From: Candidatus Omnitrophota bacterium | Lineage (GTDB): Bacteria; Omnitrophota; Gorgyraeia; JABMRN01; RBG-13-46-9 | DNA length: 16,598 nucleotides | Reading direction: 5' to 3' | NCBI GenBank assembly: GCA_013203315.1 | Contig: JABMQJ010000028.1 | Location: forward strand, 1 to 16,598 | In this document: positions 1 to 16,598 of the stretch, piece after piece | How the letters are laid out: the number at the start of each line of letters is the position of its first letter | How positions within the stretch are numbered: the first letter of the stretch is position 1 | Notes under the pieces: generated by a model | The model's input: only the letters and a program-made list of their open reading frames with translations | What the model was told of the DNA's origin: nothing | Databases searched by the model: none | Translations under genes and position numbers: made by a program

Positions 1-470
1 CAGGCCCAAGGCCCATAACCCCTGGCATAGGCGAGGGAGGAAGACATCCGATAACCCCTGGCATAGGCGAGGGAGGAAGGCATCCGAGACCAAAGCCAAG
101 GCCAATAGACCCGGTAGTCTTAAAATACGCCCCAGGTCCAATACCGAAGCCGATAGATCCACCAATGGTACTGAAATACGCCCCAGGCCCAATACCGAAG
201 CCGATAAAACCACCGATTGCCCTGAAATACGCCCCAGGCCCAATACCGGGGAACACGGTAAGCGTTACAATGAAAGTGACAAAAACCAATGACGAAACCG
301 TGAATAAGCTTGTACTGCGGAAAATAGCAGAATTACGAAACAAAATACGCGAAGCCTTTAACGGACCAACGGAAAAAATGGGAAGAAACATAAATGTATC
401 AGTGAGTAAAGGCCCGGAATTAAAAAAAGTAACGTTAATGGTAGGCGAAGACATTAGCAATCCCAAGTAA
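1..470 (+). CDS. Proline-rich tandem-repeat protein, 5'-truncated at the window edge; C-terminal ~75 aa resemble a TonB/TolA-type ββαβ domain. The ORF-track start at 165 is an internal Met.
   Basis: The frame of the tracked ORF 165..470 is open with no stop from nt 3 to 470. Translation reads GPRPITPGIGEGGRHPITPGIGEGGRHPRPKPRPIDPVVLKYAPGPIPKPIDPPMVLKYAPGPIPKPIKPPIALKYAPGPIPGNTVSVTMKV... Repeat periods are 36 and 51 nt, both multiples of 3. Differences between copies are mostly synonymous (tta/ctg Leu, ggt/ggc, cca/ccg, aga/agg). The ATG at 165 corresponds to ATT (Ile) in the next repeat copy. The tail GNTVSVTMKVTKTNDETVNKLVL-RKIAELRNKIREAF-GRNINVSVSKG has β-β-α-β topology like TonB_C, preceded by a PIPKPIKPP rigid linker. 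The TonB call is by eye only. Confidence 0.55.
   Translation, partial: GPRPITPGIGEGGRHPITPGIGEGGRHPRPKPRPIDPVVLKYAPGPIPKPIDPPMVLKYAPGPIPKPIKPPIALKYAPGPIPGNTVSVTMKVTKTNDETVNKLVLRKIAELRNKIREAFNGPTEKMGRNINVSVSKGPELKKVTLMVGEDISNPK
15..86 (+). repeat. Two perfect-phase 36-nt tandem coding repeats (12 aa, ITPGIGEGGRHP) differing by one synonymous a/g
   Basis: ataacccctggcataggcgagggaggaag[a/g]catccg at 15-50 and 51-86. Confidence 0.8.
120..254 (+). repeat. About 2.7 copies of a 51-nt tandem coding repeat (17 aa, [V/A]LKYAPGPIPKPI[D/K]PP[M/I])
   Basis: Units at 120-170, 171-221 and 222-~254; motif aaatacgccccagg[t/c]ccaataccgaagccgata. Confidence 0.8.
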
Positions 471-493
471 AAAAGGGATAAATAACGTAATTA

Positions 494-533
494 AAGGGTA
501 TCTTCTTCAAATAAGGAGATACCCTTTTCTTTT
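494..533 (+). terminator. Rho-independent terminator after the Pro-rich protein gene
   Basis: aagggtatct(tctt)/(aagg)agataccctt stem of 10-14 bp with G·U, loop caaat, then ttttctttt. Confidence 0.8.
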
Positions 534-538
534 AATCT

Positions 539-567
539 TTGCCTATTTTAAATAAATAATGTATACT
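539..567 (+). promoter_or_regulatory. Sigma70-like promoter for the rSAM operon
   Basis: -35 TTGCCT (539-544), 17-nt spacer, -10 TATACT (562-567); GGAGG RBS at 585-589 lies 7 nt before ATG 597. Confidence 0.55.
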
Positions 568-596
568 TAACTCAAAGCATAAATGGAGGAACTAAA

Positions 597-1730
597 ATGG
601 ATCCAAGAGAAGCGGAAAGAAGAAAATGGGTGAAAACATTAAAACCAGAAACCATAGTGTGGGAAATAACCTTAGCCTGCAATATGAAATGTATACATTG
701 CGGTTCAAGCGCAGGCCCTTTAAGAAAACGGCCGGATGAATTAAGCACGAAAGAAGCTATAGGCCTTATCAGACAATTAAAAGAAATAGGAACCGAAAGA
801 ATTGTCCTGTCAGGAGGAGAACCTTTCTTAAGAAAAGATTGGGAAGTTTTGGCGAAGGAAGTAGCCGCGTTAGATATGATACCGTCTTTTATTAGTAATG
901 GTTTTTTGTTAGATGAAAAAAAAGCAGAAAAAATAAAGGCTTTGAACAGACCGGATGCCCATGTGGGCGTGAGCGTTGACGGAGACGAGAAAACCCACGA
1001 TTATATAAGACAGACCAAAGGCTCTTTTAAAAAAGCGACCAGCGCACTCGAAATACTGAAAGAGAAGGGAATCTTTGCTTCAGCCATAACGCAGGTGAAT
1101 ATGCTTAATTTCAAGTTATTGCCGAAGATAAGAGACCATGTATTTAAACGTGGAATTTATGTTTGGCAGATTCAGTTGGCAACGCCATGGGGAAGGTTAG
1201 CCAAAAATCCCAAACTTCTCTTGACACCAAAGAATTACCTAAAATTAGTAAAATTTATAGCAGAACAACGGAAAATATTCGGAGAGAAAATTGTAGGCGC
1301 TGACGACATCGGATACTATACAGAATTAGAACAACAAATAAGGCCTCAGAAAGAATGGGGCGGATGTCACGCCGGGTTAAGGGCGCTTGGCTTAACAAGC
1401 AATGGTAATGTAACCGGCTGTCTGTCGCTGCAGGAACCGCAGTTTATCGAAGGCAATATCCGCAAGCGAAAATTAAAAGATATCTGGTATGACCCTAACC
1501 TTTTCTCCTATAATAGAAATTTTAAAGAGGAATGCATGGAAGGATTTTGCAAGGAGTGCCCCTACCGGCTGAAATGCCGCGGCGGATGCAAGAATACGGC
1601 ATATGCATTTACGGGTTCTCTCTATAATAATTGTTACTGCGTTTTTAGAGTCATGCGCGGCAAAAAAGCACCGTCGATGAAAAAGATGCTGGGGAATAGA
1701 ACGACCGGTGCCGGACAGTATCACCCATAG
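597..1730 (+). CDS. Radical SAM / SPASM-domain enzyme, anSME/QhpD-like architecture with no N-terminal RRE
   Basis: CNMKCIHC (CxxxCxxC, Cys28/32/35, nt 678-701). GGEPFL glycine-rich SAM motif. C-terminal Cys cluster WGGC...TGC...EEC-x4-C-x2-C-x5-C-x3-C...NNCYC, consistent with SPASM two-auxiliary-cluster domains. The CxxxCxxC lies only 28 aa from the N-terminus, so there is no room for an RRE. Confidence 0.85.
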   Translation: MDPREAERRKWVKTLKPETIVWEITLACNMKCIHCGSSAGPLRKRPDELSTKEAIGLIRQLKEIGTERIVLSGGEPFLRKDWEVLAKEVAALDMIPSFISNGFLLDEKKAEKIKALNRPDAHVGVSVDGDEKTHDYIRQTKGSFKKATSALEILKEKGIFASAITQVNMLNFKLLPKIRDHVFKRGIYVWQIQLATPWGRLAKNPKLLLTPKNYLKLVKFIAEQRKIFGEKIVGADDIGYYTELEQQIRPQKEWGGCHAGLRALGLTSNGNVTGCLSLQEPQFIEGNIRKRKLKDIWYDPNLFSYNRNFKEECMEGFCKECPYRLKCRGGCKNTAYAFTGSLYNNCYCVFRVMRGKKAPSMKKMLGNRTTGAGQYHP

Positions 1731-1739
1731 GAGGTAATA

Positions 1740-2693
1740 ATGGGGAAAATTACCATAGGCATTGTCGGCGCGGAAAATGAAGCGCACTCTGCCCATATGA
1801 AAAACATCCTTCAGGAAAAAGGAATAGATACACTAATTATCGATACACTCAAGTATCCCGAAAGCGTAACATTAAGCATTACAGACAATGATGTAATATA
1901 CAACGGAAAGTCCCTACGCAATATAAATGTCTTTTATATCAGGTCCCTATTCTATAGTTTACCGCCTTATGACCTGGAACAGAGGAGGCGTGAGACAGAG
2001 GTTGACCTTGACAATTGGTATGTAGAATATATGGCAGAAAGGGAAAGGCAGTCCCATCTTACCTCGTGGTTATGGATTGAGGCCGGAAAAGGAAAGCATA
2101 TCATAAACCCTGTCGATTCTTTCGATACCCATTATCTTAAGCCCTATCAAATATATCTGCTGAGAAAAAATGGTATTCCGATACCAAAAACGTTAGTAAC
2201 TAATGACGAAGAAAAACTAATAGAATTTGTAAAAAAAACAAAAAGATTAATATATAAACCGGTAGCAGGGGGTGCGAAATGTAAAGAGTTATTTAAAAAG
2301 GACCTAACCAGAGAAAGATTGGAGCGACTTCGAAACTCACCTGTTTTGTTTCAAGAGCTGATAGAGGGGGATAATATAAGAGTATATGTTATAAACAATA
2401 AAATAGTATCAAGCAATGTGATTAAATCGGATGCTTTGGATTATAGGGGATCAGAGAAAGAGATATTTCCAATTTCTTTACCCGATAAAGTAAAAAAGAG
2501 GTGTATTAAAGCGGTAAAGATATGTAAAATGAAATACAGCGGTATAGATTTGAGAAGAAAATCTTCAGGCGAGTACGTATTTTTAGAATGCAATCCATCC
2601 CCGATGTTTTTGGGGATGGTTGAGGCGGCAGGCGACCCGATAGACGAATATTTTGCCGATTACCTTATTAAATTAGCGAAAAGCAGGATATGA
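1740..2693 (+). CDS. ATP-grasp ligase, RimK / glutathione-synthetase-like
   Basis: Strong RBS taggaggtaataATG. Motifs IYKPVAGGAKCKEL, LFQELIEGDNIRVYVI, GIDLRRKSSGEYVFLECNPSPMF are typical of the RimK-like ATP-grasp fold. Starts 9 nt after the rSAM stop. Confidence 0.8.
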   Translation: MGKITIGIVGAENEAHSAHMKNILQEKGIDTLIIDTLKYPESVTLSITDNDVIYNGKSLRNINVFYIRSLFYSLPPYDLEQRRRETEVDLDNWYVEYMAERERQSHLTSWLWIEAGKGKHIINPVDSFDTHYLKPYQIYLLRKNGIPIPKTLVTNDEEKLIEFVKKTKRLIYKPVAGGAKCKELFKKDLTRERLERLRNSPVLFQELIEGDNIRVYVINNKIVSSNVIKSDALDYRGSEKEIFPISLPDKVKKRCIKAVKICKMKYSGIDLRRKSSGEYVFLECNPSPMFLGMVEAAGDPIDEYFADYLIKLAKSRI

Positions 2694-3649
2694 GTAACGC
2701 GGAATGCCAGGATTTTGCAGATAGGAAATTCCACAATATCTTCCATTTCGAATACGGCCTTCTGGACGATAGCACTTTCTGGATATCACCCGGCAATAAC
2801 ACCCTCTTGAGAATTGATAAATTCACATTGAATATATTACTGGATTTGAACACTGGAAAATCTATGTGCGAGGCGGCAAAAAAATATAATGTAGAGTTAA
2901 AAGAAGTAACGGATATTTATAATAGACTTGAGCAAAACGGATTTGTAGTAGCAGCAAACTTCGGAAAAATAAAACGTTCAAACCCAAAAGAAGACATAGA
3001 TATCGCCCCGTATATTTTGATTTTTTTAGCATTGATAATCGGACAACTTTTTTACTTCACTCATATGGCAAAGACAGTCCTGATGAATAAAACAATCGAA
3101 GGCATAGTAGTCGGCGCTATTGCCATAGCAGCTATTTTTTTTCACGAACTCGGCCATTATTTAGTCTCTTGGAAATATACAAAAGTAAAACCTAAAATGA
3201 AATTCGCTATTTTAAAAATATTTCCGGTAATCTATGTCGACACAAACCTCGCGTGGCGGCTTCCGAAGAACGAAAGGCTTCTTGTAAGTTTAAGCGGTGT
3301 GTTTTTTGATTTGATTATAAATACGATTGTGGTAATATTAGTATTGGGAAAAGGCTCTTTGGAATATTTCGTTACGCCATTTTTGTTGACCCAGTATATA
3401 AGGATTTCTATTTTAATTAACCCTGTTTTTAAGGGCGACGGATATTGGATATTGTCAGACCTGCTGGGTGCCGTAAATATGGAAAGGAAAGGTATTGAAG
3501 AATTAAAAAGGGGTAAAATAAACTTCTTTTCCCTGTACGGAGTTATATCTTTAATCTTTTCTATATTAGCTGCATTCGGCTTGATATGGTTTATATATAA
3601 TTTGGCAAGACCGTTTATCGTAAATTTTGTGTTACCGTTTTTTAGATAA
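2690..3649 (+). CDS. Polytopic membrane HExxH metalloprotease (S2P/M50-like) with an N-terminal cytoplasmic PqqD-like RRE domain
   Basis: Overlaps the ATP-grasp stop by ATGA. Residues ~27-88, FWISPGNNTLLRIDKFTLNILLDLNTGKSMCEAAKKYNVELKEVTDIYNRLEQNGFVV, match the PqqD/RRE pattern (LN..g..iw.ll.g..t..ei...l...y.v....v..D....l..L...g.v). HELGH sits in a TM helix (aa 152-156, nt 3143-3157). A second motif INPVFKGDG (aa 243-251) resembles the S2P NxxPxxxLDG zinc-ligand motif. At least 6 hydrophobic TM segments. Confidence 0.65.
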   Translation: MSNAECQDFADRKFHNIFHFEYGLLDDSTFWISPGNNTLLRIDKFTLNILLDLNTGKSMCEAAKKYNVELKEVTDIYNRLEQNGFVVAANFGKIKRSNPKEDIDIAPYILIFLALIIGQLFYFTHMAKTVLMNKTIEGIVVGAIAIAAIFFHELGHYLVSWKYTKVKPKMKFAILKIFPVIYVDTNLAWRLPKNERLLVSLSGVFFDLIINTIVVILVLGKGSLEYFVTPFLLTQYIRISILINPVFKGDGYWILSDLLGAVNMERKGIEELKRGKINFFSLYGVISLIFSILAAFGLIWFIYNLARPFIVNFVLPFFR

Positions 3650-3663
3650 AGAGGGAGGGTATT

Positions 3664-4437
3664 ATGGAGTTCATGAAATCATTAAATTTCTTGGGATTCG
3701 GCATTTTAATATTTATTGTATTTATTATCGCAGCCGCCATAAGGATAGTAAAGCAGTATGAAAGAGCAATTGTTTTTAGGCTCGGAAAGTTTATCTGTAC
3801 AAAAGGTCCGGGTTTAATCTTTATAATACCTATCATAGATAGGGCCCTAAAAGTAGACATACGAGTAAATTCTATAGACGTGCCAAGACAGGAAACTATA
3901 ACAAAAGATAATGTGTCGGTTATTGTCGATGCCGTAGTATACTACAAAGTAGAGAATCCGGAAAAGGCCATAATAGAAGTCAAGAATTCCATCGAGGCCA
4001 CATTTCTTATAGCACAGACGACCTTGAGAAGCGTAATAGGTCAGACAGAGCTCGATGGGCTTCTATCGCAAAGAGACGAAATCAATAAAAATTTGAGAGA
4101 AATTATCGACAAACATACCACTCCCTGGGGGATAAAGGTAATTACGGTGGAGATAAAAGAATTAGCTTTACCGGAAGAGATGAAGCGTGCCATGGCAAGG
4201 CAGGCAGAGTCTGAGAGAGAAAGAAGAGCAAAGATTATAAACGCCGAAGGCGAATACCAGGCCGCGGAAAAATTACGCCAGGCAGCAGAAATAATGAGCA
4301 AAGAGCCGATCACGGTGCAATTACGTTATCTTCAAACGCTTTCGGAGATTTCTGTCGACAAGAGCTCAACCATAATTTTTCCGGTCCCTATTGATTTAAT
4401 ATCTAATATTTTGAAAAAAGCGGACGAAAAAAAGTAG
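3664..4437 (+). CDS. SPFH / band-7 (stomatin/prohibitin-like) membrane scaffold protein
   Basis: Strong RBS agagggaggg. N-terminal TM helix FLGFGILIFIVFIIAAAI. Core SPFH signature RLGKF...GPGL.FIIP..D....VDIR....DVP.Q...TKDNV.V.VDAVVYYKV, coiled-coil Ala/Glu/Arg-rich C-terminus. Confidence 0.85.
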   Translation: MEFMKSLNFLGFGILIFIVFIIAAAIRIVKQYERAIVFRLGKFICTKGPGLIFIIPIIDRALKVDIRVNSIDVPRQETITKDNVSVIVDAVVYYKVENPEKAIIEVKNSIEATFLIAQTTLRSVIGQTELDGLLSQRDEINKNLREIIDKHTTPWGIKVITVEIKELALPEEMKRAMARQAESERERRAKIINAEGEYQAAEKLRQAAEIMSKEPITVQLRYLQTLSEISVDKSSTIIFPVPIDLISNILKKADEKK

Positions 4438-4466
4438 ACTAATACACGGCCAAATAATCTTCACCC

Positions 4467-4497
4467 AAAATGTCTACCCTTAAATGGTGGACATTTT
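4467..4497 (+). terminator. Hairpin, probably bidirectional terminator after the SPFH gene
   Basis: aaaatgtctacc / ggtggacatttt 12-bp stem with one G·U, 7-nt loop; the A-tract and U-tract form the stem base. Confidence 0.5.
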
Positions 4498-4596
4498 GCA
4501 ACTATCCATATCTGAGAGAGTTACAAAAGTAGTGGACAAAATGGACACTTCTTCGCCAAATACTTACGCGTTTGGCTTCGAAGTGCAGGCAAAATA

Positions 4597-4797
4597 TCAG
4601 TACTCTTGTTCGAATTTGTCCATTCCGTATTTGCAAGCCTTTTTGGCCGTTTTTGTGTTTATGTTCAAGCTTTTGGCTATCTTTTCATAGCGCATTCCAA
4701 GTAGTCGCAATTCTGTTGCTTTTTGGGCTAATCTTTGATATAAATGTATATATTGAACAAGTAATATCTTAATATGTGTGGTAATTTCGGCTAATGT
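4597..4797 (-). other. Open minus-strand frame encoding an HTH-like peptide, with no canonical start apart from an internal ATG (4695) or TTG (4710)
   Basis: Reverse-strand translation ...ILLVQYIHLYQRLAQKATELRLLGMRYEKIAKSLNINTKTAKKACKYGMDKFEQEY* has a helix-turn-helix pattern reminiscent of sigma70 region 4 / small transposase HTHs. No convincing RBS. Confidence 0.2.
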
Positions 4798-4836
4798 TCA
4801 AATTGGTTGCAGCCGAATCCGCCAACGTAAACAAAT

Positions 4837-6541
4837 TATGTCATACCTATCACTAGCCAGAAAATACAGACCCCAGAAGTTTGATGAAATCGTAGGCCAG
4901 GACCACATCGCCACCACGCTTAAAAACGCCGTTACCCTGGAAAGGGTTGCGCACGCCTATCTCTTTGCTGGGCCAAGAGGAGTCGGCAAGACCTCAACGG
5001 CGCGAATCTTGGCAAAAAGCTTAAACTGCGAAAAAGGCCCGACCCCGGCGCCCTGCGGCAAGTGCACATCATGCACTGAGATCGCCAAAAGCATAAGCAT
5101 GGACGTTATAGAAATAGACGGCGCCTCGAACAGGGGAATCGATGAAATAAGAAACTTAAAAGAAAACATAAAATTCGCCTCCATCCACGGAAAATTCAGG
5201 ATATATATTATCGACGAAGTTCACATGCTGACGCAGGAGGCGTTTAACGCGCTTTTAAAAACCTTAGAAGAGCCCCCGCCTCACGTAAAGTTTATTTTCG
5301 CGACAACACAGCCCCACAAGGTATTGCCTACGATCATTTCCAGGTGCCAGCGTTTCGACTTCAGGAAAATTTCAGCAGAAGACATTACAAAAAAAATAAA
5401 AGAGATCAGAAAAAAAGAAGATTTAAAATTAAACGATGACGCGACATTCCTGATTACAAAGGCAGCCGACGGAAGCATGCGTGACGCAGAAGTAATTCTC
5501 GACCAGCTTCTTTCGTTTACAAAAGGAAAAATTGAAGCAAACGACGTCACAAATGCCCTGGGTTTATTAGAAGGAGAGATACTCCTTGACATAGCAGAAG
5601 CTATTTTAAAAAACGAAAAAGAAAAGATTTTAAATCTTCTAAACGAACTCATAAACAGCGGAAAAGATCCTGTTTTCATAGCCTCAAGCATCATAGAGCA
5701 TTTCAGGAATCTTTTGGTGGCAAACGTAGCAAAGGATGATACAAAAGCCTACATGACGCTTTCCGAAGAGGATAATAACAAGCTAAAAACGCAAGGTAAG
5801 AAGTTTTCACTCGACGAGATTTTATACATTACGTACACGTTATCCGCCACGATAGAATTCATAAAGAAAACAAGCCTGGGGCGCATACCGCTTGAGATTT
5901 CGCTCATAAAATTAACCGAAAGAAAAAAACTTACCTCGATAAAAGAAATTTTAGAAAGGCTCTCGTCCTTCGAAAAAAAGATAGGAAGCGGCGAAGAAAT
6001 TCCGCAAGGGATAAGAGTTCAAGCTGCGTCACCTGAGATGATAATAGAAAAAGAAACTCCTCCCGTAGTGTCAAAAGCAGTGCCGGAGCCCGAACTTGCC
6101 GCGGAAAAAGATATACTACTTTTGCAGAAAATAAAAACCTCCTGGATTAATATTATTAATTTCATAAAACAAAAGAAAATGTCCGTAGCGACTTTTCTTT
6201 CCGACGGGAGGCTGCTTAACGTAAAAGACAGGACCCTCGCGATAGGCTTCGGAAAAAATAGCTCACTCCACAAAGAACAGATCGAGGCAAACACAAATAA
6301 AAAGTTTGTAGAAGAGGCTATCCGTAGCGTTGTGGGCGAGGACGTATCTTTAAGCGTTGAAAGCGTGGAAGACGAACCCGGGCAGGGAAATGAAATACCG
6401 GGTAACGAAAAAAACGCTTCGCAGGAAGAGGCTACAAGCGGCCGGACAAATAAAATAGATCCGATAGTAGAATCAGCCATCGGCATATTTGACGGAAGAA
6501 TCATAGATATAAGAAGAGCCAAAAAAGAGGGTACAGGATGA
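4837..6541 (+). CDS. dnaX: DNA polymerase III subunit gamma/tau
   Basis: MSYLSLARKYRPQKFDEIVGQ N-terminus. Walker A GPRGVGKTS. Zn module C-x8-CGKCTSC. DEVHML. SRCQRFDF sensor. I prefer the ATG at 4837 over the track's GTG at 4778 because the N-terminus aligns with canonical DnaX. Confidence 0.9.
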
Positions 6542-7137
6542 AGGGTTTGCCGGATTCAATGAAGGCAGTGATAGGCGAATTTAGTAAGATGCCGGGAATC
6601 GGCCCCAAATCAGCCCAGCGGCTTGCTTTTTCTATCCTGACACGGCCGGCCGAAGATGCCAAAAAGCTTTCAGAGGCGATAATAAAGCTTAAAGAAAGCG
6701 TAAAGTTTTGCAAAATTTGCAACAACCTAAGTGATGCGGAAATTTGCAGTATATGCGGCAATGAAGCAAGGGATAAAACGCTACTTTGCGTAGTAGAGAA
6801 GCCGAGCGACGTGATTTCCATAGAGAGAATGGGGGAATTTAACGGTTTGTACCACGTGTTATTGGGCTCACTTTCTCCGTTAGACGGAGTTGGGCCCGGG
6901 GATTTAAAAATAGACGAATTATTAAAGAGGGTTAGAAGAGAAAAAATCGAGGAAATCATAATCGCAACTGCCTCCAATACGGAAGGCGAGGCAACGGCCC
7001 TCTATCTTATAAAAGTATTAAAATCCCAGGGGGCCAAACTATACAGGATTGCCTACGGGGTACCTATGGGCGCTAATCTTGAATATACCGATCAAGCGAC
7101 TTTATATAAGGCATTCGAAGGAAAAAAGGAAGTTTGA
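6538..7137 (+). CDS. recR: Recombination protein RecR
   Basis: MPGIGPKSAQRLAF HhH motif. C4 zinc finger CKIC...CSIC. Toprim LCVVEKPSDV. Overlaps the dnaX stop by ATGA. Confidence 0.9.
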   Translation: MKGLPDSMKAVIGEFSKMPGIGPKSAQRLAFSILTRPAEDAKKLSEAIIKLKESVKFCKICNNLSDAEICSICGNEARDKTLLCVVEKPSDVISIERMGEFNGLYHVLLGSLSPLDGVGPGDLKIDELLKRVRREKIEEIIIATASNTEGEATALYLIKVLKSQGAKLYRIAYGVPMGANLEYTDQATLYKAFEGKKEV

Positions 7138-7138
7138 C

Positions 7139-7167
7139 TTGACACTGGGTCGAATATAGTGTAAATT
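7139..7167 (+). promoter_or_regulatory. Sigma70-like promoter
   Basis: Perfect TTGACA (7139-7144), 17-nt spacer, TAAATT (7162-7167); AT-rich tatataat follows; RBS aaggagg at 7200-7206. Confidence 0.5.
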
Positions 7168-7213
7168 TATATAATAGTTTAATATATATCAAGTAACATT
7201 AAGGAGGATGATA

Positions 7214-7999
7214 ATGAGTATAATAGAAGCTGTTAAAAAGGGTTTTACGATGAGCGGAAAGCTGCTCAACGTCGTAATCATATTTTTTATTCTTAACGTT
7301 GTCATGGGCCTTGTAAGCCTGCCATTCGCAAGTCCGGAAAACGTGGGAAATCCCGGTGTTGCGGCAATTTCATTTATCTTAAGCTTAGTGTTTTTTGCTA
7401 TTTTCATTTTCTTGCAGGGGGGTGCCCTGGGGCTCACAAGAGACCTCCTCAAAACAGGCGCCTGCAACATATCCAGTTTCGCAAGTTATGGAAAGAAATA
7501 TTATGTAAGAATTCTCGGACTTTTACTGCTTTACGTTTTGGTAGCAGTAGCACTCGTGCTGGTTCTCGGACTAGCCGGAAGCGGGATCCTGGCACTAGCC
7601 AATAACCTCATTACGAGAACTATCGTCGGAGCCATAGCAGGGATTGTCGCGATTGCAGCGATTGTTATACTTCTATTTCCTATTTATGCAATTGTTGCCG
7701 ATGATGCGAGCGTAATGCAGGCATTCAAAAAAGGCACGAAGCTTGGCAAAGAAAATTTCTGGAACATATTAGGGCTTTTCCTTGCACTGGTCGTTATCAG
7801 CGTTGTTATTTCGTTAGTAATCGGGTTCGTAATCGGGCTCATCACTGTCCCGTTGCCATTTGCGGTAACTCAGATAATAATAACCATCGTAAACGGTGCG
7901 GTACAATCTTATATTCCTATTGTCATGATGCTGGCTCTTATGGGTTGTTACTTGGGATTATCAAAAGGCCAAGGCGGCTCACAAACCGGCCCCGCATAG
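7214..7999 (+). CDS. Polytopic Gly/Ala/Val-rich integral membrane protein of unknown function
   Basis: About 6 long hydrophobic segments and a short polar N-terminus. Second ATG chosen because the SD aaggagg is 7 nt upstream. No catalytic motif recognised. Confidence 0.6.
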   Translation: MSIIEAVKKGFTMSGKLLNVVIIFFILNVVMGLVSLPFASPENVGNPGVAAISFILSLVFFAIFIFLQGGALGLTRDLLKTGACNISSFASYGKKYYVRILGLLLLYVLVAVALVLVLGLAGSGILALANNLITRTIVGAIAGIVAIAAIVILLFPIYAIVADDASVMQAFKKGTKLGKENFWNILGLFLALVVISVVISLVIGFVIGLITVPLPFAVTQIIITIVNGAVQSYIPIVMMLALMGCYLGLSKGQGGSQTGPA

Positions 8000-8027
8000 A
8001 CTTCTAAAAGTATAGAAATTCACTAGA

Positions 8028-8600
8028 ATGAAAGACATGCTAGAAATAAGGTGGCATGGCCGGGGCGGCCAGGGCGCTAAGACGGCGTCCCAGTTTTTGG
8101 CTGAATCGGCCTTAGAGCTCGGAAAATCTATCCAGGCATTCCCCGAATACGGCCCTGAGAGGGCCGGCGCTCCTATCCGCACATATACAAGAATAAGCGA
8201 CCACCCGATAAGCATACACTCACCGGTAACCACCCCTGACTTTGTCGTAGTAATAGACCCGACACTCTTAGAAAGTGTAAACGCCGCTGAAGGGTTGAGC
8301 GATAAAGGGGTTTTGGTTGTAAATACCACAGAGGACGTAAGTGCGATACGCCGGAAGGCTAATTTTACAAAGGGTAAAGTAGCCGTTTGCGACGCGACAA
8401 AAATTTCACTGGAGATTCTCGGGATCCCGATGCCGAATACGCCGATGCTGGGCGCGTTACTAAAGGTCGAGCAGATCGTGTCAATTGAGGCGCTGGCAAA
8501 CAACGTGCGAAAGAAATTCATTAAAAAGATCGGCGAAGAAAAAACAGAGGCAAACGTAAAAGCGATAAAGCGCGCCTTTGAAGAAACGAAAATAGGATAA
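8028..8600 (+). CDS. porG: Pyruvate:ferredoxin oxidoreductase gamma subunit
   Basis: IRWHGRGGQGAKTASQFLAE...PEYGPERAGAP..T.RISD is the canonical POR gamma signature. Confidence 0.85.
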   Translation: MKDMLEIRWHGRGGQGAKTASQFLAESALELGKSIQAFPEYGPERAGAPIRTYTRISDHPISIHSPVTTPDFVVVIDPTLLESVNAAEGLSDKGVLVVNTTEDVSAIRRKANFTKGKVAVCDATKISLEILGIPMPNTPMLGALLKVEQIVSIEALANNVRKKFIKKIGEEKTEANVKAIKRAFEETKIG

Positions 8601-8601
8601 G

Positions 8602-8880
8602 ATGGCGAAGAAAAAAGGCTGGAAAGAGATACCGATCGGCGGCCTGATAGACAAAGGTGGCACTGCCAAAGAATATAATACAGGTTCGTGGAGAACCTTT
8701 AAACCTATTGTAGATCAATCAAAATGTATAAACTGCCTTCAGTGCTGGATATATTGTCCTGATTCGTCCGTTATCGTAAAAGACGGAAAAATGGAAGGCT
8801 TTGACTACGAGCACTGCAAGGGTTGCGGCATATGTGCGAGCATTTGCCCCGTGAAATGCATAAAAATGGAAAGAGAATAG
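8602..8880 (+). CDS. porD: Pyruvate:ferredoxin oxidoreductase delta subunit (2x[4Fe-4S] ferredoxin)
   Basis: CINCLQCWIYCP and CKGCGICASICP cluster motifs; starts 1 nt after the porG stop. Confidence 0.85.
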   Translation: MAKKKGWKEIPIGGLIDKGGTAKEYNTGSWRTFKPIVDQSKCINCLQCWIYCPDSSVIVKDGKMEGFDYEHCKGCGICASICPVKCIKMERE

Positions 8881-8897
8881 TGGAGACGGAAGTAAAA

Positions 8898-10085
8898 ATG
8901 GCGACACAGAAGTTAGTACCGCTAACAGGGGACCAGGCCGTAGCCGAAGCGATGAGGCAGATCGAGCCGGACGTTGTCGCAGCTTACCCGATTACGCCGC
9001 AGACAGAAATCGTCATGAATTTTTCGCAGTTTGTAGCAGACGGCAAAGTGCAGACTGAATTAATACCCGTTGAATCCGAACACAGCGCCATGAGTGCCTG
9101 TGTCGGTTCAGCTGCAGCGGGCGCACGCACGATGACAGCAACCTCCGCGAACGGCCTTGCGCTTATGTGGGAAATCGTCTACATCGCCGCTTCGACACGT
9201 TTACCTATAGTTATGCCTGTTGTAAACAGAGCCCTCTCGGGCCCGATAAACATACACTGCGATCACTCCGACACCATGGGCGCCAGAGACTCCGGCTGGT
9301 TGCAGGTTTTTTCCGAGAGCGCGCAAGAAGCTTATGAGAACACCATTGTAGCGATTAGAATAGCTGAACACAAAAAGATTCTTTTACCGTGCATGGTATG
9401 CCAGGACGGATTTATAACAAGCCACGCTGTTGAAGGTATAGAATTATTCCCGGACGATAAAGTTAAAAAGTTCATAGGCGAGTATACAATAGAGCATAGT
9501 TTGCTTGATATGGATAATCCTGTGACTTACGGGCCCATAGACCTGCAGGACTTTTATTTTGAACACAAACGTCAACAGGCCGAGGCCATGAAGGGCGCGC
9601 TAACGATTATTCCGGAAGTTTTAGCGGAATTCAATAAAACATTCAACCGAAATCACGATCTACTCGAAGAATACAAGCTTAGCGATGCCGACATAGCGAT
9701 AGTTGCTACAAGTTCGACCGCAGGCACAGTAAAAGCAACGATAGATGAGCTCAGAAAACAGGGCATGAAAGTCGGTCTTCTAAAGCCAAGGTTCTTCAGG
9801 CCATTCCCGAAAGAAAGATTTGTAAAATCCCTTTCAAATATAAAAGCAATTGCAGTTTTGGATCGAAGCGACTCGTTCTCGGCGCAGGGCGGGCCATGGT
9901 TCAGTGAAATTAAAGCTGCGCTTTACGAATCGAAAAAACAACCCTTGATCACAAATTATATATTTGGGCTCGGCGGCCGCGATATTTTTCCCGAGAATAT
10001 AAAAAAGGTATATAGCGACTTAGAGGCGATTAAAAAAGCAGGTAAAGTTAAATCGCTGGTTAATTATTTAGGCGTAAGAGACTAA
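8898..10085 (+). CDS. porA: Pyruvate:ferredoxin oxidoreductase alpha subunit
   Basis: MATQKLVPLTGDQAVAEAMRQIEPDVVAAYPITPQTEIV N-terminus typical of PorA. ATG at 8898 has RBS ggagacgga. The track's 8823 start would overlap porD in another frame. Confidence 0.85.
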   Translation: MATQKLVPLTGDQAVAEAMRQIEPDVVAAYPITPQTEIVMNFSQFVADGKVQTELIPVESEHSAMSACVGSAAAGARTMTATSANGLALMWEIVYIAASTRLPIVMPVVNRALSGPINIHCDHSDTMGARDSGWLQVFSESAQEAYENTIVAIRIAEHKKILLPCMVCQDGFITSHAVEGIELFPDDKVKKFIGEYTIEHSLLDMDNPVTYGPIDLQDFYFEHKRQQAEAMKGALTIIPEVLAEFNKTFNRNHDLLEEYKLSDADIAIVATSSTAGTVKATIDELRKQGMKVGLLKPRFFRPFPKERFVKSLSNIKAIAVLDRSDSFSAQGGPWFSEIKAALYESKKQPLITNYIFGLGGRDIFPENIKKVYSDLEAIKKAGKVKSLVNYLGVRD

Positions 10086-11011
10086 TGGCTAATATAAAAG
10101 AATTATCAAAGATCCCGGAGCGCTTAACAGGCGGGCACAGGCTTTGTTCAGGTTGCGGGGCCTCTATTGCGGTAAGACAAGTTCTCATGGGGACAACCTC
10201 GCCTGTTGTCGTGGGCGCATCAACCGGCTGCCTTGAAGTCGCAACGACCATATATCCTTATACTGCCTGGAATACACCTTTCATCCATAACGCGTTTGAA
10301 AACGTAGCCGCGACGATAAGCGGCGTGGAAACAGCTTACCGCGCTTTGAAAAAACAGGGCAAAATTAAAAAAGACATTAAATTCGTTGCCTTTGGCGGCG
10401 ACGGCGGAACATATGATATCGGGCTTCAATCGCTATCAGGCGCGCTTGAAAGAGGCCATAACTTTGTATACGTCTGCTATGACAACGAAGGCTATATGAA
10501 CACCGGTATCCAGCGCTCGAGCGCGACACCGACAGGGGCCTCGACTACAACGGCCCCCGCGGGTAAAGAAAGCTACGGAAAACCGCAGTTAAGGAAAGAT
10601 CTTACCGCGATCGTAGCCGCGCATAACATACCTTACGTCGCCCAGGCGTGTATTTCGAACTGGAACGACCTTGTAGCGAAATCACAAAAGGCCTTTGCCG
10701 TAGACGGCCCGGCGTTCTTAAACGTCCTGGCACTCTGCCATAGAGGCTGGCGTTCTCCTGCGGCCGATGCGATCAAGATCTCCAAGTTAGCAATAGATAC
10801 AGGCTTCTGGCCGTTAATAGAATATGAAAACAAAAAGTGGCGCTTTACCTATAAACCGAAAGAAAGAAAGCCCGTCGTAGAATTTTTAAAAACACAGGGC
10901 CGATTCAAACACCTCTTCAAAGAGCAGAATAAGCCCGTCTTAGAGCAAATCCAAAGAGACATCGATGCCCACTGGACCTATCTCGAAAAGCTCGTCCAAG
11001 TCACATCCTAA
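10085..11011 (+). CDS. porB: Pyruvate:ferredoxin oxidoreductase beta subunit (TPP-binding)
   Basis: CSGCG...FGGDGGTYDIG TPP/Mg motif; start overlaps the porA stop (taATGg). Confidence 0.85.
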   Translation: MANIKELSKIPERLTGGHRLCSGCGASIAVRQVLMGTTSPVVVGASTGCLEVATTIYPYTAWNTPFIHNAFENVAATISGVETAYRALKKQGKIKKDIKFVAFGGDGGTYDIGLQSLSGALERGHNFVYVCYDNEGYMNTGIQRSSATPTGASTTTAPAGKESYGKPQLRKDLTAIVAAHNIPYVAQACISNWNDLVAKSQKAFAVDGPAFLNVLALCHRGWRSPAADAIKISKLAIDTGFWPLIEYENKKWRFTYKPKERKPVVEFLKTQGRFKHLFKEQNKPVLEQIQRDIDAHWTYLEKLVQVTS

Positions 11012-11032
11012 AGCGCGCTCTAAAACTTACCC

Positions 11033-11062
11033 TTTACAAGCCACAAGATAGCGATATATAAT
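11033..11062 (+). promoter_or_regulatory. Sigma70-like promoter for the MscS gene
   Basis: TTTACA, 18-nt spacer, perfect TATAAT (11057-11062); RBS aaggaga at 11087-11093. Confidence 0.5.
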
Positions 11063-11100
11063 ATAACAGTCGTATAGCTCAAAAATAAGGAGAACAAACT

Positions 11101-12156
11101 ATGTTTCAAGATATGCTAGAGAACGTATTTTTAGGAAATCGTGTTTTGGACTATTTAATATGCTTAGGGGTATTCCTGGGATGCTTTATAGTCATTCAAA
11201 TCATACGGTTAGTTGTTATAAAACGCCTCAAGAAATGGGCGGAAAAAACCACTACCACTATCGACGATCTTGTAATTCGCATCATCCAGAAGATCATTGT
11301 TCCGATAGCGTATATGGGTGTTTTATATGTAAGCGTTAATACCTTGACCCTCGATTCCATGGCAGAAAAAGCCGTAAATATAATAGCTACGGCCTTTCTT
11401 ACAGTGTTTTCAGCTCGCCTGGCTATCATCCTGACAACCGAAGGCTTTGCCATGTATTTGGCGAAAAAAGGAAAGACTGCATCCCTGGAAAGAAGCTTGA
11501 AAGGCATCACGGGCATATTAAAGATAATCATATGGGGCCTGGCGGTTACTTTCTTTCTGGATAATCTTGGATTTAAAATATCAGCAGTTATAGCGGGGCT
11601 CGGCATAGGCGGCGTGGCAGTAGCATTAGCAGCGCAAGCTGTCCTGGGGGACCTATTCAGTTACTTTGCGATAGTATTTGACCGCCCGTTTGAAATAGGG
11701 GATTTCATAATAATAGGGGACTACCTGGGAGTCATAGAGCACATAGGAATAAAAACAACACGTATAAGAAGCCTCGGCGGGGAACAGCTTATCTTTTCCA
11801 ACACGGACCTTACAAATTCAAGGGTACGTAACTATAAAAGAATGCAAAAAAGAAGGGTTGTTTTTAAGCTCGGCGTTACATATCAAACCCCGCTCGCTAA
11901 GTTAAAAGCCATTCCCGGCATGATCGAAAAAATAATAAAAAACGTTAAAGATACCGTATTCGACCGCGCACACTTTTCTACATACGGCGATTTTAATCTT
12001 GTGATCGAAGTCGTTTATTACGTTTTAAGCTCGGATTATAATAAATACATGGACACCCAGCAACAGATCAATTTTGCCATAAAAGAAGAGTTTGAAAAAG
12101 AAAAAATCGAATTCGCATATCCTACTCAAACGTTATACATGGATAAAGCCGCCTAA
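11101..12156 (+). CDS. Small-conductance mechanosensitive channel, MscS family
   Basis: Pore-helix GLGIGGVAVALAAQ followed by the β-domain FEIGDFIIIGDYLGVIEHIGIKTTRIRSLGGEQLIFSNTDL. Confidence 0.9.
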   Translation: MFQDMLENVFLGNRVLDYLICLGVFLGCFIVIQIIRLVVIKRLKKWAEKTTTTIDDLVIRIIQKIIVPIAYMGVLYVSVNTLTLDSMAEKAVNIIATAFLTVFSARLAIILTTEGFAMYLAKKGKTASLERSLKGITGILKIIIWGLAVTFFLDNLGFKISAVIAGLGIGGVAVALAAQAVLGDLFSYFAIVFDRPFEIGDFIIIGDYLGVIEHIGIKTTRIRSLGGEQLIFSNTDLTNSRVRNYKRMQKRRVVFKLGVTYQTPLAKLKAIPGMIEKIIKNVKDTVFDRAHFSTYGDFNLVIEVVYYVLSSDYNKYMDTQQQINFAIKEEFEKEKIEFAYPTQTLYMDKAA

Positions 12157-12161
12157 GAGAA

Positions 12162-13094
12162 ATGAAAATTTTCATAACAGGGGCAACCGGTTTTATCGGG
12201 GGACATTTTGCAAGGCGGATGGCCGGTAACGGCCACGAGGTAATCTGCGGCGGACGATCACCCGCAAAACTAAACTCTCTTCCCAAGGAATATAATCCTG
12301 TCCGCATATACCTGGAGCACAAAGAAACGATCTCCCGCGTATTAAAAAAAGAGCATCCGGACATCGTTTGCCACGCCGCCGCGTTAGTCGAAAGTAACTC
12401 CCTCGAGAACCTCCGACGGGTAAATGTAGACGGTACAAAGAATGTCCTGGACGCCTGCCTTGCATTTGGCATAAAGAAAGTAATATACGTAAGCTCTGTA
12501 GCCGTAATAAGCGGCAATAAAGAAGTTCCTCTAACAGATGATTTACCCTACAAAGCCACAAACGCATACGGCCAGTCCAAAGCGGAAGCTGAAAAAGTAG
12601 CTATTGCCTATAGAAAAAAAGGCCTAAAAATAGCAATTTTAAGGCCGTGCATAGTTTATGGCGAAGATGAGCCGCACGCGCTACATATTTTAATAAAATG
12701 GCTAAAACAGAGAACGCTTCCTATTTTCGGCGAAGGGGACAATAAACTTCAGCTTGTTTCCGTGGAGAATGTGGTAGATGTAATGGCTCTTTGTCTTTCA
12801 AGAGAAGAGGCATACGAGGGAACGTATCTTATCGCTGATAAAGAAATGTTGAGCGTAAAAGAGCTATTTTATTGTATTACCCGGGCAATAGGGGCCAAGA
12901 GCCCTATTCATGTTCCTCGGATATTTGTAGAGCTTTTTGTGAAGTTACCCGTAATAGGTAGAAGGGCATCTTTTTTCCTAAAAGATAGAACCTATAGTAT
13001 CGGTCGAATTAAAGAAAAACTCGGATACGTTCCGCGCGTTTCTACTTGCGATGGGATTAAAAAAGCAGTATTATCATATGGGAAAGGCAGGTAA
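12162..13094 (+). CDS. NAD-dependent epimerase/dehydratase (extended SDR)
   Basis: IFITGATGFIGGHF Rossmann motif and YGQSKAEAE catalytic YxxxK. Confidence 0.8.
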   Translation: MKIFITGATGFIGGHFARRMAGNGHEVICGGRSPAKLNSLPKEYNPVRIYLEHKETISRVLKKEHPDIVCHAAALVESNSLENLRRVNVDGTKNVLDACLAFGIKKVIYVSSVAVISGNKEVPLTDDLPYKATNAYGQSKAEAEKVAIAYRKKGLKIAILRPCIVYGEDEPHALHILIKWLKQRTLPIFGEGDNKLQLVSVENVVDVMALCLSREEAYEGTYLIADKEMLSVKELFYCITRAIGAKSPIHVPRIFVELFVKLPVIGRRASFFLKDRTYSIGRIKEKLGYVPRVSTCDGIKKAVLSYGKGR

Positions 13095-13097
13095 CTC

Positions 13098-13571
13098 ATG
13101 GCAAAGGTATTAATTACATATTATTCAAGTTCCGGCAACACCAAGGCGATGGCTCAGAAAATAGAAGCGACAATAAAAAAAGAAGGCGTCGAAACCGTCT
13201 TAAAAAAAGTAGAAGACGTTGATGCGGGTAATCTCATATCTTACGACGGCATCGTTATAGGTTCACCTACCTACTACGGCACCATGGCCTGGCAGGTGAA
13301 GAAATTACTCGACGAGAGCATATGCCATCACGGCAGCTTAAAAGGTAAGGTAGGTGGCGCCTTCTCCTCCGCGGCAAACGTAGGCGGCGGCAACGAAACC
13401 ACTATAAATGATATACTAAACGCGCTTCTCATCCACGGCATGATTATACAGGGTGAGCCAAAAGGCGACCACTACGGGCCCGTTGCGATAGGTGCGCCTG
13501 ATAAGCGTTCTCTAGACTGCTGCGAGCGTCTCGGTAAAAACATAGCAGACCTTGTAAAGAAAGTATCATAA
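13098..13571 (+). CDS. Flavodoxin-fold FMN protein (WrbA/NAD(P)H:quinone oxidoreductase-like)
   Basis: YYSSSGNTKAMA phosphate-binding loop, GSPTYYGTMAWQVK, GGAFSS...GGGNETT. Confidence 0.75.
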   Translation: MAKVLITYYSSSGNTKAMAQKIEATIKKEGVETVLKKVEDVDAGNLISYDGIVIGSPTYYGTMAWQVKKLLDESICHHGSLKGKVGGAFSSAANVGGGNETTINDILNALLIHGMIIQGEPKGDHYGPVAIGAPDKRSLDCCERLGKNIADLVKKVS

Positions 13572-13574
13572 TAC

Positions 13575-15500
13575 ATGATATACGACCCGTTTCAAGAAAA
13601 AGCCATAAACTACATAAAAGAGGGCCATTCGGTCATCGTCTCTGCCCCTACGGGCGCGGGAAAAACCGTCATAGCCGAATACGTCATAAACGATTGCCTC
13701 GAGAATAATAAAAAAGCAGTTTACACAGCCCCCATAAAAGCCCTCTCAAACCAGAAATTCCGTGAGTTCACGGCAGGATTCCCGGGGAAAATAGGAATCT
13801 TAACAGGTGACGTTAGCATAAACGCGGATGCGCCTATCCTTATCATGACCACGGAAATATTCCGCAATAAAATTCTCGAGGAAAGTGAAAGCCTGAAAGA
13901 CTATTCCTGGATAATATTCGACGAGATACATTATCTCGACGATTACGAGCGCGGCACGGTCTGGGAGGAGTCGCTTATATTTTTACCAAAACACATGAAG
14001 ATGTTAGCGCTTTCAGCTACAATACCGAACATAGATAAATTCGCCGAATGGATACATTCAATTCATAAAAAGCCTTTAAAAATCGTAAAAGAAGATCATA
14101 GGCCCGTTCCGCTTCACTTTTTTTACCAATGCCAGGGAAAAGTTGTAGATAGCCTCTCTAGAGTTGGAAATCTCGGGCATGACAGAATGAAATTCTATTA
14201 TCATCGCGGACGCAGATTTGCTAAAAAGGAACATCTCAAGCCCAATAAACCGACATCTTTAATCAAACACCTTCTTGACAATGACCGCCTGCCGTGTATA
14301 TATTTTTGTTTCGGAAGAAGACGTTGCGAATACCTCGCTGAGGAAATGTACAATTTCGATTTCCTGAATGCCGAGGAGAAAATTAAAATAAAGGCAAACT
14401 TTCATGAGCTCTGCAAGAAGTTTGACCTCACCAATGAAAAAAGAGCCCTCATGCTGGAACCCCTTATCGAAAGGGGCATCGCATATCATCACGCGGGAAT
14501 GCTTCCCACACTAAAAGAGGTTGTTGAAAGGCTTTTTACATCAAGGCTCATAAAGGTAATATTCACAACCGAAACTTTCGCGCTCGGGATAAACATGCCG
14601 GCGAGAACGGTTGCCTTTGATGAACTCAGGAAATTCTACGGCAGGTTTTTCAGCAACCTTAAAACGCGCGATTTTTATCAGATGGCGGGAAGGGCCGGAC
14701 GCAGGGGTATAGATACGGAAGGCTTTGTTTACAGCCGCGTGAATCCGCACGAGGTAACTTATGACGAACTGAAAAGAATGATATACGGCGAGCCCGAAAT
14801 GGTCCGCTCGCGATTTAACGTATCTTACGCTACCGTATTAAATCTCTATGAAAAATACAGTGAAAAAATTTACAACATATACCCGTATTCGTTTCATTAC
14901 TTCCAGGAGAAGAAAAAGCTCCACGATAGGGCGCTCGGGCTCATGCGGTCAAAAGTAGAAATCTTAAAAGAACTAAATTATATAAAAGAAAACCGCCTTA
15001 CAAGAAAAGGCAGTTTCGCTGCCAATATTTACGGTTATGAACTTTCACTCTCGGAGCTCTACGAAAAGAATGCGCTTGAATACCTTTCCCCGAAAGAGCT
15101 CGGCATCCTGGCCCTTGCGCTTGTTTTTGAACCGCGCCCCGGCTGCCAAAAGCCGCAACTAAGCAAAGCGGCTAAGGGCCTGCAAAATATTACGGAAAAA
15201 ACAGTAAAAGACATCCAGAAAGTAGAAAAAAAATACGGCATAATGCCGCCAAGTAAAGCCTACCACTTTCATCTTTCACCGTGCCTTGAGGCATGGATGG
15301 ACGGCGCAGAGTTCTCAAAGATTTTGCGTTTCAGCGTGGCGGATGAGGGAGGGGTAATACGCTACTTCAGAATGGCGATCCAAATCCTGCGTGAAATAAT
15401 GGACGTAAGGGTTTCCGAGACACTTAAGGACAATATCAAAAAAGCCCTCGAGCTCATAAACCGCGACATAATCGACGCTGAAAAGCAGCTGCGTACTTAA
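13575..15500 (+). CDS. Ski2-like DExH-box (superfamily 2) helicase
   Basis: Q motif FQEKAI. Motif I APTGAGKT. Motif II FDEIHY. Motif III SAT. HHAGM, characteristic of the Ski2/Hel308/HelY family. Motif V TETFALGINMPART. Motif VI QMAGRAGRRG. Confidence 0.85.
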   Translation: MIYDPFQEKAINYIKEGHSVIVSAPTGAGKTVIAEYVINDCLENNKKAVYTAPIKALSNQKFREFTAGFPGKIGILTGDVSINADAPILIMTTEIFRNKILEESESLKDYSWIIFDEIHYLDDYERGTVWEESLIFLPKHMKMLALSATIPNIDKFAEWIHSIHKKPLKIVKEDHRPVPLHFFYQCQGKVVDSLSRVGNLGHDRMKFYYHRGRRFAKKEHLKPNKPTSLIKHLLDNDRLPCIYFCFGRRRCEYLAEEMYNFDFLNAEEKIKIKANFHELCKKFDLTNEKRALMLEPLIERGIAYHHAGMLPTLKEVVERLFTSRLIKVIFTTETFALGINMPARTVAFDELRKFYGRFFSNLKTRDFYQMAGRAGRRGIDTEGFVYSRVNPHEVTYDELKRMIYGEPEMVRSRFNVSYATVLNLYEKYSEKIYNIYPYSFHYFQEKKKLHDRALGLMRSKVEILKELNYIKENRLTRKGSFAANIYGYELSLSELYEKNALEYLSPKELGILALALVFEPRPGCQKPQLSKAAKGLQNITEKTVKDIQKVEKKYGIMPPSKAYHFHLSPCLEAWMDGAEFSKILRFSVADEGGVIRYFRMAIQILREIMDVRVSETLKDNIKKALELINRDIIDAEKQLRT

Positions 15501-15505
15501 AGAGG

Positions 15506-16252
15506 TTAGAAGAAAGCGAGCTTTATCGCCATGGCGATTATCGCTACGACAAGTATCGCGCGTATCCACCTGTCACCCTTGGCGATCGCAAAATTACTTC
15601 CAAAATAAGCACCTATTGCGTTACCGGTGGCGAGGGCAAGGCCCATCGGAAGATTGATTTTCCCGTTCACTATAAAAATCGTAAGTGAAAAAATCATGTA
15701 AATAAGGACGACAAATACCTTTAAGGCGTTGATCCTGACCAGCGACAGCCCCGTCATGAGAGATAATGTCGCGATAATAATAAATCCTACACCCGCCTGC
15801 ACAAATCCCCCGTAAATCCCTATGAAGAAAAACGCTATCATGGCGAGGATTCTTTTCTTCAGGCCTACATTCTCGAAAGCCTTCTCTATTTTACTTCTTG
15901 GATTTATAATAATTACAGCGAGCATAACCATCATTGCGAAGGATAGGATGAGCTTAAACGTCCTGTCCGGCAGAGATATGACGATGCTTGACCCGATTGC
16001 AGCGCCTATCAGGGCGGGTATGGCAAGCTCCAGGCCGAATTTCCAGTCGAATATGCCTTTTTTCTTGAAGTTTGTTGTAGCAGAAATTGCCCCGAATAAT
16101 ATAGCGAGCCTGTTAGTGCCATTAGCGACAGCCGAAGGCAGGCCCAAGAAGATCAGCATCGGCAGCGTAAGAAGTGACCCCCCACCGGCGTTTGTGTTAA
16201 TAAACCCCGTCACTACTCCGACGACTAATATTAACAGTAGTTTAGGTAGCAT
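15506..16252 (-). CDS. TauE/SafE-family (DUF81) anion exporter membrane protein
   Basis: Two-repeat 4+4 TM architecture with GxxxG-rich helices. MLPKLLLILVVGVVTGFINTNAGGGSLLTLPMLIFLGLP is typical of the family. RBS aagga lies 9 nt before the ATG. Confidence 0.8.
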   Translation of the reverse strand: MLPKLLLILVVGVVTGFINTNAGGGSLLTLPMLIFLGLPSAVANGTNRLAILFGAISATTNFKKKGIFDWKFGLELAIPALIGAAIGSSIVISLPDRTFKLILSFAMMVMLAVIIINPRSKIEKAFENVGLKKRILAMIAFFFIGIYGGFVQAGVGFIIIATLSLMTGLSLVRINALKVFVVLIYMIFSLTIFIVNGKINLPMGLALATGNAIGAYFGSNFAIAKGDRWIRAILVVAIIAMAIKLAFF

Positions 16253-16317
16253 GCTTTGTCCTTTTTGAAATTATAGCACTTAAAACAATAAATCCAAAGC
16301 GAAATCCGCAAAATGCG

Positions 16318-16346
16318 TTGAAAAATACGCCTTCTTATGGTAGACT
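16318..16346 (+). promoter_or_regulatory. Candidate promoter for tRNA-Asn
   Basis: TTGAAA, 17-nt spacer, TAGACT; the tRNA 5' end is 23 nt downstream. Confidence 0.4.
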
Positions 16347-16369
16347 TTACCACACAGTTCTTTAAATAT

Positions 16370-16445
16370 TCCCCGGTAGCTCAGTTGGTAGAGCGGATGG
16401 CTGTTAACCATTAGGTCGTTGGTTCGAGTCCAACCCGGGGAGCCA
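16370..16445 (+). tRNA. tRNA-Asn (anticodon GTT), CCA encoded
   Basis: Acceptor stem TCCCCGG/CCGGGGA. D-arm GCTCAGTTGGTAGAGC. Anticodon arm GATGG-CTGTTAA-CCATT. T-arm GTTGG-TTCGAGT-CCAAC. Discriminator G plus CCA. Confidence 0.9.
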
Positions 16446-16483
16446 ATTTAATAGCTCGAACACAAGTTCGAGATAGAAACTAA

Positions 16484-16517
16484 GGCCCAATTGCAGAAAT
16501 GTAACTGGGCCTTTTCT
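16484..16517 (+). terminator. Possible rho-independent terminator after the tRNA
   Basis: ggccca ... tgggcc 6-bp GC stem with a long loop, followed by ttttct. A separate 7-bp hairpin ctcgaac-acaa-gttcgag lies at 16455-16472. Confidence 0.4.
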
Positions 16518-16598
16518 ATGTCTTGTAAAGTCAAAGAGTTAGAGCGATATTTTAAACCTCGTCATTGCGAGGAGCGCCGAAGGCGCGACGAAGCAATC

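What the first reader, a model, noticed from the sequence alone, without database searches (positions are those of the whole stretch)
539..4497. Self-contained operon: rSAM-SPASM, ATP-grasp, RRE-fused membrane metalloprotease and SPFH scaffold, a candidate undescribed maturation system
Four tightly packed genes with gaps of 9, -4 and 14 nt sit between an upstream terminator and a downstream hairpin, with their own TTGCCT-17-TATACT promoter. The rSAM-SPASM enzyme has no RRE of its own. A PqqD-like RRE is instead fused to the N-terminus of the HExxH intramembrane protease, which parallels the PqqD/PqqE split-RRE logic. An ATP-grasp ligase (the enzyme class that makes graspetide lactone/lactam links or adds amino-acid tails) is translationally coupled between them. 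The SPFH protein probably scaffolds or regulates the protease, as HflKC does with FtsH or stomatin with NfeD. I know of no described RiPP or protein-modification class that combines these four parts. No precursor is evident; candidates are the adjacent Pro-rich repeat protein, an unseen small ORF, or a gene in trans.
Basis: partly seen in the sequence, partly recalled or inferred. Interest (0 to 1): 0.85.

Follow-up and report, generated by a model that had tools for sequence, protein, structure and literature searches.

The report
Hybrid graspetide–spliceotide-like peptide maturation locus
The four genes are real and belong with the neighbouring proline-rich repeat gene, forming a pathway that most likely decorates one long ribosomal protein with two known kinds of protease-inhibitor chemistry and trims it with a membrane protease paired with a stomatin, so it is a new combination of known parts and not a new class.

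Summary
Genes, spacings (9, -4, 14 nt), flanking hairpins and domain calls are all as described, in a Candidatus Omnitrophota MAG.

- The ATP-grasp is a close relative of PsnB, the plesiocin (group 2 graspetide) macrocyclase (E 5e-54), with PsnB's leader-binding pocket conserved.
- The rSAM/SPASM best matches the splicease family model TIGR04103, but scores 260 bits against a cut-off of 725.
- The substrate is the upstream Pro-rich repeat ORF, not a hidden gene. In related loci its homologues carry the plesiocin LFIEDL-type leader.
- Across 12 tabulated loci core motifs track enzyme content: T-x4-E with the ATP-grasp, ΦY(G/A) with this rSAM type, and P-hh-A-P with a second rSAM type.
- Some related ΦYG sites match validated splice tags (VRPLYGIPSP against PIRPLYGLPI).
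- The protease and the stomatin are the constant core. The two modifying enzymes are swappable modules, and in some loci they are fused.

Best reading: a single-precursor hybrid of a graspetide and a spliceotide-like RiPP, a new variant of known kinds. The window's sites are KYA, not XYG, and the precursor N-terminus lies off the contig.

The parts
3..470 (+). C-terminal 155 codons of the precursor (substrate) gene. It is a Pro-rich repeat protein, and its N-terminus, where the leader is expected, lies beyond the window start.
   Evidence: - The frame is open from position 3 to the TAA at 468-470.
- Its C-terminus KKVTLMVGEDISNPK* aligns with ...TTLALGEEGSSPKFRE* of the L013 precursor.
- Homologous genes sit in the same position in L005, L007, L009, L013, L097, L110, L143 and L254. 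They carry a KKLFIE[DE]LE.RKSTSPL leader.
- All seven contigs carrying the locus break inside these repeats.
18..71 (+). Two ITPGIGEGGRHP repeats, each with a T-x4-E motif (18-35 and 54-71). These are predicted single omega-ester sites for the ATP-grasp.
   Evidence: - The region falls in a 36-nt x2 tandem repeat at 15-87.
- The T-x4-E spacing equals the inner ring of the plesiocin TTxxxxEE core.
- The T-x4-E motif occurs in all 10 tabulated ATP-grasp loci (window, 8 related loci and Ammoniphilus) and in neither of the 2 tabulated loci without one; the later Elusimicrobiota locus L254, which also lacks an ATP-grasp, has none either.
123..233 (+). Three VLKYAPGPIPKPI(D/K)PP repeats. The K-Y-A triplets are at 123-131, 174-182 and 225-233, and are the predicted sites for the rSAM.
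   Evidence: - The region is a 51-nt x2.5 tandem repeat.
- The ΦY[G/A/S] motif is present in 4 of 4 tabulated loci with this rSAM type and in 0 of 8 others.
- It is also present in three loci examined afterwards: L254, L252 and L255.
- Related sites match validated splice tags.
429..452 (+). C-terminal VTLMVGED core, of the VTxxxxED type.
   Evidence: RcpA, a group 2 graspetide precursor, has the same VTxxxxED motif, and one Thr-Glu ester was shown there experimentally (PMC11626197).
493..527 (+). Intrinsic terminator or attenuator hairpin directly after the precursor stop codon.
   Evidence: - The stem has 15 pairs and is followed by a T-run.
- Equivalent strong hairpins with T-runs follow the precursor stop in L005, L007, L009, L013 and L011.
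539..567 (+). Promoter-like site (TTGCCT-17-TATACT) for the enzyme genes. The RBS GGAGGA is at 585-590.
   Evidence: The consensus scan finds it, but such sites are no more frequent than chance. Position and similar -10-like elements in related loci give weak support.
597..1730 (+). Radical SAM/SPASM enzyme ('type A'), 377 aa, with no RRE. It is a splicease-like maturase.
   Evidence: - Pfam Radical_SAM and SPASM both hit.
- The best NCBIfam match is TIGR04103 at 259.7 bits over nearly the full length. The cut-off is 725.
- The full SPASM cysteine pattern, Cx17C...CX2CX5CX3C, can be read in the sequence.
- The family has 945 clusters at E<=1e-30.
1740..2693 (+). PsnB-like ATP-grasp macrocyclase of the group 2 graspetide type, 317 aa.
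   Evidence: - It matches 7DRM (PsnB) at E 5.3e-54 and 187 bits over the full length. The next graspetide ligase scores 49 bits or less.
- Of PsnB's leader-pocket residues, Y171, R192, L196, V201 and F203 are identical. I193 is Leu and R181 is Lys.
2690..3649 (+). Membrane metalloprotease, 319 aa. The N-terminal RRE domain is about nt 2723-2974. HExxH (H152-H156) is at nt 3143-3157. NPxxxxDG (N244-G251) is at nt 3419-3442.
   Evidence: - H152, E153, H156, N244, P245, D250 and G251 are invariant in 21 homologues.
- The AF2 model has pLDDT 85. The whole model resembles SpoIVFB.
3664..4437 (+). Stomatin/slipin (SPFH) protein, 257 aa, with an N-terminal membrane anchor.
   Evidence: - Band_7 scores 138 bits.
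- It scores 245 bits to human stomatin and 211 bits to PH stomatin, entry 3bk6.
- It sits in the cluster in every related locus where this could be checked, in three different gene orders.
4466..4498 (+). Hairpin after the stomatin gene, a possible end of the operon.
   Evidence: 13-bp stem, dG -16.7 kcal/mol, z -2.2.

Best explanation
The locus, including the upstream ORF, encodes maturation of one long multi-core ribosomal precursor that combines two known RiPP chemistries.

1. **Precursor.** The Pro-rich repeat protein (window 3-470, N-terminus off the contig) is the substrate. Its own terminator hairpin separates it from the enzyme genes. By homology it starts with a plesiocin-type leader (LFIE[DE]LE.RKSTSPL). 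This leader is inferred and is not visible in the window.
2. **ATP-grasp.** The PsnB-like enzyme binds that leader in its conserved hydrophobic pocket and makes Thr-Glu side-chain esters at T-x4-E motifs (ITPGIGEGG x2, VTLMVGED). This is inferred from close homology.
3. **rSAM.** The RRE-less rSAM/SPASM acts on the ΦY(G/A) sites in the Pro-rich repeats (LKYAPGP x3). The most likely reaction is that of its nearest characterised relatives, the spliceases. [quoted passage not shown] This is inferred with moderate confidence, because the window's sites are XYA and not the canonical XYG.
4. **Protease.** The N-terminal RRE binds the leader and may also present the substrate to the rSAM, as PlpY and PqqD do in trans. 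The S2P/M50-type HExxH/NPxxxxDG site then removes the leader at the membrane, possibly coupled to export as proposed for EpeP. The fold and motifs are shown. The function is inferred.
5. **Stomatin.** The oligomer organises or gates the protease in the membrane. This is inferred only from strict co-conservation and from known SPFH-protease pairs.
6. **Product.** A long Pro-rich polypeptide studded with graspetide rings and ketoamide warheads, two motifs that both inhibit proteases. This step is speculative.
For: **ATP-grasp**
- It matches PsnB at E 5e-54 over the full length, with the leader-pocket residues conserved.

**Precursor family**
- Related loci have, in the same position, a Pro-rich gene with the LFIEDL/LFIEEL leader and TTLAVGEEGG cores.
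- These are the published plesiocin motifs LFIEDL and TTxxxxEE.
- A leader profile retrieves about 70-aa Bacillales precursors with three TTMAVGEEGG cores.
- The Ammoniphilus locus has precursor, ATP-grasp (37% identity) and a full-length homologue of the RRE-protease at E 1e-28.

**Enzyme/motif covariation**
- T-x4-E occurs in 10 of 10 tabulated ATP-grasp loci and in 0 of 2 without one.
- ΦY[GAS] occurs in 4 of 4 type A rSAM loci and in 0 of 8 others.
- P-hh-A-P occurs in 4 of 4 type B rSAM loci and in 0 of 8 others.
- Three further type A loci fetched afterwards all have an adjacent Pro-rich ORF with repeated ΦYG. They are Elusimicrobiota L254 (KYGPGP, MYGIEP), L252 (PLYGVPYP) and Chloroflexi L255 (PIRPMYGVFP x4).
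- L254 also lacks an ATP-grasp and has no T-x4-E core.

**Splicease link**
- The best family for all type A members is TIGR04103 at 220-260 bits.
- PlpX defines that rSAM subclass, given as IPR026482. That IPR026482 is the InterPro entry built on TIGR04103 is my recollection, not checked here.
- Validated splice sites are AAMYGVVFP and PIRPLYGLPI. These resemble L097 VRPLYGIPSP and L255 PIRPMYGVFP.
- Group 2 graspetide and spliceotide clusters are already known to sit side by side in Rheinheimera, and both products inhibit proteases.

**Other components**
- A rSAM::ATP-grasp fusion of 694 aa occurs in L009 and L013.
- The RRE fold is supported. The S2P signature is invariant.
- The stomatin identity and its co-conservation are supported.
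Against: - The precursor's N-terminus, and so its leader, is not in the window or in any contig found.
- The visible part has no full TTxxxxEE core. It has only single T-x4-E variants.
- The window's Tyr sites are K-Y-A, not X-Y-G, and no characterised splicease site with Ala was found in the papers read.
- The rSAM scores 260 bits against a TIGR04103 cut-off of 725, with TIGR03913 close behind at 230. Its placement among spliceases is therefore by best hit, not by phylogeny.
- No characterised splicease sequence was available for direct comparison.
- The motif regular expressions were written after seeing the first loci, and the loci are phylogenetically related. The covariation counts are therefore not independent trials.
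- In L254 the rSAM next to the precursor is a third type (33% identity), and the type A gene lies 2 kb away.
- The stomatin is absent from the Bacillales relatives, so it is not needed for the basic graspetide pathway.
- No chemistry was measured.
Confidence: 0.6

Rival explanations
1. The locus has the same architecture and the same substrate, but the type A rSAM does a different Tyr-centred or neighbouring reaction at the ΦY(G/A)xP motif. Options include a three-residue cyclophane or another C-C/C-O crosslink, beta-hydroxylation, or epimerisation. Tyramine excision would not be involved.
For: - All curated rSAM models score below cut-off. TIGR04103 gives 260 bits against 725, and TIGR03913, of unknown chemistry, is close at 230.
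- The window has XYA and not XYG.
- Y-small-X also fits the aromatic-X-X layout of three-residue cyclophanes. This comes from my own knowledge and was not tested.
- The other rSAM types in sister loci act on motifs without Tyr. The system therefore clearly accommodates more than one rSAM chemistry.
Against: - None of the cyclophane, crosslink or epimerase family models ranks above TIGR04103 for any type A member.
- Related sites match experimentally validated splice tags almost residue for residue.
Confidence: 0.25
2. This is the first reader's reading: a categorically new, self-contained four-gene maturation or protein-modification system. Its substrate would be unknown or encoded in trans, and the ATP-grasp might add amino-acid tails.
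For: - No Pfam or NCBIfam model reaches its cut-off for the rSAM, the ATP-grasp or the protease.
- No curated model exists for the precursors.
- No paper describing this gene combination was found.
Against: - The ATP-grasp is a clear PsnB relative with the leader pocket conserved.
- The adjacent gene carries matching cores, and its homologues carry the matching leader.
- Enzyme content and motif content covary.
- Its best RimK/tail-ligase matches are well below cut-off (rimK_fam 71.5 of 143.4, MptN 87.6 of 350), but they are no weaker than its best graspetide HMM match (TIGR04187, 91.1 of 350). The HMM scores alone therefore do not decide this point; the PsnB match does.
Confidence: 0.07
3. 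The HExxH protease and the stomatin form a general membrane proteolysis or quality-control pair that merely sits beside a RiPP cluster. The stomatin would have no role in peptide maturation.
For: - Stomatin genes commonly pair with membrane proteases in prokaryotes. This is established knowledge of NfeD-stomatin and HflKC-FtsH.
- The Bacillales relatives of the pathway lack a stomatin.
Against: - The protease carries an RRE, a domain that binds RiPP leaders.
- Its homologue is part of the Ammoniphilus graspetide cluster.
- The stomatin stays inside the cluster through three different gene orders and at least five different genomic neighbourhoods.
Confidence: 0.08

Closest known systems
Plesiocin-type (group 2) graspetides: PsnA2/PsnB of Plesiocystis pacifica and RcpA/RcpB of Rheinheimera
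   Same: - The ATP-grasp is homologous to PsnB over its full length (E 5e-54), with conserved leader-pocket residues.
- Homologous precursors have the LFIEDL-type leader and repeated TTxxxxEE cores.
- The window's VTLMVGED equals the VTxxxxED variant modified in RcpA.
- Multi-core repeat precursors are typical of the group.
   Different: - The precursors are 140-350 aa, against about 70 aa.
- They are Pro-rich and also carry a second kind of core motif.
- A rSAM/SPASM enzyme sits in the same operon, and in some loci it is fused to the ATP-grasp.
- Leader removal is by an RRE-fused membrane metalloprotease, whereas RcpC uses a C39-peptidase transporter.
- A stomatin is co-conserved.
- The visible window cores are single T-x4-E, not TTxxxxEE.
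Spliceotides: PlpX/PlpY/PlpA of Pleurocapsa, and RcsX, RasX and RhaX of Rheinheimera
   Same: - It is an rSAM with a full SPASM domain whose best family model is the PlpX-type TIGR04103.
- Adjacent precursors are rich in ΦYG sites in a Pro-rich context resembling the validated tags PIRPLYGLPI and AAMYGVVFP.
- An RRE-type helper is present in the system, as in type I (PlpY).
- Substrates can be protein-sized.
   Different: - The rSAM scores far below the family cut-off (260 of 725).
- The window's sites are K-Y-A.
- The leader is of graspetide type, not Nif11/NHLP.
- The RRE is fused to the protease and is not a free Y protein.
- Splice-like sites and graspetide cores share one precursor.
- The chemistry is untested.
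Rheinheimera multi-BGC (PNAS 2024, PMC11626197)
   Same: Group 2 graspetide genes and spliceotide genes are co-located, and the products of both inhibit proteases.
   Different: There the two are separate clusters with separate precursors and separate processing. Here both motif kinds sit in one precursor, and both enzymes sit in one operon with one protease.
M50-family RiPP proteases: EpeP/YydH of epipeptides, the daptide HExxH protease, and TglG/TmoG
   Same: It is a polytopic HExxH intramembrane metalloprotease encoded in a RiPP cluster. There is weak but specific sequence similarity (NF041824 54.5 bits, NF058609 52.8 bits).
   Different: It is below every curated cut-off. It carries an N-terminal RRE domain, and it is paired with a stomatin.
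SPFH-protease pairs: stomatin-NfeD (PH1511/PH1510), QmcA-YbbJ and HflKC-FtsH
   Same: A bona fide stomatin is encoded next to a membrane protease and is co-inherited with it.
   Different: The partner is an S2P/M50-like metalloprotease with an RRE, not an NfeD serine protease or FtsH. No NfeD gene is in the window. Any physical or functional coupling is untested.
Lasso peptide B1/B2 (RRE plus leader peptidase) and PqqD/PqqE
   Same: - An RRE joined to a leader peptidase is the logic of the lasso B proteins.
- An RRE supplied to an RRE-less rSAM is the logic of PqqD/PqqE.
   Different: The peptidase here is a zinc intramembrane protease, not a cytosolic cysteine protease. Whether the RRE serves the rSAM at all is unknown.

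Membership tests
Group 2 (plesiocin-type) graspetide pathway | ATP-grasp macrocyclase homologous to PsnB | tested here: met
   7DRM matches at E 5.3e-54 and 187 bits, residues 5-310 of 317. Five of seven leader-pocket residues are identical and two are conservative changes.
Group 2 (plesiocin-type) graspetide pathway | Precursor leader with the conserved LFIEDL region | tested here: inconclusive
   The window precursor lacks its N-terminus. Homologous precursors in L009, L013 and L143 have LFIEDL. L007, L097 and L110 have LFIEEL.
Group 2 (plesiocin-type) graspetide pathway | TTxxxxEE core motif(s) | tested here: inconclusive
   There are 0 full TTxxxxEE motifs in the visible 155 aa. There are three T-x4-E[G/D] variants, including VTLMVGED, the VTxxxxED type modified in RcpA. 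Full TTxxxxEE cores occur in sister loci.
Group 2 (plesiocin-type) graspetide pathway | Thr-Glu omega-ester crosslinks in the product | not testable with these tools
   This needs mass spectrometry after co-expression.
Spliceotides | rSAM/SPASM splicease of the PlpX family (TIGR04103; PlpX is cited under IPR026482) | tested here: inconclusive
   TIGR04103 is the best hit at 259.7 bits and E 3.7e-77, nearly full length, but the equivalog cut-off is 725. No characterised splicease sequence was available for direct comparison or a tree. The equivalence of TIGR04103 and IPR026482 is from memory.
Spliceotides | XYG splice motif in the precursor | tested here: not met
   The window has K-Y-A three times and no Y-G. 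Sister loci with the same rSAM type do have KYG, MYG and LYG.
Spliceotides | [quoted passage not shown] | not testable with these tools
   This needs co-expression and MS/MS.
RiPP recognition element (PqqD-like) | Match to the Pfam PqqD model PF05402 | tested here: not met
   There is no Pfam hit at E<=0.1 in residues 1-100. A profile search of PDB sequences gives only weak winged-helix hits.
RiPP recognition element (PqqD-like) | Three-stranded sheet plus three-helix winged-helix fold superposable on known RREs | tested here: met
   - The AF2 domain model has pLDDT 84 and folds as beta3-alpha3.
- The top 21 Foldseek hits are all RRE-bearing RiPP enzymes.
RiPP recognition element (PqqD-like) | Binds the precursor leader | not testable with these tools
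This needs co-folding or a binding assay.
Site-2-protease / Peptidase M50 | HExxH in a transmembrane helix plus a downstream NxxPxxxxDG-type third zinc ligand | tested here: met
   H152, E153, H156, N244, P245, D250 and G251 are invariant in 21 homologues. The whole-protein model resembles SpoIVFB (prob 0.89).
Site-2-protease / Peptidase M50 | Pfam PF02163 gathering score | tested here: not met
   18.5 bits against 27.2.
Stomatin/slipin (SPFH) | Band_7 domain above threshold and stomatin-level similarity | tested here: met
   138 bits against GA 23.6. 245 bits to human stomatin and 211 bits to PH stomatin, entry 3bk6.
Stomatin/slipin (SPFH) | Operon partner of NfeD type | tested here: not met
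   The neighbours are the HExxH protease and a 340-nt spacer before dnaX. No NfeD domain is found among the window ORFs scanned.
Grasp-with-SPASM system (TIGR04192/TIGR04193) | ATP-grasp reaching the TIGR04192 cut-off | tested here: not met
   43.9 bits against 230.
Anaerobic sulfatase maturase | TIGR03942 cut-off reached and a sulfatase nearby | tested here: not met
   70.4 bits against 349. No sulfatase domain is found in the window.

The most novel reading that the evidence does not exclude
A single ribosomal protein of 150-350 residues is made into a polyvalent protease inhibitor or surface polymer by modular 'plug-in' chemistry. Graspetide lactone rings and rSAM-made ketoamide or other Tyr-derived residues would be installed on interleaved repeats of one precursor. 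All of this would be read through one leader by an RRE anchored on an intramembrane metalloprotease that works inside a stomatin cage. That would be a new SPFH-protease pairing dedicated to natural-product maturation. It would also add a splicease branch that accepts X-Y-Ala sites.
Probability: 0.35. Interest if true: 0.78.

Novelty: new variant of a known kind. Interest (0 to 1): 0.62.

Why it matters
- **Class boundaries.** Two recently defined RiPP classes, group 2 graspetides and spliceotide-like rSAM products, would be merged by nature on one protein-sized precursor. Enzyme modules are gained, lost, swapped or fused while the precursor's repeat motifs change in step. This is a clean natural example of combinatorial RiPP evolution and a ready template for engineering.
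- **Enzyme specificity.** The enzyme/motif covariation gives testable specificity rules for three enzymes at once.
- **RRE-tethered protease.** The RRE-fused S2P-like leader peptidase also occurs in Bacillales group 2 graspetide clusters. It addresses the largely open question of how graspetide leaders are removed.
- **SPFH biology.** A strictly co-inherited stomatin offers a new, genetically simple system for asking what SPFH assemblies do to a partner protease.
- **Omnitrophota.** This is one of the few concrete natural-product pathways in this uncultured phylum of very small, probably host-dependent bacteria.

Tried and rejected
- **Locus search by alignment.** The search for related loci with the protease alignment found no relatives in genome contigs or metagenome contigs. 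The degenerate patterns hit 600 unrelated stretches. I replaced it with a DNA pattern for NPxFxxDGYWxLSD and sorted the hits by tblastn.
- **Sequence-only RRE detection.** This failed. Pfam gave nothing, and a profile search of PDB sequences gave only weak winged-helix hits. Structure prediction was needed.
- **Sulfatase maturase.** Rejected: 70 bits against a cut-off of 349, and no sulfatase in the window.
- **Grasp-with-SPASM membership.** Rejected: 44 bits against 230.
- **RimK-type tail ligase.** The window protein reaches 72 of 143 bits for rimK_fam and 88 of 350 for MptN. I set this reading aside on the PsnB match and pocket, not on the HMM scores, because its best graspetide HMM score (91 of 350) is no stronger.
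- **Hidden small-ORF precursor.** I looked in 471-596 and 4438-4777. No + strand ORF of 20 aa or more lies in the first region. None in the second has a leader-like or core-like motif.
- **Three-residue cyclophane chemistry at Y-(G/A)-X.** Considered before the splicease link emerged. It is kept as a rival, not as the lead.
- **The 2840-aa protein upstream of the rSAM in L254.** Checked as a possible giant precursor. It is not Pro-rich and has no repeats.
- **Unavailable resources.** The afdb50 fold library was not available. Three papers were not held: the graspetide survey of Ramesh 2021, the review of Choi and Link 2023, and the spliceotide genome-mining paper of Scott 2022. I therefore cannot exclude that this Omnitrophota type is listed in one of them.

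Full report
**1. What is in the window**

Spacings are 9, -4 and 14 nt. Pfam and NCBIfam confirm the following:
- a radical SAM enzyme with a SPASM domain;
- an ATP-grasp;
- an HExxH membrane protease, with sub-threshold M50 and weak matches to the daptide and YydH/LiaK RiPP proteases;
- a Band_7/SPFH protein.

A 15-bp hairpin with a T-run lies at 493-527. A promoter-like TTGCCT-17-TATACT lies at 539-567. A weaker hairpin lies at 4466-4498. The promoter match is no better than chance by the scan's own statistics (14 found, 13.9 expected), although its position is right.

Exact-sequence look-up places the contig in a Candidatus Omnitrophota MAG, proteins NQU95918-NQU95932. The rest of the window is housekeeping: dnaX, recR, a pyruvate:ferredoxin oxidoreductase operon, MscS, an epimerase, a flavodoxin, a helicase, TauE and tRNA-Asn. 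It contains no sulfatase and no NfeD.

**2. The upstream ORF is part of the system**

The frame entering the window at position 3 stays open to 470. It encodes ITPGIGEGGRHP x2, VLKYAPGPIPKPI(D/K)PP x3, a non-repeat stretch and the C-terminus KKVTLMVGEDISNPK. The repeats are 36-nt and 51-nt tandem DNA repeats. All seven contigs that carry the locus end inside them, so the N-terminus is unknown.

The protease has only about 20 full-length close homologues among 5.8 billion protein clusters. Their contigs show the same neighbourhood, re-arranged:

| Loci | Gene order |
|---|---|
| L005, L011 | Pro-rich gene, rSAM, protease, SPFH |
| L007, L110 | Pro-rich gene, rSAM, ATP-grasp, protease, SPFH |
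| L009, L013 | SPFH, Pro-rich gene, rSAM::ATP-grasp fusion (694 aa), protease |
| L012, L245, L143 | Pro-rich gene, ATP-grasp, protease, SPFH |
| L122 | ATP-grasp, protease, SPFH, rSAM |

The surrounding genes differ from locus to locus, so the set moves as a unit. The Pro-rich proteins, where complete, begin with a conserved KKLFIE[DE]LE.R[RK]STSPL segment (alignment). In six loci their stop codon is followed by a strong hairpin with a T-run. A hairpin between precursor and enzyme genes is, to my knowledge, a common RiPP arrangement.

**3. The ATP-grasp half is a plesiocin-type graspetide pathway**

- The window ATP-grasp matches PsnB (PDB 7DRM) at E 5e-54 over its whole length. Every other graspetide ligase in the PDB scores 49 bits or less.
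- The PsnB study names LFIEDL as the leader region needed for binding and TTxxxxEE as the core. It lists the leader pocket as Y171, I193, L196, V201, F203, R192 and R181.
- In the printed alignment, five of these seven are identical in the window protein. The other two are I-to-L and R-to-K.
- The related precursors contain LFIEDL or LFIEEL and repeated TTLAVGEEGG.
- A profile of the leader retrieves about 70-aa Bacillales precursors of the form KKLFIEELE.RQSSSPLF...(TTMAVGEEGG)x3.
- In Ammoniphilus oxalaticus such a precursor is followed by an ATP-grasp (37% identical to the window's) and a 368-aa full-length homologue of the window protease, N-terminal domain included (E 1e-28). There is no rSAM and no SPFH there.

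The trio of precursor, PsnB-like ligase and RRE-protease is therefore an existing, wider cluster type. The Omnitrophota loci are an elaborated branch of it. The visible part of the window's precursor has only single T-x4-E motifs. One of them, VTLMVGED, is the VTxxxxED variant shown to be esterified in the Rheinheimera group 2 graspetide RcpA.

**4. The rSAM half**

The rSAMs in these loci are of at least two kinds.
- **Type A** covers the window, L005, L011, L097, L122 and L073 (64-77% identical). Its best model is TIGR04103, 'nif11-class peptide radical SAM maturase 3', at about 250-260 bits.
- **Type B** covers L007, L110, L009 and L013 (about 25% identical). Its best model is TIGR04133.

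Counting motifs in twelve precursors gives a clean pattern:

| Motif | Loci with the matching enzyme | Other loci |
|---|---|---|
| T-x4-E | 10 of 10 with an ATP-grasp | 0 of 2 |
| ΦY[G/A/S] | 4 of 4 with type A | 0 of 8 |
| P-hh-A-P | 4 of 4 with type B | 0 of 8 |

The patterns were defined after seeing the data, and the loci are related. I therefore looked at type A homologues outside the set. The family is large, with 945 clusters at E<=1e-30. All three further loci examined have an adjacent Pro-rich ORF with repeated ΦYG:
- Elusimicrobiota L254 has leader KKLFLEDLEQRKSTSS, then KYGPGP and MYGIEP repeats. It also has the protease (43% identical) and the stomatin (60% identical). It has no ATP-grasp and no T-x4-E core.
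- L252 has MTLAQPLYGVPYP...SLYAAP.
- Chloroflexi L255 has PIRPMYGVFP and three similar copies.

PlpX, the founding splicease, is described as defining the rSAM-SPASM subclass IPR026482 found with Nif11-type precursors. To my recollection, IPR026482 corresponds to TIGR04103. [quoted passage not shown] Experimentally validated sites are AVAAMYGVVFPWD (PlpA3) and PIRPLYGLPI (PlpA2 tag). L097's VRPLYGIPSP and L255's PIRPMYGVFP are close to these.

I therefore read type A as a distant splicease branch. The caveats are real:
- The score is far below the model's cut-off.
- TIGR03913 is close behind.
- I had no characterised splicease sequence for a tree.
- The window's own sites are K-Y-A.

**5. The protease and its RRE**

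Twenty-one homologues share invariant H152-E153-x-x-H156 and N244-P245-x4-D250-G251, the site-2-protease signature. The AF2 model (pLDDT 85) has an N-terminal beta3-alpha3 domain followed by a helical membrane domain. The whole model resembles SpoIVFB.

The leader is retained in loci that have no ATP-grasp (L005, L011, L254), and the rSAMs lack an RRE. The protease-borne RRE is therefore the obvious reader of the leader there. Whether it also activates the rSAM, as PlpY does for PlpX, is inference. M50 proteases are established RiPP leader peptidases, and EpeP is thought to export as well.

A profile search of 1.84 billion representatives finds 4,365 relatives of the protease at E<=1e-10. Only 23 score at E<=1e-30. 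The catalytic domain is thus common and this subfamily is small.

**6. The stomatin**

The fourth protein is a true stomatin, at 245 bits to human stomatin and 211 bits to PH stomatin, entry 3bk6. It lies in the cluster in every Omnitrophota or Elusimicrobiota locus where the flank is present, in three gene orders. It is absent from the Bacillales relatives. Its role as scaffold or gate for the protease rests only on this co-inheritance and on analogy with known SPFH-protease pairs.

**7. Comparison with the known, and novelty**

Co-occurrence of graspetide ATP-grasps with SPASM rSAMs has been noted before. Rheinheimera carries group 2 graspetide and spliceotide clusters side by side as separate pathways whose products both inhibit proteases.

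These features were not found described in the searchable literature:
- both motif kinds on one protein-sized precursor;
- both enzymes in one operon, or fused;
- an RRE fused to the S2P-like leader peptidase;
- the obligatory stomatin.

No Pfam or NCBIfam model exists for the precursors. Key surveys were not available to me, so prior listing cannot be excluded. I rate it a new variant of known kinds.

**8. Verdict**

The RRE, the co-conservation of the protease-SPFH core and the precursor candidate are right. 'Self-contained' and 'undescribed class' are not.
- The best explanation is a hybrid graspetide/spliceotide-like maturation pathway, at confidence 0.6. The graspetide half is high, the splicease chemistry is moderate, and the stomatin role is low.
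- Interest is 0.62.

Noticed in passing
L009:5920-8004 and L013:3197-5281; precursors at L009:4874-5803 and L013:2254-3060: In two MAG loci a second rSAM type (best model TIGR04133, about 25% identical to the window's) is fused to the ATP-grasp in one 694-aa protein. Their precursors carry 12-13 copies of a Tyr-free KPIPILAP(Q/T)P-type motif and only one or two TTxxxxEE cores. The chemistry of this rSAM type is unknown.
   Followed up: partly
L007:4813-4947 and L011:4299-4415: These are short 'leader-only' ORFs of 44 and 38 aa, with the leader and the first T/VGE motif followed by a stop. They lie just upstream of the long precursor (L007) or of a repeat ORF in another frame (L011). They could be frameshift or assembly errors in repeats. 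They could also be free leader peptides acting in trans, since the PsnB leader activates its enzyme.
   Followed up: no
L254:6212-7123: In the Elusimicrobiota locus the type A rSAM is followed by a 303-aa secreted protein with seven repeats of (K/R/E)YLG(E/K/R)PHKW. This looks like a beta-propeller-type repeat protein with a Tyr-x-Gly motif in each blade, and it may be a protein substrate.
   Followed up: no
L252:3299-4075 and L252:4485-4856: Two ORFs sit upstream of a 46%-identical rSAM. Both start with MT(I/L)AQP(V/L)YGVPYP and end with a second (L/S)LY(G/A)(V/A)P site. The longer one also has PQPW repeats and RTX-like GGxGxD repeats. The ΦYG/rSAM association therefore seems to extend to secreted repeat proteins well outside Omnitrophota.
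   Followed up: partly
window 1-260: Every contig found that carries this locus (7 contigs from 4 or more samples) begins inside the 36-nt and 51-nt tandem repeats of the precursor gene. Short-read assembly systematically loses the precursor's 5' half, so such genes will be under-called in MAGs.
   Followed up: partly
window 4597-4710 (- strand), within the 340-nt spacer 4438-4777: A 37-aa ORF on the opposite strand has a weak sigma-70 region 4 helix-turn-helix match (17.7 bits, below the cut-off of 25.7). It is probably a gene remnant. The spacer between the stomatin gene and dnaX is unusually long for this compact window.
   Followed up: no
window 4778-6541: The mechanical ORF for dnaX starts at GTG 4778 (587 aa). 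Gene callers on the same sequence use the ATG at 4838 (567 aa), and the family models align from residue 21. The shorter form is probably correct.
   Followed up: no
L009 / L168 (DATJPV010000006.1) and L254 (JBDRKX010000052.1): The same cluster type occurs in MAGs labelled 'Patescibacteria group' and Elusimicrobiota. This indicates either horizontal spread among small-genome uncultured lineages or loose taxonomic labels. I did not check which.
   Followed up: no
window 252-428: Between the repeats and the C-terminal VTLMVGED core the window's precursor has a roughly 60-aa non-repeat segment, ...TNDETVNKLVLRKIAELRNKIREAF.... It is not seen in the other precursors and looks helical by eye. An activating helix is known to matter for spliceases (PMC11414181), but I did not test any link.
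   Followed up: no

Follow-up and report, generated by a model that had tools for sequence, protein, structure and literature searches.

The locus analysed here raises the question of which reaction is catalysed by the radical SAM (rSAM)/SPASM enzyme encoded at positions 597–1730, and on which substrate. The window, i.e. the whole stretch of DNA of an uncultivated Candidatus Omnitrophota bacterium that was analysed, was 16,598 nt long, and its positions 3–4437 are read here, with a probability of roughly 0.6, as a RiPP operon in which the enzyme would be a splicease-type maturase, the whole forming a hybrid spliceotide-graspetide cluster on one multi-core precursor. The features on which the argument draws were the following:

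3–470, + strand: precursor gene, 3′ part, with repeat cores and a 75-aa conserved tail (from the translation and the DNA tandem repeats)
18–74, + strand: two ITPGIGEGG units (T-x4-E) at 18–38 and 54–74, proposed Thr-Glu ester sites (from motif co-occurrence)
123–233, + strand: three Lys-Tyr-Ala-Pro-Gly-Pro sites, with KYA at 123–131, 174–182 and 225–233, proposed rSAM targets (from the translation)
429–452, + strand: VTLMVGED, the C-terminal core of the precursor, of the graspetide type VTxxxxED (from the motif)
493–527, + strand: hairpin of 15 bp with a T-run after it, separating the precursor gene from the enzyme genes, terminator- or attenuator-like (from the sequence)
597–1730, + strand: gene of the rSAM/SPASM enzyme (377 aa), splicease family, proposed tyramine-excising maturase
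678–701, + strand: CX3CX2C radical SAM cluster motif, C28, C32 and C35 (from motif and alignment)
1365–1640, + strand: SPASM region, in which seven Cys from C257 to C348 are invariant (from Pfam and alignment)
1716–1727, + strand: Gln-Tyr-His-Pro (QYHP) at the C-terminus of the enzyme, conserved and clade-specific (from alignment)
1740–2693, + strand: PsnB-type ATP-grasp peptide macrocyclase, group 2 graspetide synthetase (from PDB match and NCBIfam)
2690–3649, + strand: intramembrane HExxH metalloprotease with an N-terminal RRE-fold domain; RRE 2690–2980, HELGH 3143–3157, DGYW 3437–3448 (from NCBIfam, alignment and AF2/Foldseek)
3664–4437, + strand: gene of an SPFH/Band 7 membrane scaffold protein, which closes the operon (Pfam Band_7, E = 4e−40)

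The product of 597–1730 is a genuine rSAM/SPASM enzyme. Its open reading frame, with a GGAGG ribosome-binding site 8 nt 5′ of it, was 377 aa long, as the preliminary description had estimated, and matched the Pfam families Radical_SAM (residues 23–165, E = 2e−24) and SPASM (residues 257–322, E = 5e−8), with the CxxxCxxC motif appearing where it had been placed, near residue 28 (C28, C32 and C35). Nine Cys were found beyond residue 250, seven of which (C257, C275, C318, C321, C327, C331 and C348) were invariant in an alignment of 29 homologues, C313 and C346 being variable; the seven invariant Cys are sufficient for two auxiliary clusters, which bears out the earlier count of at least seven C-terminal Cys. 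Moreover, the enzyme was correctly said to carry no RRE of its own, as an N-terminal RRE domain was absent and a single short helix preceded the barrel in the AF2 model (pLDDT 89.6), and a sulfatase domain appeared in none of the other open reading frames of the window, in line with the stated lack of a sulfatase partner there. The QYHP tail was disordered in the AF2 model, which is thus uninformative on tail docking.

The family of the enzyme was established by profile scores. Among 78 NCBIfam families, the highest score was obtained for TIGR04103 (PlpX-type ‘splicease’; 260 bits, equivalog cut-off 725), which we take to be the same as IPR026482, followed by TIGR03913 (230 bits) and, at 165 bits, the next one, while the cross-linker families WgkB, DynA and PapB scored 133, 75 and 67 bits, respectively. 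In contrast, the sulfatase-maturase family TIGR03942 (anSME) ranked 21st, with 70.4 bits vs. a cut-off of 349.45, and no anSME chain was retrieved from the PDB by sequence at E 1e−3. Therefore, the label ‘anSME-like’ was not upheld as a family assignment, and the clustering with sulfatase maturases, proposed earlier as a test, was seen neither in the profile scores nor in the PDB search. Furthermore, the enzyme shared 40.4% identity (344 aa, E = 5e−81) with a PGAP-annotated TIGR04103 enzyme of Nostoc, whose gene adjoins a Nif11 precursor (core RGSIALYGLPPELF) and a 71-aa Y-like open reading frame; rSAM/SPASM chemistry may differ at about 40% identity. The fold matched those of anSMEcpe (TM about 0.69), SkfB, PqqE and SuiB comparably (all TM 0.62–0.71), so a fold search is unable to tell SPASM subfamilies apart. 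Of the anSME/QhpD layout described earlier, the short N-terminus, the length of about 377 aa and the full SPASM domain were retained, but the fold fitted SkfB, PqqE and SuiB about equally, and function cannot be read from an ‘anSME-like’ layout. Spliceases have chiefly been surveyed, with typed families, by Scott et al. (Chem 2022, 8:2659). A literature search on TIGR04103 or TIGR03913 found no paper, and no splicease structure was found in the PDB with which to compare active sites (PMC11414181). PlpX has been described as a member of the SPASM subclass IPR026482 (PMC11002830).

A putative substrate gene, overlooked in the preliminary description, was found directly upstream of the enzyme. 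The frame of 3–470 was open from the first base, its 5′ end lying outside the window, and contained DNA tandem repeats of period 36 (15–87) and period 51 (123–248). An identical rSAM was present in at least four contigs, all of which, among the contigs listed, terminated inside the precursor gene. Two full-length orthologues (P0163 and P0164; 55–59% identical) had the same tail, the leader MRKKKKRLFIESLEQRRSTS and no signal peptide; Pfam gave no significant family for the precursors. All three Tyr sites visible in the window were X-Tyr-Ala and none X-Tyr-Gly, the equivalent repeats in the two orthologues being VLKYGPGP, with KYG appearing three or four times. The graspetide cores visible in the window, where the leader falls outside, were TPGIGEG (twice) and VTLMVGED, the latter with VTLTVGED as its counterpart in both orthologues; a VTxxxxED motif has been described for RcpA (PMC11626197).

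The nature of the gene intervening between the rSAM enzyme and the HExxH protein had also been missed: by homology, its product is an ATP-grasp peptide cyclase. Its best PDB match was 7DRM (PsnB; E = 5e−54, 187 bits, query residues 5–310, full length), and R72, R101 and R213 of PsnB appear to align with R68, R101 and R214 of the product, if the 7DRM chain bears a tag of 20 residues. The motif T-x3-G-E-[EDGS] appeared in all precursors from loci with an ATP-grasp gene (3/3) and in none from loci lacking it (0/7). Moreover, the leaders LFIESLE, LFIRDLE and LFIEELE and the cores TTMAVGEE, TTLAVGEE and TTLSLGEE were found in homologous or orthologous precursors.

The rSAM and ATP-grasp genes were separated by 9 nt including a ribosome-binding site, the ATP-grasp stop and the HExxH start overlapped by 4 nt, and 14 nt lay between the HExxH and SPFH genes. 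No Y-like small open reading frame that could be a Y-type activator gene was seen at the locus; in spliceases the activating helix comes either from a Y protein or from the leader, and a conserved leader is present in the orthologous precursors. Rfam gave nothing in the 340-nt gap 4438–4777, where an SRP RNA upstream of dnaX had been expected, its sole match in the window being a tRNA at the far end. A 68-aa open reading frame (4484–4690), called as a gene on two contigs, was discarded as a precursor for having no family match and no Tyr-site repeats.

The RRE that had been assigned to the next-but-one gene was recovered as the N-terminal domain of the 2690–3649 product (AF2 pLDDT 86), with strands at 20–24, 29–33 and 40–43 followed by three helices, and its top Foldseek matches were TigE, LynD, TruD, TbiB1, MccB and PqqD (probability up to 1.0, TM up to 0.67). 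The domain did not match the Pfam PqqD model and gave weak winged-helix hints (E > 0.1); RREs are divergent in sequence (PMC11414181). In NCBIfam, the product matched daptide and YydH/LiaK-type proteases (E = 1e−14), below the equivalog cut-offs (54.5 bits vs. 300 and 52.8 vs. 225). In the alignment of this polytopic membrane protein, H152, E153, H156, P245, D250 and G251 were invariant, with a downstream N-P-x-x-x-x-D-G motif. Since the motifs were kept but the equivalog models were not reached, the protein was taken as a protease of the YydH-LiaK/daptide type, outside the named families. Furthermore, the HExxH and Band_7 genes co-occurred in all related loci, the precursor leader motif was confined to loci with both genes, and the SPFH protein was fused to a second rSAM/SPASM in four loci (L026, L029, L037 and L051).

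Homologues of the enzyme in many phyla adjoined X-Tyr-Gly peptides, and the related loci presented KYAPP, RYAV, KYGP, LYGIP and LYGVP as repeats or single sites, with position +2 after the Tyr conserved as P/V/I/A. They are similar to PIRPLYGLPI and AVAAGYGVVFP, two splice tags published for PlpXY (PMC10533398). In publications, the splice motif is given as X-Tyr-Gly (PMC11414181, PMC9811515), and no report of Ala being accepted after Tyr by a splicease was found in the literature. Up to 2 kb from the rSAM homologues, the Tyr-site motif occurred 112 times vs. 31 expected, and by locus in 28 out of 51 vs. 13 out of 51 (P = 0.004). However, this motif had been devised after viewing the data, so the enrichment was retested with the YG dipeptide of the literature and control dipeptides, resulting in a 1.54-fold enrichment of YG near the rSAM homologues, with YS and FG at 1.0. 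In L097 and L098 (71% identical), no precursor was found in the DNA covered by these loci; housekeeping genes follow the rSAM in L097, and L098 begins within another SPASM gene.

In the pathway proposed from these observations, what was seen comprises the genes present, their homologies, the co-occurring motifs and the RRE fold, whereas all reactions, their sequence, the proteolysis and the use of Ala instead of Gly after Tyr are inferred. Going by its orthologues, the precursor, 5′-truncated in the window, would begin with a RLFIESLEQRRSTS-type leader, and it would bear repeated cores of two kinds, one alternating with the other. At the T-x4-E(E/D/G) units, the PsnB-like ATP-grasp enzyme would introduce Thr-to-Glu/Asp side-chain esters, while the rSAM enzyme would cleave SAM reductively to give the 5′-deoxyadenosyl radical, which would be used to remove the equivalent of one tyramine (C8H9NO, −135 Da) from each Lys-Tyr-Ala site. 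After excision, the Lys and Tyr carbonyl carbons would be joined to form an alpha-keto-beta-lysine residue, a presumed protease-inhibitor warhead with a basic side chain. Finally, the leader would be bound and the product cut free by the intramembrane HExxH protease with its fused RRE, the SPFH protein serving to organise this protease. A bolder version is put forward tentatively, as possible and not yet as probable: one gene might encode a polyprotein in which Thr-Glu macrolactone hairpins alternate with alpha-keto-beta-lysine residues, both serving as protease-inhibitor warheads, made by two unrelated RiPP enzymes of a single operon and released at the membrane by an SPFH-organised, RRE-guided protease, with the splicease taking both Tyr-Ala and Tyr-Gly and the QYHP tail acting as a built-in regulatory pseudo-substrate.

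The same Tyr repeats might be modified by another radical reaction that excises no tyramine, such as epimerisation or cross-linking of the Tyr, be it to Lys or, as a cyclophane, to the second residue after it (in most cases Pro, Val or Ile). We consider this unlikely, as the two best families are the PlpX type and its sister, with WgkB, DynA and PapB far lower, although the enzyme is no more than 40% identical to an annotated splicease-family member and many rSAM/SPASM peptide cross-linkers are known (PMC11851443). In the window, Tyr is followed by Ala and not by the canonical Gly, and the +2 position kept as P/V/I/A would suit a three-residue motif; however, Gly and Ala interchange at one position among orthologous precursors, with Tyr plus a small residue constant, which is a splice-site signature.

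A second alternative concerns the RRE of the HExxH protein, which might be an obligatory partner of the rSAM enzyme, equivalent to PqqD or PlpY, presenting the leader to it. The RRE fold of the N-terminal domain and the restriction of the conserved leader motif to loci encoding the HExxH protein are consistent with such a role, and cyanobacterial spliceases require a small RRE-like Y protein (PMC11414181), but binary pathways are reported for most spliceases, and PlpX works without a leader (PMC11414181). Moreover, homologues 69% and 68% identical to the enzyme adjoin KYAPP-repeat peptides with no RRE protein and no leader (L005/6 and L017), a Tyr-repeat peptide with no RRE protein is also found in L011, and the leader also resembles LFIEDL, the PsnA2 element to which the ATP-grasp enzyme binds. 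The fusion of the RRE to a protease points instead to protease targeting. Overall, the obligatory PqqE-like dependence suggested in the preliminary description is doubtful.

It is very improbable that the 3–470 repeat frame encodes an unrelated structural or surface protein and that the true substrate lies elsewhere, for example in the invariant Glu-Tyr-Gly within a strand of the HExxH protein's RRE, or in the QYHP tail of the enzyme. The F-x-Y-G motif is invariant in the close HExxH family but the RRE YG is missing in more distant HExxH relatives, and, against the conservation of QYHP at the enzyme C-terminus and the unusual length of the precursor for a RiPP, the repeat protein accompanies the rSAM where all other genes are missing (L006, L017 and L011) and its orthologues have a RiPP-type leader and no signal peptide. 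Finally, an anSME/QhpD-like enzyme oxidising or cross-linking a folded protein encoded elsewhere is effectively refuted, since the similar domain layout and length and a fold match to anSMEcpe no better than those to SkfB, PqqE or SuiB stand against 70 bits for a cut-off of 349, the lack of an anSME sequence match in the PDB at E 1e−3, a window without a sulfatase domain and a conserved peptide substrate adjoining the enzyme here and in related loci.

To our knowledge, tyramine splicing is the sole cellular route that puts beta-amino, alpha-keto residues into ribosomal chains. It has already been applied to protein labelling and to the design of protease inhibitors. No native spliceotide end product had been isolated as of a 2022 review (PMC9811515). 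If the splicease reading is true, a natural clade acting on Tyr-Ala sites would widen the splice sequence rules, a lysine-derived ketoamide would be made, many tandem sites would be processed in one long substrate, and the precursor would be the first in which graspetide and spliceotide are fused, two RiPP classes previously seen only as neighbouring clusters. Furthermore, the recurrent link of an SPFH scaffold to a membrane protease that bears an RRE offers a testable hypothesis for product release.

Compared with known systems, the enzyme has the domain layout, the length and the two auxiliary-cluster Cys sets in common with anSME, but it belongs to another sequence family and lies in a peptide-substrate context, with no sulfatase in the window. 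As for the YydH/LiaK epipeptide and daptide clusters, they likewise have a polytopic HExxH protease in a RiPP cluster with an adjoining rSAM maturase, while the protein found here scores far below the cut-offs of those families, has an N-terminal RRE fold and is always accompanied by an SPFH partner. The likeness to plesiocin (PsnA2/PsnB) involves an ATP-grasp enzyme homologous to PsnB over its full length, in which three core-contacting Arg appear to be kept, the LFI-E-x-L leaders of related precursors (LFIEDL in PsnA2, with core TTxxxxEE), and repeated TTxxxxEE or T-x4-E cores, several per precursor. In contrast to plesiocin, the graspetide cores are here interleaved with Tyr splice sites in one polypeptide, the TPGIGEG cores of the window are degenerate (one Thr and one Glu), and the operon includes an rSAM enzyme.

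With respect to the spliceotides (type I, PlpX/PcpX with a Y protein; type II, the binary RhaX/RasX/RcsX), the PlpX-type family was the best match, and several traits were in common: a precursor adjoining the enzyme, X-Tyr-small-hydrophobic-Pro sites like the PlpA splice tags, several sites per precursor and no N-terminal RRE on the enzyme. However, those systems use X-Tyr-Gly with Met or Leu as X, and here Lys-Tyr-Ala is found, with Lys or Arg as X; their precursors have a Nif11 or NHLP leader, and here the precursor is a long tandem-repeat protein with a graspetide-type leader; and the present cluster has no Y protein, includes an SPFH protein and a membrane protease fused to an RRE, and encodes an enzyme with a clade-specific C-terminal tail in an Omnitrophota host. 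The Rheinheimera multi-BGC loci also encode graspetide and spliceotide chemistries together, and both kinds of product inhibit proteases (PMC11626197), but they do so with separate precursors and clusters, whereas the Omnitrophota locus presents one precursor with both cores in one operon.

A precursor that the preliminary description overlooked lies directly upstream of the radical SAM/SPASM enzyme (rSAM), and with a probability of roughly 0.85 the enzyme works as a RiPP maturase on the Tyr repeats of this protein. The four enzyme genes (rSAM, ATP-grasp, HExxH and SPFH) are nearly contiguous, a hairpin and a T-run lie between them and the precursor gene, and the genes downstream of the operon are housekeeping ones (dnaX, recR and those of a pyruvate:ferredoxin oxidoreductase).

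Main features of the window
3-470: precursor, 3' part, with a frame running off the window start; two ITPGIGEGGRHP units, then three xxLKYAPGPIPKPIxPP units and a tail
597-1730, + strand: radical SAM/SPASM enzyme, 377 aa, with a GGAGG ribosome-binding site upstream
1740-2693: ATP-grasp enzyme; closest PDB match 7DRM (E 5e-54, full length)
2690-3649: HExxH membrane protein, with invariant HExxH and N-P-x4-D-G-Y-W motifs
3664-4437: SPFH protein, directly after the HExxH gene
8028-11011: pyruvate/2-oxoacid:ferredoxin oxidoreductase operon, four subunits (gamma, delta, alpha, beta)
16370-16445: tRNA-Asn(GTT)

A gap of 340 nt (4438-4777) separates the SPFH gene from dnaX and matched no Rfam family; a 68-aa ORF within it (4484-4690), predicted as a gene on two further contigs and lacking a family match, was set aside as a precursor candidate. 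Further downstream, a flavodoxin (13098-13571) could be an electron source for radical SAM enzymes.

The precursor DNA carries tandem repeats with periods of 36 and 51, and the protein finishes with a non-repeat tail of 75 aa ending in VTLMVGEDISNPK. Among the matches listed, all four contigs with an identical rSAM end within the precursor gene. Two full-length orthologues (P0163 and P0164, 55-59% identical) start with MRKKKKRLFIESLEQRRSTSPLLV, share the C-terminal tail of the window precursor and contain four and three VLKYGPGPKPP sites, respectively, interleaved with QMTIWVGEDG and YTTLSLGEEG units. Since these repeats carry VLKYGPGP, the Lys-Tyr-Ala of the window corresponds to Lys-Tyr-Gly in the orthologues.

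Regarding the enzyme itself, Pfam, alignment and an AF2 model (pLDDT 89.6) agreed with the earlier account of a CxxxCxxC protein of ~377 aa with C-terminal Cys residues and no RRE. Radical_SAM spans residues 23-165 and SPASM 257-322, the CX3CX2C motif is C28/C32/C35, and seven of the nine Cys beyond residue 250 are invariant among 29 homologues (43-92% identical); an RRE domain of its own is discounted because a single short helix precedes the barrel. In the close clade (>=54% identity), a C-terminal extension of ~30 aa, missing in more distant homologues, terminates in the conserved motif G-x-G-(Q/K/H)-(Y/F)-H-P (window 1701-1727, rSAM residues 369-377); this tail is disordered in the model and resembles an X-Tyr-x-Pro substrate site.

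The label of anSME-like was abandoned, as the anSME model TIGR03942, whose cut-off is 349 bits, gave a score of 70 and no anSME chain appeared at E 1e-3 in the sequence search of solved structures, where SkfB and PqqE were closest; since SkfB, PqqE, SuiB and anSMEcpe matched the fold about equally (TM 0.62-0.71), the likeness reflects generic SPASM architecture. The remaining ORFs of the window contained no sulfatase domain, as had been stated. The enzyme fell below the cut-off of every NCBIfam family, the best match being TIGR04103 (nif11-class peptide rSAM maturase 3; 260 bits), which we take to be the same family as IPR026482, followed by TIGR03913 (GDL-motif peptide maturase; 230 bits) and a third family (165 bits). 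According to a review (PMC11002830), SPASM subclass IPR026482 includes PlpX, the founding tyramine splicease. Moreover, a PGAP-annotated TIGR04103 protein of Nostoc sp. C057 shared 40.4% identity with the enzyme across 344 aa (E 5e-81; tblastn, plasmids), and its gene adjoins a Nif11 precursor, with RGSIALYGLPPELF as the core past the GG site, and a 71-aa ORF located where PlpY would lie. On an Azospirillum sp. B510 plasmid (L158 2305-2760), DUF1843 'GDL motif' peptides containing RPYGPA and AAYGDV adjoin a TIGR03913 enzyme, and their Tyr-Gly sites hint that X-Tyr-Gly may be a target of this family as well.

Tyr-repeat proteins also adjoin close rSAM homologues at other loci (L006-L010, L017, L018 and L099).

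Sites in proteins beside close rSAM homologues
L007/8: MYAV and RYAV sites; three or two TTMAVGEE units
L009/10: several KYGP sites
L099: two RPLYGIPSP and two IVKYGPAP sites; also TTMAVGEG and TTLAVGEE
L006, L017: five to eight xKYAPPxC-type units; further pathway genes absent
L018: KYGVP sites

In this clade, Lys or Arg precedes Tyr in 23/30 sites, and Tyr is followed by Ala in 19/30 and Gly in 11/30. Homologues that are ~40-46% identical occur across many bacterial and archaeal phyla, often adjoining small peptides that terminate in sites like IKPLYGIPPE, or else repeat proteins containing LLYGV and YYGV; in this distant set Tyr comes after Leu or Met and before Gly. These sites resemble the PlpXY splice tags PIRPLYGLPI and AVAAGYGVVFP (PMC10533398), and by their sequences they fit the X-Tyr-Gly rule of spliceases (PMC11414181, PMC9811515, PMC11626197), with Ala for Gly in the window's own. 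The site motif was found 112 times within 2 kb of the enzyme on its strand versus 31 expected from distal flanks, and at 28/51 versus 13/51 loci (Fisher p = 0.004), using a motif devised post hoc on data already seen. For that reason the test was rerun with the plain YG dipeptide, which was enriched 1.54-fold, while the controls YS and FG stood at 1.0.

A different precursor family (MIYLIDPQ..., Cys-rich, with a single terminal xCYGIPPE or xLYGVPTE site) is found with the homologous rSAM in Ignavibacteria and Zixibacteria from GTDB (L020-L025, L027, L036, L038-L040), with a second rSAM of ~450 aa directly upstream. In an Omnitrophota MAG (L015 6503-7901), a 61-aa Cys-rich peptide (..CHCGAPPGGGVVSGAPICACMAIYTCQ..) and another radical SAM gene adjoining it, both within a few kb of a 55%-identical homologue of the window enzyme, are probably a separate RiPP pair.

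The second kind of core is linked to the ATP-grasp gene. The structure 7DRM is PsnB, the macrocyclase of plesiocin (a group 2 graspetide), whose core-contacting R72, R101 and R213 align with Arg residues of the window enzyme if a 20-residue tag on the 7DRM chain is assumed. Plesiocin has four TTxxxxEE cores and a leader element, LFIEDL, that binds PsnB, a pattern matched by the leaders (LFIESLE, LFIRDLE, LFIEELE) and cores of the window-related precursors. Furthermore, the T-x3-G-E-[EDGS] unit was present in 3/3 precursors at ATP-grasp loci versus 0/7 at loci without ATP-grasp.

The HExxH protein weakly matched daptide and YydH/LiaK RiPP proteases. Its residues 1-97 form three strands and three helices (model, pLDDT 86), and the top Foldseek matches were nearly all RREs (TigE, LynD, TruD, TbiB1, MccB and PqqD); the Pfam sequence search detected no RRE-fold domain there. 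The RRE previously placed on the next-but-one gene stands at the level of the fold alone, and it more probably serves the protease than the rSAM, because close rSAM homologues adjoin leaderless KYAPP peptides without an RRE protein and because PlpX reportedly does not depend on a leader (PMC11414181). The first strand of this domain, FHFEYGLLD (residues 18-26, window 2741-2767), is found as F-x-Y-G-x-L-D with invariant Tyr-Gly in all close family members and is absent in distant relatives; its Glu-Tyr-Gly formally satisfies the splice motif. In the close clade and at four distant loci, HExxH and SPFH genes occur together with the rSAM; at those four, one ORF joins the SPFH domain to a second rSAM/SPASM (L029 4786-6984, L026 3326-5359, L037 4987-6957 and L051 4699-6981). 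Leaders of the form hhh-[ERDK]-x-[LI]-E-x-R-x-S-[TS] were seen only at loci encoding the HExxH and SPFH pair. The SPFH/Band 7 fusions, joined through a low-complexity linker to an rSAM/SPASM 29-30% identical to the window enzyme, lie directly upstream of the stand-alone rSAM homologue and Tyr-Gly repeat precursors.

We infer the entire chemistry of the following scheme. The precursor would be translated with a leader and alternating cores; the PsnB-type ATP-grasp enzyme would form Thr-to-Glu or Thr-to-Asp esters in T-x4-E units; the rSAM would remove a tyramine equivalent per Lys-Tyr-Ala/Gly site, leaving an alpha-keto-beta-lysine residue; and, with the SPFH protein as its organiser, the RRE-bearing protease would recognise the leader and cleave. 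Tyramine splicing is favoured, with reserve, as the activity of the enzyme; against it, however, stand a score far short of the equivalog cut-off, sites in the window with Ala in place of the Gly of the published rule, and a window locus with no Y protein. Ester and ketoamide modifications are both known protease-inhibitor pharmacophores (PMC11626197), and a Lys-derived ketoamide, if formed, would in our view suit trypsin-like enzymes. Neither a precursor with both core kinds nor an operon in which an RRE-fused protease is encoded together with an SPFH protein was found in the literature searched, outside which falls the main splicease survey, which may already include the clade. In Rheinheimera, graspetide and spliceotide clusters lie side by side with separate precursors (PMC11626197), whereas in the window system both kinds of putative core are carried by one precursor.

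Follow-up and report, generated by a model that had tools for sequence, protein, structure and literature searches.

The window, i.e., the whole stretch of 16,598 nucleotides that was analysed, is part of a Candidatus Omnitrophica/Omnitrophota metagenome-assembled genome. It carries a cassette of five genes in the conserved order precursor, hairpin, radical SAM (rSAM) enzyme, ATP-grasp enzyme, HExxH membrane protease and SPFH protein (Table 1). The order precursor–rSAM–ATP-grasp–protease–SPFH was also found in the loci L086, L089, L091, L094 and L173, and the surroundings differed among the cassettes, which are flanked by dnaX-recR in the window, by pyrimidine genes in L086 and by the genes for RtcB and seryl-tRNA synthetase in L173. 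The ATP-grasp ORF was confirmed on the plus strand (ATG at 1740, TGA at 2691–2693, 317 aa). The TAG stop codon of the rSAM gene ends at 1730, and a 9-nt spacer, GAGGTAATA, lies between it and the ATP-grasp start codon. A GGAGG sequence at 1729–1733, which starts within the rSAM stop codon and covers its final two bases, is located upstream of the ATP-grasp gene, and an ATGA sequence at 2690–2693 overlaps the ATP-grasp stop codon with the start codon of the protease gene. The rSAM, ATP-grasp and protease genes are thus organised as an operon, in agreement with the first-pass annotation, which had placed the ATP-grasp gene within an rSAM operon. The rSAM and ATP-grasp genes do not overlap, and their tight spacing suggests that translation of the second may be coupled to that of the first.

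Table 1. Features of the cassette, in window coordinates.
Feature	Position	Strand	Remarks
Precursor gene, 3′ part (155 codons and stop)	3..470	+	ORF runs off the window start
Two tandem 36-nt repeats, core ITPGIGEGG	15–41 and 51–77	+	Thr/Glu at i, i+5
(V/A)LKYAPGP, three copies; putative rSAM target motif	117–140, 168–191, 219–242	+	
Conserved segment VLRKIAELRNKIRE, C-terminal region of the precursor	312..353	+	Invariant in four homologues
C-terminal core VTLMVGED (VTxxxxED type)	429..452	+	V-T-L-x-x-G-E-D invariant in homologues
15-bp stem-loop and T-run, terminator/attenuator-like	493..527	+	Between precursor and enzyme genes
Radical SAM/SPASM enzyme, type A, without N-terminal RRE domain	597..1730	+	Pfam, NCBIfam
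ATP-grasp graspetide synthetase, PsnB/plesiocin type	1740..2693	+	PDB match, contact residues, NCBIfam ranking
Polytopic membrane HExxH metalloprotease, site-2-protease-like, with N-terminal RRE-like domain	2690..3649	+	
SPFH/Band 7 (stomatin/HflK-like) membrane protein	3664..4437	+	Pfam Band_7, 138 bits

No Rfam element was detected within the cassette. Promoter-like sites were as frequent as in shuffled sequence (14 observed versus 14.0 expected), and terminator-like sites were fewer than expected from it (3 versus 5.3). A similar hairpin also stands behind the precursor gene of locus L176. The cassette contains no exporter gene, and the rest of the window, which consists of housekeeping genes, contains none either. 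A 68-aa ORF at 4484–4690 had no family match and was not conserved in related cassettes. The first-pass annotation had identified neither the precursor nor the protease and SPFH genes.

The ATP-grasp protein scored 46 bits (cut-off, 21) for the RimK-like ATP-grasp domain of Pfam (PF08443) and 38 bits for ATP-grasp_3. Its best match in the PDB was PsnB (7DRM; E = 5.3e-54, 187 bits), to which it aligned over its full length (residues 5–310) with ~35% identity. Ranks 2 to 6 were held by an MvdD-like enzyme, MdnB, MdnC, AMdnB and CdnC, all of which are graspetide macrocyclases, whereas LysX (3.5e-5) and an α-L-Glu ligase (5e-4) were marginal matches. In the study of PsnB, Arg213, Arg101 and Arg72 contacted the Glu and Gly of the core, and Arg101 was described as a group 2a-specific core-binding residue (bioRxiv 10.1101/2021.03.09.434688). 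PsnB Arg72, Arg101, Arg213 and the D(F/W)R loop correspond to R68, R101, R214 and DYR234–236 of the window protein, and the leader-pocket residues Tyr171, Ile193, Leu196, Val201 and Phe203 correspond to Y172, L194, L197, V202 and F204; R193 also matches a leader-pocket residue of PsnB, in the pocket for the Phe of LFIEDL. In a family alignment, the core-contact, loop and leader-pocket residues were invariant or nearly so across 26 homologues, and K173, D270, E283 and N285 were invariant.

The first-pass annotation had proposed that profile models of graspetide ligases be compared with those of RimK and CofF. When this was done with the curated models of NCBIfam, a graspetide model, TIGR04187, ranked first, although no model reached its cut-off: TIGR04187 scored 91 bits (cut-off, 350), and the further graspetide models TIGR04185 and TIGR04184 scored 80 (425) and 61 (475), respectively. 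The plesiocin-type placement therefore rests on the similarity to PsnB and on the gene context. To our knowledge, no NCBIfam model has been built for the plesiocin group. The remaining scores were 87.6 for MptN (cut-off, 350), 71.5 for the RimK family TIGR00768 (rimK_fam; 143.4), 43.9 for the grasp-with-spasm model TIGR04192 (230), 36.5 for CofF (300) and 19.3 for the S6-Glu ligase PRK10446 (331); the models for LysX and glutathione synthase also failed. The designation “RimK-like” consequently holds for the Pfam domain and fails for the RimK family.

The gene context pointed in the same direction as the PDB match. In ~55 of 80 ATP-grasp loci from species-representative genomes, the adjoining ORF carried an LFIxDL/LFIExLE leader followed by 1–20 TTxAxGEEG repeats, and the plesiocin producer Plesiocystis pacifica SIR-1 was among these loci. 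If the enzyme were instead a ligase of the RimK, MptN or CofF type that extends a peptide or a cofactor with amino acids (e.g., a poly-Glu tail), the Pfam domain match and the closeness of the MptN and rimK_fam scores to the best graspetide score would be accounted for. However, all of the ligase models scored far below their own cut-offs, six graspetide macrocyclases led the PDB ranking, the PsnB-specific leader- and core-binding residues were kept, and plesiocin-type precursors adjoined the ATP-grasp gene across phyla. A profile search of the window also revealed no S6, methanopterin, F420 or other cofactor-pathway genes near it. We consider an amino-acid ligase very improbable. As a whole, the comparisons identify the ATP-grasp protein as a group 2 graspetide synthetase, predicted to cross-link its substrate and not to add amino acids, which is the graspetide side of the alternative that had been left by the first-pass annotation. 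An identical copy of the protein was present on 8 contigs, 204 homologues were found at E ≤ 1e-3 (the best ranging from 1e-209 to 1e-47), and 141 ATP-grasp loci were confirmed in species-representative genomes, thereby indicating that the gene is conserved well beyond chance.

The ORF at the start of the window had no Pfam match. Two full-length homologues, P0121 and P0122, showed 55–59% identity to it and started with MRKKKKRLFIESLEQRRSTSPL; behind the leader, VLKYGPGP motifs alternated with MTIWVGEDG or TTLSLGEEG cores, and the C-terminal 65 aa were common to P0121, P0122 and the window precursor. P0122 was followed by an rSAM gene, the product of which was 91% identical to the window rSAM. 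On the basis of these full-length homologues, the ORF is the 3′ portion of a gene that encodes a precursor of the plesiocin type. Leaders of the LFIExLE type were seen in P0121, P0122, L086 and L173, and the leader of the window ORF would lie off the window; judged from homologues at this level of identity, the complete window precursor presumably carries one as well. The precursor repeats coincided with an assembly break point in every assembly that contained the ATP-grasp gene.

Each core in the window is a degenerate form that has a single Thr and a single Glu, so that only the inner pair (i, i+5) is retained. In PsnA2, the ring formed first is the inner one, Thr32–Glu37 (bioRxiv 10.1101/2021.03.09.434688). 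The IT-x4-GEGG core variant occurred independently in L014 and L009, two loci with an ATP-grasp gene only, and modification of the VTxxxxED motif has been reported for RcpA, a group 2 graspetide of Rheinheimera (PMC11626197). Segment VLRKIAELRNKIRE was missing from the precursors of L173, L175, L176 and L089.

The rSAM protein contained the Radical_SAM (87 bits) and SPASM (33.5 bits) domains of Pfam and a CxxxCxxC motif at aa 28–35. The best curated family was the Nif11-associated TIGR04103 (Nif11-class maturase 3), at 260 bits (E = 3.7e-77) against a cut-off of 725, followed by TIGR03913 at 230 bits. An annotated TIGR04103 protein of Nostoc was 40% identical to the window protein. Its gene stands between a 71-aa ORF and the gene of a Nif11 LYG precursor, which ends in ...SIALYGLPPELF and has the core RGSIALYGLPPELF; this layout of Nif11 precursor, rSAM and 71-aa ORF is like that of the PlpA/X/Y splicease system. 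Another relative with 40% identity, from Agathobacter, was located behind a peptide ending in ...GPVMYGTGVRM (MYG), and metagenomic relatives with 40–46% identity adjoined peptides ending in ...YY(G/T/A)xxSIKDF. rSAM/SPASM enzymes at 40% identity often differ in chemistry.

Spliceases act at XYG motifs (PMC11414181). The Tyr motif of the precursor is KYA in all three copies in the window and KYG in the orthologous cassettes P0121, P0122 and L175. Splicing at KY(G/A) by this enzyme, designated type A, is the reaction that we favour, with a chance that we put at about even: the nearest curated family and the 40%-identical relatives adjoin LYG and MYG peptides, and the orthologous cassettes carry the canonical KYG. 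We go no further than this because the window has KYA, a Y protein is missing and the TIGR04103 score is below threshold. The same three points would also agree with another reaction at the Tyr motif, such as epimerisation, a C–C or C–O cross-link or some other modification, which would leave the rest of the interpretation unchanged. In addition, the protease of the cassette is similar to YydH/LiaK from the epipeptide system, in which the rSAM enzyme is an epimerase, and a PDB search with the rSAM protein returned no splicease, the nearest solved structures being SkfB and PqqE, which do not settle the chemistry. No residue that could serve as a cross-link partner was conserved around the Tyr, which, together with the LYG, MYG and KYG contexts, speaks against a reaction of this kind; we regard it as an appreciable possibility that falls clearly short of an even chance. 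A PlpY-like partner gene was not found in the cassette.

Two unrelated rSAM/SPASM types, ~25% identical to each other, have been recruited within the clade of ATP-grasp/protease/SPFH loci, and rSAM-bearing loci were found only within this clade. Type A was present in the window, L006, L008, L089, L091, L094 and L173, and type B in L086, L021 and L089. Homologues of the rSAM protein with ≤57% identity (L095, L177 and L096–L172) showed no linkage to ATP-grasp genes, so the association between the two enzymes should not be generalised to the whole rSAM family.

Comparison of the precursors with the enzymes encoded beside them revealed that the two vary together. Precursors adjoining rSAM type A carried repeated (V/I)LKY(A/G)P motifs, and the KY motif was also present in the precursors of L173, L175 and L176, with additional [MR]YAV motifs in L173. 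At least two [KR]Y[AG][PV] motifs per ORF occurred in 3 of 88 graspetide loci, all of which had rSAM type A. L175 and L176 carry rSAM type A, protease and SPFH genes and no ATP-grasp gene; their precursors have kept the leader and contain many KYG, KYA and IYS motifs and no T/E cores. Conversely, cassettes that lack the rSAM gene have kept the T/E cores and lost the Tyr motifs. L086 and L021, which have the type B enzyme, have precursors without the KY motif, and the precursors at type B loci contain PIPII(A/S) or PIPILAP linkers. Since the motif content tracks natural gain and loss of genes, in a set of ~8 clusters of which several are closely related, the T/E cores can be assigned to the ATP-grasp enzyme and the Tyr motif to rSAM type A. 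The first-pass annotation had predicted a doubly modified product, and this co-variation supports it. An Asp–Lys lactam formed by the ATP-grasp enzyme within DPxVLKY was also considered; the lack of conservation of the Asp and the persistence of the motif in cassettes free of the ATP-grasp gene led to its rejection.

The co-variation also bears on whether the two enzymes share a substrate at all. They might be mere neighbours that act on different substrates and yield no doubly modified product, as in Rheinheimera, where the group 2 graspetide genes rcp/rap lie beside the spliceotide genes rcs/ras in separate clusters with separate precursors (PMC11626197); L008, in which no precursor was detected and a tectonin-like gene lies between the rSAM and ATP-grasp genes, would fit this arrangement. 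In P0121, P0122, L089 and L173, however, leader, T/E cores and KY motifs are combined in single ORFs, and the window ORF likewise has both T/E cores and KY motifs, with its leader off the window. The ORF list of the window cassette contains no second precursor-like ORF, and the natural gene-loss variants described above show motif content following enzyme content. Separate substrates are thus improbable in our judgement, and we retain a single precursor as the common substrate of both enzymes. The repeat protein of L008 (KYLGxPHxW) was examined as a candidate precursor and discarded as a Tectonin β-propeller with a lipoprotein-like N-terminus.

The protein encoded downstream of the ATP-grasp gene has the motifs HELGH (aa 152) and NPVFKGDG (aa 244), in agreement with the HExxH and NPxxxxDG patterns that site-2 (M50) proteases carry within transmembrane helices. 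The Pfam M50 score was 18.5 bits, under the cut-off of 27.2, and the NCBIfam models daptide_HExxH (54.5; cut-off, 300) and YydH/LiaK (52.8; cut-off, 225) stayed far under theirs; a PDB search returned no sequence match. A structure was modelled with AF2 from the single sequence, and only the N-terminal domain was used, the transmembrane part having a pLDDT below 50. Residues 21–85 had a pLDDT of 76–88 and a β3-α3 topology. The top Foldseek matches of this unit in the PDB were RRE domains, namely those of TigE, LynD, TruD, TbiB1 (a structure with its leader) and MccB, with probabilities of ~0.99 and weak E-values (0.008–0.08). The model thus suggests that the N-terminal domain of the protease is RRE-like.

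The leader sequences indicated a possible role for this protease. An R[KRQ]S[ST][ST] box followed LFIExLE-x in all 15 of the protease loci with a readable leader, whereas 13 HlyD-linked loci had a double-glycine leader, LFIEDLGQVTGG, instead of the RxS box. Leader type thus follows protease type, and we infer that the membrane HExxH protease is the leader peptidase. The SPFH gene adjoins the protease gene in 22 loci, and its product would be the membrane partner of the protease.

The computations establish the family of the ATP-grasp enzyme, the identity of the precursor, the conservation of the cassette and the co-variation of motifs and enzymes. With reasonable confidence, we propose as the best explanation a five-gene cassette in which a plesiocin-type synthetase and an rSAM enzyme acting on Tyr motifs modify one precursor, from which the protease removes the leader; the chemical steps, their order, the leader cleavage and the bioactivity given below are our reconstruction. 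The hairpin behind the precursor gene probably raises the precursor transcript above those of the enzymes. After binding the repeat-rich precursor at its LFIExLE leader, the ATP-grasp enzyme would phosphorylate, at the expense of ATP, the Glu in every T-x4-E(D/E/G) core; attack by the hydroxyl of the core Thr would then close a side-chain ester ring, each ring lowering the mass by 18 Da. Three single rings are predicted for the stretch of the precursor that lies in the window, two from ITPGIGEGG and one from VTLMVGED. The residue modified by the rSAM/SPASM enzyme would be Tyr in the interspersed (V/A)LKYAPGP motifs. Leader recognition by the protease would involve its RRE-like domain and the R(K/Q)S(T/S)(S/T)PL box; the protease would then cut the leader off, assisted at the membrane by the SPFH protein.

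The product is probably a multi-module protease inhibitor. A more specific form of this proposal, which we put forward tentatively and rate somewhat short of even, is that a single precursor gives rise to a graspetide–spliceotide hybrid, in which Thr–Glu ester loops made by the ATP-grasp enzyme alternate with α-keto-β-lysine warheads that the rSAM enzyme generates, by an unrelated chemistry, through tyramine excision at KY(G/A/S), and that this hybrid acts as a multi-headed inhibitor of serine and cysteine proteases. Such a product would involve a splicease that tolerates Ala or Ser after Tyr and leader removal by an RRE-fused intramembrane protease together with an SPFH protein. If the rSAM enzyme is a splicease, the accepted site would widen from XYG to XY(A/S), a Lys-derived ketoamide would be supplied, and nature would have joined two protease-inhibitor pharmacophores in one peptide. 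The precursor motifs track the enzymes, so that the target of each enzyme can be predicted ahead of experiment. The RRE-fused site-2-type protease with its SPFH partner is also a candidate for leader removal in graspetide clusters that lack peptidase-transporters.

Among known systems, plesiocin (PsnA2/PsnB) shares with the cassette the ATP-grasp family, the LFIExL leader, repeated cores in which Thr and Glu are spaced i, i+5, and a multi-core precursor. The two differ in that the plesiocin leader ends in a double glycine and the cassette leader in an RKSTSPL-type box; in place of the HlyD and peptidase-transporter genes of plesiocin, the cassette has the membrane HExxH protease and the SPFH protein. 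It also has an added rSAM enzyme, and in the cores of the window precursor the inner Thr–Glu pair is the only one left. The partners reported for the plesiocin group are peptidase-transporters (PMC13097080). Rheinheimera resembles the cassette in the genetic linkage of a plesiocin-type ATP-grasp enzyme to a splicease-type rSAM and in its VTxxxxED cores, and its graspetide and spliceotide products both inhibit proteases (PMC11626197). In the cassette, by contrast, both motif types lie in one precursor and one operon, and splicing is predicted. The spliceotides (PlpA/PlpX/PlpY and the binary RhaA/RhaX) have an rSAM/SPASM enzyme of the curated family that is nearest to the cassette rSAM and an X-Tyr-small motif, with KYG in the orthologous cassettes. 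Several features set the cassette apart: its rSAM does not reach the cut-off of that family, the window motif is KYA, a Y protein and a Nif11/NHLP leader are both absent, and its precursor has many repeated sites in a Pro-rich context.

The epipeptide (YydFGHIJ/Lia) and daptide systems also pair a membrane HExxH protease, broadly of the same family, with a RiPP maturase; the cassette protease is distinguished by its RRE-like N-terminus and SPFH partner and by the lack of an ABC transporter. Grasp-with-spasm (TIGR04192/TIGR04193; group 14, Bacteroidota) likewise combines an ATP-grasp RiPP maturase with an rSAM/SPASM enzyme, but differs from the cassette in precursors, phyla and accessory genes, as well as in the TIGR04192 score given above. 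One of the four families most common in ATP-grasp RiPP loci is that of the SPASM rSAM enzymes (PMC8939145), which are also present in all group 14 graspetides (PMC13097080), so the statement in the first-pass annotation that such a combination is rare was too strong. Secondary modification of graspetides has been called understudied (PMC13097080); our literature search yielded neither a graspetide that had been tailored by an rSAM enzyme nor a description of an operon in which a single precursor with both motif classes is accompanied by an RRE-fused site-2-type protease and an SPFH protein. The unusual point is that a SPASM rSAM and an ATP-grasp enzyme come together within the plesiocin group, where they would act on a single precursor.

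Two cassettes, at L175 and L176 (homologous loci in other genomes), combined a plesiocin-type leader (LFIExLE) and the window's kind of radical SAM/SPASM enzyme (type A) with neither an ATP-grasp gene nor T/E cores, the T-x4-E core repeats inferred to be ATP-grasp targets. They appear to form a self-contained family of Tyr-motif RiPPs in which the graspetide leader has been reused. At L176 4481–4861, the leader (MKRKKLFVEELEVRKSTSPL...) and a region containing VMKYAPPNP three times share one reading frame, and an in-frame TAA (4595–4597) separates the two; this stop codon could mean that leader and core are split, that the gene is a pseudogene or that the assembly is wrong here. The last 65 residues of the window precursor (VLRKIAELRNKIRE...NGPTE.MGRN...LK.VTL.VGED..NPK; window 312–467) were nearly invariant in close homologues, and the precursors of L173, L175, L176 and L089 were without this C-terminal region.

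All assemblies carrying the window-type cassette stop within the repeat-rich precursor gene (window 1–470; the starts of L001–L004, L006, L091 and L094), which contains 36-nt and 51-nt tandem repeats. Since every one of them ends inside this gene, metagenome assemblies systematically truncate this clade's precursors.

The position of the type A enzyme was occupied at three loci by an unrelated radical SAM/SPASM protein (type B), the top NCBIfam match of which was TIGR04133 (209 bits, under the cut-off) and which was accompanied by Pro-rich hydrophobic precursor linkers (PIPIIS, PIPILAP). At the type A locus L008, a Tectonin beta-propeller gene sits between the radical SAM and ATP-grasp genes, and no graspetide precursor was found on the 8.3-kb contig. 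Elsewhere in the window, the gap between the SPFH gene and dnaX had no Rfam match and the 68-aa ORF within it had no family match.

Features of the window and of the compared loci
Feature	Locus	Position	Remarks
Type B rSAM/SPASM	L086	6871–8004	Slot before ATP-grasp, as for type A
Type B rSAM/SPASM	L021	5843–6970	As above
Type B rSAM/SPASM	L089	916–2022	As above
ATP-grasp-less cassette	L175	5043–8976	Plesiocin-type leader, rSAM type A, HExxH protease, SPFH protein
ATP-grasp-less cassette	L176	4481–7929	As above
Tectonin beta-propeller protein	L008	4239–5198	Lipoprotein-like N-terminus; seven KYLGxPHxW repeats
SPFH–dnaX gap	Window	4438–4777	340 nt
68-aa ORF in gap	Window	4484–4690	Called as gene in some assemblies
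tRNA gene	Window	16370–16442	Rfam 72 bits; sole Rfam match within window

Peptides of 60–100 aa adjoin radical SAM relatives (40–46% identity), lying upstream of the match at L104, L107, L109, L111, L123, L126, L138–L140, L151, L159 and L168. They end in ...GPxG(L/A)YY(T/A/G)x(V/I)SI(K/R)(D/E)F, and many contain a hydrophobic, possibly membrane-spanning stretch; L111 encodes three such peptides with two tandem radical SAM enzymes. The peptides appear to constitute an undescribed Tyr-motif family. On an Azospirillum sp. B510 plasmid (L179 2305–2760), ‘GDL motif’ DUF1843 peptides adjoin a TIGR03913 radical SAM protein, and these peptides also contain Tyr-Gly sites, PYGP and AYGD.
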